Of a DNA stretch of 37,820 nucleotides, positions 1 through 37,820 are shown in pieces. The position numbers were made by a program, and so were the translations under genes. A model generated the notes under the pieces. The model did not search any database, was not told where the DNA came from, and was given only the letters and a program-made list of their open reading frames with translations. Origin of the DNA: a virus; the UHGV virus genome UHGV-0214728, one strand, 5' to 3'. The number at the start of each line of letters is the position of its first letter. The stretch's first letter is position 1.

Positions 1-7
1 ACAAAAA

Positions 8-241
8 ATGGACTTTCAAATCCTGAACAAAGCTCTGTCAGCAGAGAAAACAACAGATATGGGCGACCCGGCGGATTTGGGGGCAAAACTGCGTATCGGT
101 GGTAGTTACCAGGCTGATCTAACGAACGCAGGGATTCACAGATTTTCTGCTTTACACACTGTTGCGTTGACAGATGATGAAATTACAAAAGCCGCCACTC
201 AGTGGATGGCGTGGGCTAAGGCTGTTGGTTTAATTATGTGA
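8..241 (+). CDS. Hypothetical protein, possibly the 3' end of a longer gene that starts upstream of the window
   Basis: ORF of 77 aa. The frame stays open to position 2, so it may be truncated by the window edge. No family recognised. Confidence 0.25.
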   Translation: MDFQILNKALSAEKTTDMGDPADLGAKLRIGGSYQADLTNAGIHRFSALHTVALTDDEITKAATQWMAWAKAVGLIM

Positions 242-260
242 TTTTTTACAAGGAATGTAT

Positions 261-291
261 TTGCCCGGTACATTTAAAAAATACCGGGCAA
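261..291. terminator. Perfect 10-bp inverted repeat (TTGCCCGGTA / TACCGGGCAA) with an 11-nt A-rich loop, lying between convergent ORFs. Candidate bidirectional terminator or protein-binding palindrome.
   Basis: Seen directly: 261-270 pairs with 282-291. The flanking sequence is T-rich on the + side. The loop is large, so the terminator call is weak. Confidence 0.35.
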
Positions 292-296
292 TTTCT

Positions 297-941
297 TTAC
301 TTCAAATCTACAAAAATTTTTTTAGCCCAGTGCTGACCAATGTCAATGGTGAGCGTTTGCTCACCAGAGTCATTAAGTGGGTTCATTAACCAAAAGAATC
401 GAAATTCATTTTGACCTTCATAAGGTATTTTGGGTTTTGTAAAAACAGGATCTTGTTGCTGCAAAAAGTTCGTTAACTCAACTTTAGTATATGAAACAGG
501 TTTATTGATATATCTGATATCTTTTTTGAATTTTAAGCACAGTTGATCGGCAACTAAATCACAAAAAAAATCTGGTTGTTCTATTTTGATACAGAACTCC
601 CCAAAGTCCTCCTTGAAATAGTCATCATTTCTGACAGTTGTTGCGCATACTATATATTCATCATGGCAGTAGCTTTCTGTTTCACAGTCTCGCATAATAA
701 CTGTTCCACCCTCGGCAACTTCAACAAGTTGTGCGAATTGTGGTTGAACTTTGATGACTTCATCCCATGCTGTCTTATCGAACTCCTGATATGGCACTTT
801 ATATTTTGAAATCCCCTCTAAAACATCACCTTGCTTTTCATTTTCAATTCCTCTGTAATAATTCAAAGTGCCTAGCCTGATTTTACCATTTAGATAATCA
901 TCCTTGAAAGACTTCTCTTTGAAATATTTAAAGACTTCCAT
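297..941 (-). CDS. Hypothetical protein of 214 aa, AT-rich and Cys-containing. Orphan cargo gene.
   Basis: Long ORF with about 33% GC, against about 52% for the surroundings. No TM segments and no recognisable motif. Likely horizontally acquired. Confidence 0.5.
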   Translation of the reverse strand: MEVFKYFKEKSFKDDYLNGKIRLGTLNYYRGIENEKQGDVLEGISKYKVPYQEFDKTAWDEVIKVQPQFAQLVEVAEGGTVIMRDCETESYCHDEYIVCATTVRNDDYFKEDFGEFCIKIEQPDFFCDLVADQLCLKFKKDIRYINKPVSYTKVELTNFLQQQDPVFTKPKIPYEGQNEFRFFWLMNPLNDSGEQTLTIDIGQHWAKKIFVDLK

Positions 942-1108
942 ATGCTAACCTCATTATGCTTTGCTGTGATTGTATAAGTGAAATTTCGCTACATAATCAA
1001 CCGGATTCTCGATGAATCATTTCAATCTCAATTACCAGACGCAATAGCTAAGCTTATCGAGCAAATAGGGGAGATAATGACACCATTAATCCCATAAGAG
1101 TCAGTGGA

Positions 1109-1408
1109 TTGCAAGATCATTATCATTTCCCGCTTGCTTTCAAAAACAGCATCAAGGTTGAACTGTCGTGCCGCCGCATCGTACGCATCGTGGACTTTCA
1201 GCGCGAACTGGCGAAGCTCAACCACGCATTCACCCTGCGCGAAGCCAACGTGACCATGAAAATAAAAAGTGTTCGCACCGAAAATTACTTGATTAACTGC
1301 GAGCTCATGATGCGCCGTTCTGGTGATGAGGTAAACCGGCGAGTTTGCGTTCTGGATAGCTGCTCGCAGATTTTGGCATCTCAAGTGATGGTGAGGATGG
1401 CATCCTGA
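1109..1408 (+). CDS. Hypothetical protein of 99 aa, immediately upstream of the recombinase remnant
   Basis: Codon usage in this + frame looks enterobacterial (ctg, cgc, gaa, aac, acc, gtg). The overlapping - strand ORF 1028..1384 looks like an antisense artefact. Confidence 0.3.
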   Translation: MQDHYHFPLAFKNSIKVELSCRRIVRIVDFQRELAKLNHAFTLREANVTMKIKSVRTENYLINCELMMRRSGDEVNRRVCVLDSCSQILASQVMVRMAS

Positions 1409-1878
1409 TCTTGGAAGAATTCGTAGAATGTGAGCTGGTTTTCGAGGATATGGTCAGCGGGAAGAATGCCCGGCGGCCAGGTTTAAAGCGAGCGCTGCGG
1501 CGGCTCCGCCCGGGTGATGTGCTGGTGGTCTGGAAACTGGATCGGCTTGGCCGCAGCGTGCGTGATCTGATTACGCTCGTGTCGGAGCTTCAGGCGCGCG
1601 GGGTGAACTTCCGCAGCCTGACCGACTCGATCGACACTTCGACGCCAGCAGGGCGATTCTTCTTCCACGTCATGAGCGCCCTGGCGGAAATGGAGCGCGA
1701 GTTAATAGTGGAGCGTACCCGAGCCGGATTAGCCGCTGCTAGGGAGCAGGGGAGAGTCGGCGGACGCCACCGGGTAATGACCACTGAGGTTGTGGAGCGA
1801 TGCCGCAGGATGTTGGGTACGGGCGCAACCCGGCAGCAGGTAGCCGATGTGAGAGGGGGGGGTGAAGACGATTTATAA
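1360..1878 (+). pseudogene. Serine recombinase / DNA invertase of the Hin/Gin/Pin resolvase family. The 5' end is truncated, so the catalytic Ser region is absent, and the 3' end is frameshifted.
   Basis: Translation 'FEDMVSGKNARRPGLKRALRRL...VVWKLDRLGRSV...FFFHVMSALAEMERELIVERTRAGLAAAREQGRVGGR' matches the Hin/Pin core. An in-frame stop lies at 1357, directly before the motif that aligns with Hin residues 30-40. The C-terminus ends in a poly-G tract (GAGGGGGGGGT) that shifts frame relative to copy 2. Confidence 0.6.
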
Positions 1879-2261
1879 ATATTTTCCGGCTCAATACGGC
1901 GAAAAAAACCCCTTGACCAGGCACACTCAAGGGGAAAATACAACATAACATTATTGCTGTGTGCGTCCTTGCGCGCAGCATATTTTCAGAGAAAATCTCC
2001 ATCGTTTCCAGATGTTTCTTGTTATTTCAGACTTTGTACTAACCCTGATTATAAAAAAGCCACAAATCAGACAGCGTTGACGCCACAAAACTGCTCTCTG
2101 ACAGCGTGTCGCCCGCAGCATTCGTGCCGTCGAAGCCAAAGAACCGTTTAGGGAAGCTAGGCTTTGCCCCATCCCGGTGAACGTCGCCTTTGCATAGACC
2201 AGCGCCGTCGTAAAGCGTTTACCCATTTTGTCATCGGTAAAGTAAGCCAGCAGGCCACTTT

Positions 2262-2510
2262 TTCTTCCACGTCATGAGCGCCCTGGCAGAAATGGAGCGC
2301 GAGCTGATCGTCGAGCGTACCCGCGCCGGTTTAGCCGCTGCGAGGGAGCAGGGGAGGGGCGGCCGCCGCCGCCGGGTAATGACTGAAGAAGTGGTGGAGC
2401 GGTGCCGCCGAATGCTGGAGAACGGCGCTACCCGGCAACAGATCGCAGATGTGATAGGGGTGAATGTGAAGACGCTATATAAGTACCTGCCAAGTAAGGG
2501 CACAATATGA
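2262..2510 (+). pseudogene. Second, C-terminal-only fragment of a Hin/Pin-family serine recombinase. It is about 85% identical at the DNA level to 1660-1870.
   Basis: Translation 'FFFHVMSALAEMERELIVERTRAGLAAAREQGRGGRRRRVMTEEVVERCRRMLENGATRQQIADVIGVNVKTLYKYLPSKGTI' carries the HTH C-terminus of invertases (compare Hin ...STLYRYFP). Upstream homology breaks at about 2245-2262, with an in-frame stop at 2238. Confidence 0.55.
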
Positions 2511-2526
2511 GGCAGAGTGAGGATTT

Positions 2527-2573
2527 GGTGTAAAATCCCACCCGGCATCAGCATGCATTAGTTGCCGGGTGGG
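2527..2573 (-). terminator. Candidate rho-independent terminator just downstream of the integrase gene
   Basis: Perfect 11-bp stem CCCACCCGGCA (2537-2547) / TGCCGGGTGGG (2563-2573) with a 15-nt loop. On the minus strand it is followed by AUUUUAC. Confidence 0.4.
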
Positions 2574-2608
2574 CGTGGGCTCAGGCAGGGGGAGCACCGC
2601 TTTTGATT

Positions 2609-3715
2609 CTACTCAATGTTTTTGCTTTTCTGCAACTTATCGAATTTTTCATGCAGAGTTTTCGGAAATAGCTCAGTGTAAACCTGCCACAATATATTGA
2701 GTGAACGATGTCCTGTGACCTGCGCTACCTCTTCAATGCTGAATCCTGCTTCAAACAGACGGCTTGCCCCTTCGCGCCGTAGATCGTGATACCTCAGATC
2801 CTCAATCCCCAACTCGTCACGAACGCGCCGATACATGGCTGTTATACTTTTCGGATTGAACGGGAATACCCTGTCGTCAACACGAGGCTGCATCGTCAAT
2901 ATCCTCCAGGCATCACCAAGTAAGGGCACTAACATGTGGTTGCCGATTTTTTTCCTCGGGTCCTTCCTGTCTCTAACGATAACAGAACGCTGAATATCGT
3001 CCACATCCTCCCAGAGAAGACGACAAACCTCTCCAACCCTCATACATGTAAGTATGGAAAACATAAATATTTGATGTAATGGCGCCCCGGTGTATGCCGT
3101 TTCTGCCTTAACTTTAAGAACTTCATACAACCGATCAACCTCGGTAGCACTTGCGCGGCGACTACGTCGCTGTGAAGGACCTGTGATCCCCATATTTCTC
3201 AACCAAACTTTAGCGTCAGATAATTCGTTCAAATTAGCTGGGGCGCCAAAAAGTGGCTTGGCCGCTTCAAGCGCAACACTTAAATACGATACGTCCTGAG
3301 AGATAGTGGAAGGCGCAAGTCCTTGCGCTTTTCGGGTCTGGCAGTGCTCGATAATATGTTTTGCGGTCAAGTCCGTAAGTTTGATTTCTGCCAGAAAGGA
3401 ACGGCCAAGGGTGCGGAGAGAGCTTCTTTTTGATGCACCGAGCGTTATGTTTGGGTGGTTTTCATACTGAGTAAGCAGGTCACCAACAGTTTTAACAGAG
3501 ATCTCTTTCATCTCTTTTTCTGGCTCTGGGAGACCATGCTCTTCAATGTATGCTACACGTTTAGCCCCCCAGGACTTCGCAAGGGTGTTCTTGGAGAAGG
3601 TTTTGTTCTCCCGGTGGACGTACTTACCATTTTGTTTAACGGCTACAGTACAGCGATAACGGGCAGTTCCATCGCTGCGTAATCTTTTCTCTATGGTGAA
3701 GAAAGCCATATCCAA
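2609..3715 (-). CDS. int: Phage tyrosine integrase (site-specific recombinase)
   Basis: Protein of 368 aa with the C-terminal catalytic region '...HDLRREGASRLFEAGFSIEEVAQVTGHRSLNILWQVYTELFP', giving the R...H..R...Y tetrad typical of lambda-family integrases. It sits at the prophage end, next to an excisionase-like gene. Confidence 0.9.
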   Translation of the reverse strand: MDMAFFTIEKRLRSDGTARYRCTVAVKQNGKYVHRENKTFSKNTLAKSWGAKRVAYIEEHGLPEPEKEMKEISVKTVGDLLTQYENHPNITLGASKRSSLRTLGRSFLAEIKLTDLTAKHIIEHCQTRKAQGLAPSTISQDVSYLSVALEAAKPLFGAPANLNELSDAKVWLRNMGITGPSQRRSRRASATEVDRLYEVLKVKAETAYTGAPLHQIFMFSILTCMRVGEVCRLLWEDVDDIQRSVIVRDRKDPRKKIGNHMLVPLLGDAWRILTMQPRVDDRVFPFNPKSITAMYRRVRDELGIEDLRYHDLRREGASRLFEAGFSIEEVAQVTGHRSLNILWQVYTELFPKTLHEKFDKLQKSKNIE

Positions 3716-3722
3716 ACCTTAA

Positions 3723-3758
3723 ACTGTGGGGTGCTGTGTGGGGTGCTGTGTGGGGTGC
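3723..3758. repeat. Three tandem copies of a 12-bp unit (TGTGGGGTGCTG), immediately upstream of the int start. A fourth GGGGTGCT copy lies near 3943.
   Basis: Seen directly: ctgtggggtgctgtgtggggtgctgtgtggggtgctg. The repeats flank a roughly 28% GC region (3760-3960). Confidence 0.8.
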
Positions 3759-3960
3759 TGATAACAACATAATGGGTTAAAACGGGTGAAAATAGCCTAG
3801 AATATAACTGTCTCGATATCCAGTATGTTTTTATATATGACTGATATTATTATATATATTTTATATGGTCTGATTTGTGGCTACGATTGAACATGGTTGA
3901 TATAAGTAGCATAATCATATGCTTATATCTTTATTGGGTTCTATTGGGGTGCTTGGTGAT

Positions 3961-4001
3961 GCAAAAATAAAACCGGATACAGCATAATGGGCGGTATCCG
4001 G
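3961..4001 (-). terminator. Rho-independent terminator downstream of the excisionase-like gene
   Basis: Stem CCGGATAC (3973-3980) / GTATCCGG (3994-4001). On the minus strand it is followed by UUUUAUUUUU. Confidence 0.55.
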
Positions 4002-4020
4002 AATCTGAGTTACAGTATCA

Positions 4021-4281
4021 CTAACTGCCACTTTTCATCTGTTCCAGGAGGTCGCGGCCTTTCTTCAACTGCGCATCAATGTGATTAGCAAGGTCTTGAA
4101 TATGGATCATGCGTGGTGCCTTTTGGCTCTCTGCCGCCCGGAAGGTTGGAATGGGTATCTCGCCCATAGCCGCGCGCTTTTCTGCGGTTGCCGGTTTCAG
4201 CCCAAAATACTTTTCGCACACCTGGCTGAGTGGAACCGTAGCAGACCCATATTCGGCCATTAACAAAAACATTGTATTCAT
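4021..4281 (-). CDS. PrtN-family DNA-binding protein, putative excisionase / recombination directionality factor
   Basis: Protein of 86 aa, 'MNTMFLLMAEYGSATVPLSQVCEKYFGLKPATAEKRAAMGEIPIPTFR', which matches my recollection of the pyocin-activator PrtN family used as Xis in lambdoid prophages. It is adjacent to int. Confidence 0.55.
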   Translation of the reverse strand: MNTMFLLMAEYGSATVPLSQVCEKYFGLKPATAEKRAAMGEIPIPTFRAAESQKAPRMIHIQDLANHIDAQLKKGRDLLEQMKSGS

Positions 4282-4400
4282 TTTTACCTCACACCACTTT
4301 CAGGCCACGATAGTGGCACCAAGTCTCATACATCCGCTTAAGCTCTTCTCTGCATTGTTAGCCGCGACTGTCGGGCGGTTAATGATGGCAATCCCTACGC

Positions 4401-4586
4401 TCATGCTGCACCGCCAAAAATGAAGTAATTCGCCGCCGAGAAAATCAAAAGAACAATAATCACTCTAATGATGCGATTGCGACCAAACAGCCGGAAGTAG
4501 TTTTCCCAGGTCATAAATGACATAACCGCAATAAAGGTCAGAAAGCCGAAAATTACAGCTGCTGAGATAATTAACAAATGCATCAT
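4401..4586 (-). CDS. Small membrane protein of 61 aa with 2 predicted TM helices
   Basis: Highly hydrophobic sequence (IISAAVIFGFLTFIAVMSF ... VIIVLLIFSAANYFIF). Its start overlaps the stop of the upstream gene by 4 nt, indicating translational coupling. Confidence 0.5.
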   Translation of the reverse strand: MMHLLIISAAVIFGFLTFIAVMSFMTWENYFRLFGRNRIIRVIIVLLIFSAANYFIFGGAA

Positions 4587-5245
4587 GCTGCACCGCCTTC
4601 AACGCGCTTAAACGAAATTACCCAAACCCAACCGTTGGCCTTCCAGCTTTCCTCGCCGTAGATGGATTCCCACAAGCGCTGGAATGCAACCTTGGCCGTT
4701 GCGAAATCACCCTTCGGAGTCAGGAATGTTCCCGGGTAATCAGGAAGCAAACTTCCTGCAGGCGGAACACCTTCGGCAGTGGCATCCTCTTCGCTGATAG
4801 CGTTCAGCCGTTCAACCCGCACGTCGGTGATTTCCAGCAGAATGCGGCTGGCCCAGCGCGGCATGTGGATTGACGGGCGCCAGCAGCAATGCAGTTCATC
4901 ATCTGCATCGTAAAACTCTGGCGCAGGCACTCCATCAGCCTTGTAAACGCAGAATTCGGGCTTCTCAAACGGAGTGGGGTCTTTGCTATAACTATCCATT
5001 AGGTCGTAGTCGAACAGTGGCCCCTGAAACGTCTCGCGCACCCAAATGCGGTCGCCTGGCTTGCCAAATGCGCTGTTCAGATAGTTCCCTGCCGACAGTT
5101 CCCCGGCCAGTTCATTGCCAGCCAGCTCGCACCCAAGGTTTTTATCATGTACAGGGAATTTCACTGGGCGCCGCGTCTGCGTCTTCCGGCCGTCGAGAAT
5201 GGCCCGCACCATCTCAGCGTTAAAAATCATCCCGCGCTCAGTCAT
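4583..5245 (-). CDS. Phage early protein, possibly ASCH-domain-like
   Basis: Protein of 220 aa. The N-terminal 'FNAEMVRAILDGRKTQTRRP' resembles the ASCH GxKxxExR motif. This assignment is tentative. Confidence 0.55.
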   Translation of the reverse strand: MTERGMIFNAEMVRAILDGRKTQTRRPVKFPVHDKNLGCELAGNELAGELSAGNYLNSAFGKPGDRIWVRETFQGPLFDYDLMDSYSKDPTPFEKPEFCVYKADGVPAPEFYDADDELHCCWRPSIHMPRWASRILLEITDVRVERLNAISEEDATAEGVPPAGSLLPDYPGTFLTPKGDFATAKVAFQRLWESIYGEESWKANGWVWVISFKRVEGGAA

Positions 5246-5582
5246 TCCAGGCCTCCAGTTCGTTCTCGATCTCTTCGTCGATTTCGTCGTTGGTAGCGTC
5301 TTCGTCCAGATAGTCCCGCGCTTCTTTCAGGTACTGTTCATGGCGCTCCCGGTACCAGGCCGAAAACTCTGGAGTCCAGCCGTTCGGCTCACCGTCATAG
5401 TCAACCTTGGCGTTACGTTCAGCCATGCTCTCGACCATGCTGTAGGCGGTGGTAAGCGCCGCTTCGCGGATATACCCACGAAGGTCACGCTTGCGCCAGT
5501 ACGGATTGCGCTTTGAGTCGCAGAATGGTTTAAATTCAACTTCCCAGCGGCGGATGCAACGTGCGTTCAGTGATTTACTCAT
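5238..5582 (-). CDS. Hypothetical early protein with an acidic C-terminus
   Basis: The start was chosen at the Met of MSKSLN (5582), because it overlaps the stop of the upstream small ORF in ATGA fashion. The C-terminus 'DEDATNDEIDEEIENELEAWND' is acidic. Confidence 0.5.
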   Translation of the reverse strand: MSKSLNARCIRRWEVEFKPFCDSKRNPYWRKRDLRGYIREAALTTAYSMVESMAERNAKVDYDGEPNGWTPEFSAWYRERHEQYLKEARDYLDEDATNDEIDEEIENELEAWND

Positions 5583-5713
5583 GCTGCCCACCATTCAATA
5601 AACATGCAGATACCAACGGTTACTACGGCAATCAGCACCCAGCAGATCACATCTAACAGGGCGGCGAACCGACGCAGGGTGTATTTGCTGTAATTCTCAG
5701 GTTCAAAATTCAT
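5579..5713 (-). CDS. Small single-pass membrane protein of 44 aa, missing from the ORF table because it is shorter than 60 aa
   Basis: Translated by hand as MNFEPENYSKYTLRRFAALLDVICWVLIAVVTVGICMFIEWWAA. Its ATG overlaps the ParB stop (ATGA) and its stop overlaps the next start (ATGA). It is coupled on both sides. Confidence 0.4.
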   Translation of the reverse strand: MNFEPENYSKYTLRRFAALLDVICWVLIAVVTVGICMFIEWWAA

Positions 5714-6495
5714 TGCGCCTCCCCAAGTACCCAACGAAGTGCGCTTGCATACTCACCCTCGGCTGATTCCAGGGCTTTGATGATTTCTTTGCGGGTTTTC
5801 AGGCGCGGCTTTGCCTCGCCGAGGATCTGACGCTGACGCCGGGCTTTTTCATGGCCGGTTGTGCCAGCAGTTGCCGCTTCGATTTCAGAGACCTTCTCCC
5901 GCTGCTCTTCAGGTTTAAGCGATGCCAGCTGACGCGCCTGGGTAACGGTGACTGTGCCAGCCTCCACCGCTTCCCTGACGGCCTGAGTAGCATCGAGGAG
6001 GGAAAGCGTTGCTCGAACGGTCTGAACGCTGCAGCCAAACAACACCGCAATGTCGTCCTCATCGAGCCCACGGTCGAGCGCGTCTGACATTTTTTTAGCC
6101 CGGCCAAGCGGCGTATCGGGTCGGCGAATTTCGTTTTCGCTTACCATGTATTTAGCCATCTGATTTGCTGATCCACGCTTAACGACCCCAGGAACAAGCA
6201 GTGGGTCTTTGCCTTCTTTCAGACGGAGTTTATTTGCCTCCAGGGTATGTTTAACGCGCTGACGGCCAACAACTACGCAGGTGAGCCCTGTTTCAGGGTC
6301 TTTCCAGACAATAATCGGCTCCAGTACACCCAGCTCCGCAATGTTCAGAACCATCCCTTCGTCGATAGGAAGGTGGACCCGTTCATCGTAAAGCGGGTGA
6401 GTTTTATCGGTAACCAAATGCAGGCTTTCAGGTTCGAACGTTAAAACATTCGTTTTGCCGCTGGCGCCGTATACAACCTTTGAGTCTTTTGCCAT
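5710..6495 (-). CDS. ParB-like nuclease domain protein
   Basis: Protein of 261 aa. The N-terminal 'LEPIIVWKDPETGLTCVVVGRQR' matches the ParB/Srx fold motif, and an HTH-like middle region follows. This type is common in lambdoid early-left operons. Confidence 0.75.
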   Translation of the reverse strand: MAKDSKVVYGASGKTNVLTFEPESLHLVTDKTHPLYDERVHLPIDEGMVLNIAELGVLEPIIVWKDPETGLTCVVVGRQRVKHTLEANKLRLKEGKDPLLVPGVVKRGSANQMAKYMVSENEIRRPDTPLGRAKKMSDALDRGLDEDDIAVLFGCSVQTVRATLSLLDATQAVREAVEAGTVTVTQARQLASLKPEEQREKVSEIEAATAGTTGHEKARRQRQILGEAKPRLKTRKEIIKALESAEGEYASALRWVLGEAQ

Positions 6496-6794
6496 CAGAG
6501 AGCCTCCACGTTACGGAAGCTGGTGGGGCAAATTGCTTTCAAGTCGCGCATTGCTTCGAGGACATGTAGATTTGTGCGCTTCTTGGTGTGTCGCTCGGTC
6601 AGACGATCACACTCTTTCGCCCACGATTTGACCTCTGCGAGAAGGGCGTCACGTTCGGTGCGCGTCTGGCGCAGAGCTACATTCGAAACATCGAGGACGG
6701 TAGCCAGTTCCTTGATGATTGCTGCCTGTTCTGGTGGCATAGTTTTGGCTATTTCGTACGCCTGTTTAATCAGTTGATTTGCTGTCTTAGCCAT
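6495..6794 (-). CDS. Hypothetical early protein
   Basis: Start chosen at MAKTANQ (6794), which has a GGAGAA RBS 8 nt upstream. Its stop overlaps the ParB start (TGATG). Confidence 0.5.
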   Translation of the reverse strand: MAKTANQLIKQAYEIAKTMPPEQAAIIKELATVLDVSNVALRQTRTERDALLAEVKSWAKECDRLTERHTKKRTNLHVLEAMRDLKAICPTSFRNVEAL

Positions 6795-7427
6795 CTTTTG
6801 TTCTCCATCTGACGCGCTGCAACGCGTAAATTTAGGGTGCAGCAACCCAACCCATGAGAGTGGGTGAATAGCTGGTTAAAATTTCTTGCTGATGGGGGAC
6901 CGCCACTGCAATGGCGGTACGTTAGTTCTCCACACAACGGAAAGAGCACTGAAGCACTGGAAACTCACTTGACTAACACAGTGCTTTTTCCTGTTGTGTG
7001 CCGGGCTTCCACCGGCTCCCATCTGTTTTTAAAGCCACTCAGATATCGTCTGGGCTGCGCCGTCTACTTCCGGCTGTCACTGCCGTCGATAGTGCTGGCA
7101 GCTCACTGACCTGATAACTCCCAGGATCAACTGGAGTGGTTGTTATCGCTACCAAAGCGCCACTGTCCAGGACATTTAAAAGGACCGTCTCCAAGTGGTA
7201 ACTCTTCCAGTCCCGCTAAACACTCGTGTAAATGCTTAACGTGAATGGCTGATATCCTCGTCTCTTCCGAGGTGTCACACCTTTTCGCCGCGCTGGTGGG
7301 GCGCACGTCGTGCCTGAAACACTTAGCTTGCACATTCCGGTTGTTCTGAGAGGCATGGATAAAGGGACTCTCAGGCCGCTGCGGCACATGTGCCATATGC
7401 CGTAATGCTCACTACCACACCAGGGTA

Positions 7428-7510
7428 TGTAACTACGGGTACTCATGATGTGATTTAAATGTACCTTTAGTTACCAGCATGGTCAAGAGAGCTATGTACT
7501 TTTTGTTACC
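7428..7510. promoter_or_regulatory. Leftward operator/promoter cluster (OL-like). Three 16-bp sites match TGTAMY-N4-GKTACY, the same consensus as the cI-cro intergenic sites.
   Basis: TGTAACtacgGGTACT (7428-7443), TGTACCtttaGTTACC (7460-7475) and TGTACTttttGTTACC (7495-7510). The same motif recurs at 8221-8284. Confidence 0.45.
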
Positions 7511-7561
7511 TGTGGATTGAAAAAAAAGCCAGAAGGAGATCTGGCTTTAGAAATGAGTAAC

Positions 7562-8221
7562 TTAAATGTTTTGGGTAATCTGAACCACTTTACCAACAAT
7601 CCGGCAATTACCATCTATCGGGATGGGTTTAAAGGCAGGGTTAAGTGGCATCAAGTATGCGAAAGGGCTATCCCATACCAACTTTTTAACGGTAGCTTCA
7701 GCAGAGCCGTCGAGTATAGCCACTACAATTTTTCCGTAAAGGTCATCCAGTTGGCCATAGTGCGGTTCAACAATAACGATCGATCCTTCTGGGATGGATG
7801 GCAGACCATGAGGATTAGTCATAGACTCCCCGCGAACTACCAGTCCGAATGCTTCATTAGAAACGTTTGCAGTGGTTTGCGTCCATGAAATCACATCAGA
7901 AAGCCTTGAGCATGCATAAGTATCAGTCCACATCCCAGCTTGAACAGCGGAGATAATAGGAACTGCCGTGGGTGGCTTAAGGAACGGAATAACTTTTGTA
8001 TCATCCGGCGTTTCCTCACCTCGACCGTAAAGAATCCATTCTGGAGTTGTCTGCAGCGCCACCGCCAGCTGATGGAGATTCTCACCATCAGGTTTAGTAG
8101 TGCCGCTCTCCCATTTTGTTACGGAAACACGGCTTACCCCTAAGCGTTTAGCCAGGGTCTGCTGTGTTATGTCGAGCTGGACTCGACGGGATCTTATTCG
8201 GTCTTTCATCTCTGTTTTCAT
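7562..8221 (-). CDS. cI: CI-like repressor with an XRE-type HTH and a LexA/S24 autopeptidase domain
   Basis: The N-terminal 'QQTLAKRLGVSRVSVTKWESG' is an HTH. The C-terminal region carries a 'GESM' Ser and a downstream Lys, 'KIVVAILDGSAEATVKKL', typical of RecA-cleavable repressors. It is divergent from a cro-like gene. Confidence 0.9.
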   Translation of the reverse strand: MKTEMKDRIRSRRVQLDITQQTLAKRLGVSRVSVTKWESGTTKPDGENLHQLAVALQTTPEWILYGRGEETPDDTKVIPFLKPPTAVPIISAVQAGMWTDTYACSRLSDVISWTQTTANVSNEAFGLVVRGESMTNPHGLPSIPEGSIVIVEPHYGQLDDLYGKIVVAILDGSAEATVKKLVWDSPFAYLMPLNPAFKPIPIDGNCRIVGKVVQITQNI

Positions 8222-8284
8222 GTAACCAATGTTACATGGATTCCTTGTAACTGTTGTTTGCTATTTAATGTACCTTTTGTTACC
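8221..8284. promoter_or_regulatory. OR-like tripartite operator region between cI and cro
   Basis: Three sites spaced at about 24 bp: TGTAACcaatGTTACA (a perfect palindrome, 8221-8236), TGTAACtgttGTTTGC (8246-8261) and TGTACCttttGTTACC (8269-8284). Confidence 0.55.
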
Positions 8285-8313
8285 TTTAAGGCGTAAGTTA
8301 ACCAGGAGGAACC

Positions 8314-8511
8314 ATGCGTAAATCAGAAGTTATCGAACACTTCGGAGGCGTATCAAAAACCGCAAGTGTTCTTGGTATTTCCCACCCGGCAGTTTGCCGA
8401 TGGGGTGAAGTCATCCCTCAAAAACAAGCATTCGTCATCGAACGAATTACGAAAGGCAAGCTGAAGTACGACGCTAGCCTTTACCAAAAGGCTACAGATT
8501 CAGCTGCTTGA
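8314..8511 (+). CDS. cro: Cro-like HTH regulator
   Basis: Protein of 65 aa, 'KTASVLGISHPAVCRWGE', resembling the Cro/P22 Cro HTH. It is divergent from cI, with a GGAGG RBS. Confidence 0.75.
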   Translation: MRKSEVIEHFGGVSKTASVLGISHPAVCRWGEVIPQKQAFVIERITKGKLKYDASLYQKATDSAA

Positions 8512-8536
8512 AAGTAACTACAAAAGGAAAATCAAT

Positions 8537-8998
8537 ATGGTAGAGCCAAACCTCAAAGAAGCCGTCAAAGCGATGTGCAAAGCATATCCAGGTGGGCGCG
8601 AAGCAATGGCTGGCGCACTGGGAATGACGGTGACGCAGTTTAACAACAACCTTTACGAGAAAAACGGCTGTCGTTTCTTCGAAGTCAGCGAGCTGGAAGC
8701 GATGGAAGACATTTCCAACACGTCGTTACTGGCTGATTACTTCGCTCGCCGTCGTGGTGCTTTGCTGGTGGATGTTCCGCACCTGGAAGAGCTGGATCGC
8801 GTGGACTTGTTCAGCCGGGCAATGCGTACCTCTGCCGCCAGGGGACAGGTTGATCAGATTATCGAACAGGCGCTTGAAGATGGCGTTATTGAAAGGCATG
8901 AGGCCGAAGAAATCATGGTCCACCACCGCCGCCATCTGGCAGCTCGTGAAGAAGAGATTGCCGCAATCATCACGCTTTTTTCACGCAAAAAGAAGTGA
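8537..8998 (+). CDS. CII-like regulatory protein, CP76 / phage 186 CII type
   Basis: Protein of 153 aa directly after cro. Its size and position fit the CP76-type CII family. The assignment comes from position and general resemblance only. Confidence 0.5.
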   Translation: MVEPNLKEAVKAMCKAYPGGREAMAGALGMTVTQFNNNLYEKNGCRFFEVSELEAMEDISNTSLLADYFARRRGALLVDVPHLEELDRVDLFSRAMRTSAARGQVDQIIEQALEDGVIERHEAEEIMVHHRRHLAAREEEIAAIITLFSRKKK

Positions 8999-9235
8999 CG
9001 CCAGCGAGTTGCAGCTCCTGGCGTCGTGGCGTGTCGTTATCAGTGGAGATTACTAACGCATGAACAGTTTATCAACACAATACCGCAGGTCGCAACTTGT
9101 AGCGCGGCCAGTACCTGGTGGAGCAGGACCGGTGCAGTTCGTGTATGGGGTAAGAGTACCTGGCGGGTTCGAGCCTGTCTGCTACCAGTTTGCTCAGTGG
9201 GTGGTAGGGGACTTCAACGGCCAGGCGGAGAAAGT

Positions 9236-9415
9236 ATGCGAGAGCTCAACCGATGGTTCAGAGATCACTACGGCGTCCCGGTCAGGGTCATACGCTGGGA
9301 GCCCCAGACACAGCGCGTTATATACCTGCGTAAAGGGTACGAGCATGAATGCTTTAGCCCCCTTGAGCAGTTCAGACGTAAATTCAGAGAAATAAAGGAC
9401 GATCATGAGCACTAA
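9236..9415 (+). CDS. Small hypothetical protein of 59 aa
   Basis: Good RBS (GGAGAAAGT-ATG). Translation MRELNRWFRDHYGVPVRVIRWEPQ... is protein-like. The upstream parts of both overlapping long ORFs (9026 and 9060) look less coding. Confidence 0.4.
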   Translation: MRELNRWFRDHYGVPVRVIRWEPQTQRVIYLRKGYEHECFSPLEQFRRKFREIKDDHEH

Positions 9416-10343
9416 ATTAACAGGATACGTCTGGGACGCTTGCGCATCTTCGGGGATGAAACTATCCAGCGTGGCAATCATGGCGCGCCTGGCTGACTTC
9501 AGCAACGATGAGGGTGTTTGCTGGCCTTCTATCGCGACCATATCCCGTCAGATTGGCGCTGGTGAAAGTACTGTCAGAACGGCGATAGCTGCACTTGAGA
9601 AAGAGGGGTGGCTCACTCGCACACAGCGCCGCAACGGCAACCGTAATGCATCGAACGTCTACCAGCTCAACGTTTCCAAACTACAGAAAGCGGCATTTTC
9701 TCACCTGTCAGTTTCTGACCCGTCAAAATCTGATGCGTCAAAAACTGACCCCTCAAAATTTGAGGCGTCGAAATCCACCAAAAAAACCAGTTTTGACCCG
9801 TCAGAATCTGGGGGGGATCCGTCAGTAAGATCAACTACTGATCCATCAGATATAAATCCTTCTTGTCCGGACGCTTCGCAACCGGACGAACAGGGCTCTG
9901 CTGATGAATTTCTGTCACGACATCCTGACGCGGTGGTGTACAGCGCTGCAAAGCGGCAGTGGGGAAGTCAGGACGATTTAACCTGCGCCGAGTTCATTTG
10001 GGGGAAAATTATCAGCATGTACGAACTGGCCGCTGAAAGTGATGGTGAGGTAGTTCGGCCTAAAGAACCAAACTGGACCGCATGGGCGAATGAGGTGCGC
10101 CTGATGGTGATGCAGGACGGGCGAACCCATAAACAAATTTGCTCGCTTTTCAAGCGCGCCAACAAAGATTCGTTCTGGTGCAAAAACGTGCTTAGCCCGT
10201 CGAAACTTAGGGAAAAATGGGATGAGCTGTCGTTAAAACTTTCTGTTCCACTCAATAGCTCCCGCCAGGAGGCGTCGATTTCGCGAGCCAGCTTCGAAGG
10301 GGTTGATTACTCATTGCCAGAAAACTCGGGGTTCCGCTCATGA
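9405..10343 (+). CDS. Replication initiation protein with an N-terminal winged HTH (HTH_36-like) and embedded iterons
   Basis: The N-terminal 'VAIMARLADFSNDEGVCWPSIATISRQIGAGESTVRTAIAALEKEGWL' is typical of phage replication initiators. The low-complexity middle segment 'DPSKSDASKTDPSKFEASKS' is encoded by iteron DNA. Confidence 0.7.
   Translation: MSTKLTGYVWDACASSGMKLSSVAIMARLADFSNDEGVCWPSIATISRQIGAGESTVRTAIAALEKEGWLTRTQRRNGNRNASNVYQLNVSKLQKAAFSHLSVSDPSKSDASKTDPSKFEASKSTKKTSFDPSESGGDPSVRSTTDPSDINPSCPDASQPDEQGSADEFLSRHPDAVVYSAAKRQWGSQDDLTCAEFIWGKIISMYELAAESDGEVVRPKEPNWTAWANEVRLMVMQDGRTHKQICSLFKRANKDSFWCKNVLSPSKLREKWDELSLKLSVPLNSSRQEASISRASFEGVDYSLPENSGFRS
9707..9857. repeat. Candidate origin iterons. 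About 6-7 imperfect direct repeats of a CGTCARAAT-containing unit (TGACCCGTCAAAATCTGA-like) lie inside the initiator gene and are followed by an AT-rich stretch.
   Basis: Seen directly: tgacccgtcaaaatctga (9716-9733), tgcgtcaaaaactga, tgacccctcaaaatttga (9756-9773), tgacccgtcagaatctgg (9794-9811), gatccgtcagtaagatca (9816-9833) and gatccatcagatataaat (9840-9857). This is analogous to ori-lambda inside gene O. Confidence 0.6.
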
Positions 10344-11149
10344 GCAAGCCATTTCTCAAATGGGCTGGCGGAAAGTATACCCAGCTGGCTGACCTGTTCG
10401 TGCATATCCCGGCAGGGAAACGCCTGATAGAGCCATTCGTTGGTGGTGGGTCGATATTCCTGAACAGCGAAAAGCACGCAGATTACCTGCTGGCGGACGT
10501 TAATCCGGACCTGATTAATCTGTATCAGATGTTAGCGGTGGTGCCGGATGAAGTGGAATTGAAGGCCCGCTGGATGTTCGAGCACATGCGGTCACCAGAT
10601 GGCTATGAGCTGATCCGTTCCGAGTTCAACGCACAGACGCTGGATGCTACTGAACGCGCAGCTGCATTCCTGTATCTCAACCGGCATTGCTTCAATGGCC
10701 TGATGCGCTACAACCAGGCGAATAAGTTCAATGTGGGCTGGGGAGGCTACAAGGCGCCGTATTACCCGATGGATGAGATGAAAGCCTTTGCGGCTATGGC
10801 GCATAACTGCGTATTCATGACCGCTGACTATCGCCGGACAATCAGCCTGGCCGGGAAAGGGGATGTGGTTTACTGCGATCCGCCTTACGAACCGATGCCG
10901 GGAACAACCGGATTCACTGCCTACGCCGCTGGTGGTTTTAGCTGGGAGAACCAGGTAGACCTGGCGAAGCAATGTGTATCTGCCTTTCACCGTGGGGCTC
11001 GGGTAGTGATTTCTAACTCATCTGCACCGAAGGTTCTCGACCTGTACCGGGAGCATGGTTTTAACCTGCAATTCATTAAAGCGCGCCGTTCGATCTCCTG
11101 CAAAAGCAGTACGCGGGAAGTCGCAAAAGACGTTGTAGCGATCCTTTAA
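10340..11149 (+). CDS. dam: DNA adenine methyltransferase (Dam, GATC-specific, D12 class)
   Basis: 'FLKWAGGKY', 'EPFVGGGSIFLN', 'FLYLNRHCFNGLMRYN' and 'VYCDPPY' align with E. coli Dam throughout. Confidence 0.92.
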   Translation: MSKPFLKWAGGKYTQLADLFVHIPAGKRLIEPFVGGGSIFLNSEKHADYLLADVNPDLINLYQMLAVVPDEVELKARWMFEHMRSPDGYELIRSEFNAQTLDATERAAAFLYLNRHCFNGLMRYNQANKFNVGWGGYKAPYYPMDEMKAFAAMAHNCVFMTADYRRTISLAGKGDVVYCDPPYEPMPGTTGFTAYAAGGFSWENQVDLAKQCVSAFHRGARVVISNSSAPKVLDLYREHGFNLQFIKARRSISCKSSTREVAKDVVAIL

Positions 11150-11158
11150 GGGGGCTAA

Positions 11159-11536
11159 ATGAAACTGACTTTACCATTTCCACCGAGCGTAAATAGTTAC
11201 TGGCGCGCCCCGAGCAAGGGACCGCTGAAAGGCAGGCATCTGGTAAGCGAGACAGGGCGCAAGTTCCAGCAGGCAGCGAGAGCGGCGATTATTGAGCAAC
11301 TGCGGGCCGTTCCCCGGCCATCCTCTGATCTGGCCGAGGTTCACATCGTGTTGTATCCGCCGGATCAGCGCCGTCGGGATATCGATAACTACAACAAAGC
11401 GCTGTTCGATGCCCTGACTCTAACAGGCGTCTGGGAAGACGACAGTCAGGTTAAGCGCATGCTGGTGGAGTGGGGGAACATCGTGAAGAAAGGGAAAGTA
11501 GAAATCACCATCCGACGTTTTCGTGCAGTTGCCTGA
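11159..11536 (+). CDS. rusA: RusA Holliday-junction resolvase
   Basis: 'LPFPPSVNSYWR' and the 'RRRDIDNYNKALFDALT' acidic catalytic region match E. coli RusA (LPWPPSNNRYY / RRRDLDNLQKAAFDAL). Confidence 0.85.
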   Translation: MKLTLPFPPSVNSYWRAPSKGPLKGRHLVSETGRKFQQAARAAIIEQLRAVPRPSSDLAEVHIVLYPPDQRRRDIDNYNKALFDALTLTGVWEDDSQVKRMLVEWGNIVKKGKVEITIRRFRAVA

Positions 11537-11548
11537 CGTGGAGATGAT

Positions 11549-12529
11549 ATGAGAGTACTACTAACCCCTGAGATTGCCCCACGCATGGGCGTTGTTCTTC
11601 TTCGCCCAGGTGCTGATCTCATGCCGATGTTCAGGAGAGGGCGGGTACTGATTGAGCCTGCACCGGAAAAATACAGCGACTACGCAACCGGCGCCATCCC
11701 TCCCGCCACGCAGCCACTGTCAGAAGACCCGGTTTTGAAACCAGTCTTCGAAAACAAAGACGTCATTCTGCGTGCGGGTGGTATCAGCTCGCTGGAGGCT
11801 GAGCTTGAGCGTCGTTTTGAATGCCAGTACCCGCACGGTTCGTGGCACAGCGAAAATTTTACGCTGTTCCGGCATGAGCCTGGCAGCATCCGCCTTTGCT
11901 GGGCCTGCGATAACCTGCTGCGTGATCAGTACACAGAGACGCTGGCAGGCATTGCGCGTGGGAACCTGGTATCCTGGCTGATAACTGTCATCCGCTCACA
12001 GCTGGGGTTCAACGAAGACCATCAACTGACAATCCCGGAATTATGCTGGTGGCTGGTTATAAACAATCTGGCGCACGTCATCCCTGAATCGCTGGCCCGG
12101 AAAGCCCTGCGATTGCCGGAAATAAAGCATCAACCGGTGATGAAGGAAAGCGATATTGTGCCGGAGCCAGCGGCGAGCGAAGTGGTGCAGAAAAAGATTC
12201 TCGGTCTTCGCGTAGATCCTGAAACGCCGGAATCTTTCATGCTGCGACCAAAGCGCCGCCGCTGGGTAAACGAGAGCTGGACGCGCTGGGTTAAGTCTCA
12301 GTCGTGTGTCTGCTGTAACAAACAAGCAGATGATCCCCATCACCTGATAGACCACGGACAAGGTGGAATGGGAACGAAAGCGCATGACCTGTTTGTGTTG
12401 CCGCTTTGCAGAGCGCATCACGACGAGTTGCACGCTGACACCGTGGCATTTGAGGAGAAGCACGGCTCACAGCTGGAGCTGCTGTTTCGATTTCTGGATC
12501 GTTCGCTGGCAATTGGCGTGCTGGCATAG
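11549..12529 (+). CDS. Phage protein with a C-terminal HNH-like Cys/His motif (DUF968-like)
   Basis: The C-terminal 'CVCCNKQADDPHHLIDHGQGGMGTKAHDLFVLPLCRAHHDELH' is an HNH-type motif. Family membership (DUF968) is recalled from memory and not verified. Confidence 0.55.
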   Translation: MRVLLTPEIAPRMGVVLLRPGADLMPMFRRGRVLIEPAPEKYSDYATGAIPPATQPLSEDPVLKPVFENKDVILRAGGISSLEAELERRFECQYPHGSWHSENFTLFRHEPGSIRLCWACDNLLRDQYTETLAGIARGNLVSWLITVIRSQLGFNEDHQLTIPELCWWLVINNLAHVIPESLARKALRLPEIKHQPVMKESDIVPEPAASEVVQKKILGLRVDPETPESFMLRPKRRRWVNESWTRWVKSQSCVCCNKQADDPHHLIDHGQGGMGTKAHDLFVLPLCRAHHDELHADTVAFEEKHGSQLELLFRFLDRSLAIGVLA

Positions 12530-12542
12530 TGGAGAACGCATA

Positions 12543-13121
12543 ATGATTAACCCGTCCGAGGTTGGAAAAGCTGGTGAAATGGTCAGGCTGAAAACGCTGG
12601 AGGCCATCTGGATTCAGGGGAAGCTGCGTATGTGGGGCCGCTGGTCCTACATCGGCGGCGGTAGTGGTGGAAATATGTTCAATCAGCTGTTGGCGTCAGG
12701 GAAGATAACGAAGACCGCTATAAACGATGCTTTGCGCCGTATGAAAAAATCAGGCATTACCAAGCCGGAGCTGGAAGCGTTCTTTAAGGAAATCCTCAGT
12801 GGTAAAAATAAAAGCGGCCTGGCTTTTTGTACTGACGAGGAAGGGTTGATAATTGATTCTGTGCTTAGTGCTCAGCTTGTGCGTTCCGGGAATAAAGCTC
12901 TCTATCAGTTAATCAGGGATCGATATGTCTGCCGCATGAGCAAGAAGGCGATGGCGAAAGAGCTAAACGAAAAGCATCCAGAATGGTGCTTACGGACTTG
13001 TGAAAGCAGGATCGATGTTTGGCTAAATCTTGCAGAATCGATGCTTTACGCACCAATGTGTGATGCATTAGGCACAAATGGCGACAGATTTTACTTGAAT
13101 AGTTGCGCGAAAAGTGCTTGA
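12543..13121 (+). CDS. Late-gene antiterminator Q-like protein (phage 82 / QuuD type)
   Basis: The N-terminal 'LKTLEAIWIQGKLRMWGRWSY' resembles the QuuD 'LERWGAWAA' motif. It sits directly upstream of a terminator and the lysis cassette. The start was placed at ATG 12543 (GGAG RBS), not the longer table ORF that overlaps the previous gene. Confidence 0.55.
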   Translation: MINPSEVGKAGEMVRLKTLEAIWIQGKLRMWGRWSYIGGGSGGNMFNQLLASGKITKTAINDALRRMKKSGITKPELEAFFKEILSGKNKSGLAFCTDEEGLIIDSVLSAQLVRSGNKALYQLIRDRYVCRMSKKAMAKELNEKHPEWCLRTCESRIDVWLNLAESMLYAPMCDALGTNGDRFYLNSCAKSA

Positions 13122-13170
13122 ATTGTGATAGGCTCGGGACGTTAAAGCGAACTGAGCAACAAATACTAAT

Positions 13171-13197
13171 AGCCTGCTATAAAGCGGGCTTTTTGTT
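13171..13197 (+). terminator. Candidate tR'-like terminator downstream of Q
   Basis: AGCCTGC-TATAAA-GCGGGCT stem (7 bp, one G-U pair) followed by TTTTTGTT. Confidence 0.35.
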
Positions 13198-13232
13198 ATC
13201 ATTATCTTTTAGGTTGAATCGAAGGTGATGAT

Positions 13233-13805
13233 ATGTGGTTAGGAATACCTTTTCTTTATGTCAAAGAAAGATTAGCAGATACAGTTACTATTGATAAGAT
13301 TCCATCAATAACAGTGGATTCATCGTTTTCTTGGGAAACAATAATTGCGGCTTTTATAAGTGGCTTAGTTCCAGCTTTAATTTCTCTGTATGTCATAAAG
13401 AATAATAACGAATCTATAAGATATCAACAAAAACAAGAAGATAAGAGGCATTTCTCTGCGCATATGCGAGTAGTAATAAGCGAATACGCATATCAATTAT
13501 CAAAAGTAAAAGAGATACATGCTGAGTGCTTACGTTTTAGCTCAATGTTCAGTAGTGTCAAAACTTCTGAGTTGGCAGATAAAATGTCTGATGCCTTGTT
13601 AGAGTTAGAAAGATACAAAGCAAGTTTATTGATTTCTATACCAGAGGATGATGCTGGTAGAAAATTTAAAGAAGAAATAAATGAAATTTCAGAGTCCTTA
13701 TCCGAACAAATAAAATATGGGTTGAAAACAACAAAAATGGAAAAAGTTTGGAATGATGATTATGATGCATTTATATCCAATTCTAATAGATATTTAAATA
13801 AGTAA
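13233..13805 (+). CDS. Moron-encoded protein of 190 aa with an N-terminal TM helix and a charged, coiled-coil-like C-terminal domain
   Basis: About 30% GC. It has its own RBS (AAGGTGA). The TM segment is 'WETIIAAFISGLVPALISLYVI'. A strong terminator follows. It is located between Q and the lysis genes. Confidence 0.6.
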   Translation: MWLGIPFLYVKERLADTVTIDKIPSITVDSSFSWETIIAAFISGLVPALISLYVIKNNNESIRYQQKQEDKRHFSAHMRVVISEYAYQLSKVKEIHAECLRFSSMFSSVKTSELADKMSDALLELERYKASLLISIPEDDAGRKFKEEINEISESLSEQIKYGLKTTKMEKVWNDDYDAFISNSNRYLNK

Positions 13806-13825
13806 TTCGCTGTAGAGTATAATCA

Positions 13826-13857
13826 TAAAAGCCACTAACAAGTGGCTTTTTTATTTT
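13826..13857 (+). terminator. Rho-independent terminator after the moron gene
   Basis: AAAAGCCACT-AACA-AGTGGCTTTT hairpin followed by TTATTTT. Confidence 0.65.
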
Positions 13858-13897
13858 CCTCGCACTGAGAGGACTCACAGCAATAAGAGGGGGCTTA

Positions 13898-14293
13898 ATG
13901 TCCGATCCTTTAACTGGTACCGGCCTGATTTTTGGCGGCGGTTTAATTGGTTCCGTCGTATATGGAGTTATCACCCACACCGATTTTGGTGTGGTATTTG
14001 GGGCTTTTGGCGGCGCGGTGTTTTATGTGGCAACGACCGCAAACCTGACACGTGGAAGGCAAATAGCTTACTTCATGACGTCGTTTATTGTCGGTGTTCT
14101 GGCTGCCGGATTATTAGGCTCAAAATTTACTACCTGGACAGGCTATACGGATCGTCCGCTTGATGCGCTCGGTGCGGTGGTGGCATCTGCTGTTACCATC
14201 AAGGTCCTGACTTTCATTAACAGCCAGGACTTGAGCAGCCTGTTCGGATTACTTTCCCGATTAAGGGGAGGAGGTTCGAATGGTAATAAATGA
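13898..14293 (+). CDS. Lysis-cassette membrane protein with 4 predicted TM segments, Gly-rich. Candidate holin or antiholin.
   Basis: Protein of 131 aa with strong RBS AGAGGGGG. Glycine-zipper-like TM segments. It precedes a second small membrane protein and the endolysin. Confidence 0.45.
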   Translation: MSDPLTGTGLIFGGGLIGSVVYGVITHTDFGVVFGAFGGAVFYVATTANLTRGRQIAYFMTSFIVGVLAAGLLGSKFTTWTGYTDRPLDALGAVVASAVTIKVLTFINSQDLSSLFGLLSRLRGGGSNGNK

Positions 14294-14561
14294 CCCGGCA
14301 GCGCTGGCCAATGCGGTGATATGTGCCGTTATTGTCTGCGCTTTGATGTTTTATCAACGTCGCGGTGCCAGGCATCGCCCTGGTATCTCCATTCTTGCTT
14401 ACTTGCTGGTATTGATTTACGCGAGCATTCCTTTCCAATTTATCTTCGGTCTTTACGTACAGTCCCACTGGCTGGTGGTAATGGCAAACGTAATGATATG
14501 CGCCGCCGTGCTGTGCGCTCGGGGTAACGTGGCGCGTCTGGTCGATACATTGAGGCACTGA
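14280..14561 (+). CDS. Putative class-I-type holin of 93 aa with 3 TM segments
   Basis: Strong RBS (GGAGGAGG). Three hydrophobic segments and a charged C-terminus. It lies immediately upstream of, and overlaps, the endolysin. Confidence 0.5.
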   Translation: MVINDPAALANAVICAVIVCALMFYQRRGARHRPGISILAYLLVLIYASIPFQFIFGLYVQSHWLVVMANVMICAAVLCARGNVARLVDTLRH

Positions 14562-15190
14562 TGAATAAATCACAATTTCAGAAGGCGGCTGGTATCAGCG
14601 CCGGGTTAGCTGCGCGCTGGTTTCCGCACATTGATGCTGCGATGAAAGAATTCGGCATCACTGCTCCACTCGATCAGGCGATGTTCATTGCCCAGATGGG
14701 GCATGAGTCCGGCGGTTATAAAACGCTGGTGGAAAGCCTGAACTATGCCGCCGACAGACTTGTGCCTACGTTCGGTAAACACCGTATCACCGCCCAGCAG
14801 GCCGCCGCACTCGGCAGAACAGCAACGCAACCAGCTAATCAGCGAGCAATCGCGAATCTGGTGTATGGGGGCGAGTGGGGCAAAAAGAATCTCGGTAATC
14901 AGGTTGCCGGTGATGGCTGGAAATATCGCGGTCGCGGCCTGAAACAAGTTACGGGTTTGAGCAACTATCGCAGCTGCGGACAGGCGCTGAAGCTTGACCT
15001 TGTTACCCAGCCTGAGCTGCTGGAGCGAGATGACTACGCTGCACGTTCGGCCACATGGTTTTATGTCTCCCACGGTTGCCTGCTTCATTCCGGTGATGTT
15101 GAGCGCGTAACGCTGCTTATCAATGGTGGCCGCAATGGTCTGGATAAACGCCGAGCGCTGTTTAACCAGGCTAAATCAGTACTGGTGTGA
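14561..15190 (+). CDS. Endolysin, glycoside hydrolase family 19 (chitinase-like lysozyme)
   Basis: 'FIAQMGHESGGYK' is the GH19 catalytic signature. The protein is 209 aa and sits in the expected lysis position. Confidence 0.85.
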   Translation: MNKSQFQKAAGISAGLAARWFPHIDAAMKEFGITAPLDQAMFIAQMGHESGGYKTLVESLNYAADRLVPTFGKHRITAQQAAALGRTATQPANQRAIANLVYGGEWGKKNLGNQVAGDGWKYRGRGLKQVTGLSNYRSCGQALKLDLVTQPELLERDDYAARSATWFYVSHGCLLHSGDVERVTLLINGGRNGLDKRRALFNQAKSVLV

Positions 15191-15197
15191 GGTCCTC

Positions 15198-15473
15198 ATG
15201 GGCATTGAAATGATTATTGGTCTGGCAACTGCGTTGCTGGCCATTGTCGCTGGCGCATTTGGGTTAGGCCATTCTCGTGGCAGCAGCAAGGCAGAAGCCA
15301 AAGCCGAGCAGCAGCGCACTGAAGAAAACGCCGCTGCCAACGTCGCCGCAGCGGAACGGAAAGAGGAAGCCACCAGAGAGGCCAGCAATGTACAGCAGAC
15401 TGTTAGCCATATGCCTGATGACGATGTTGATCGGGAGCTGCGCGAAAAGTTTACCCGCCCCGGTAGTCGTTGA
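15198..15473 (+). CDS. i-spanin (Rz-like): N-terminal TM plus a charged periplasmic helix
   Basis: Start placed at ATG 15198 (GAGG RBS), i.e. 'MGIEMIIGLATALLAIVAGAFGL' followed by the Ala/Glu-rich 'KAEAKAEQQRTEENAAANVAAAERKEE'. Confidence 0.55.
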   Translation: MGIEMIIGLATALLAIVAGAFGLGHSRGSSKAEAKAEQQRTEENAAANVAAAERKEEATREASNVQQTVSHMPDDDVDRELREKFTRPGSR

Positions 15474-15606
15474 TACGGCCTGCAGCTGGGTGCGGATCAT
15501 CTACCTGACCGACCACGATATCGACGTGCTGGATAAGCAGACCAAGCGCGACATTCTGGCGCACAACAGAACAGTTAAAAGAAACTGTAATCAACTAAAA
15601 ATGTGA
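15388..15606 (+). CDS. o-spanin (Rz1-like) lipoprotein, starting inside the i-spanin in the +1 frame and extending beyond it
   Basis: 'MYSRLLAICLMTMLIGSC' is a signal peptide with a lipobox-like IGSC. This is the overlapped spanin architecture. Confidence 0.5.
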   Translation: MYSRLLAICLMTMLIGSCAKSLPAPVVVDTACSWVRIIYLTDHDIDVLDKQTKRDILAHNRTVKRNCNQLKM

Positions 15607-15696
15607 CGCAAGTCCCAATTATCCATTGCGTTGCTAAGTGTTACAAAATCCATTGAATTATGATGTGTGTTTACACTCACATAGCAATGGATATTT

Positions 15697-16632
15697 ATGG
15701 CTACTTACAAATATTATAATATACAGATGCTACCTCTAACCAATAGTAAAAAAAATATTGGTAAAGAGGGTTATATTAAATTATTCCAGCATCTGGGAGA
15801 CAAACTTCGCAAAGTTTTGTCATCGGAAGGTGATTTAAGAAATATCGCTATTCCATTGAGGAATGATTTCTTTTTTGCTCCGTATGAAATAAATGCTAGA
15901 GAGGACATGGTTTATGGTCGTTTTTTAAAGTTTGACAAGGTAGATGTTGTTAGAAAAACTATTAGCAGAGTTCAGACTTATGCGGCTGGTTTTGGCGAGT
16001 CTAGTAAGATTTATGAGTATAGGTTTGTATTTGATCCTGTATTGCATATCCTTGCTATCGAAGATAGCCCTTCATTACCTAGCGCAAGTGTTTTATATAA
16101 GGTGCTTAATGAGGTGTTTAAAGATGCGCGCAGGAAATTATATCCATCCTTTCGCATGAGTGTTGATGAATTAACATCTTCTGCTAGTCTAGATAATGTT
16201 ATAAAAGAGTCTAAAGGATATTATTCCTTTAAAACAGAAATAACTTTCTCTAACTCTAATGATTTTATTGAAGGACTAGAAGAATTGCTAGAGGGGGTTG
16301 AGGCTGAAATGAAAGATAAAGGGATTGATAAGCTGGAGCATAAAGAGTCATCAGACAAAGACTCAATAATGACTGACGTTAGTACAATCGCGTTGGTTTA
16401 TGCAGGTTTATCATGCAAGTTTGGGAATACTGAAATATCTTATAAAGACAAAAGCAATAAGAAAAAAGTTTTCAAAATGGCCGATTATCCTGTAAGAAAA
16501 CGTGTGTCTGAGTCTATGAAAAAAAGGGCATCAATTTTAGACTATTATTATGATGTGAAAAACACAATTAATGCAGCTAATAATGAGTCCAGAACAGGAA
16601 GTGGATTGCTAAAGAAAATTAGAAAAGGATAG
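15697..16632 (+). CDS. Cargo cassette gene 1: 311-aa soluble Lys/Asp/Ser-rich protein of unknown function. Candidate sensor component of a defence system.
   Basis: About 32% GC, against about 53% in the flanks. It follows an AT-rich putative promoter gap (15607-15696). Its stop is 4 nt from the next start, which shares an AAGGA RBS. Confidence 0.7.
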   Translation: MATYKYYNIQMLPLTNSKKNIGKEGYIKLFQHLGDKLRKVLSSEGDLRNIAIPLRNDFFFAPYEINAREDMVYGRFLKFDKVDVVRKTISRVQTYAAGFGESSKIYEYRFVFDPVLHILAIEDSPSLPSASVLYKVLNEVFKDARRKLYPSFRMSVDELTSSASLDNVIKESKGYYSFKTEITFSNSNDFIEGLEELLEGVEAEMKDKGIDKLEHKESSDKDSIMTDVSTIALVYAGLSCKFGNTEISYKDKSNKKKVFKMADYPVRKRVSESMKKRASILDYYYDVKNTINAANNESRTGSGLLKKIRKG

Positions 16633-16636
16633 TGTG

Positions 16637-17263
16637 ATGAAAGTTGGTGGATGGGACATTAATCATGAGAATATACTTAAAATAATTAAGTCTATTCCAT
16701 ATGTTGGTGCAATTTTTATCATTGCCAACTTTTATGCTAATTCTGGAGTTTTATCAGACAGGAAGCGAATTGCAAATTTCAAAAATTGGGTGCGGAGGGT
16801 GCTTTCTGGTGTTTTATTTACTTTTGTTTTAAGTTTGTTGATTGTGACATTTTTCAGAGATGGGCTTTACAATCCCAACTCAAACACTGCAGGTCTCGAC
16901 GCAACCCTTGTTGCTTTATCCATATTTCCGAGCATATTAGGTTTTGGCATTGGTGTGTTTGTTGTTGTTTTTGCCCTTCCGAATCAATTCATTGAGAAAA
17001 TAAATCTTATCAAACATAACGGTAAAAATAAAACTTTTGGCGCATCGTTAATGGTTGTCGATATGGCTTATCCTCTAATGGTATATGCTGTTGTCCTGAT
17101 GGGTGAGTTTTTTCTGAAACTATTCCAGGTTGGGTTTATTACACATGTGTTGAGTATCTTTTTATTATTATATGGAATGCTGATGACTTTTGATTTAATA
17201 TCTATGATTTTCATGACAGCGTATGCGCTTTTAGCTACGCAAGCATCAAGAAACCCTAAATAG
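16637..17263 (+). CDS. Cargo cassette gene 2: polytopic inner-membrane protein with about 6 TM helices. Candidate membrane effector.
   Basis: Hydrophobic segments include IPYVGAIFIIANFY, VLSGVLFTFVLSLLIVTFF, LVALSIFPSILGFGIGVFVVVFALP, LMVVDMAYPLMVYAVVLMGEFF and VLSIFLLLYGMLMTFDLISMIFMTAYALLA. It is translationally coupled to gene 1. Confidence 0.7.
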   Translation: MKVGGWDINHENILKIIKSIPYVGAIFIIANFYANSGVLSDRKRIANFKNWVRRVLSGVLFTFVLSLLIVTFFRDGLYNPNSNTAGLDATLVALSIFPSILGFGIGVFVVVFALPNQFIEKINLIKHNGKNKTFGASLMVVDMAYPLMVYAVVLMGEFFLKLFQVGFITHVLSIFLLLYGMLMTFDLISMIFMTAYALLATQASRNPK

Positions 17264-17457
17264 TAGTATTTTTAGTTCGTTCTTTGGCTCAATGATTTTG
17301 TCGATGCAGCAGCCAGGTTCGATAACTAAAGTAATCAATAGAGAATCTTTGCAGTGTGTCAATAAGACGTAGGAAAGGTAAGTTAAGGCACTGCAGTATG
17401 CAAATACTGGTTGTTTGTGATATGTTTAACTACTTGCACACAACCAGGTCGTTAAAT

Positions 17458-17832
17458 ATGGGCGAATATATAAGCGCTACTATTACTGGATTATGGGAAT
17501 CCTATTTGTTATGGTCCAAACAGAAACGAGAGCTAACAATATCCAAGTTAGAAGCGCTATCAAATTTATTGATAGAGAATCGGGCCTACCTGAGGGATTT
17601 CGCACACCAAGGTGTTAAAGACGCTCAAAGGGAACTTGAACTTGCAAAGGAGTGGAGACGTGTCGGTCTCTTATTTCAAGATATTTCCCCTGAGTTGTCA
17701 GACATATGTGATCACAAATCAGACTACTGGATATATTCAGATAGATATACCAAGCAGAAAGTTAATGAGCTAGGGATAACAATAAGAAATCTCGAACACA
17801 AGCTAAGAATGGCAAAGAAAAACCTTCTATAG
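17458..17832 (+). CDS. Cargo cassette gene 3: 124-aa hypothetical protein
   Basis: Start chosen at MGEYIS. The upstream part of the table ORF (MSIRRRKGKLRHC...) looks non-coding. It is AT-rich and a terminator follows. Confidence 0.45.
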   Translation: MGEYISATITGLWESYLLWSKQKRELTISKLEALSNLLIENRAYLRDFAHQGVKDAQRELELAKEWRRVGLLFQDISPELSDICDHKSDYWIYSDRYTKQKVNELGITIRNLEHKLRMAKKNLL

Positions 17833-17851
17833 AATCCCTTTGTAATTTATG

Positions 17852-17883
17852 AAAGCCACCTTTTAAACGGTGGCTTTTTTATT
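17852..17883 (+). terminator. Rho-independent terminator closing the cargo cassette
   Basis: AAAGCCACC-ttttaaac-GGTGGCTTT hairpin followed by TTTTTTATT. Confidence 0.6.
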
Positions 17884-17896
17884 GGAGATGATAAGG

Positions 17897-18247
17897 ATGC
17901 CCGCACTAATTCCCCGTGTATGCCGTAAGCGTGGATGCGCAGGCACAACAACCGACCGCTCAGGATACTGCGAGAAGCACCGCAATGAAGGCTGGCAACA
18001 GCATCAGCAAGGCAAGAGTAGGCATGAGCGCGGCTATGGTAGCCAGTGGGACATTAAGCGAGCCCGCATTCTTAAGCGTGATAATCACCTGTGTCAGAAC
18101 TGCCTTCGAACTGGGCGTGCCGTTGCAGCCAAGACCGTTGACCACATCAAGGCTAAAGCTCATGGGGGTACCGATGATGATTCGAACCTCGAAAGCCTGT
18201 GCTGGCCCTGTCACAGAACGAAAACCGGACGTGAACGTTTCAAGTGA
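17897..18247 (+). CDS. HNH endonuclease, terminase-associated
   Basis: 'CQNCLRTGRAVAAKTVDHIKAKAHGGTDDDSNLESLCWPCHRTKT' is an HNH motif, plus an N-terminal Cys cluster. It is adjacent to terS/terL as in HK97-like cos phages. Start at 17897 (AAGG RBS); the table start lies inside the terminator. Confidence 0.8.
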   Translation: MPALIPRVCRKRGCAGTTTDRSGYCEKHRNEGWQQHQQGKSRHERGYGSQWDIKRARILKRDNHLCQNCLRTGRAVAAKTVDHIKAKAHGGTDDDSNLESLCWPCHRTKTGRERFK

Positions 18248-18404
18248 TATCGATTCCCATTTGAGTCGAGGCGGAGGGGGGCGGGGTCAAATCCCTGACG
18301 GCGAAGGCCCAAAGGACCGCCGCCTAACCTTTTTTCACACCGCCGCAGGTTAGAAAACTTTTTTTTGGGGTCCCCCATCCGATGATTAATAGGAGTTTTC
18401 GATT

Positions 18405-18902
18405 ATGCCAGGACCACCGAAAACCCCGACACATCTGGCTTTAGTGAAGGGGAACCCATCCAAACGCCCGATCAATAAGAACGAGCCAAAACCCCCGTCA
18501 GGGGTCCCCCCAATACCGAAACATTTCGATAAGCAAGGTAAGTACTGGTTCAAGCGTATTGGTGAGGAACTTGATGCCGTCGGCGTGTTGACCACGCTTG
18601 ATGCTAAAGCGCTGGAGTTGTTGATAGAAGCCTATGTTGAATACCGGCATCACTGCGACACTCTTGATCGTGAAGGTTATACCTATGCCGTCTACAGCGA
18701 AGATGATTCAGATGAAGGAGGGGAGCGGGAAATCAGAATGATAAAACCGCACCCTGCAGCAGTCATGAAGGCTGATGCGTGGAAACGGATCAGAGCGATG
18801 CTGAGCGAATTCGGCATGACACCTGCCAGCCGATCAAAGGTTGGTGCAAAAGTCCCGGCAGAAGCCGACCCACTGGAAGAATTTCTTAAAAAGCGCAAAT
18901 GA
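18405..18902 (+). CDS. Terminase small subunit, P27 family
   Basis: Protein of 165 aa. The N-terminal 'PKTPTHLALVKGNPSKRP' and overall layout are typical of P27-family TerS. It is directly upstream of terL. Confidence 0.75.
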   Translation: MPGPPKTPTHLALVKGNPSKRPINKNEPKPPSGVPPIPKHFDKQGKYWFKRIGEELDAVGVLTTLDAKALELLIEAYVEYRHHCDTLDREGYTYAVYSEDDSDEGGEREIRMIKPHPAAVMKADAWKRIRAMLSEFGMTPASRSKVGAKVPAEADPLEEFLKKRK

Positions 18903-18905
18903 TGA

Positions 18906-20657
18906 ATGGCAACCGTTGCAGATGGATTTCGCTACGCCGAGCGCGTGGTATCTGGCGATATCGTTGCTGGCGAGCTGGTGCGTCTTGCGTGCCAGCGGTT
19001 CTTTCATGATTTAGAACACGGCCCGGCGCGCGGTGTTTATTTTGATGAAGGCCGCGCCCAGCACGTTCTCGATTTCTATAACTTTGTTCCCCACGTGAAG
19101 GGGCATTTGACCGGCAAGCCCATCGAGCTGATGGACTGGCACGTTTTTATCCTGATAAATCTTTTTGGGTTTGTCGTCCCGCTGATAGATGAAATTACGT
19201 GTGAAGGAGTTCTGGATGACGACGGCGAACCCATGTTTGTACGACGGTTTCGTACCGCTTATGACGAAGTAGCCCGTAAGAATGCAAAATCAACGCTTTC
19301 ATCTGGAATCGGCCTTTATATGGCTGGCGCTGATGGTGAGGGCGGCGCTGAGGTTTATTCCGCTGCAACCACCCGGGATCAGGCCCGCATTGTGTTTGAT
19401 GATGCCAAACGCATGATTAAGCTGGCCCCGAAAACTCTGGGGCGGTTATTTGGCAGCAATAAGCTGAATATTCACCAGGAGCGGACAGGCTCTAAGTTTG
19501 AACCTGTAGCCAGTGATGCGAACAACCTCGACGGTCTGAATATTCACTGCGGGATTGTTGATGAGCTCCATGCGCATAAAACCCGAGATGTCTGGGAAGT
19601 TCTCGAAACGGCAACCGGCGCCCGACTACAGTCTCTTATCTTCGCGATCACTACTGCGGGATTTAATAAAGAGGGTATTTGTTACGAGCAGCGTGATTAT
19701 GCCATTAAGTTGCTGAAAAATTTTGACAACCCGGACCCTCTATCACCGAAAGATGATAGCTATTTCGCACTGATTTATACCCTGGATGAGGGTGACGATC
19801 CTTTCGACGAGGCAAACTGGCCGAAAGCAAATCCCGGTCTGGGTGTTTGTAAGCGATGGGATGATATGCGTCGCCTGGCTAAAAAGGCGAAAGAGCAGGT
19901 GGCAGCGCGGGTCGGATTTTTTACCAAGCATCTCAATATCTGGGTGCAGGGTGAAAAAGCGTGGATGGATATGTCGCGCTGGGAAAAATGCCGCGATACC
20001 TGGGATGACTCAACTACGGCCAGCTGGTCAATGTGGCTCGGCGTTGATCTTTCCAACAAAATTGATATTTCAGCCGCGGTTAAAGTATGGCTTGCCCCAA
20101 ATGGTGATGTTTACGCGCGTTCCCGATTCTGGATACCTGAGGGACGGCTGGAAGCCTGCACAAAACAGCAGGCGGAACTTTACCGTAAATGGAATCAAGC
20201 GGGATATCTGGAATTTACTGATGGGGATGTTATTGACCATGCCGTGATTAAAGAGGAAACGATCGAGTGGGCACGCGGTGAATCACTGAATGAATTCGCG
20301 TACGACCCCTGGAGTGCCACTCAGTTTGCTTTGTCGGTAGCAGCTGAAGGAATACCTATTGTTGAAGTCCCTCAGACGGTGAAAAACCTGTCAGAAGCGA
20401 TGAAGGAAGTCGAGGCCAAGATTTACGCCGGGCGTTTTCATCACGACGGTAATCCGGTAATGACCTGGATGATGTCAAACGTCACCGTCAAACCAGACAA
20501 AAACGAGAATATTTTCCCCAACAAGGCCACCCCAGAAAACAAAATTGACGGCCCTGTCGCGATGTTTATTGCGATGAGTCGCCTGCTTGTTAACGGTGGT
20601 GGTGAAGTTGACTTCCTGTCCACTATCGACCCTGACGAAGACCTTTTACTTCTATGA
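18906..20657 (+). CDS. Terminase large subunit (HK97-like)
   Basis: Protein of 583 aa. An ATPase Walker-like region 'LSSGIGLYMAGADGEGGAE' and a nuclease C-terminal half. Gene order is terS-terL-portal. Confidence 0.9.
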   Translation: MATVADGFRYAERVVSGDIVAGELVRLACQRFFHDLEHGPARGVYFDEGRAQHVLDFYNFVPHVKGHLTGKPIELMDWHVFILINLFGFVVPLIDEITCEGVLDDDGEPMFVRRFRTAYDEVARKNAKSTLSSGIGLYMAGADGEGGAEVYSAATTRDQARIVFDDAKRMIKLAPKTLGRLFGSNKLNIHQERTGSKFEPVASDANNLDGLNIHCGIVDELHAHKTRDVWEVLETATGARLQSLIFAITTAGFNKEGICYEQRDYAIKLLKNFDNPDPLSPKDDSYFALIYTLDEGDDPFDEANWPKANPGLGVCKRWDDMRRLAKKAKEQVAARVGFFTKHLNIWVQGEKAWMDMSRWEKCRDTWDDSTTASWSMWLGVDLSNKIDISAAVKVWLAPNGDVYARSRFWIPEGRLEACTKQQAELYRKWNQAGYLEFTDGDVIDHAVIKEETIEWARGESLNEFAYDPWSATQFALSVAAEGIPIVEVPQTVKNLSEAMKEVEAKIYAGRFHHDGNPVMTWMMSNVTVKPDKNENIFPNKATPENKIDGPVAMFIAMSRLLVNGGGEVDFLSTIDPDEDLLLL

Positions 20658-20815
20658 AAACTTTAATCACTGATGCTATCGGGCTTACCGGGTTCGGTTC
20701 GCTTGCTGCTGGCGTGTATCTCCAGTTCGGGCTGGCGATGTCTCTGATGATGTCGGGAACCCTGCTACTCATTTATGCGCTGTTAGCGGCAATGAGGGGG
20801 AATAATGCTGCTTGA
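20654..20815 (+). CDS. Small membrane protein of 53 aa, between terL and portal, missing from the ORF table because it is shorter than 60 aa
   Basis: Translated by hand as MKTLITDAIGLTGFGSLAAGVYLQFGLAMSLMMSGTLLLIYALLAAMRGNNAA. Its ATG overlaps the terL stop (ATGA) and its 3' end overlaps the portal start. Confidence 0.35.
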   Translation: MKTLITDAIGLTGFGSLAAGVYLQFGLAMSLMMSGTLLLIYALLAAMRGNNAA

Positions 20816-22031
20816 TGCTCTTTTTCGCAGTGAACCACTGGAAAACCCGGCTACGCCGATCACGAGTGAGTCGGCAGAAACAGATAACGTGTTTGCCCAG
20901 GACGTATTTGTCAGCCCGCAAACGGCGATGAAGCTGGCTGCGGTGTATGCCTGTATTTACGTTATCTCTTCGAATATCGCTCAGATGCCACTGCATGTTA
21001 TGCGGAAAACCAATAACAAGGTTGAAGCTGCCCGCGATCACCCTGTGTTTTACCTGGTTCACGATGAGCCGAATATGTGGCAGACCAGCTATAAGTGGCG
21101 TGAGCTAAAACAGCGTCATATTTTGGGCTGGGGGAATGGTTACACCTGGGTGAAGCGTTCCCGTCGTGGTGAAGTTTCCGGGCTGGAATGCTGCATGCCC
21201 TGGGAAACGACACTGCTTAACACGGGTGGTCGGTATACCTATGGCGTTTACAACGAAGAGGGGGCGTTTGCCGTCAATCCCGACGATATGGTGCATATCC
21301 GGGCGCTGGGTAACAACCAGAAAATGGGGCTTAGCCCAATTATGCAGCATGCCGAGACGATAGGAATGGGGATGAGCGGGCAGGCTTATACCAGTTCATT
21401 CTTCAACGGTAATGCGCGACCCGCTGGCATTATTTCGGTGAAAAGCCAGCTGAATGAAGAAAGCTGGGGGCGTTTAAAAAGCATGTGGCAAAAAGCTACA
21501 GCTGCTTTGCGCAGCCAGGAGAATAAAACAATGCTTCTCCCGGCAGAGCTGGATTACAAAGCGCTCACCGTTTCCCCGGTTGATGCCCAGATCATTGATA
21601 TGTCGAAGCTGAATCGGTCGATGATTGCCGGGATATTTAATGTACCGGCGCACATGATTAACGATCTCGAAAAAGCCACTTTCTCAAATATTACGCAACA
21701 GGCCATTCAGTTTGTCCGCTACACGATCATGCCGTGGGTAACGAACTGGGAACAGGAACTCAATCGCCGCCTGTTCACCCGTGCTGAACTGGCCGCCGGG
21801 TATTACGTCAGGTTTAACCTGACAGGCCTGCTACGCGGGACCCCGCAGGAACGTGCTCAGTTCTACCACTTTGCGATCACTGATGGCTGGATGAGCCGCA
21901 ATGAAGCGCGAGCCTTCGAAGACATGAATCCGGTAGATGGCCTGGATGAAATGCTGGTGAGCGTTAACGCCGCGAACCCCGCAGACGATTTTAAGGCACC
22001 TAAAACCGACGAGGAAAAGCCCAATGAATGA
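20805..22031 (+). CDS. Portal protein (HK97 family)
   Basis: Protein of 408 aa in the canonical position after terL. Its size and composition are typical of Phage_portal family proteins. Confidence 0.85.
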   Translation: MLLDALFRSEPLENPATPITSESAETDNVFAQDVFVSPQTAMKLAAVYACIYVISSNIAQMPLHVMRKTNNKVEAARDHPVFYLVHDEPNMWQTSYKWRELKQRHILGWGNGYTWVKRSRRGEVSGLECCMPWETTLLNTGGRYTYGVYNEEGAFAVNPDDMVHIRALGNNQKMGLSPIMQHAETIGMGMSGQAYTSSFFNGNARPAGIISVKSQLNEESWGRLKSMWQKATAALRSQENKTMLLPAELDYKALTVSPVDAQIIDMSKLNRSMIAGIFNVPAHMINDLEKATFSNITQQAIQFVRYTIMPWVTNWEQELNRRLFTRAELAAGYYVRFNLTGLLRGTPQERAQFYHFAITDGWMSRNEARAFEDMNPVDGLDEMLVSVNAANPADDFKAPKTDEEKPNE

Positions 22032-22623
22032 CCGTGAAACGCGCTGTTACAGCGGGGAGGTCAGAGCCGAGCAACGCACCGATGAACCTACCCGCATTCT
22101 GGGCTATGGCTCGGTGTTCAACAGCCGTTCTGAACCCCTGTGGGGATTCCGTGAAATCATCAAGCCCGGAGCATTTGACGATGTGCTGAATGATGATGTT
22201 CGCGGGCTGTTTAACCATGACCCCAACTTTATTCTGGGACGGAGCGCTGCCGGGACGCTATCCCTGTCTGTCGATGAGCGCGGCCTGCGTTACGACATTA
22301 CAGCGCCGGATACGCAAACTATCCGCGATCTGGTGCTGGCGCCGATGATGCGCGGTGACATTAACCAGTCATCTTTTGCCTTCCGGGTATCCCATGACGG
22401 TGAAAATTGGTACCAGGACGATGAAGGGATCGTTATTCGTGAAATATCGAAGTTTTCCCGGCTGTTTGATGTCAGTCCGGTGACTTATCCCGCATATCAG
22501 GAGGCCGACTCCGGCGTCCGATCGATGAAAGCCTGGCAGGAGGCGCGCGACAGCGGTGCGCTAAAGAACGCCATTAATCAACGAATGGCGCGTGAGCGCC
22601 TGCTGACCCTTCTTAACGCGTAA
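22024..22623 (+). CDS. Prohead maturation protease (HK97 / S78 family)
   Basis: Protein of 199 aa between the portal and the major capsid. 'GYGSVFNSRSEPL...GLFNHD' resembles the HK97 gp4 protease. Confidence 0.8.
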   Translation: MNDRETRCYSGEVRAEQRTDEPTRILGYGSVFNSRSEPLWGFREIIKPGAFDDVLNDDVRGLFNHDPNFILGRSAAGTLSLSVDERGLRYDITAPDTQTIRDLVLAPMMRGDINQSSFAFRVSHDGENWYQDDEGIVIREISKFSRLFDVSPVTYPAYQEADSGVRSMKAWQEARDSGALKNAINQRMARERLLTLLNA

Positions 22624-22632
22624 GGAAAAATC

Positions 22633-23871
22633 ATGAAACTGCATGAAATGAAGCAAAAACGTAACATCATCGCCAAAGATATGCGTGCCCTGCATGACAA
22701 AATTGGCGATACACCTTGGACCGATGAGCAGCGTACTCAGTGGAACGCTGCAAAATCGGAGCTTGACGCTCTTGATGAGCGTATTGCACGCGAAGAGGAA
22801 CTGCGCCGCCAGGATCAGGACTATATCCACGAAAACGAGCCGGAACAGCGCCAGCAGCAGAATCGTGATCCAGCAAACCCGGAAGCACAGGCTAACGAAC
22901 GCCGTGCTGCGGCGTTTAATGCGTTTTTGCGCCGTGGTCTTGGCGAGATGAGCGCTGAAGAACGCCAGGCTTTAAAGGAGCTGCGTGCTCAGGGCACGAC
23001 GCCGGATGAAAAAGGGGGTTACACCGTACCAACCCAGTTCCGCAATAAGATCGTCGAAGCACTGAAAGATTACGGTGGAATTGCCAGTGTGGCGCAAATT
23101 CTGAATACCGCCAACGGCCAGGACATTGACTGGGCAACCTCTGACGGTACCACTGAAGAAGGTGAACTGCTGGGCGAAAACACTGAAACCAGTGAAGAAG
23201 ACGTGTCTTTCGGCGGTGCAACGCTGGGGGCTAAAAAACTGTCCTCTAAAATCATTCGCGTATCCAATGAACTGCTCCAGGACAGCGGCGTAGACATCGA
23301 GGCGTTCCTGGCCGCGCGTATCGCCACTCGCATCGGACGTGGTGAAGCGAAGTATCTGGTATTAGGGACCGGCACCGGCACCCCGCTGCAGCCTAAAGGG
23401 CTGGCTGCGTCGGTAACTGGAACCAAAAATACCGCAGCAGCGACCACCTTTACCTGGAAAGAGCTGAACGCACTGAAGCACTCTGTCGACCCGGCATACC
23501 GTAACGGTCCAAAGGTGCGCTGGGCCTTTAACGATGCAACGTTGCAGCTGGTGGAGGAAATGGAGGACGGACAGGGCCGCCCGCTCTGGTTACCGAACAT
23601 TATCGGTGGCGCACCTGCTACAGTTCTGCAGGTGCCGTATGTCGTTGACCAGGCTATTCCTGATATCGCGGCTGGTGCCAAATTTGCCTACTTCGGCGAT
23701 TTTAACCGCTTTATCGTTCGTCGCGTCACTTACATGACGCTGAAACGGCTGGTTGAGCGTTACGCAGAGTACGATCAGACAGGCTTCCTGGCCTTCCACC
23801 GCTTCGACTGCGTACTGGAAGATACCGGCGCGATTAAGGCGCTGGTGGGTAAACCGGCATCTGGCGGCTAA
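22633..23871 (+). CDS. Major capsid protein (HK97 fold) with an N-terminal scaffolding-like delta domain
   Basis: Protein of 412 aa with a coiled-coil N-terminus (KQKRNIIAKDMRALHDKI...EEELRRQ) and a capsid core. It follows the protease. Confidence 0.88.
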   Translation: MKLHEMKQKRNIIAKDMRALHDKIGDTPWTDEQRTQWNAAKSELDALDERIAREEELRRQDQDYIHENEPEQRQQQNRDPANPEAQANERRAAAFNAFLRRGLGEMSAEERQALKELRAQGTTPDEKGGYTVPTQFRNKIVEALKDYGGIASVAQILNTANGQDIDWATSDGTTEEGELLGENTETSEEDVSFGGATLGAKKLSSKIIRVSNELLQDSGVDIEAFLAARIATRIGRGEAKYLVLGTGTGTPLQPKGLAASVTGTKNTAAATTFTWKELNALKHSVDPAYRNGPKVRWAFNDATLQLVEEMEDGQGRPLWLPNIIGGAPATVLQVPYVVDQAIPDIAAGAKFAYFGDFNRFIVRRVTYMTLKRLVERYAEYDQTGFLAFHRFDCVLEDTGAIKALVGKPASGG

Positions 23872-23892
23872 GGTAATAATCAGCTTCAACCT

Positions 23893-23914
23893 CCACCGCT
23901 CCGGCGGTTTTTTT
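23893..23914 (+). terminator. Weak intrinsic terminator or attenuator after the capsid gene
   Basis: ACCGC-tccg-GCGGT short stem followed by TTTTTTT. Confidence 0.3.
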
Positions 23915-23948
23915 ATGCCCGCAGTTCGCTGCGGGCCAGGGAAAACAC

Positions 23949-24266
23949 ATGAGCACAACGATTGAGATGTTGCGGGCGCAGTGTCGGATCGATATCGACG
24001 ACACCACGGAAGATGAGGTGCTTACGCTCTATTATGGTGCCGCGCGCCGAAAGGCGGAGAGCTTCATCAACCGCCATCTTTATGAAGAAGAAGTGCCGGA
24101 AACTGATCCTGACGGGCTGGTGATTGCTGACGACATCCTCCTGGCGCTGATGCTGCTTGTCGGGCACTGGTATGAAAACAGAGAAGAGTCGTCAGACGCA
24201 GCAAAAACCAGCATCCCATTTGGCTTTACATCGCTGATAGAGCCGTACCGCTATATTCCGCTCTAG
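23949..24266 (+). CDS. Head-tail connector / gp6-like DNA-packaging protein
   Basis: Protein of 105 aa, first gene after the capsid. Its size and acidic composition fit Phage_connect_1. Confidence 0.6.
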   Translation: MSTTIEMLRAQCRIDIDDTTEDEVLTLYYGAARRKAESFINRHLYEEEVPETDPDGLVIADDILLALMLLVGHWYENREESSDAAKTSIPFGFTSLIEPYRYIPL

Positions 24267-24274
24267 GAGGAATT

Positions 24275-24613
24275 ATGCAGGCAGGACGATTACGGCATCG
24301 CGTCACTATTCAGAACTTCACAATATCAAAAACACCTTCCGGCCAGCCGGTAGAAAGCTGGGCTGATGGAAAAACTATCTGGGCCGAGGTTAAAGGGATC
24401 AGCGGTAGGGAGCTGTTAGCCGCTGGCGTTGAGCGTGCTGATGCCACCATTCGCGTCTGGGTGCGTTTTCGTACAGACATCTCAGCTTCTTCCCGCCTGA
24501 AGGTACGCACCGGCCCGTTTAAAGGTGCCGTTCTTAACGTTACCGGGCCTCCGGTTCCGGATATCAAAGGAACCCGGCTGGAAATTCTCTGCAAACAGGG
24601 GACCGAAAAATGA
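24275..24613 (+). CDS. Head closure / head-tail joining protein
   Basis: Protein of 112 aa in the canonical HK97 gp9-like position. Confidence 0.6.
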   Translation: MQAGRLRHRVTIQNFTISKTPSGQPVESWADGKTIWAEVKGISGRELLAAGVERADATIRVWVRFRTDISASSRLKVRTGPFKGAVLNVTGPPVPDIKGTRLEILCKQGTEK

Positions 24614-25059
24614 TTGATGTGAATCTGGATTTTTCCGGGTTGCAGGATATTGCCCACGATCTGCAAACGCTCAGCAAGGCCGAAAATAATAAAGTTCTCC
24701 GGGAGTCGACCCGTGCTGGTGCCGAATTGCTCCGCGAGGAGGTGATTGATCGCGCTCCTGAGAAATCCGGAAAACTGAAGAAAAACGTTGTTGTCGTCAC
24801 CCAGAAAAGTCGCCGTAGCGGTGAAATTTCATCTGGGGTGCATATTCGTGGCGTTAACCCGCGAACGGGGAACAGCGACAATACAATGAAGGCCAGCAAC
24901 AAGCGGAATGCGTTTTACTGGCGCTTCGTGGAGCTGGGAACATCTACGGCGCCTGCACATCCGTTTGTTCGCCCAGCTTTTGATACCCGCATGGAAGAAG
25001 CTACGCAGGTGGCGATGCAGCGGATGAATCAGGCTATCGATGAGGTGTTATCAAAATGA
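24610..25059 (+). CDS. Tail component, HK97 gp10 family
   Basis: Protein of 149 aa. The C-terminal 'FVELGTSTAPAHPFVRPAFD' resembles the gp10 family signature. Confidence 0.65.
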   Translation: MIDVNLDFSGLQDIAHDLQTLSKAENNKVLRESTRAGAELLREEVIDRAPEKSGKLKKNVVVVTQKSRRSGEISSGVHIRGVNPRTGNSDNTMKASNKRNAFYWRFVELGTSTAPAHPFVRPAFDTRMEEATQVAMQRMNQAIDEVLSK

Positions 25060-25403
25060 CAGAGGATGATCTCTATGACCTGCTGTCGACGCTGGCAGAC
25101 GGGCGGGTTTATCCGTATGTGGTGCCGCTAGGCAGCGACGGACTTCCTGCAGTTTCCACTCCCTATGTCATTTTCTCGATACCGACTGATGTTGCCGGGG
25201 ATGTTTTCTGCGGCCAGGCAGAGTCGACACTGCGCATTCAGGTTGATGTATGGGCTGAAACGAATGACGAAGCCAGAGCGTTACGCCTGGACGCCCTGGC
25301 TCGCCTGCAGGTACTTTCACCTGTCGAGGTGACAAAAATTCCTGGCTACGACACGACAACCCATCTTCATCGGGCAACCCTCGAAATAACGGTTATTGCC
25401 TGA
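25056..25403 (+). CDS. Tail completion / tail terminator-like protein
   Basis: Protein of 115 aa, immediately upstream of the major tail protein. Confidence 0.5.
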   Translation: MTEDDLYDLLSTLADGRVYPYVVPLGSDGLPAVSTPYVIFSIPTDVAGDVFCGQAESTLRIQVDVWAETNDEARALRLDALARLQVLSPVEVTKIPGYDTTTHLHRATLEITVIA

Positions 25404-25420
25404 CAAAAACCAATCCAATC

Positions 25421-25442
25421 CGACCGCCACTGGCGGTTTTTT
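25421..25442 (+). terminator. Candidate attenuator before the major tail gene
   Basis: GACCGCC-act-GGCGGTT stem followed by TTTTTT. Confidence 0.4.
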
Positions 25443-25459
25443 CATTTATGGAGGCTGCG

Positions 25460-26164
25460 ATGTCAGCACTATTTGAACGTGCCCAAAAAACGGTAGTAAT
25501 GATTACCTCTGTGCCGGTCACCGAGGCAGAGCTGGATACCGCAACCTGGTTAAACCTGAGTTGCACTATCAAACAGGCAAGCTTTACCGCTGGTCAGAAA
25601 AACGATATTGACGTGACAACGCTCTGTTCGGATGAAACGGAAAATATCAACGGCCTTCCTGCTCCGTCTGAAATGTCACTTTCCGGTAACTTCTACCGCA
25701 ACCCGGCGCAGGATGCACTTCGTGCCGCATATGATAACGACGGGGTTTATGGGTTTAAGGTTATTTTCCCGTCTGGTAATGGATTCCTGATGCGCGCTGA
25801 GGTACGACAGCACACCTGGGATTCTCAAACCAATGGCGTGGTTGCTGCAACGTTCTCGCTGCGTCTGAAAGGTAAACCCACCAATATTAACGCCCCAGGA
25901 GTCCTGTCCTTTACTACTGACCTTCCGGCGTCCCAAACGGTCGCGGCAGGAAGCGCCCTGACCATGGGCGTGGTCGTCCAGGGCGGTACGGCACCTTATA
26001 CCTACGCCTGGAAAAAGGGCACCTCGACGGTCAGCGGCCAGACCAGCGCAACGTTTACGAAAGCCAGCGCTGTATCCGGTGATGCCGGGGTTTATTCCTG
26101 CGTGGTTACTGATGCCGATGGCACTGTGATCACTTCTTCTGATTGCACCGTCACCATCAATTAA
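25460..26164 (+). CDS. Major tail protein with a C-terminal Ig-like (Big_2) domain
   Basis: Start placed at ATG 25460 (GGAGG RBS). The C-terminal 'APYTYAWKKGTSTVSGQTSATFTKASAVSGDAGVYSCVVTDADGTV' is a classic Ig-like decoration domain, as on lambda gpV. Confidence 0.75.
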   Translation: MSALFERAQKTVVMITSVPVTEAELDTATWLNLSCTIKQASFTAGQKNDIDVTTLCSDETENINGLPAPSEMSLSGNFYRNPAQDALRAAYDNDGVYGFKVIFPSGNGFLMRAEVRQHTWDSQTNGVVAATFSLRLKGKPTNINAPGVLSFTTDLPASQTVAAGSALTMGVVVQGGTAPYTYAWKKGTSTVSGQTSATFTKASAVSGDAGVYSCVVTDADGTVITSSDCTVTIN

Positions 26165-26194
26165 CGGAGCGCCGGGAGACCGGCGATAAAATTA

Positions 26195-26599
26195 ATGTCA
26201 AAACCGTGTCTTAAAGCACTGGCACTGGCACCGATGGCGGGCTTTCGTAAAAAAGAAGTCTCCGTTCCGGAGTGGGATAACGCCAAAGTCATCATTCGTG
26301 AGCCATCAGCAGAAGCCTGGATTCGCTGGCAGGGCATTGCCAGCCCGGAACCACCCAAACTACCGGAAGGGCAGGAGCCCCAGGAGGCACCAGAACTGAC
26401 CCCTTCAGAACGAGCCTTCCGCACGATGCGGGCCGACGTCACGCTTTTCATCGATATTTTGCTGGATACCGACCTGCATCCCGTCTTTACTGTCGATGAC
26501 ACCGAACAGGTTGAAGCGATCTATGGCCCTGTGCATTCCCGGCTGTTGAAGCAGGCACTTGATCTCATTCGTGACGCGGATGATGCTAAAGCAAAGTAA
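26195..26599 (+). CDS. Tail assembly chaperone (gpG-like)
   Basis: Protein of 134 aa with an acidic C-terminus, directly upstream of a -1-frame ORF and the tape measure gene. Confidence 0.55.
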   Translation: MSKPCLKALALAPMAGFRKKEVSVPEWDNAKVIIREPSAEAWIRWQGIASPEPPKLPEGQEPQEAPELTPSERAFRTMRADVTLFIDILLDTDLHPVFTVDDTEQVEAIYGPVHSRLLKQALDLIRDADDAKAK

Positions 26600-26601
26600 A
26601 A

Positions 26602-26907
26602 ATGCCTGGCATGCAGTTCCTGATGGCGCTGGCGCTCCGGATGGGCCGCACGCTGGGCGAACTGCGACAAACAATGACGGTTGGCGAATTCAGGATGTGG
26701 GCTGAGTACGACCGTATCAGCCCAATCGGCGATATTCGCGGCGATATCCTCAATGCTCAGCTGGTATCTGCGGTTTACGGAGCGCAGGGCGGTAAAGTCA
26801 CCATTGAAGATGCTCAGCTTCAGTGGAGCACAGAAGAGATTGAGGTAAACGACGGCGGCGATCCCTTTGCAGGGCTGGAAGCGGCGCTGCTGGCTGCGTC
26901 AGCATAG
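26602..26907 (+). CDS. gpT-like tail assembly protein, in the -1 frame relative to the chaperone
   Basis: Protein of 101 aa starting 3 nt after the chaperone stop, in the -1 register. No canonical slippery heptamer was seen, so it may be independently initiated. Confidence 0.45.
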   Translation: MPGMQFLMALALRMGRTLGELRQTMTVGEFRMWAEYDRISPIGDIRGDILNAQLVSAVYGAQGGKVTIEDAQLQWSTEEIEVNDGGDPFAGLEAALLAASA

Positions 26908-26980
26908 CCAGTAATAATTCGTGTGGATGCCACTCATAACAGGTGTTATGTTGTTTTTTTTGACACACGGAGTGCTTTAA

Positions 26981-27214
26981 ATGACTACTACTGGCTGGAT
27001 ATTATTATTTGTTTTTGCTCGCCTTATTGATCTTGTTATCTGGTATTTCCTGAACAGAGGAAGCGTAAGAGCTAATGATCAGATCGCTATGCTTAAAGAA
27101 ATCTCTGAAAAGCAAAGTGCTCAAATTGATCTTCTGATTGCACTTGCTCATAAAAAAGAGGAACCAGAAAAAGATTATCTGGAAGAAGCAAGGAAAAAAG
27201 CTGGTTTAATTTAA
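26981..27214 (+). CDS. Moron: small N-terminally membrane-anchored protein of 77 aa
   Basis: About 31% GC. The TM segment is 'GWILLFVFARLIDLVIWYFL', followed by a charged helix. The gene has its own terminator and is inserted between the chaperones and the tape measure gene. Confidence 0.5.
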   Translation: MTTTGWILLFVFARLIDLVIWYFLNRGSVRANDQIAMLKEISEKQSAQIDLLIALAHKKEEPEKDYLEEARKKAGLI

Positions 27215-27230
27215 TAATATTGAAATCATA

Positions 27231-27258
27231 AAAAAGCCCCACAATGTGGGGCTTTTTG
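27231..27258 (+). terminator. Rho-independent terminator after the small moron
   Basis: AAAAAGCCCCA-caatg-TGGGGCTTTTTG. Confidence 0.65.
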
Positions 27259-27274
27259 TTTCTGAGGAAATGAA

Positions 27275-30200
27275 ATGGCAACCCTGCGTGAACTTATCAT
27301 TAAAGTTTCTGCTAACTCTCAGTCATTCCAGACCGAGATAGCCCGCGCGTCACGTATGGGGGCTGATTATTATAAGACAATGCAGAATGGCGGCAGGCAG
27401 GCTGCGGCTTCAGTTCGGGAAACTCGCCGTTCTGTTGCTGAGCTAACTGACCAGATGGAGTCAGCAAAGGCTACCGCACTGGGGTTAACCGGGGCATTTG
27501 CTGGTGCTTTTGCTACGGGGCATTTAATAGCCCTGGCCGATGAATGGAATTCAGTAAACGCCCGCCTAAAACAGGCATCTCAATCAACTGATGATTTTAC
27601 CAGCTCTCAAAAACAGCTGATGGATATCAGTCAGAAAACGGGTACATCTTTTTCTGACAACGCTAATTTATTTTCCCGTTCAGCAGCATCAATGCGGGAA
27701 TATGGTTACAGCTCCAGCCAGGTGCTGGATATTACTGAGGCTATTTCTACTGGTTTAAAACTTTCTGGCGCGAATGCTCAGGAGTCCAGTTCGGTCATCA
27801 CTCAGTTTAGCCAGGCTCTGGCGCAGGGCGTGCTGAGAGGTGAAGAATTCAATGCCGTCAACGAGAGCGGTGACAGGGTTATACGGGCGCTTGCGGCAGG
27901 GATGGGGGTTGCGCGTAAAGACCTTAAATCTATGGCGGATCAGGGGCAGTTAACCATTGATAAAGTAGTGCCAGCCCTCATCAGCCAGCTTGGTAAGCTA
28001 CGGAATGAATATGGTGAATTGCCGCAGACTGTTTCATCGTCGGCAACAAAAGTTGAAAACGCTTTTATGCAATGGGTCGGTGGAGCTAATGAAGCTAGTG
28101 GCGCGACAAATACCTTAACCGGATTACTTGATGGCGTAGCCAACAATATTGATCAGATCGCCACTGCTGCCGGAGCGCTTGTTGCCGTTGGTGCAGCCCG
28201 ATATTTGGGAAATATGGCTCTTGGTGCCAGCTCTGCAACGGCCGGGATTATTAATGCTGCAAAAAGTGAAGTAGCTTTAGCTGAAGCCCAGGTCAGAGGG
28301 ATGCAGGTTTCGACAGCTCGCGCGCGTGCTGCAGTTTATCGTGCTCAGCAGGCACTGGCAGCGGCGCGGGGTACAGACGCGCAGGCCGCTGCAGAAAAAC
28401 GGCTCTCACTGGCGCAGGAGTCACTTAACCGTAATATTCAGGCCAGAGTATCCGCTCAGACTGCGCTGAACTCGGTTACTGCTGTAGGTTCCCGGCTCAT
28501 GGGTGGAGCATTAAGCCTCGTTGGCGGTATTCCAGGGCTGGTTTTGCTTGGTGCCGGTGCCTGGTACACGATGTACCAGAATCAGGAACAGGCCAGATTA
28601 TCCGCTCAGGAATATGCAAACACCATTGATGCAGTCCGTGAAAAGACAAAATCAATGTCCCTGCCCGAAGTTTCTGATAATGAGACCAAAACCCGTCAGG
28701 CGCTGGAGGAGCAAAACCGTCTTGTTGATGCACAGGCATCAAAAGTAAAAAGCCTGAAGGAAGAGATCGCGGGCTATCAGTATGTTCTGTCCAACCCCGG
28801 GCCGACAACCAGTGGCGGTTTCATGATAAACCACCTTACTTCGGTTGAAACGGTCACCCGTAGTCTGGAAGAAGCGACTTCCGCTCTGGCCGTTGAACAG
28901 GAGAGGCTGACTCAGATGCAGGCTAAGTCTGAGTCGATCCAGTCGGTACTGGAAGGGATAGAGAACAGGCGAATAGCATTAATCCGGCAGCAGGCCGCAG
29001 AACAGAATTCAGCATATCAATCGTTATTAATGATGAACGGTGAGCATACTGAATTTAACCGTTTGCTGGGTCTCGGAAATAATCTCCTCATGGCCCGGCA
29101 GGGGCTGGTAAACGCACCACTACGCTTACCGCAGGTAGACCTCACAACCCAGCAAACGGCTGCACTTGAAAAAAGCCGTCGTGATCTGGCGCTTTCAAAA
29201 CTCAAAGGTGAGGACAAAGAGCGCGCACGACTGGGTTATGCTGCGGATGACCTGGGGTTAACTAACGACCCACAGTTTCAGACCGGACGGCAGGAGTTGA
29301 TTAATAACGGCCTGAATGAATGGAGAAACAACCAGGAAAATAAACCCAAGCCAAAAGGAAGGCATGGGAAAACCGAGGCGGAGAAAACCGAAGATACCTA
29401 TACCCGGCTGATTAAACAGCAACGGGAGCAAATTGCTCTTTCCAGCCAAAACACTGAACTGGCAAAGATGAAATATCAGGTTACTCAGGGGGAATTATCT
29501 TCGCTTGAAAAATCCAAAAAGGAAACGTTGCTGCACAATGCGGCGCTTATTGATCAGAAAAATATCGCTGAACAGTTAAAAACATTCCGCGAAGGTCTGG
29601 CCGACAGTAATGCTGCCGCCCGGGAAAGGGGGAATATCGATTTCCTCGGCGCGGGACAGGGGGATAAAGCCCGTGACCGAATGACGGAAATGGCGGATAT
29701 TCGTGCTGATTTTCTCAGGCAGCAGCGTGACTTACAGCGTGATTTCAGTCGTGGGCAGATTTCCGAAGACCTGTATAAAAAGCAAACGGAAGCGCTTAAA
29801 ACAGCGCTTGCCGAACGCCTGGATATTCAGGAGGAGTATTACAAAAAAACCGATGAACAGCAGTCAGACTGGCGCGCGGGGATCAGCGATTCCCTGATGA
29901 ACTATGCCGATCAGGCTTCTGATCTGAGTTCAATGGCTGCCACTGCAACCAGCGAGATTCTGGATGCCACCACTAACTCTATCTCCAACAACCTGACAAA
30001 CGTCCTGACAGGCGCTGCTTCGTTTAAATATGGGATGTCGAATATTTTTTCTTCCCTGGGCGAAACGGTGATTAAGACGCTGATCCAGATGGCAACACAG
30101 GCGTTGATCACTAAAGCGATTATGGCGTCATTTGGCGGCGGAGCGGGTGGGTTGTTCGGTAGTCTTTTTGGCGGTGCCAGCGGTGCGGCAAGTAGTGGTA

Positions 30201-30664
30201 CCGCTATTCAAAGCGCGGGAGCTAATTTTTCATTTAACGCTCTCGGAGGCGTTTACGATTCTCCGTCACTTTCTGCCTACAGCAATGGTGTTTACAGCAC
30301 TCCCCAATATTTTGCGTTTGCGAAAGGTGCGGGTGTATTCGGCGAGGCCGGGCCGGAAGCCATCATGCCGCTTACCCGTGGTGCTGATGGTTCGCTGGGG
30401 GTCAAAGCTGTTGGGCGGGAATCGCCGGCGGTACAGAACGCTGCGAGGCAGCAGCAGGAAAGACAACTTCTTTCAACTGGTGACATCAACGTCAATTACC
30501 ACCTCACTGGTAAACCGGATGATGTGATGATGCAGACATTGGATGCCCACGGCCGCCGCCTGGCTAAACAGATAAAATCTGAACTGACGAGCGACGTAAA
30601 CAATCCTCAAAATGCCTTCGGTAGAGCTCTTTACTCCAACCTTCAGCCCAAAAAACCACGATAA
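27275..30664 (+). CDS. Tail tape measure protein
   Basis: Protein of 1129 aa, Ala/Gln-rich and coiled-coil, with a Gly-rich C-terminal region. It is in the canonical position. Confidence 0.9.
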   Translation: MATLRELIIKVSANSQSFQTEIARASRMGADYYKTMQNGGRQAAASVRETRRSVAELTDQMESAKATALGLTGAFAGAFATGHLIALADEWNSVNARLKQASQSTDDFTSSQKQLMDISQKTGTSFSDNANLFSRSAASMREYGYSSSQVLDITEAISTGLKLSGANAQESSSVITQFSQALAQGVLRGEEFNAVNESGDRVIRALAAGMGVARKDLKSMADQGQLTIDKVVPALISQLGKLRNEYGELPQTVSSSATKVENAFMQWVGGANEASGATNTLTGLLDGVANNIDQIATAAGALVAVGAARYLGNMALGASSATAGIINAAKSEVALAEAQVRGMQVSTARARAAVYRAQQALAAARGTDAQAAAEKRLSLAQESLNRNIQARVSAQTALNSVTAVGSRLMGGALSLVGGIPGLVLLGAGAWYTMYQNQEQARLSAQEYANTIDAVREKTKSMSLPEVSDNETKTRQALEEQNRLVDAQASKVKSLKEEIAGYQYVLSNPGPTTSGGFMINHLTSVETVTRSLEEATSALAVEQERLTQMQAKSESIQSVLEGIENRRIALIRQQAAEQNSAYQSLLMMNGEHTEFNRLLGLGNNLLMARQGLVNAPLRLPQVDLTTQQTAALEKSRRDLALSKLKGEDKERARLGYAADDLGLTNDPQFQTGRQELINNGLNEWRNNQENKPKPKGRHGKTEAEKTEDTYTRLIKQQREQIALSSQNTELAKMKYQVTQGELSSLEKSKKETLLHNAALIDQKNIAEQLKTFREGLADSNAAARERGNIDFLGAGQGDKARDRMTEMADIRADFLRQQRDLQRDFSRGQISEDLYKKQTEALKTALAERLDIQEEYYKKTDEQQSDWRAGISDSLMNYADQASDLSSMAATATSEILDATTNSISNNLTNVLTGAASFKYGMSNIFSSLGETVIKTLIQMATQALITKAIMASFGGGAGGLFGSLFGGASGAASSGTAIQSAGANFSFNALGGVYDSPSLSAYSNGVYSTPQYFAFAKGAGVFGEAGPEAIMPLTRGADGSLGVKAVGRESPAVQNAARQQQERQLLSTGDINVNYHLTGKPDDVMMQTLDAHGRRLAKQIKSELTSDVNNPQNAFGRALYSNLQPKKPR

Positions 30665-30684
30665 CCTGCCCGGAGGGAATATTC

Positions 30685-31158
30685 ATGGCAGATATTTTCT
30701 ACCCGGACGAATACCTGCCCATGCCGCTTATGGACGGGTACGGGTTTAAGCCCATATCACCTTTGCTGCGAACGGAGATGACGTCCGGTCGCGCTCAACA
30801 ACGAAGGCGATATACCTCAACACCCACCCAGGCATCGGTTAAATGGATTTTTAAAACTGATGCTCTGGCGCAGGTGTTTGAGGCGTTTTTCAGGGATGCG
30901 CTTAAAGATGGCCAGTCCTGGTTCTATCTGAAACTCCAGACTCCCATCGGGGTAAAGCCCTATAAAGCCAGGTTCGTGGATATTTACGAAGGGCCGACGC
31001 TGGTCGCGCCAAAATACTGGCAGTACAGCGCAACGCTGGAATTATGGGAGCGCCCGTTACCGCCTTCTGGCTGGGGGAATTACCCGGAATGGCTGGCGGG
31101 CCAGTCGTTACTGGATATTGCGCTAAACAGAGAGTGGCCGAAGCATGACAATTCTTGA
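30685..31158 (+). CDS. Minor tail protein (lambda gpM-like)
   Basis: Protein of 157 aa. Its 'DGYGFKP...YTSTP...FYLKLQTP' pattern resembles lambda M (GDGYSQ...YSVTL...FLWTPP). Confidence 0.45.
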   Translation: MADIFYPDEYLPMPLMDGYGFKPISPLLRTEMTSGRAQQRRRYTSTPTQASVKWIFKTDALAQVFEAFFRDALKDGQSWFYLKLQTPIGVKPYKARFVDIYEGPTLVAPKYWQYSATLELWERPLPPSGWGNYPEWLAGQSLLDIALNREWPKHDNS

Positions 31159-31621
31159 GCGGCTATATGCCAGCAGCGGATCGGAGGTTATTCACGATAC
31201 GCTGCAGATATCGGCAGGAGATGATAACTACTGGCTAACCAGTGGCTGGGATGACGTTTCAGTGACGCTGGAAAATGGTCAGCCGGTGACGTTTGATGCC
31301 AGCGCGATAGATATCGCCTTACCAGCCAGGAACGCCGATGGGACACAGGATTTAAAGTTTGCTATCAGCAATATTGACGGACGGGTTTCAGAGGCGATCG
31401 ATAAAATTCTGGATGAAATGAAATCAGCCACGCTGACATTCCGGCGGTACATTTCATCCGATCTGTCTGCTCCGGCATCATCACCGTATACGCTCGATAT
31501 CAAATCCGGCTCCTGGACCCCGACAGCAGTTCAGGTCACGGCAGGCTATATGAATGTCCTCAAAACAGCCTGGCCCCGTAAACGTTACAACCTCGCCGAG
31601 CATCCGGGCTTACGTTACTAA
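31145..31621 (+). CDS. Minor tail protein (lambda gpL N-terminal-domain-like, lacking the Cys-rich C-terminus)
   Basis: Protein of 158 aa. 'NGQPVTFDA...FAISNIDGRVS...ATLTFRRYI' parallels lambda L 'GEPVTWQG...LTVSNLYG...GGTVVRRKV'. Confidence 0.45.
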   Translation: MTILERLYASSGSEVIHDTLQISAGDDNYWLTSGWDDVSVTLENGQPVTFDASAIDIALPARNADGTQDLKFAISNIDGRVSEAIDKILDEMKSATLTFRRYISSDLSAPASSPYTLDIKSGSWTPTAVQVTAGYMNVLKTAWPRKRYNLAEHPGLRY

Positions 31622-31633
31622 TCTGAGGCAAAT

Positions 31634-32014
31634 ATGTTTAATCCTGATAAATACCGTTCTGTTAAATGGCAGAAGGGCGGTAGAGCCTACCCGCTACTCG
31701 ACTGCTTCGGCATTGTGAATGAAATACGCAGCGACCTGGGGCTACCTGAATGGCCGGATTTTGCAGGTGTGACCAAAGACGGCGGGGGCCTCGACCGGGA
31801 AGCGAGAAAGCTGATGCTTTCGCTGAAACGTTGTGAACCCTGTGAAGGTGCCGGAGTGGCTTGCTATTCGGGCTCAACAGTTTCCCATGTCGGGATCGTT
31901 GTAATGCTCGATAACCAGCTGCAGGTCGCGGAATGCAATCCAGGCTCGGGGGTTACGTTTCTGCCACTGTCGCGATTTATCCGCCGCTTTAACCGCGTGG
32001 AGTTCTGGCAATGA
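31634..32014 (+). CDS. NlpC/P60-family tail protein (gpK-like)
   Basis: Protein of 126 aa with Cys in 'LLDCFGIV' and His in 'SHVGIVV', matching the NlpC/P60 catalytic pair. Confidence 0.5.
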   Translation: MFNPDKYRSVKWQKGGRAYPLLDCFGIVNEIRSDLGLPEWPDFAGVTKDGGGLDREARKLMLSLKRCEPCEGAGVACYSGSTVSHVGIVVMLDNQLQVAECNPGSGVTFLPLSRFIRRFNRVEFWQ

Positions 32015-35000
32015 CGATAAAGTTTTACCCGTCCCGGCTTCCGGGTGAACCCCTTGAAACGCACGAGCATGGTGTGCTGACGCTGCATGAGTGGATGAGC
32101 AGAAATGTCCCGAGCTATTCACAGGATAAAACTCATCCTGTCGTGATCGAGCTGAACGGCCAGGCAGTCCCCCCGGCGGAATGGCCGTTATGTTTGTTGC
32201 GGCCAGACAGCGACGTGCGGATATATCCCATTCCGTATGGCACGGGTCTTGAAATTGCCGCGTGGGTTTCGGTGGCCGTATCCATTGCGTCTACGGCCTA
32301 TGCATTATTCTTTGCCCCTAAACCAGAGCTGGGCGGCTTTTCATCCAGTAACGCTTCATCGCTGGATCTGAATCCGGCTAAAGCCAACACAGCGAAGCTT
32401 GGCGATCCCGTTAGGGAGGCTTTCGGGCGAAACCGGATCTACCCGGATTACCTGGTACAGCCGGTAACGCGATTCGACCCCGCTGATCCAACCAGAATGA
32501 CGGTCGAAATGTTTGTCTGCCTTGGATATGGGCGTTTCTCCTATACCGGTGGGGATTTTCGGGTAGGAGAAACTCCGGCGCTGACCTTAGGCGAGGGCTT
32601 TTCATATAAAAGCTATGGGCCTGGCGATAATGTGGCCGGGGATCGTCGCAGTGAGATATGGTTCAACTCAACGGAAGTTGGGGGAACGTCGAGCGGCAGC
32701 GGCCTCGATATGGCTCAGACTGCCCCTGAAGCCAGTGATATTGTTGCTGATGCCATGACCGTCAGCGGTGCCTCTGTCTCGTTTTCTGGCCTCGATGTCG
32801 ATGATGATAATGATGAAGACGAGGATGAGAACAAACTTCCTCCTGGCTGGATCGCCGGTGCAATTGTCACCCTGAAAGCGCCAGTGAATTATCAGGTATC
32901 CATCGAGGGCGGTTTTAACGTGCTGACAGGCGACGTCGTGTCAGAGATTGCGCCATTCAGCGGAATGCCTGTCACCCTAACGTTTAACGGTACTGACTAT
33001 GATCTGCAGATCTCCACGTATATCCGTCACCAGGACGCCGTTCCGGGAACAGGGGGAGCGACTGCGGTATTACGCGCCAGTGCGTCGCCGTCAACGTATG
33101 ACTTTACGACAACCAGCCAGACCTTTGCTCTGACCTGGCAGGGTATCACCTATACCATATCTCTGGTCGCCAACTACGGCACAATGTCTGGCTTGCTCAC
33201 AGCGATTAATGGCGGGTTGAATGGTTCGGGGCTCATTGCTCAGGATGATGGCGGCGTGATACGTATCGTCGAGATCTCCAGCCCCTGGCGTGGCGGTTCC
33301 CTTACGTCATCTTTCCTGCCTGCGTCAGTATTTGGTGACAGCCCGGTATTTACTGCTGGTGCAGCCTCCAGCGGCGGAAGCCCTGCGGTAACAGCCAGCG
33401 TCACGCTGGCATACGATTCTGGCACTGCCTTTTCCGGATTGCCGGAAGGCACCCAGCGGATTTCCCTGGCGCACCGTGGCAACGAATACCAGATAGCGTC
33501 TACTGATGGTCCCTCTGCGACCGTACAGCGTGTGGTTAACGGTGTCGTTGACAGCACCTGGTCAGGCTTTATGACCCGTACCGTCGTGGATTTTGCCGCG
33601 TCTGGTATTAACGATAATGAAACCTGGCTCGGCCCCTTTCTGGCCTGCCCGCAAAATGAAGTTGTGGACGCCTTCGAGGTCAACTTTGCTTTCCCAAACG
33701 GAATTTGCGGGTTCCAGAACAACGGGAATAAGCGGGTCCGCCATGTCGAGTATGAAATCCAGTATCGCGTTTATGGTTCCGGATCAGGGTGGACGAGTAA
33801 GCCAGGGGTTTACGCGCTTAAAAACATTAATGGCCTCGGTTTTACAGAGCGTTTTGATCTGTCCTCTCCTGGGCTGGTGGAGGTTCGATGCCGCCGCCGT
33901 AATGAGCAGGGGAGCAACAACGCGAGAGACAGCATGTTCTGGCAGGCGCTCAGAGGTCGTTTGCTTTCCCGTCCGACCTCCTACGCAGGGATATCAACAA
34001 TAGGGATCACGGTTGAAACCGGTGGCCAGCTGGCGGCGCAGTCAGACAAGCGTGTGAGTGTTGTCGCCACGCGAAATTATGATGGCGGTGGTGACAGGAC
34101 AATCAGCGGTGCGTTCCTGCATCTTGCCCGCAGTCTGGGATATCGCGACGACCAGATCGACATTGCGGCACTCAGTACGCTGGAGGAGACCTACTGGACG
34201 CCAAGGGGAGAATATTTTGATCACCAGGCAAGCAGTGACAGCACGTCAGCAAAGGATATTTTCGACAAAATTGCAGAGGCTGGCATGGGGTATTTTCTGC
34301 TGTCTGACGGGTTGCTTTCTGTCGGAAGAGAGGGCGTCAAAAGCTGGACAGGGATCATTACTCCTCAGGATACCGTCGAGGAAATGCAGACGTCATTCAG
34401 GGTCCCGTCGGAGGATGATTTTGATGGCGTGGATGTGAAATATATCAACCCTGTGACCTGGGCGGAGGAAACCGTACAGTGCCGGACGCCGGAAAATCCT
34501 TTTCCGCGCAAAACGGAGGCATACACCATTGATGTTGCCATGACTGCAGATCGCGCCTGGCGTATCGGGATGCGTCGGTTAATGAAATATCTCCACCAAC
34601 GCCGAACGTATACGGCTACGACTTCAATGCTGGGATGGTGTCATGACTTCGGTGATCACATCATTTTGTCCGACGACATTCCAACCGGGAAAACCCAAAG
34701 TTGCTTGATTGACGCGATGATTTACGACTTCCAGGAAATTACGCTGCACGTCACGGAGCCACTGGACTGGAGCTACGCGAATCCTCGCTGCTGGATACAG
34801 TTTCAGGACGGTCGACCATCATCGCGAATGCTCACGCCGCAACGGGTAGATGATTTCACGCTGACGGTGCCGTACAACGACGACCTGCATCCCGGCGACT
34901 GGATTATGGACGACCCAGATATTGATCTGCCGAAGTTATTGTTCTGCGACAGTGAAAAGGGTGCGCGGCATGGGATAGTCCAGGAGGTTGCCCCATCGGG

Positions 35001-35088
35001 TGACAGCAACTGTCAGATTACTGCACCTGAATATAAAGAAATTTTCTACCAGTACGACGACGCCACATACCCCGGCGACGTCGCCTAA
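32011..35088 (+). CDS. Tail tip / host specificity protein (gpJ-like) with an N-terminal gpI-like domain
   Basis: Protein of 1025 aa. The N-terminus carries a gpI-like hydrophobic segment and 'SSLDLNPAKANTAKLGDPVREAFGRNRI' (compare lambda I 'SSLDNMVAQGNVLPVLYGEMRV'). There is an acidic tract, DVDDDNDEDEDEN. Confidence 0.65.
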   Translation: MTIKFYPSRLPGEPLETHEHGVLTLHEWMSRNVPSYSQDKTHPVVIELNGQAVPPAEWPLCLLRPDSDVRIYPIPYGTGLEIAAWVSVAVSIASTAYALFFAPKPELGGFSSSNASSLDLNPAKANTAKLGDPVREAFGRNRIYPDYLVQPVTRFDPADPTRMTVEMFVCLGYGRFSYTGGDFRVGETPALTLGEGFSYKSYGPGDNVAGDRRSEIWFNSTEVGGTSSGSGLDMAQTAPEASDIVADAMTVSGASVSFSGLDVDDDNDEDEDENKLPPGWIAGAIVTLKAPVNYQVSIEGGFNVLTGDVVSEIAPFSGMPVTLTFNGTDYDLQISTYIRHQDAVPGTGGATAVLRASASPSTYDFTTTSQTFALTWQGITYTISLVANYGTMSGLLTAINGGLNGSGLIAQDDGGVIRIVEISSPWRGGSLTSSFLPASVFGDSPVFTAGAASSGGSPAVTASVTLAYDSGTAFSGLPEGTQRISLAHRGNEYQIASTDGPSATVQRVVNGVVDSTWSGFMTRTVVDFAASGINDNETWLGPFLACPQNEVVDAFEVNFAFPNGICGFQNNGNKRVRHVEYEIQYRVYGSGSGWTSKPGVYALKNINGLGFTERFDLSSPGLVEVRCRRRNEQGSNNARDSMFWQALRGRLLSRPTSYAGISTIGITVETGGQLAAQSDKRVSVVATRNYDGGGDRTISGAFLHLARSLGYRDDQIDIAALSTLEETYWTPRGEYFDHQASSDSTSAKDIFDKIAEAGMGYFLLSDGLLSVGREGVKSWTGIITPQDTVEEMQTSFRVPSEDDFDGVDVKYINPVTWAEETVQCRTPENPFPRKTEAYTIDVAMTADRAWRIGMRRLMKYLHQRRTYTATTSMLGWCHDFGDHIILSDDIPTGKTQSCLIDAMIYDFQEITLHVTEPLDWSYANPRCWIQFQDGRPSSRMLTPQRVDDFTLTVPYNDDLHPGDWIMDDPDIDLPKLLFCDSEKGARHGIVQEVAPSGDSNCQITAPEYKEIFYQYDDATYPGDVA

Positions 35089-35117
35089 AACCACAAATTC
35101 CCCTAATTAACTCTTTT

Positions 35118-35150
35118 CGCTCAAACCCGTTTGAGCGAACGCCTTTTTTG
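35118..35150 (+). terminator. Candidate terminator between the J-like gene and the esterase gene
   Basis: CGCTCAAA-cccg-TTTGAGCG stem. The T6 run follows only after a 6-nt spacer, which weakens the call. Confidence 0.35.
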
Positions 35151-35160
35151 GAGCAAAAAC

Positions 35161-37314
35161 ATGGCCGAACTTAACCCGCCTTTGGGAACGACGACGCCTG
35201 AAATATTCCTGGATAACGTCAAGCGCGCTGACGAACTGGTTAACGGTCCGGCCGGAACGGTTGACGACCGCGGCGGTGAACCGCTCGATACCTGGCGCCA
35301 GATGATGGCGAAAAACGATGAGGTCAGACAGAACCTTATCCCGCTCAGTAAGCAGTACGCGACGCTGGCGGCGGCGCAGGCGGACATCGCGAATATTCCA
35401 GAAAGCAGCAGCACCTATGTGCGTAGCCCGGACAGCAGCGCGCTGGCTGACGAGTACATGAATGTGGCTGGGACGCTGACAGCAACCGGGCGGAAAATGC
35501 CTTCTCAAGCGGCCATCCAGGCAGTTCTTGACTATATCTCATCTCTCATTGCTACTGATGATGCTGATTCTCCTTTACTGACACTTAATGATGAGGCGGG
35601 GTTTCGTCTGGCGGCATTCGGCCTGAATGCAATTCAGAGCAATGCGATGACGGCTGAGTATGATGAGTTTATTGATGGTTTTGTATTCCGGGATAGCGTC
35701 GGATTCGTTATTCAGCAAATAGGGACTCCTCTGCTCAGCTCTGTTGACAGTGTTCAGCCTGTCGTTGAGCAGCAGCGATTGGTGACTGAGGCATTCAGTG
35801 CTGAATCTGACGCGGATATTTCTGGTTTTGTATTTCGCGACAGTGTGGGATTTGTCCTGATGAATCTCAATGGTGAGCAAAGCGATCAGAATAACGATGG
35901 GGTAGATGACATTTCACGCAGAAATGCAGCAAATCTTGCCGCTGCTGCTGCCGCACGAGACGAAATTAATACGCGTATTGCTCGCCCGGTTTACGATTAC
36001 AATATTCTGATCACAGACGGCCAGTCGCTGAGTAACGGGACTGAGGGATGGGCAGCACTGAGCAAGGACATTCGCGCTACTCTGAACATTAATATGCTCG
36101 GTGACTCCGTCCGGCCAAAAAATGAGAATGGTTCAACATTTACGCCGTTGAACGGAGCTGAAATCAGATCAGCCCGTGCGGTGGTGCAGGATTTAATCGC
36201 CCCTCCTGACGGCGGAAACCTTATGACCGATGAGGCTGTGGCCGCACTGCCTCGTGGGGCTAACAATTTCGGTGAAACCGTCGATATCGGCGCGATGTGG
36301 ATGTGGCGGGAAATGCAGTTGCAGTTCCGGGGGCTGGCAACGGATGAGCGCAAAATTGTGGCTGTCAACTGCGGTGTTGGCGGGCAGATTATTGAACGTC
36401 TGTCTAAGGGGCACTCCTGGGGATTCTACAACCGGATCATTTCAGCCGTTACCCAGATTAAAGCTATTGCTGACGCCGAAGGGAAAACCTGCGGCGTGGT
36501 GGGTTTTTTATATCTTGGCAATGAATATAACTATGACAGCACAAAAGGAGGGGCGACAGACCGCGCAGAATACAGAGCACTCCTGAGAAAGCTCATTGAT
36601 GATGTCATTACCGATACTACCGCTATCACCGGGCAGACAGAGCTCCCCCTGACTGTGCTGTATCAGACCAGCGGCAGCTGGACGCGTGACAGCACGAATA
36701 TGAGCATTGGCGAGGCTCAGCTCGATATCTGTGCAGCAGATGCAAACGTAATGATGGCATCACCGGCGTATGCTGTCACCGACAAGGGTGGCCATCTTGA
36801 CGCGAACGGCTACCGCTGGCTGGGAATGCAGTTCGGAAAAGTGCTCCATCGTGCAATTGATCGTCGCCAGAACTGGCGTCCACTGCAACCCCTGTCAGTC
36901 ACGCTGAGCGGAACATTCCTGCGTGCGGATTTCCTGGTGTGGAGCCCGCCGCTTCAGTTTCGATCGTGCTACGTGGGTTCATCTCCGACGACGTATGCCG
37001 CAAAAGGATTCAGAGTCACTGACGACGCCGGGGACGTTCCGGTGACGCGGGTCGACATTGTAGCCGATACCGTAGTCGATATTACACTGGGGCGTGAAAC
37101 GACCGGCGATGTTTATCTATGGTACGCCAGCCAGACCGGAAGTAACGGTAACGGAAATCTGTTTGACAGCGACACAACGGTCGCTGTTGCGAATTACGAA
37201 TTTCATGAAGGGACGGGGCAATATCCGGAATCAAATATTCCAGAGCTGGTAAACCGTCCATACCCACTGAATAACCCCTGTGTGGCATTTCGTCGCCAGG
37301 CAATCGCTATTTAA
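35161..37314 (+). CDS. Tail-associated SGNH/SASA-family carbohydrate esterase (NanS-p-like prophage esterase)
   Basis: 'ILITDGQSLSNG' is the GQSN catalytic Ser motif of sialate-O-acetylesterase (DUF303) proteins. The conserved N-terminal 'MAELNPPLGTTTPEIF...' resembles the N-terminal domain of EHEC-prophage NanS-p proteins. Start at 35161 (GGAG RBS). Confidence 0.6.
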   Translation: MAELNPPLGTTTPEIFLDNVKRADELVNGPAGTVDDRGGEPLDTWRQMMAKNDEVRQNLIPLSKQYATLAAAQADIANIPESSSTYVRSPDSSALADEYMNVAGTLTATGRKMPSQAAIQAVLDYISSLIATDDADSPLLTLNDEAGFRLAAFGLNAIQSNAMTAEYDEFIDGFVFRDSVGFVIQQIGTPLLSSVDSVQPVVEQQRLVTEAFSAESDADISGFVFRDSVGFVLMNLNGEQSDQNNDGVDDISRRNAANLAAAAAARDEINTRIARPVYDYNILITDGQSLSNGTEGWAALSKDIRATLNINMLGDSVRPKNENGSTFTPLNGAEIRSARAVVQDLIAPPDGGNLMTDEAVAALPRGANNFGETVDIGAMWMWREMQLQFRGLATDERKIVAVNCGVGGQIIERLSKGHSWGFYNRIISAVTQIKAIADAEGKTCGVVGFLYLGNEYNYDSTKGGATDRAEYRALLRKLIDDVITDTTAITGQTELPLTVLYQTSGSWTRDSTNMSIGEAQLDICAADANVMMASPAYAVTDKGGHLDANGYRWLGMQFGKVLHRAIDRRQNWRPLQPLSVTLSGTFLRADFLVWSPPLQFRSCYVGSSPTTYAAKGFRVTDDAGDVPVTRVDIVADTVVDITLGRETTGDVYLWYASQTGSNGNGNLFDSDTTVAVANYEFHEGTGQYPESNIPELVNRPYPLNNPCVAFRRQAIAI

Positions 37315-37326
37315 GGAAAACAAATT

Positions 37327-37820
37327 ATGGGTTCGCGTATTATTGTTCCGGGTTATTTTGGTGATAAAGGCCTGGGTTTTGACCCGCTCGTTCGCCGTGG
37401 CCTGAAATATTTGAATTTTTATGGAGAGGCAGATAAAACTGGTCGGAATCTCGCACCGGATGGGGTAGCTGCAACGGTACTGGGTTCGCCTGTTGTGCAG
37501 GAAAATGGCGTCCAGTATACGCCTGCAGGCACATTGCTTGATACGGGTATTCTTCAGCCTCTGGACTTTACTTTTTTCACAATCTTCAACTGTCCGACGC
37601 TTTCACAGATTCTGCTGCTCAGCAATTTTAACGGGCCCCGGCAATCTGGCTCAGGAACCACGCAGGGCGTAGTGCTCAGAACGCAGCCCGGATCTACCAG
37701 CATGACCCTGAACTTTTCGGTAAACACTCTCAACGGTAGCGTGTCGACGCAGCGTACAGTCGCGCTCGGTGGGTTGCTGGCAAACACAAACTATTTAGTG
37801 TGCGCGCGTTTTAAATCGGG
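37327..37820 (+). CDS. Hypothetical protein, partial: the ORF runs off the 3' end of the window
   Basis: AAGGA RBS. The frame is open from ATG 37327 to the window end (164 codons translated by hand). Probably another tail-associated protein. Confidence 0.45.
   Translation, partial: MGSRIIVPGYFGDKGLGFDPLVRRGLKYLNFYGEADKTGRNLAPDGVAATVLGSPVVQENGVQYTPAGTLLDTGILQPLDFTFFTIFNCPTLSQILLLSNFNGPRQSGSGTTQGVVLRTQPGSTSMTLNFSVNTLNGSVSTQRTVALGGLLANTNYLVCARFKS

Follow-up and report, generated by a model that had tools for sequence, protein, structure and literature searches.

ORF X: an AT-rich accessory gene between the Q antiterminator and holin genes of a probable enterobacterial lambdoid prophage

The window, that is, the whole stretch of DNA analysed (37,820 nucleotides of the virus genome UHGV-0214728), carries an AT-rich open reading frame, ORF X, between a late antiterminator gene and the lysis genes. 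On the + strand the order is Q, a conserved non-coding block, terminator T1, X, terminator T2 and holin, laid out as follows:

12543-13121, +: Q-like late antiterminator gene (DUF1133/Phage_antitermQ; Pfam DUF1133 E=1.5e-92, Phage_antitermQ PF06530 E=1.2e-11, phrog_753 'anti-termination protein Q-like' E=2.2e-70)
13095-13160, +: block of nearly invariant non-coding sequence across the Q stop codon, putative late promoter and Q-loading region (alignment of 12 loci)
13132-13157, +: stem-loop inside the conserved block, GCUCGG..CGU-UAAA-GCG..CUGAGC (folding of 13128-13200)
13171-13194, +: T1, scaffold intrinsic terminator (tR'-like), 8-bp stem and TTTTT (terminator scan, 13171-13190; folding)
13194-13202, +: extended -10-like motif TGtTATCAT at the left cassette end, joined to T1's T-run; putative cassette promoter (motif enrichment)
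13197-13233, +: leader hairpin, 5' arm 13197-13209 (UAUCAUUAUCUUU) pairing with 3' arm 13221-13233 (GAAGGUGAUGAUA) (folding)
13233-13805, +: ORF X, predicted periplasmic N-tail (residues 1-33), TM segment (about 34-56) and cytoplasmic four-helix bundle
13827-13857, +: T2, intrinsic terminator at a scaffold position, cassette-linked allele with a GCCAC/GTGGC stem (terminator scan, 13827-13850; folding)
13858-13897, +: conserved holin leader with SD (CCTCGCACTGAGAGGACTCACAGCAATAAGAGGGGGCTTA), right-hand scaffold boundary (11-locus alignment)
13898-14293, +: first lysis gene, Phage_holin_8 (Pfam, PHROG)
14280-14561: 3TM holin (Pfam, PHROG)
14561-15190: GH19 endolysin (Pfam, PHROG)

The lysis genes, an Rz-like spanin among them, match PF16931 (E=1.6e-32), PF05449 (E=2.8e-19) and PF00182 (E=2.4e-07), as well as phrog_198, 217, 181 and 1026; no tRNA genes lie at the locus. 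ORF X encodes 190 aa, has an SD (AAGGTGA) at 13222-13228, and is about 31% GC against about 50% in its flanks: windows across 13100-13900 run at 0.30-0.36, those on either side at 0.50-0.57. A sequence-only reading of this DNA had placed here a Q-like gene, a gene of roughly 30% GC with a hairpin and T-run on each side of it, and the holin and endolysin genes beyond; every one of these elements is where it was said to be. A chance ORF is ruled out by conservation, by dN/dS below 1 in both halves and by the SD. The interval very probably serves a lambdoid prophage of the Klebsiella/Enterobacteriaceae kind as a slot for cargo in the leader of its late operon, and the anatomy of slot and cassette can be stated with the same assurance.

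One way to delimit the cassette is to set filled sites beside empty ones. In the empty slots of near-identical prophages T1 and T2 stand one behind the other with 13 nt between them, and comparison with three such slots (L001, L023 and L028) puts precise cassette boundaries at the T-run of T1 and at T2. At the level of sequence, this comparison shows that cargo is exchanged between T1 and T2 and that both terminators are elements of the scaffold. When the Q-to-holin interval was compared in 14 related loci found via Q alone, X was present in none: the slot was empty (156-158 bp) or held unrelated cargo of 540-1500 bp, often of low GC. Cargo in relatives includes a cold-shock protein, a TerB-like protein and small membrane proteins; the L021 cargo reaches an hhalign probability of 28% against the X family. 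The Q protein of L001 is 96.9% identical and X is absent there, as it is from relatives with the same holin_8/holin_3_7/GH19 cassette, whose slot is empty or holds unrelated cargo. Conversely, L086, a decayed prophage remnant devoid of lysis genes, retains X intact. By these comparisons ORF X is accessory and dispensable for lysis; it is AT-rich relative to the host locus in every family locus, and so does not behave as a conserved lysis component of normal GC. Presence or absence with precise boundaries, deviant base composition and a terminator allele of its own are all features of a moron.

The scaffold itself, made up of the Q gene, the conserved block, T1, T2, the holin leader and the holin, could be defined across many prophages of Klebsiella, Enterobacter, Citrobacter and E. 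coli. After Q comes the conserved block, with TTGAAT (13095-13100), a 17-nt spacer, TTGAAT/TGAATT (13118-13124) and TAGGCT (13129-13134), which is -10-like in its A at position 2 and its T at position 6. These columns are invariant in the 12 aligned loci, empty or filled slot alike, whereas the Q proteins there are only 68-97% identical. The block, of about 60 nt, may be read as a late promoter with a Q-loading site, comparable to lambda PR'/qut; a consensus promoter scan did not pick up the putative late promoter. The stem-loop in the block and T1 would together make a short two-hairpin leader RNA: region 13128-13200 folds at -26.1 kcal/mol (z -4.4), and none of 200 shuffles was as good. The stem-loop sequence is too invariant for covariation testing, and the leader RNA had no Rfam match at E<0.1.

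T1 had been called weak, and T2 a strong terminator ahead of the holin. Both are hairpins followed by a T-run, and the second description stands; the first does not, as the two have the same free energy (T1, -12.7 kcal/mol, z -3.7; T2, -12.8 kcal/mol, z -6.3; 0/200 shuffles equal either). T1 is kept in the three empty slots named above, and in L007 its stem carries a compensatory change, CCCGC/GCGGG to CCCAC/GTGGG. The sequence-only reading had also given the gene its own terminators, and this needs to be divided: T1 and a T2 belong to the scaffold, and what travels with the cassette is the T2 allele. In the 11-locus alignment the GCCAC/GTGGC stem occurs with X, and GGCYGCC/GGCGGCC in empty sites and with other cargo; in locus L006 a separate terminator of the cassette stands before a degraded scaffold T2. 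To the right, the holin leader is nearly invariant in all 11 aligned loci, whatever the cargo; an anti-SD structure considered there was dropped, as its fold is no better than shuffles (z -0.96).

ORF X belongs to phrog_18859, which PHROG annotates as of unknown function. The match (E=1e-89) is full-length, residues 1-190 aligning with positions 2-195 of the 198 in the profile; distant relatives P0026 to P0080 also match this family (E=1e-42 to 7e-10). The earlier statement that no family was recognizable thus holds for Pfam, NCBIfam and PADLOC and has to be given up for PHROG. Close homologues form 24 clusters, and the wider family 67 representative clusters at E<1e-3, with members in clinical Enterobacteriaceae. 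In nearly all cases a family member comes first after Q, as it does in all close members, in phage LLS and in 4/4 look-ups from an unbiased library. Its neighbours vary, with three or four Q families in the tallies (23 of 45 loci) and four holin families (20 of 46 loci: holin_8, HP1-type, P21 pinholin and lambda S). In about half of the loci a holin gene follows X directly; where extra cargo is present, as in LLS and L089, X adjoins Q and T1, not the holin. The family is virtually never found elsewhere in phage genomes, and no chromosomal non-prophage context was seen in the sample. It is a slot-specific family, not a one-off insertion. A tblastn search with four members against 50,697 phage records matched phage LLS only; with one deposited genome in 50,697 carrying it, the biology of the family is essentially unsampled.

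The product is predicted to be a single-pass inner-membrane protein, N-out/C-in. The AF2 model (pLDDT 74) has helices at 34-105, 108-135, 140-162 and 167-189; the positive-inside rule is met in 43 of 47 family members, and a second TM segment was found in none of those scanned. Model and family hydropathy and charge statistics agree with the N-terminal membrane anchor and helical C-terminal domain originally proposed. No signal peptide or secreted domain is present in X, and the large domain is predicted to be cytoplasmic. Values of dN/dS are 0.02-0.26 for the N half and 0.17-0.47 for the C half, with C-half dN 3-6 times that of the N half; these estimates show a strongly conserved N-terminal part and a faster-evolving putative cytoplasmic bundle. 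Positive selection was not detected, regional Nei-Gojobori dN/dS being below 1 throughout, with dS saturated in most pairs.

Searches for known families and folds went little further. Pfam gave 0 matches to X; NCBIfam gave TM-segment noise only, and no similarity to virulence or stress families came from either; the best PADLOC matches, AbiEii (E=0.002 over 45 residues) and then CARF_RelE (0.012), are insignificant. Ten distant relatives searched against the same three collections gave nothing meaningful, and neither X nor its relatives matched exclusion-annotated or lysis families in PHROG. Nor did X come out as a holin or antiholin: it consists of one TM segment and a 130-residue soluble domain, matches no lysis family in Pfam or PHROG and is not homologous to the adjacent holins. 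Weak PtuB/HNH_I-A matches (E about 1e-4) in long relatives were rejected, as they span a short helical segment missing from X. A profile search of the PDB yielded coiled-coil noise only, and Foldseek of the model against PDB and BFVD yielded generic helical bundles (best E=0.03-0.04); among folds, four-helix sensor domains (4HB_MCP/Tar-like) were set aside at E=0.03-0.3 and TM-score 0.38-0.47, with the opposite membrane side predicted.

The left end of the cassette offers more. The motif TGnTAnnAT (TGNTANNNT) stands 20-60 nt before the ATG in 16 of 27 non-redundant family loci, compared with 5 of 230 control ORFs (Fisher p=2e-14; shuffles of the search, mean 2.9, maximum 12); about 11 of the 27 (~40%) lack it. 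It occurs in six further loci, including L086, which is without T1, and is absent from empty slots. No recognizable -35 element accompanies it. The motif could be the cassette promoter; alternatively, it could be a sigma70-dependent pause element, or be kept for RNA pairing.

The leader hairpin holds the SD and the A of the start codon in its 3' arm. Its MFE is -11.5 kcal/mol (z -2.0), against only -1.5 kcal/mol for a leader truncated at the putative start site. The SD pairs with the segment following the hexamer in 16/16 family leaders, and the arms co-vary: CCCC/GGGGG, TACCTT/AAGGTA, CACTCCT/AGGAGTG. The leaders were folded one by one and compared by pairing probability: for full leaders P(SD paired) is 0.66, as against 0.43 for truncated ones (Wilcoxon p=0.002) and 0.47 for controls (MWU p=0.0013). 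A MAFFT alignment of the leaders yielded no RNAalifold structure, because loop lengths vary. Three loci with a lambda-type Q (L034, L035 and L044) are organized otherwise: T1 ends 17 nt before the ATG, the promoter-like motif is absent and the SD is free. X must there be expressed purely by Q-dependent read-through; late expression is then not harmful in general, and the logic of insulation is not universal.

These elements can be put together as follows. The cassette is self-contained: the extended -10-like element fused to the T-run of T1 is followed by the leader, then by ORF X, and last by a T2 allele of the cassette's own. RNA made in the lysogen from the cassette promoter would begin right after the hairpin's 5' arm, so that the SD would be free; X would be made constitutively, and the RNA would end at T2. 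After induction, Q-modified polymerase would pass T1 and T2; the read-through RNA would carry the 5' arm, which would pair with SD and start codon and damp translation of X while the lysis genes are expressed. This promoter and anti-SD logic has about an even chance of being correct. The motif and the co-varying hairpin suggest, if so, cargo in an operon that is expressed in the lysogen yet shielded from late read-through. Q-dependent high-level expression of X, as first supposed, is doubtful for this cassette type, because the -10-like motif follows T1 and the read-through leader would hide the SD.

As to function, X would be an accessory membrane protein, independent of lysis and of benefit to the lysogen, most probably through exclusion or abortion of infection by other phages. 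Action at the membrane would fall to the conserved N-tail and TM segment, and specificity or sensing to the variable cytoplasmic bundle. This assignment to exclusion or Abi is the least secure layer, tentative and rather doubtful. Known exclusion and Abi proteins, such as SieB, Imm, Sp, Cor and the AbiE-type and other PADLOC families, show no resemblance to X in Pfam, PHROG, NCBIfam, PADLOC or fold searches, and neither does any other defence family; the positive-selection signature of an arms race does not appear (regional dN/dS is below 1); and the strict place after Q is unexpected for a generic defence moron. The best explanation taken whole, with slot, cassette, expression logic and function all as described, falls just short of an even chance. 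What the data establish is an accessory gene with clear limits rather than a proven new system.

A bolder version, speculative and improbable as it stands, would make phrog_18859 a module dedicated to the late leader, with a translational switch built into its promoter, and at the same time a new family of single-gene defences in which the bundle sets specificity. With the extended -10 inside the 5' arm of the anti-SD hairpin, X would be translated from its own short lysogen RNA and silenced in the Q-antiterminated late RNA. If true, a membrane-acting exclusion or Abi effector that is potentially harmful to its own phage could be parked in the middle of the late operon without sabotaging the lytic cycle, and a general design principle for insulating morons from read-through would follow.

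The main rival to an exclusion function supposes that X is a lysis-timing modulator on the late transcript: an antiholin-like, holin-assisting or lysis-inhibition factor, made just ahead of the holin and tuning the moment at which the membrane becomes permeable. The constant position in the late leader, directly upstream of a holin in about half of the loci, speaks for it, together with the near-absence of the family from other places in phage genomes, the predicted inner-membrane location with a cytoplasmic domain, and the subgroup of three loci expressed by Q-dependent read-through only. The leader is also in character, since SD-occluding, translation-limiting leaders are typical of lysis genes, for example the lambda S sdi structure. 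Antiholins and lysis regulators such as lambda S107, T4 RI/RIII and P1 LydB share with X a membrane protein gene by the holin and an SD-occluding leader. However, known antiholins are usually holin-specific, and X occurs with four unrelated holin families, is not homologous to the holins beside it, resembles no PHROG lysis family, and is missing next to identical lysis cassettes, where the slot is empty or holds unrelated cargo. It stays with Q and T1 when other cargo intervenes, and survives intact in a remnant without lysis genes; the promoter-like element, terminator allele and strong AT bias are moron features. Lysis timing is an unlikely role on this balance. If X did tune lysis, it would be a lysis regulator independent of holin family.

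A second rival has X serving the phage itself during lytic growth, by blocking, as the first late protein, superinfection of the committed cell or re-entry of DNA into it, or by countering a membrane-associated host defence. The first-gene position on the Q-dependent transcript is kept across Q families, some members lack any promoter-like element, and the conserved N-tail is predicted to be periplasmic, on the route of incoming phage DNA and tape-measure proteins; in addition, an anti-defence gene of Acb2/Tad1 type lies close to the lysis module of a related prophage, so that counter-defence cargo does occur in this phage group. Strong late expression is hard to square with a read-through leader that hides the SD in most cassettes; X is retained in a dead prophage remnant (L086), and hardly any of the sequenced, actively propagating phages have it. 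Such a role seems quite improbable.

Least probable, and very unlikely, is a host-fitness or virulence factor of lysogenic conversion (envelope stress, colicin or serum resistance), stx/bor-like only as cargo: the diverse non-phage cargo in relatives' slots, the clinical hosts and the retention of X in a prophage remnant would suit it, but the family is strictly phage- and slot-linked in the sample, X has neither signal peptide nor secreted domain, with its large domain predicted to be cytoplasmic, and known virulence or stress families show no similarity to it.

The slot, in any case, is a place of interest, as the Q-to-holin leader is where phages put their most consequential cargo, such as Shiga toxin; it is now linked to an uncharacterized protein family almost exclusive to it across antiterminator and holin families. 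The equation of this slot with that of stx holds topologically: variable cargo lies between Q and lysis genes in both. In Stx-converting lambdoid phages the cargo follows PR'/tR' and precedes the S-R-Rz lysis genes. Small-RNA genes frame this interval in EPEC and EHEC prophages, PasD adjoining a Q of the PF03589 type and PasA/C standing just ahead of the holin-lysozyme operon; Stx or a sialate esterase is encoded in between (bioRxiv 10.64898/2026.05.13.724894). There as here, cargo sits between the terminator of the Q gene and the holin, varies between otherwise similar prophages, and is bounded by short, terminator-ended elements next to Q and holin. The differences are that X is a small membrane protein, neither toxin nor esterase; that tRNA genes are missing at its locus; and that its scaffold RNAs are not Rfam or Pas homologues. 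High expression of stx2 relies on Q-dependent read-through, whereas the X cassette appears, from its leader, to be built for expression from its own promoter and for translational damping in the read-through RNA.

Morons of the Juhala/Hendrix kind (HK97, HK022) consist of promoter, gene and terminator between essential genes; the superinfection-exclusion moron gp15 of HK97 is an example. The X cassette is like them in being an AT-rich single gene with a promoter-like element and its own terminator allele, patchy among close relatives, and its product, like gp15, is predicted to be a small inner-membrane protein; however, X has no sequence or fold similarity to gp15 or to annotated exclusion proteins. 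Generic morons scatter over several slots, whereas the X family is tied to one across Q and holin families.

For the reading of X as an exclusion or Abi protein, the functional model proposed is that of lambda RexAB and Sbash gp30/31, prophage-encoded membrane defences expressed in the lysogen. The likeness is conceptual only: X is a single gene with one TM segment and no DUF4747 or RexB similarity. Should X exclude or abort phages, it would represent a new family of single-gene defences anchored in the membrane, which bears on phage therapy against Klebsiella.

The same prophage supplies context for this reading: after the lysis genes it contains a low-GC island with a RexAB-like pair at 15697-17263, one gene RexA-like (DUF4747) and the other multi-TM, so that defence-type morons do occur in this genome.

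The observation made in the sequence-only reading holds, and its interpretation is supported in part. The low-GC ORF reported between the Q antiterminator and the lysis genes (ORF X) is present, in a stretch (13100-13900) of 0.30-0.36 GC as against 0.50-0.57 in both flanks. Taken as a whole, the window is a lambdoid prophage, largely complete, in which there are three low-GC islands; by DNA matches it belongs among the temperate phages of Klebsiella, and a search of it for tRNA genes found none. The features around X are:

12543-13121: Q-type antiterminator gene (DUF1133, E=1.5e-92; Phage_antitermQ, E=1.2e-11; phrog_753), with RusA and a DUF968/HNH gene 5' of it
13171-13194: T1, terminator left of X
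13233-13805, plus strand: X, 190 aa, Shine-Dalgarno (SD) AAGGTGA upstream
13827-13857: T2, terminator right of X
3' of X: Phage_holin_8, 3TM holin, GH19 endolysin and Rz-like spanin genes

Both terminators were detected as hairpin plus T-run sites, and both fold far better than shuffles. T1 had been called weak; it is not the weak one of the two, because it folds at -12.7 kcal/mol (z -3.7) and T2 at -12.8 kcal/mol (z -6.3).

One way to understand X is to separate the slot from its cargo. Relatives match the window through Q to ~13193 and again from the holin leader at ~13858; the interval between is not common to them (megablast). Just 156 bp separate Q from the holin in E. coli strain 219 (L001; Q 96.9% identical), and both terminators are already there, 13 nt apart; two other empty sites (L023, L028) resemble it. 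Alignments of the left side (Q end to T1, A9) and the right side (T2 to holin, A10) define a scaffold: a Q-overlapping invariant block, T1, cargo, T2, holin leader. The description of X as a moron with its own terminators therefore needs division: T1 and a T2 are scaffold, both being in the empty L001 site; X-cassettes do bring a distinct T2 allele (GCCAC/GTGGC; GGCYGCC/GGCGGCC in empty sites), and one X-bearing prophage (L006) has the cassette terminator alongside a degraded scaffold T2. The T1 stem shows a compensatory change in one relative (L007). The holin leader (13858-13897) is nearly identical in all related loci, irrespective of cargo; within it, CCCCTC/CCTC segments are complementary to the SD of the holin gene, GAGGGGG, and its predicted structure is no better than shuffles (z -0.96).

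The invariant block, ~60 nt of non-coding sequence overlapping the Q stop codon, is better conserved than Q itself. By analogy with lambda PR'/qut/tR', it may comprise the late promoter together with the region for Q loading; the candidate elements run TTGAAT, 17-nt spacer, TTGAAT/TGAATT and a -10-like TAGGCT. Block and T1 together fold into two hairpins (-26.1 kcal/mol, z -4.4); an Rfam search of them matched no family.

Fourteen loci were retrieved via Q alone, one genome per species. Their slots are empty or hold 540-1500 bp of unrelated cargo, often of low GC, and X is in none of them (0/14). Calling this the stx-equivalent slot was thus right, and the proposed comparison of the Q-to-holin interval in related prophages reveals a variable cargo slot. 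Other cargo includes:

L025, 4721-6112: 463-aa P-loop ATPase, GC 0.41
L032, 5077-5430: CspA-like cold-shock protein
L004, 3299-3724: TerB-like 'TciA' protein
L089, 4197-5688: DNA polymerase III theta-like gene plus N6/N4 methylase, 3' of an X homologue
among the 14 Q-retrieved loci: the ATPase, cold-shock and TerB-like types of cargo above, and small membrane proteins

The closest analogue of the X locus is the stx locus of Stx phages. In EPEC/EHEC, sRNA genes that end in terminators mark both ends of the Q-to-holin interval; PasD adjoins Q, PasA/C adjoins the holin, and cargo lies between (bioRxiv 10.64898/2026.05.13.724894). T1, cargo and T2 are laid out here in the same way, but the T1/T2 scaffold has no sequence homology with PasD or PasA/C. 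By the same analogy, 13095-13194 could encode a short constitutive late-leader RNA of ~65 nt, akin to lambda 6S RNA or PasD.

What, then, is the cargo? That no family had been recognised stands for Pfam, NCBIfam and PADLOC, where searches with X found nothing; it does not stand for PHROGs, as X is a full-length member of phrog_18859 (E=1e-89), which is without annotated function. Close homologues form 24 clusters, all from Enterobacteriaceae and every one annotated 'hypothetical'; a profile search of 1.84 billion representatives widens the family to 67 clusters (E<1e-3). Members, 190-280 aa long, have in common an N-terminal motif (M-x-W-x-G-x-P-[FY] ... [IL]P ... FSWE), a single TM segment and a C-terminal region that is helical; each one tested belongs to the same PHROG. 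By membership tests X lies outside the known exclusion, Abi, holin and antiholin families. Among deposited phage genomes the family occurs in just 1 of 50,697. In Escherichia phage LLS (PQ299149.1; locus L081, 3472-4106), the X-like gene is annotated as two, a 29-aa gp49 and gp50; the annotated gp50 start is 27 nt too late, and a single 201-aa ORF from 3501 has the family motif, as MWQGIPF. In E. coli ARL09/232 (L002, 2613-3203) a distant homologue in the same slot (24% identity over the full length) has an in-frame stop codon, with the C-terminal 127 aa alone annotated as a CDS; it is probably a pseudogene.

The unexpected result is that this family is slot-specific. All close members looked up are placed 111-113 nt past a DUF1133 Q stop codon and ahead of Phage_holin_8, even with different replication modules, terminases and endolysins (GH19 or GH108). 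For distant members, the immediate neighbours were tallied in 47 viral-contig loci: upstream, Q of PF03589 (10 loci), PF06530 (10, of which 5 also DUF1133) or the lambda type, PF06323 (3); downstream, Phage_holin_8 (12) or holins of HP1 type (3), P21 S (3) or lambda S (2). Four look-ups from an unbiased representative library agree on the position after Q. Where there is extra cargo, X is still the first gene after Q (a methylase in phage LLS; theta subunit and methylase in L089). In every case the X-like gene is richer in AT than the locus that carries it.

The AF2 model of X (pLDDT 74) has a disordered tail (residues 1-32) followed by a long helix (34-105); this helix contains the TM segment and continues into a four-helix bundle. 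Across 47 members the TM C-flank has 3.1 K+R vs 1.0 for the N-flank (C-flank richer in 43/47), and none has a second TM segment (0/47); N-out/C-in topology is therefore predicted. Model and family statistics both bear out the single TM and helical C-terminal domain read from the sequence. Structure prediction, also proposed there, did not yield a family identity: fold and profile searches of PDB and BFVD returned generic helical bundles only. dN/dS is 0.02-0.26 for residues 1-90 and 0.17-0.47 for 91-190, with dN of the C-terminal half 3-6 times that of the N-terminal half; it is below 1 throughout, with no demonstrable sign of positive selection. X is a constrained single-pass membrane protein whose fast-evolving domain is predicted to be cytoplasmic.

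The cassette also has conserved promoter-like and anti-SD elements. In X-cassettes the T1 T-run is followed directly by an extended -10 consensus, TGnTAnnAT (TGTTATCAT at 13194-13202 in the window; TGCTATAAT in L054). Of 27 non-redundant family loci, 16 have it 20-60 nt 5' of the start codon, vs 5/230 control ORFs (Fisher p=2e-14; shuffles, mean 2.9, maximum 12), and six more loci have it as well, among them L086, where T1 has been lost. Empty sites lack it, no -35 match was found, and it is missing from ~40% of family loci; it could instead be a sigma70-dependent pause element. A segment overlapping and 3' of the hexamer is complementary to the SD/start-codon region, and the arms co-vary (CCCC/GGGGG, TACCTT/AAGGTA, CACTCCT/AGGAGTG; for the window, 13197-13209 and 13221-13233). 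Folding energies are -11.5 to -18 kcal/mol for full leaders and -1.5 to -3.4 for those truncated at the putative start site (window, L054, L016); truncated L043 refolds differently and keeps -9 kcal/mol. Full leaders have a probability of 0.66 that the SD is paired, vs 0.43 for truncated leaders (p=0.002) and 0.47 for controls (p=0.0013). A plausible switch follows: without the 5' arm, a transcript from the putative cassette promoter would be open to translation; late-promoter read-through would have the arm, and translation would be damped. In a subgroup with lambda-type Q (L034, L035, L044), 17 nt lie between the end of T1 and the ATG, and the SD is free; judged by their leaders, these members can presumably be expressed by Q-dependent read-through alone. 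An Enterobacter bugandensis prophage (L021, 4689-5360) has as slot cargo a 223-aa, 34%-GC protein of one TM segment and helical C-terminal domain, preceded by TGCTATCAT directly after T1, a design as in X-cassettes; it lacks the family N-terminal motif, and hhalign to the X family gives 28% probability.

X is thus an AT-rich accessory cassette of the late leader, and its phage family is slot-specific and uncharacterised. It has the structural features of a moron, save that the active promoter is putative here, and is classified as a moron in the Q-S slot. We infer that its function benefits the lysogen and that, most probably, it excludes or aborts infection by other phages. In the lysogen X would be made from its own putative promoter, with transcription ending at T2, and late read-through would be poorly translated; action at the membrane would fall to the conserved periplasmic tail and the TM segment, and specificity to the variable cytoplasmic bundle. 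An intact member in a decayed prophage remnant (L086, 2473-4887) hints at retention for the host's benefit: chromosomal genes lie on both sides, with an integrase fragment, a lambda-type Q truncated to 125 aa and an IS element where lysis genes would be, and TGCTAAAAT and the anti-SD hairpin are kept without T1.

Other perspectives suppose a phage-serving late function (superinfection block or counter-defence, for example) or a non-phage fitness factor. A lysis-timing modulator would suit a late-operon gene that adjoins holins and has a purely read-through subgroup, but X is found with four unrelated holin families, stays with Q rather than the holin and survives without lysis genes, and relatives with identical lysis cassettes lack it; X is dispensable for lysis. 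The regulatory hypothesis and the X phenotype are both cheaply testable.

The exclusion reading has a plausible analogy within the same prophage, in the second of its low-GC islands (0.33-0.37), flanked by the genes for the Rz-like spanin and terminase, at 15697-17832:

311-aa DUF4747 protein, RexA-like (Pfam E=1.7e-24; phrog_10040)
209-aa multi-pass membrane protein (phrog_27113), its gene overlapping the DUF4747 stop codon
a further 158-aa ORF

The DUF4747 motif is common to lambda RexA and mycobacteriophage Sbash gp30, each of which acts with a 4-TM partner in abortive infection (PMC6426596). The pair here resembles RexAB and may be a two-gene defence system; PADLOC v2 did not recognise it. 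The analogy is plausible because such systems defend lysogens; it is not evidence about X itself. At the same relative position in the X-bearing prophage L006 (3182-3475), just 3' of the lysis cassette, is a protein of the Acb2_Tad1_hairpin family, a family of anti-CBASS/Thoeris sponges. The third low-GC region (0.37) is at the left edge of the window (1-1000), with a 214-aa ORF at 297-941 on the minus strand.

Follow-up and report, generated by a model that had tools for sequence, protein, structure and literature searches.

How RexAB works has been debated as an unsolved question since the 1950s, and experimental tests cover only a handful of Rex-like pairs. In phage lambda, rexA and rexB are part of the PRM immunity operon together with cI, and the gene for the soluble protein precedes that for the membrane protein. 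Prophage defence has been shown experimentally for two pairs from phages of Actinobacteria, Sbash gp30/gp31 and CarolAnn gp44/gp43 (PMC6426596, PMC6426606), in both of which the soluble gene is followed by an overlapping gene for a protein with four transmembrane (TM) helices. Sbash 30/31 is located outside the immunity region, near a holin and a minor-tail gene, and has its own promoter. Weak HHpred matches to DUF4747 have been reported for the soluble proteins of Sbash, CarolAnn and Butters, and DUF4747 is linked to Rex-like prophage defence in the same papers (PMC6426596, PMC6426606, PMC7542560). In a recent study (PMC13373217, 2026) DUF4747 operons are labelled 'DUF4747/CarolAnn prophage system', not Sucellos, and in Acinetobacter they are found downstream of the capK-capS immune regulators.

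Two further validated systems are related to RexAB by structure. Sucellos (SclA/SclB) is the superintegron cassette VCA0367-0368 of V. cholerae N16961 and is RexAB-like in structure; both genes are required, the system has its own promoter, SclB is a predicted pore, infected cells die, and the distribution comprises Vibrio integrons and, often, Salmonella prophages (bioRxiv 10.1101/2024.07.02.601686). RexABpp of P. putida (PP_5643/PP_5644) has been validated as a structure-defined RexAB-type system (PMC12894663).

The window analysed here is the whole stretch of 37,820 nucleotides from the virus genome UHGV-0214728. A sequence-only reading had drawn attention to a three-gene cassette of low GC content between its lysis and terminase modules. 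All three open reading frames are present where they had been placed, and the insert has the following features:

15576-15696, plus strand: left edge of the hotspot and 5' untranslated/regulatory region of the gene pair; syntenic phages lose homology at 15568-15575
15697-16632, plus strand: gene 1, encoding a soluble protein of 311 aa that belongs to DUF4747 and has a predicted RexA/RdgC-type two-domain fold
16637-17263, plus strand: gene 2, a 208-aa polytopic inner-membrane protein, with an alternative GTG start at 16634
17264-17457, plus strand: spacer between the first module and gene 3, with no terminator-like structure (fold z-score -0.54)
17458-17832, plus strand: gene 3, a 124-aa soluble helical protein, a separate module that is not in the conserved pair
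17851-17883, plus strand: intrinsic-terminator-like hairpin and U-tract (10-bp stem, GC-rich core), with which the insert ends immediately ahead of the HNH gene

Genes 1 and 2 probably constitute an anti-phage module of two components that is of the RexAB type and forms a moron in a lambdoid/HK97-like Klebsiella prophage. Most likely, the pair belongs to the RexAB-type abortive-infection systems that are already known rather than to a new kind; it opens no new category.

A low-GC insert in a variable hotspot

The GC content of the cassette is 35.3% by exact computation, compared with 51.3% elsewhere in the window, and a trough of 0.34-0.37 extends across 15501-17500 between flanks of about 0.5-0.56. 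The low-GC island described earlier is therefore confirmed, while the values given for it (32% against 53%) were somewhat exaggerated. The neighbours upstream are holins, a GH19 endolysin and spanin-like ORFs, and those downstream are HNH, terS and terL, in agreement with the proposed insertion site between the spanins and the HNH-terS-terL genes. Comparison with syntenic phages bears out the suggestion of a variable hotspot, since these lose homology at ~15568-15575, regain it at ~17896-17908 and carry other cargo in between. The low-GC insert is real and occupies a variable hotspot that has the spanins on one side and HNH/terS on the other.

The insert is made up of two separable modules, genes 1 and 2 on the one hand and gene 3 on the other. 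The conserved unit is two genes, and the three-gene cassette of the sequence-only reading must be given up: gene 3 is seen without the pair and the pair without gene 3.

The gene pair and the described Rex-like systems

Gene 1 matches Pfam DUF4747 (PF15931) with 87.1 bits (cutoff 27, E 1.7e-24), passing the gathering threshold and covering residues 8-270 and profile positions 1-255 of 257, and the identical protein is labelled 'DUF4747 family protein' by NCBI. The suggestion of an undescribed system is not supported in view of this assignment, as the family has already been tied to Rex-like prophage defence in the literature. The confident model of gene 1 (pLDDT 93.2, pTM 0.90) has the RexA/RdgC split-globular plus dimerisation-domain fold of the soluble Rex-like component as a predicted structure. 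Its order of secondary-structure elements, with seven strands, then a domain of four strands and four or five helices, then C-terminal helices, agrees with the description of RexA. When the model was searched with Foldseek against 350,542 chains, the best match (E 1.4e-6, probability 1.0) spoke for a RexA fold, and the next matches were RdgC, CENP-N, Chl4 and Iml3, exactly those that PMC11077077 reports as relatives of RexA. No match to gene 1 was obtained among PDB sequences by phmmer and profile hmmsearch, or among 50,697 deposited phage genomes by tblastn; a tblastn search of plasmids returned a mislabelled Proteus chromosome and nothing else. By analogy with RexA the gene 1 product is probably a DNA-binding dimer, and we propose that it is a cytoplasmic sensor. 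The residues Tyr26, His117 and Asn186 are invariant in the family and have no counterpart among the conserved residues of RexA.

The AlphaFold model of gene 2 (pLDDT 80.8) consists of four long helices (48-72, 89-112, 136-160 and 167-205) and a short pair of N-terminal helices (10-34), and its homologs mostly have about four hydrophobic peaks; the six TM helices assigned to it before are not supported. Gene 2 thus provides what is found in the Rex-like class, an adjacent and co-oriented downstream gene for a protein of about four TM helices. It matches phrog_27113 and no family in Pfam, NCBIfam or PADLOC, and the Foldseek search of its model against BFVD gave no significant match, lambda RexB not being among the best 50. 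The motifs IFPSILGFGIG and DMAYPL are conserved in the family, the former being a strictly conserved glycine-rich TM helix. We propose, by analogy, that gene 2 is a membrane effector functionally equivalent to RexB/SclB.

The two genes are closely linked. The gene 1 stop (16632) and the gene 2 ATG (16637) are separated by a gap of 4 nt, with AAGGA 7 nt before the ATG, an arrangement compatible with the translational coupling claimed previously. In 31/31 loci from diverse Proteobacteria and phages (13/13 genomic and 18/18 viral) the DUF4747 gene has a gene 2 homolog immediately downstream, at intergenic distances of -44 to +38 nt. The pair is frequent among clinical K. pneumoniae, with the identical proteins encoded on 231 and 639 contigs, and some E. 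coli have it too. Members of the family are also found in V. anguillarum cassette arrays, in a strain-specific Salmonella locus and in V. cholerae cassette arrays, where they lie among ParE, HigB and PhD-type toxin-antitoxin (TA) cassettes. In the close lineage the pair directly follows the spanins, and other phages carry it at other positions. Defence genes are among the neighbours; a copy in Serratia adjoins PDC-M01, and one in Proteus adjoins a methyltransferase and an LmuA fragment.

The pair shares with lambda RexAB the order of soluble and then membrane gene, so that the second position of the membrane gene, earlier counted as a mismatch with named systems, is in fact the lambda order. 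Lambda RexB, Sbash gp31 and PP_5644 have four TM helices each, as has gene 2. Unlike lambda rexAB, the pair sits where the lysis and packaging genes meet, and about 7.5 kb separate it from the CI-like repressor gene (7562-8221), which is on the minus strand and thus opposite to the pair. Gene 1 falls in DUF4747 and has no detectable sequence similarity to lambda RexA (Pfam PF15969; PDB 8TWQ): comparisons by BLASTP, phmmer and hhalign, with sequence and profile, were all non-significant, and the RexA models, which recognise lambda RexA with 326.8 (Pfam) and 364.3 bits (PADLOC), did not match gene 1. Likewise, neither RexB model (PF15968, and that of PADLOC, which recognises lambda) matched gene 2, the hhalign probability between the gene 2 family and RexB was 0.14%, and RexB has 144 aa compared with 208 aa for gene 2, which has an extra N-terminal helical pair. 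Judged by these profile matches and by its position outside an immunity operon, the pair is not lambda RexAB sensu stricto.

The Sbash and CarolAnn systems have the same gene order as the pair, but their hosts are Actinobacteria and their soluble proteins are of 337-372 aa compared with 311 aa for gene 1. CarolAnn gp44 did not reach the threshold of Pfam DUF4747 by HMMER, and hhalign of DUF4747 against a three-member CarolAnn/Sbash/Sejanus profile gave a marginal and non-significant result (E 0.047, probability 1.1%). No significant sequence or structural match was found between the gene 2 family and the Sbash and CarolAnn membrane partners; when the gene 2 model was compared with viral folds, a 165-aa Sbash protein, which is the length of gp31, ranked fourth without being significant (E 0.98, TM 0.49). 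A control hhalign of RexA against the CarolAnn family likewise failed, and the hhalign negatives for DUF4747 are therefore uninformative and not evidence against a relationship.

Sucellos and RexABpp can be compared by description only. As in Sucellos, the soluble protein is RexA-like by predicted structure without a Rex Pfam match, and properties and distribution are similar; the V. cholerae homologs found for the pair are rare variants, distinct from the proteins of N16961, and cluster look-ups returned no N16961 member. PP_5643 is reported to have a significant HHpred match to RexA (probability 98%), which the DUF4747 profile does not have here, and RexABpp lies near a CI-like repressor, unlike the pair. 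A sequence-level link of the pair to any validated system is not detectable with the searches used. PADLOC, proposed earlier as a check, gave no defence-system match for genes 1-3, and when the three genes were scanned with PADLOC, NCBIfam and Pfam for defence, TA, lysis and tail functions, DUF4747 was the sole match. Kiwa, which had been put forward with KwaB (DUF4868) as a candidate, is not supported, since Pfam and PADLOC gave no DUF4868 or Kwa match and the gene order is opposite. In Kiwa the gene for the membrane protein KwaA comes first and that for KwaB second.

Proposed function and alternative explanations

By analogy with lambda RexAB, Sbash gp30/31, CarolAnn gp44/43, P. putida RexABpp and V. 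cholerae Sucellos, the gene 1 protein would be a cytoplasmic, dimeric sensor with non-specific DNA binding, and the gene 2 protein its translationally linked membrane partner with a 4-TM core. When a heterologous phage infects the cell, the sensor would respond to one of the phage proteins or to an intermediate of replication or recombination and would then activate the membrane partner. The latter may then oligomerise or open, with collapse of membrane integrity or potential, and growth would stop or the cell would die before the invader finishes its cycle, i.e. abortive infection. The general logic of the sequence-only reading, a prophage moron with a soluble sensor and a membrane effector that resembles RexAB and probably acts by abortive infection, is supported.

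It is possible, though rather doubtful, that the pair represents a distinct clade of Rex-like systems, apart from lambda RexAB, the actinophage systems and Sucellos, with its own trigger and chemistry. On such a view the invariant Tyr26, His117 and Asn186 of gene 1 would hint at ligand binding or catalysis and not at DNA clamping alone, and the glycine-rich TM helix of gene 2 at a dedicated pore. In that case a module widespread in Klebsiella and E. coli prophages would represent a new family of its own among the Rex-like systems.

That the pair should serve the life cycle of its own prophage, with the membrane protein modulating lysis timing or holin/spanin function or a DNA-binding, RexA-like protein biasing the lysogeny-lysis switch, is unlikely. 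Roles of both kinds have been reported for lambda RexA/RexB, and according to PMC11077077 RexA influences the bistable switch without needing RexB; in the close lineage the location directly after the spanins fits such a role, and read-through from the late operon is possible, no independent promoter having been demonstrated. However, the pair is dispensable, because syntenic phages lack it and carry other cargo at the same site, and its base composition is foreign. Its occurrence outside functional prophages, in V. cholerae cassette arrays and a Serratia islet, its differing position among phages, and the defence genes among its neighbours also speak against a role in the prophage cycle. The TA cassettes around the V. 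cholerae copies could instead point to an addiction module, with gene 2 as membrane toxin and gene 1 as soluble antitoxin, that stabilises a mobile element or cassette array, and the two-gene overlapping layout with a membrane partner may resemble some type-V/VI-like membrane toxin systems. Such a function is improbable for a protein as large as gene 1 (311 aa), which has the predicted RexA/RdgC DNA-binding fold and not an antitoxin fold; no TA family is matched in Pfam, NCBIfam or PADLOC, and in validated relatives the soluble protein activates, and does not neutralise, its membrane partner, as reported in PMC12894663. A TA function and abortive infection overlap and are not mutually exclusive.

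As an inner-membrane protein that a prophage encodes at a moron site, the gene 2 product would also be in line with superinfection exclusion without suicide, in which it would block DNA entry or an early step of incoming phages in the way of Sie or Imm while gene 1 would assist or regulate it; for Butters gp30/31, action without clear death of the cell has been proposed (PMC7542560). That a cytoplasmic protein of RexA fold is strictly co-inherited with it in 31/31 loci argues for a sensor-effector pair, and Sucellos and RexABpp, the validated relatives by structure, kill cells or damage membranes; exclusion of this kind is very improbable.

The pair, common as it is in clinical K. pneumoniae, is invisible to PADLOC and is annotated by NCBI only as DUF4747 and a hypothetical protein, and it may therefore affect the host range of therapeutic Klebsiella phages. 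Being compact and obligately paired, with a confident model of the sensor, it is a convenient system for studying what Rex-type sensors detect and how the membrane partner opens.

Gene 3 and the signals of the insert

The gap upstream of gene 1 (15607-15696) had been regarded as promoter-like, but it contains 10 sigma-70-like sites against 8.9 expected and none of them is well placed; the sigma-70 scan was not above chance and gave no convincing promoter for lysogenic expression. A block at ~15634-15668 is conserved between copies that are ~72% identical, while the adjoining spacer has diverged. It holds a -10-like TAtGAT (15659-15664), 33 nt before the gene 1 start codon, and no canonical -35, and judging from this conservation it may function as a promoter. 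An Rfam scan of the cassette returned a sub-threshold chance match to a snoRNA and nothing else.

Gene 3 matches phrog_28881 and, more distantly, phrog_12412 (E 4.9e-14). It occurs without genes 1 and 2 in Klebsiella phage ST101-KPC2phi6.3 and four E. coli genomes, homology to phages with gene 3 only starting at 17368 inside the spacer, and it is missing from 28/31 paired loci. PGAP does not annotate gene 3. All copies keep the gene 3 ORF intact and show a bias of substitutions towards the third codon position (8/13), and a 1-nt indel at 17423 in two lineages rules out longer upstream starts. A CARF3 match (E 0.027) was dismissed as noise.

The strong intrinsic terminator that had been predicted at the 3' end is found as a stable hairpin with a U-tract at 17851-17883 (-17.9 kcal/mol, z = -4.5; 0/200 shuffles as stable). 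A simple terminator scan overlooked this hairpin. Homology to L002 and L032 runs across the terminator, which therefore goes together with gene 3, and gene 3 is an independent small gene that shares the hotspot and supplies the terminator.

Gene content and signals of the cassette

The element carrying the cassette is a lambdoid/HK97-type prophage, as judged from the genes around it: antiterminator Q, two holins, a GH19 endolysin and two spanin-like ORFs upstream, HNH, terS (Terminase_4) and terL downstream, and, farther left in the window, an integrase, a CI-like S24 repressor (7562-8221), CII, Dam and RusA. Proteins identical to those encoded here are found mainly in Klebsiella pneumoniae. 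The sequence-only reading had guessed the lysis and HNH-terS-terL neighbours correctly, and the three ORFs it placed between them were found as described:

15697-16632, + strand: gene 1, 311 aa
16634/16637-17263, + strand: gene 2, 209/208 aa depending on the start
17356/17458-17832, + strand: gene 3, two possible starts

The low-GC island is sharp, with GC of 0.34-0.37 inside and about 0.50-0.57 on either side (500-nt windows), although exact counts give 35.3% for 15607-17890 and 51.3% for the remainder of the window instead of the roughly 32% and 53% first estimated. The strong terminator claimed for its 3' end is a hairpin with a U-tract at 17851-17883; its free energy is -17.9 kcal/mol (z = -4.5), a stability reached by 0 of 200 shuffles. 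The longest HNH ORF (17870-18247) opens at GTG 17870, but translation probably starts at ATG 17897, with GGAG at 17885-17888; the start annotated by PGAP in the E. coli locus L032 maps to the same ATG, and the hairpin therefore lies outside the HNH coding sequence. Only 4 nt separate the gene 1 stop from the gene 2 ATG, where an AAGGA Shine-Dalgarno sequence is present. The gap 5' of gene 1, which had been called promoter-like, gave 10 sites against 8.9 expected in a consensus promoter scan, none of them well placed. A block with a -10-like TATGAT (15659-15664) and an A-tract, without a -35, is kept between copies of about 72% identity while the adjacent spacer has diverged, and is a candidate promoter or operator. 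Own promoters are present in Sucellos (bioRxiv 10.1101/2024.07.02.601686) and in Sbash 30/31 (PMC6426596, PMC6426606).

When the window was compared by BLAST with syntenic phages and prophages, homology ran into the 3' end of the o-spanin gene, stopped there at about 15568-15575 and returned at about 17896-17908. Klebsiella phage 1 LV-2017, E. coli phage vB_EcoS-733R5 and Klebsiella phage ST101-KPC2phi6.3 have 0.6-1.5 kb of unrelated small genes at this place. The insertion site between o-spanin and HNH is a variable hotspot, as had been proposed, and its cargo consists of two modules, because gene 3 and genes 1-2 separate in both directions. ST101-KPC2phi6.3 lacks the pair yet matches the segment 17368-18325 (gene 3, terminator and start of HNH) at 95.6% identity, and four complete E. 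coli genomes have the gene 3 segment alone; conversely, an Enterobacter prophage carries genes 1-2 at the same junction and a Serratia chromosomal islet carries genes 1-2 alone, both without gene 3. From the proposed three-gene unit, the linkage of genes 1 and 2 is upheld (31/31 loci) and the membership of gene 3 is not, as it stands beside the pair only in a near-identical Klebsiella/E. coli lineage among the 31 pair-bearing loci. The whole cassette occurs in 10 of 5,426 complete E. coli genomes at about 99% identity.

Several features suggest that gene 3 is genuine: the ORF is unbroken in all copies, substitutions favour the third codon position (8/13), and a second PHROG, more distant than the first, is matched as well (E 4.9e-14). 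A 1-nt indel at 17423 places its start at ATG 17458. In none of the E. coli genomes examined does NCBI PGAP annotate the segment, although the ORF is intact and two PHROG families match, as in these E. coli RefSeq loci:

L031, 4158-4786: gene 3 segment, unannotated by PGAP
L032, 2972-3482: gene 3 segment, unannotated by PGAP

Predicted structures of genes 1 and 2

Gene 1 falls in Pfam DUF4747 (87 bits; cutoff 27), and since an exhaustive phmmer search gave only 94 representatives at 50% clustering, its family is small. The AlphaFold model, built from a 73-sequence alignment, is very confident (pLDDT 93.2, pTM 0.90). In a Foldseek search against solved structures (350,542 chains) its top match is lambda RexA (8twq; E 1.4e-6, probability 1.0), followed by RdgC and CENP-N, and these neighbours coincide with the structural relatives reported for RexA, namely RdgC and Iml3/Chl4 (PMC11077077). 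In the model, residues 2-123 contribute seven strands and residues 130-250 a domain of four strands with four or five helices, after which come C-terminal helices; this order fits the description of RexA, in which a dimerisation domain interrupts a split globular domain (PMC11077077). The predicted fold of gene 1 is thus that of RexA/RdgC, which supports the RexA-fold hypothesis put forward from the sequence.

Sequence comparison of gene 1/DUF4747 with RexA was negative by BLASTP, phmmer and profile against PDB, and also by hhalign profile-profile alignment (probability 0.35%). However, a control hhalign of lambda RexA with the CarolAnn/Sbash family fails as well (probability 0.15%), so the negative results reflect how far the tools can reach, not a lack of relationship. 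The strongest signal from sequence, by hhalign, is between DUF4747 and the CarolAnn family (E 0.047), at a conserved 'HILAIE...LP...FP' inter-domain segment, and echoes what the Hatfull and Ware laboratories reported, a weak match to DUF4747 by HHpred (PMC6426596, PMC6426606, PMC7542560). Y26, H117, N186 and G243 are invariant in the family alignment (A1), whose 73 sequences share only 20-40% identity with gene 1; the invariant His sits at the domain boundary in F-x-F-D-x(3)-H-I-L-A-I-E. RexA is not known to have catalytic activity.

Gene 2 has no family in Pfam, NCBIfam or PADLOC. Its model (pLDDT 80.8) contains four long helices (48-72, 89-112, 136-160 and 167-205) preceded by two short ones, and its homologs mostly have about four hydrophobic peaks; its core is therefore 4-TM, and not clearly that of the 6-TM protein first described. 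Such a core is shared with RexB, Sbash gp31, CarolAnn gp43 and PP_5644. Across the gene 2 family, conservation is striking in a glycine-rich helix, IFPSILGFGIG, and a DMAYPL motif is also present. Neither in fold nor in sequence was a significant resemblance found to RexB or to the actinophage partners; a 165-aa Sbash protein, of the length of gp31, ranked fourth in the viral fold search with gene 2 at a non-significant E of 0.98.

Co-inheritance and genomic settings of the pair

The strongest evidence for genes 1 and 2 acting together is their co-inheritance. A gene 2 homolog follows the DUF4747 gene in 13/13 genomic loci of Gamma- and Betaproteobacteria and in 18/18 IMG/VR viral loci with complete sequence, at a spacing of -44 to +38 nt and with gene 2 HMM E values of 1e-37 to 1e-85 (13 + 18 loci). 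Even the distant homologs in Vibrio, Aliivibrio and Proteus (32-37% identity) all lie directly 3' of a DUF4747 gene.

Close copies of the pair (80% identity or more) are all found after spanins; divergent copies are found at hotspots elsewhere in phages: beside a cI-like gene, following Q or preceding a holin. A non-phage setting is provided by V. cholerae cassette arrays, where the pair is found among ParE, HigB and Phd cassettes. In one Vibrio cholerae locus (L003, 5058-8771), a 213-aa ORF and an IS110-family transposase come after the DUF4747 pair. The layout resembles the N16961 Sucellos cassette as published (contains an IS; attC sites 4 kb apart), although the proteins of the pair represent rare variants, distinct from the N16961 sequences. 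In the Serratia islet (L011), about 140 nt of the phage o-spanin gene survive 5' of the pair, and directly 3' of it (8175-10591) lies a complete PADLOC candidate, PDC-M01 A+B (E 3.5e-166 and 1.6e-81), a PtuA-like ATPase with its partner; this is a small defence islet from a decayed prophage. The pair of Proteus mirabilis (L006) stands between a type II methyltransferase, just upstream, and an LmuA fragment, a 165-aa ORF (8455-8952) whose match is confined to the N-terminal part of Lamassu LmuA (DUF4297/Cap4 nuclease) and which is apparently a truncated defence gene. A strain-specific locus of Salmonella Welikade has an 894-bp DUF4747 gene and then a 606-bp gene, and Acinetobacter DUF4747 operons sit downstream of capK-capS immune regulators (PMC13373217).

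Relation to Rex-type systems

By anatomy, genes 1 and 2 are most likely a sensor-effector pair of the Rex type, which supports the earlier reading of a soluble sensor with a membrane effector. The observations behind this are that gene 1 has the RexA/RdgC fold and gene 2 is a membrane protein, that the two are obligately linked in soluble-first order, and that the pair has a moron-like composition, a hotspot position and defence genes as neighbours. By analogy, gene 1 would dimerise and bind DNA non-specifically, as reported for RexA, Sbash gp30, CarolAnn gp44, Toast gp42 and RexApp (PMC11077077, PMC12894663). A phage-derived cue may turn gene 1 to a state that activates gene 2, which would then compromise the membrane, and infected cells would cease growth or die. 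RexBpp is reported to cause uptake of SYTOX and PI and leakage of enzyme (PMC12894663), and Sucellos, with SclB as predicted pore-former, leads to immediate lysis of infected cells (bioRxiv 10.1101/2024.07.02.601686).

The pair probably functions like RexAB, but by sequence it is outside the lambda RexA/RexB families, and with the repressor about 7.5 kb away it is, unlike lambda RexAB, not in the immunity operon. It belongs to a broader, structure-defined 'RexAB-type' class, which already holds experimentally validated members from Actinobacteria phages, P. putida (PP_5643/PP_5644) and V. cholerae, and the suggestion of an undescribed system finds no support. Sucellos (SclA/SclB; VCA0367/VCA0368), compared by published description only, is probably the closest described system in Proteobacteria: it is a two-gene cassette, RexAB-like by predicted structure and missed by the Rex Pfam models, as is the pair, and it occurs in Vibrio integrons and Salmonella prophages, a description that fits the DUF4747-pair family point for point. 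Either way, whether or not the pair is Sucellos, the kind is already known. The pair matters mainly in practice: it is a probable defence module that is common in prophages of Klebsiella and E. coli and at present goes unannotated. As a further tractable pair of the Rex type it also has some value for work on mechanism.

Between antiterminator Q and the holin, a second low-GC island (about 0.35-0.36) contains a 190-aa ORF (13233-13805, +) without a match in Pfam or PADLOC. Related phages have a 165-aa minus-strand ORF (locus L012) or 'TciA' (Klebsiella phage 1 LV-2017) at this junction, which is apparently a further moron hotspot. Past the integrase (2609-3715), at the left end of the window, lies a 214-aa ORF (297-941, -) in a low-GC stretch (0.35-0.40), likewise without a Pfam or PADLOC match. 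GC also dips locally to 0.42 at 27001-27500, just before and at the start of a 1129-aa tape-measure-sized ORF (27275-30664).
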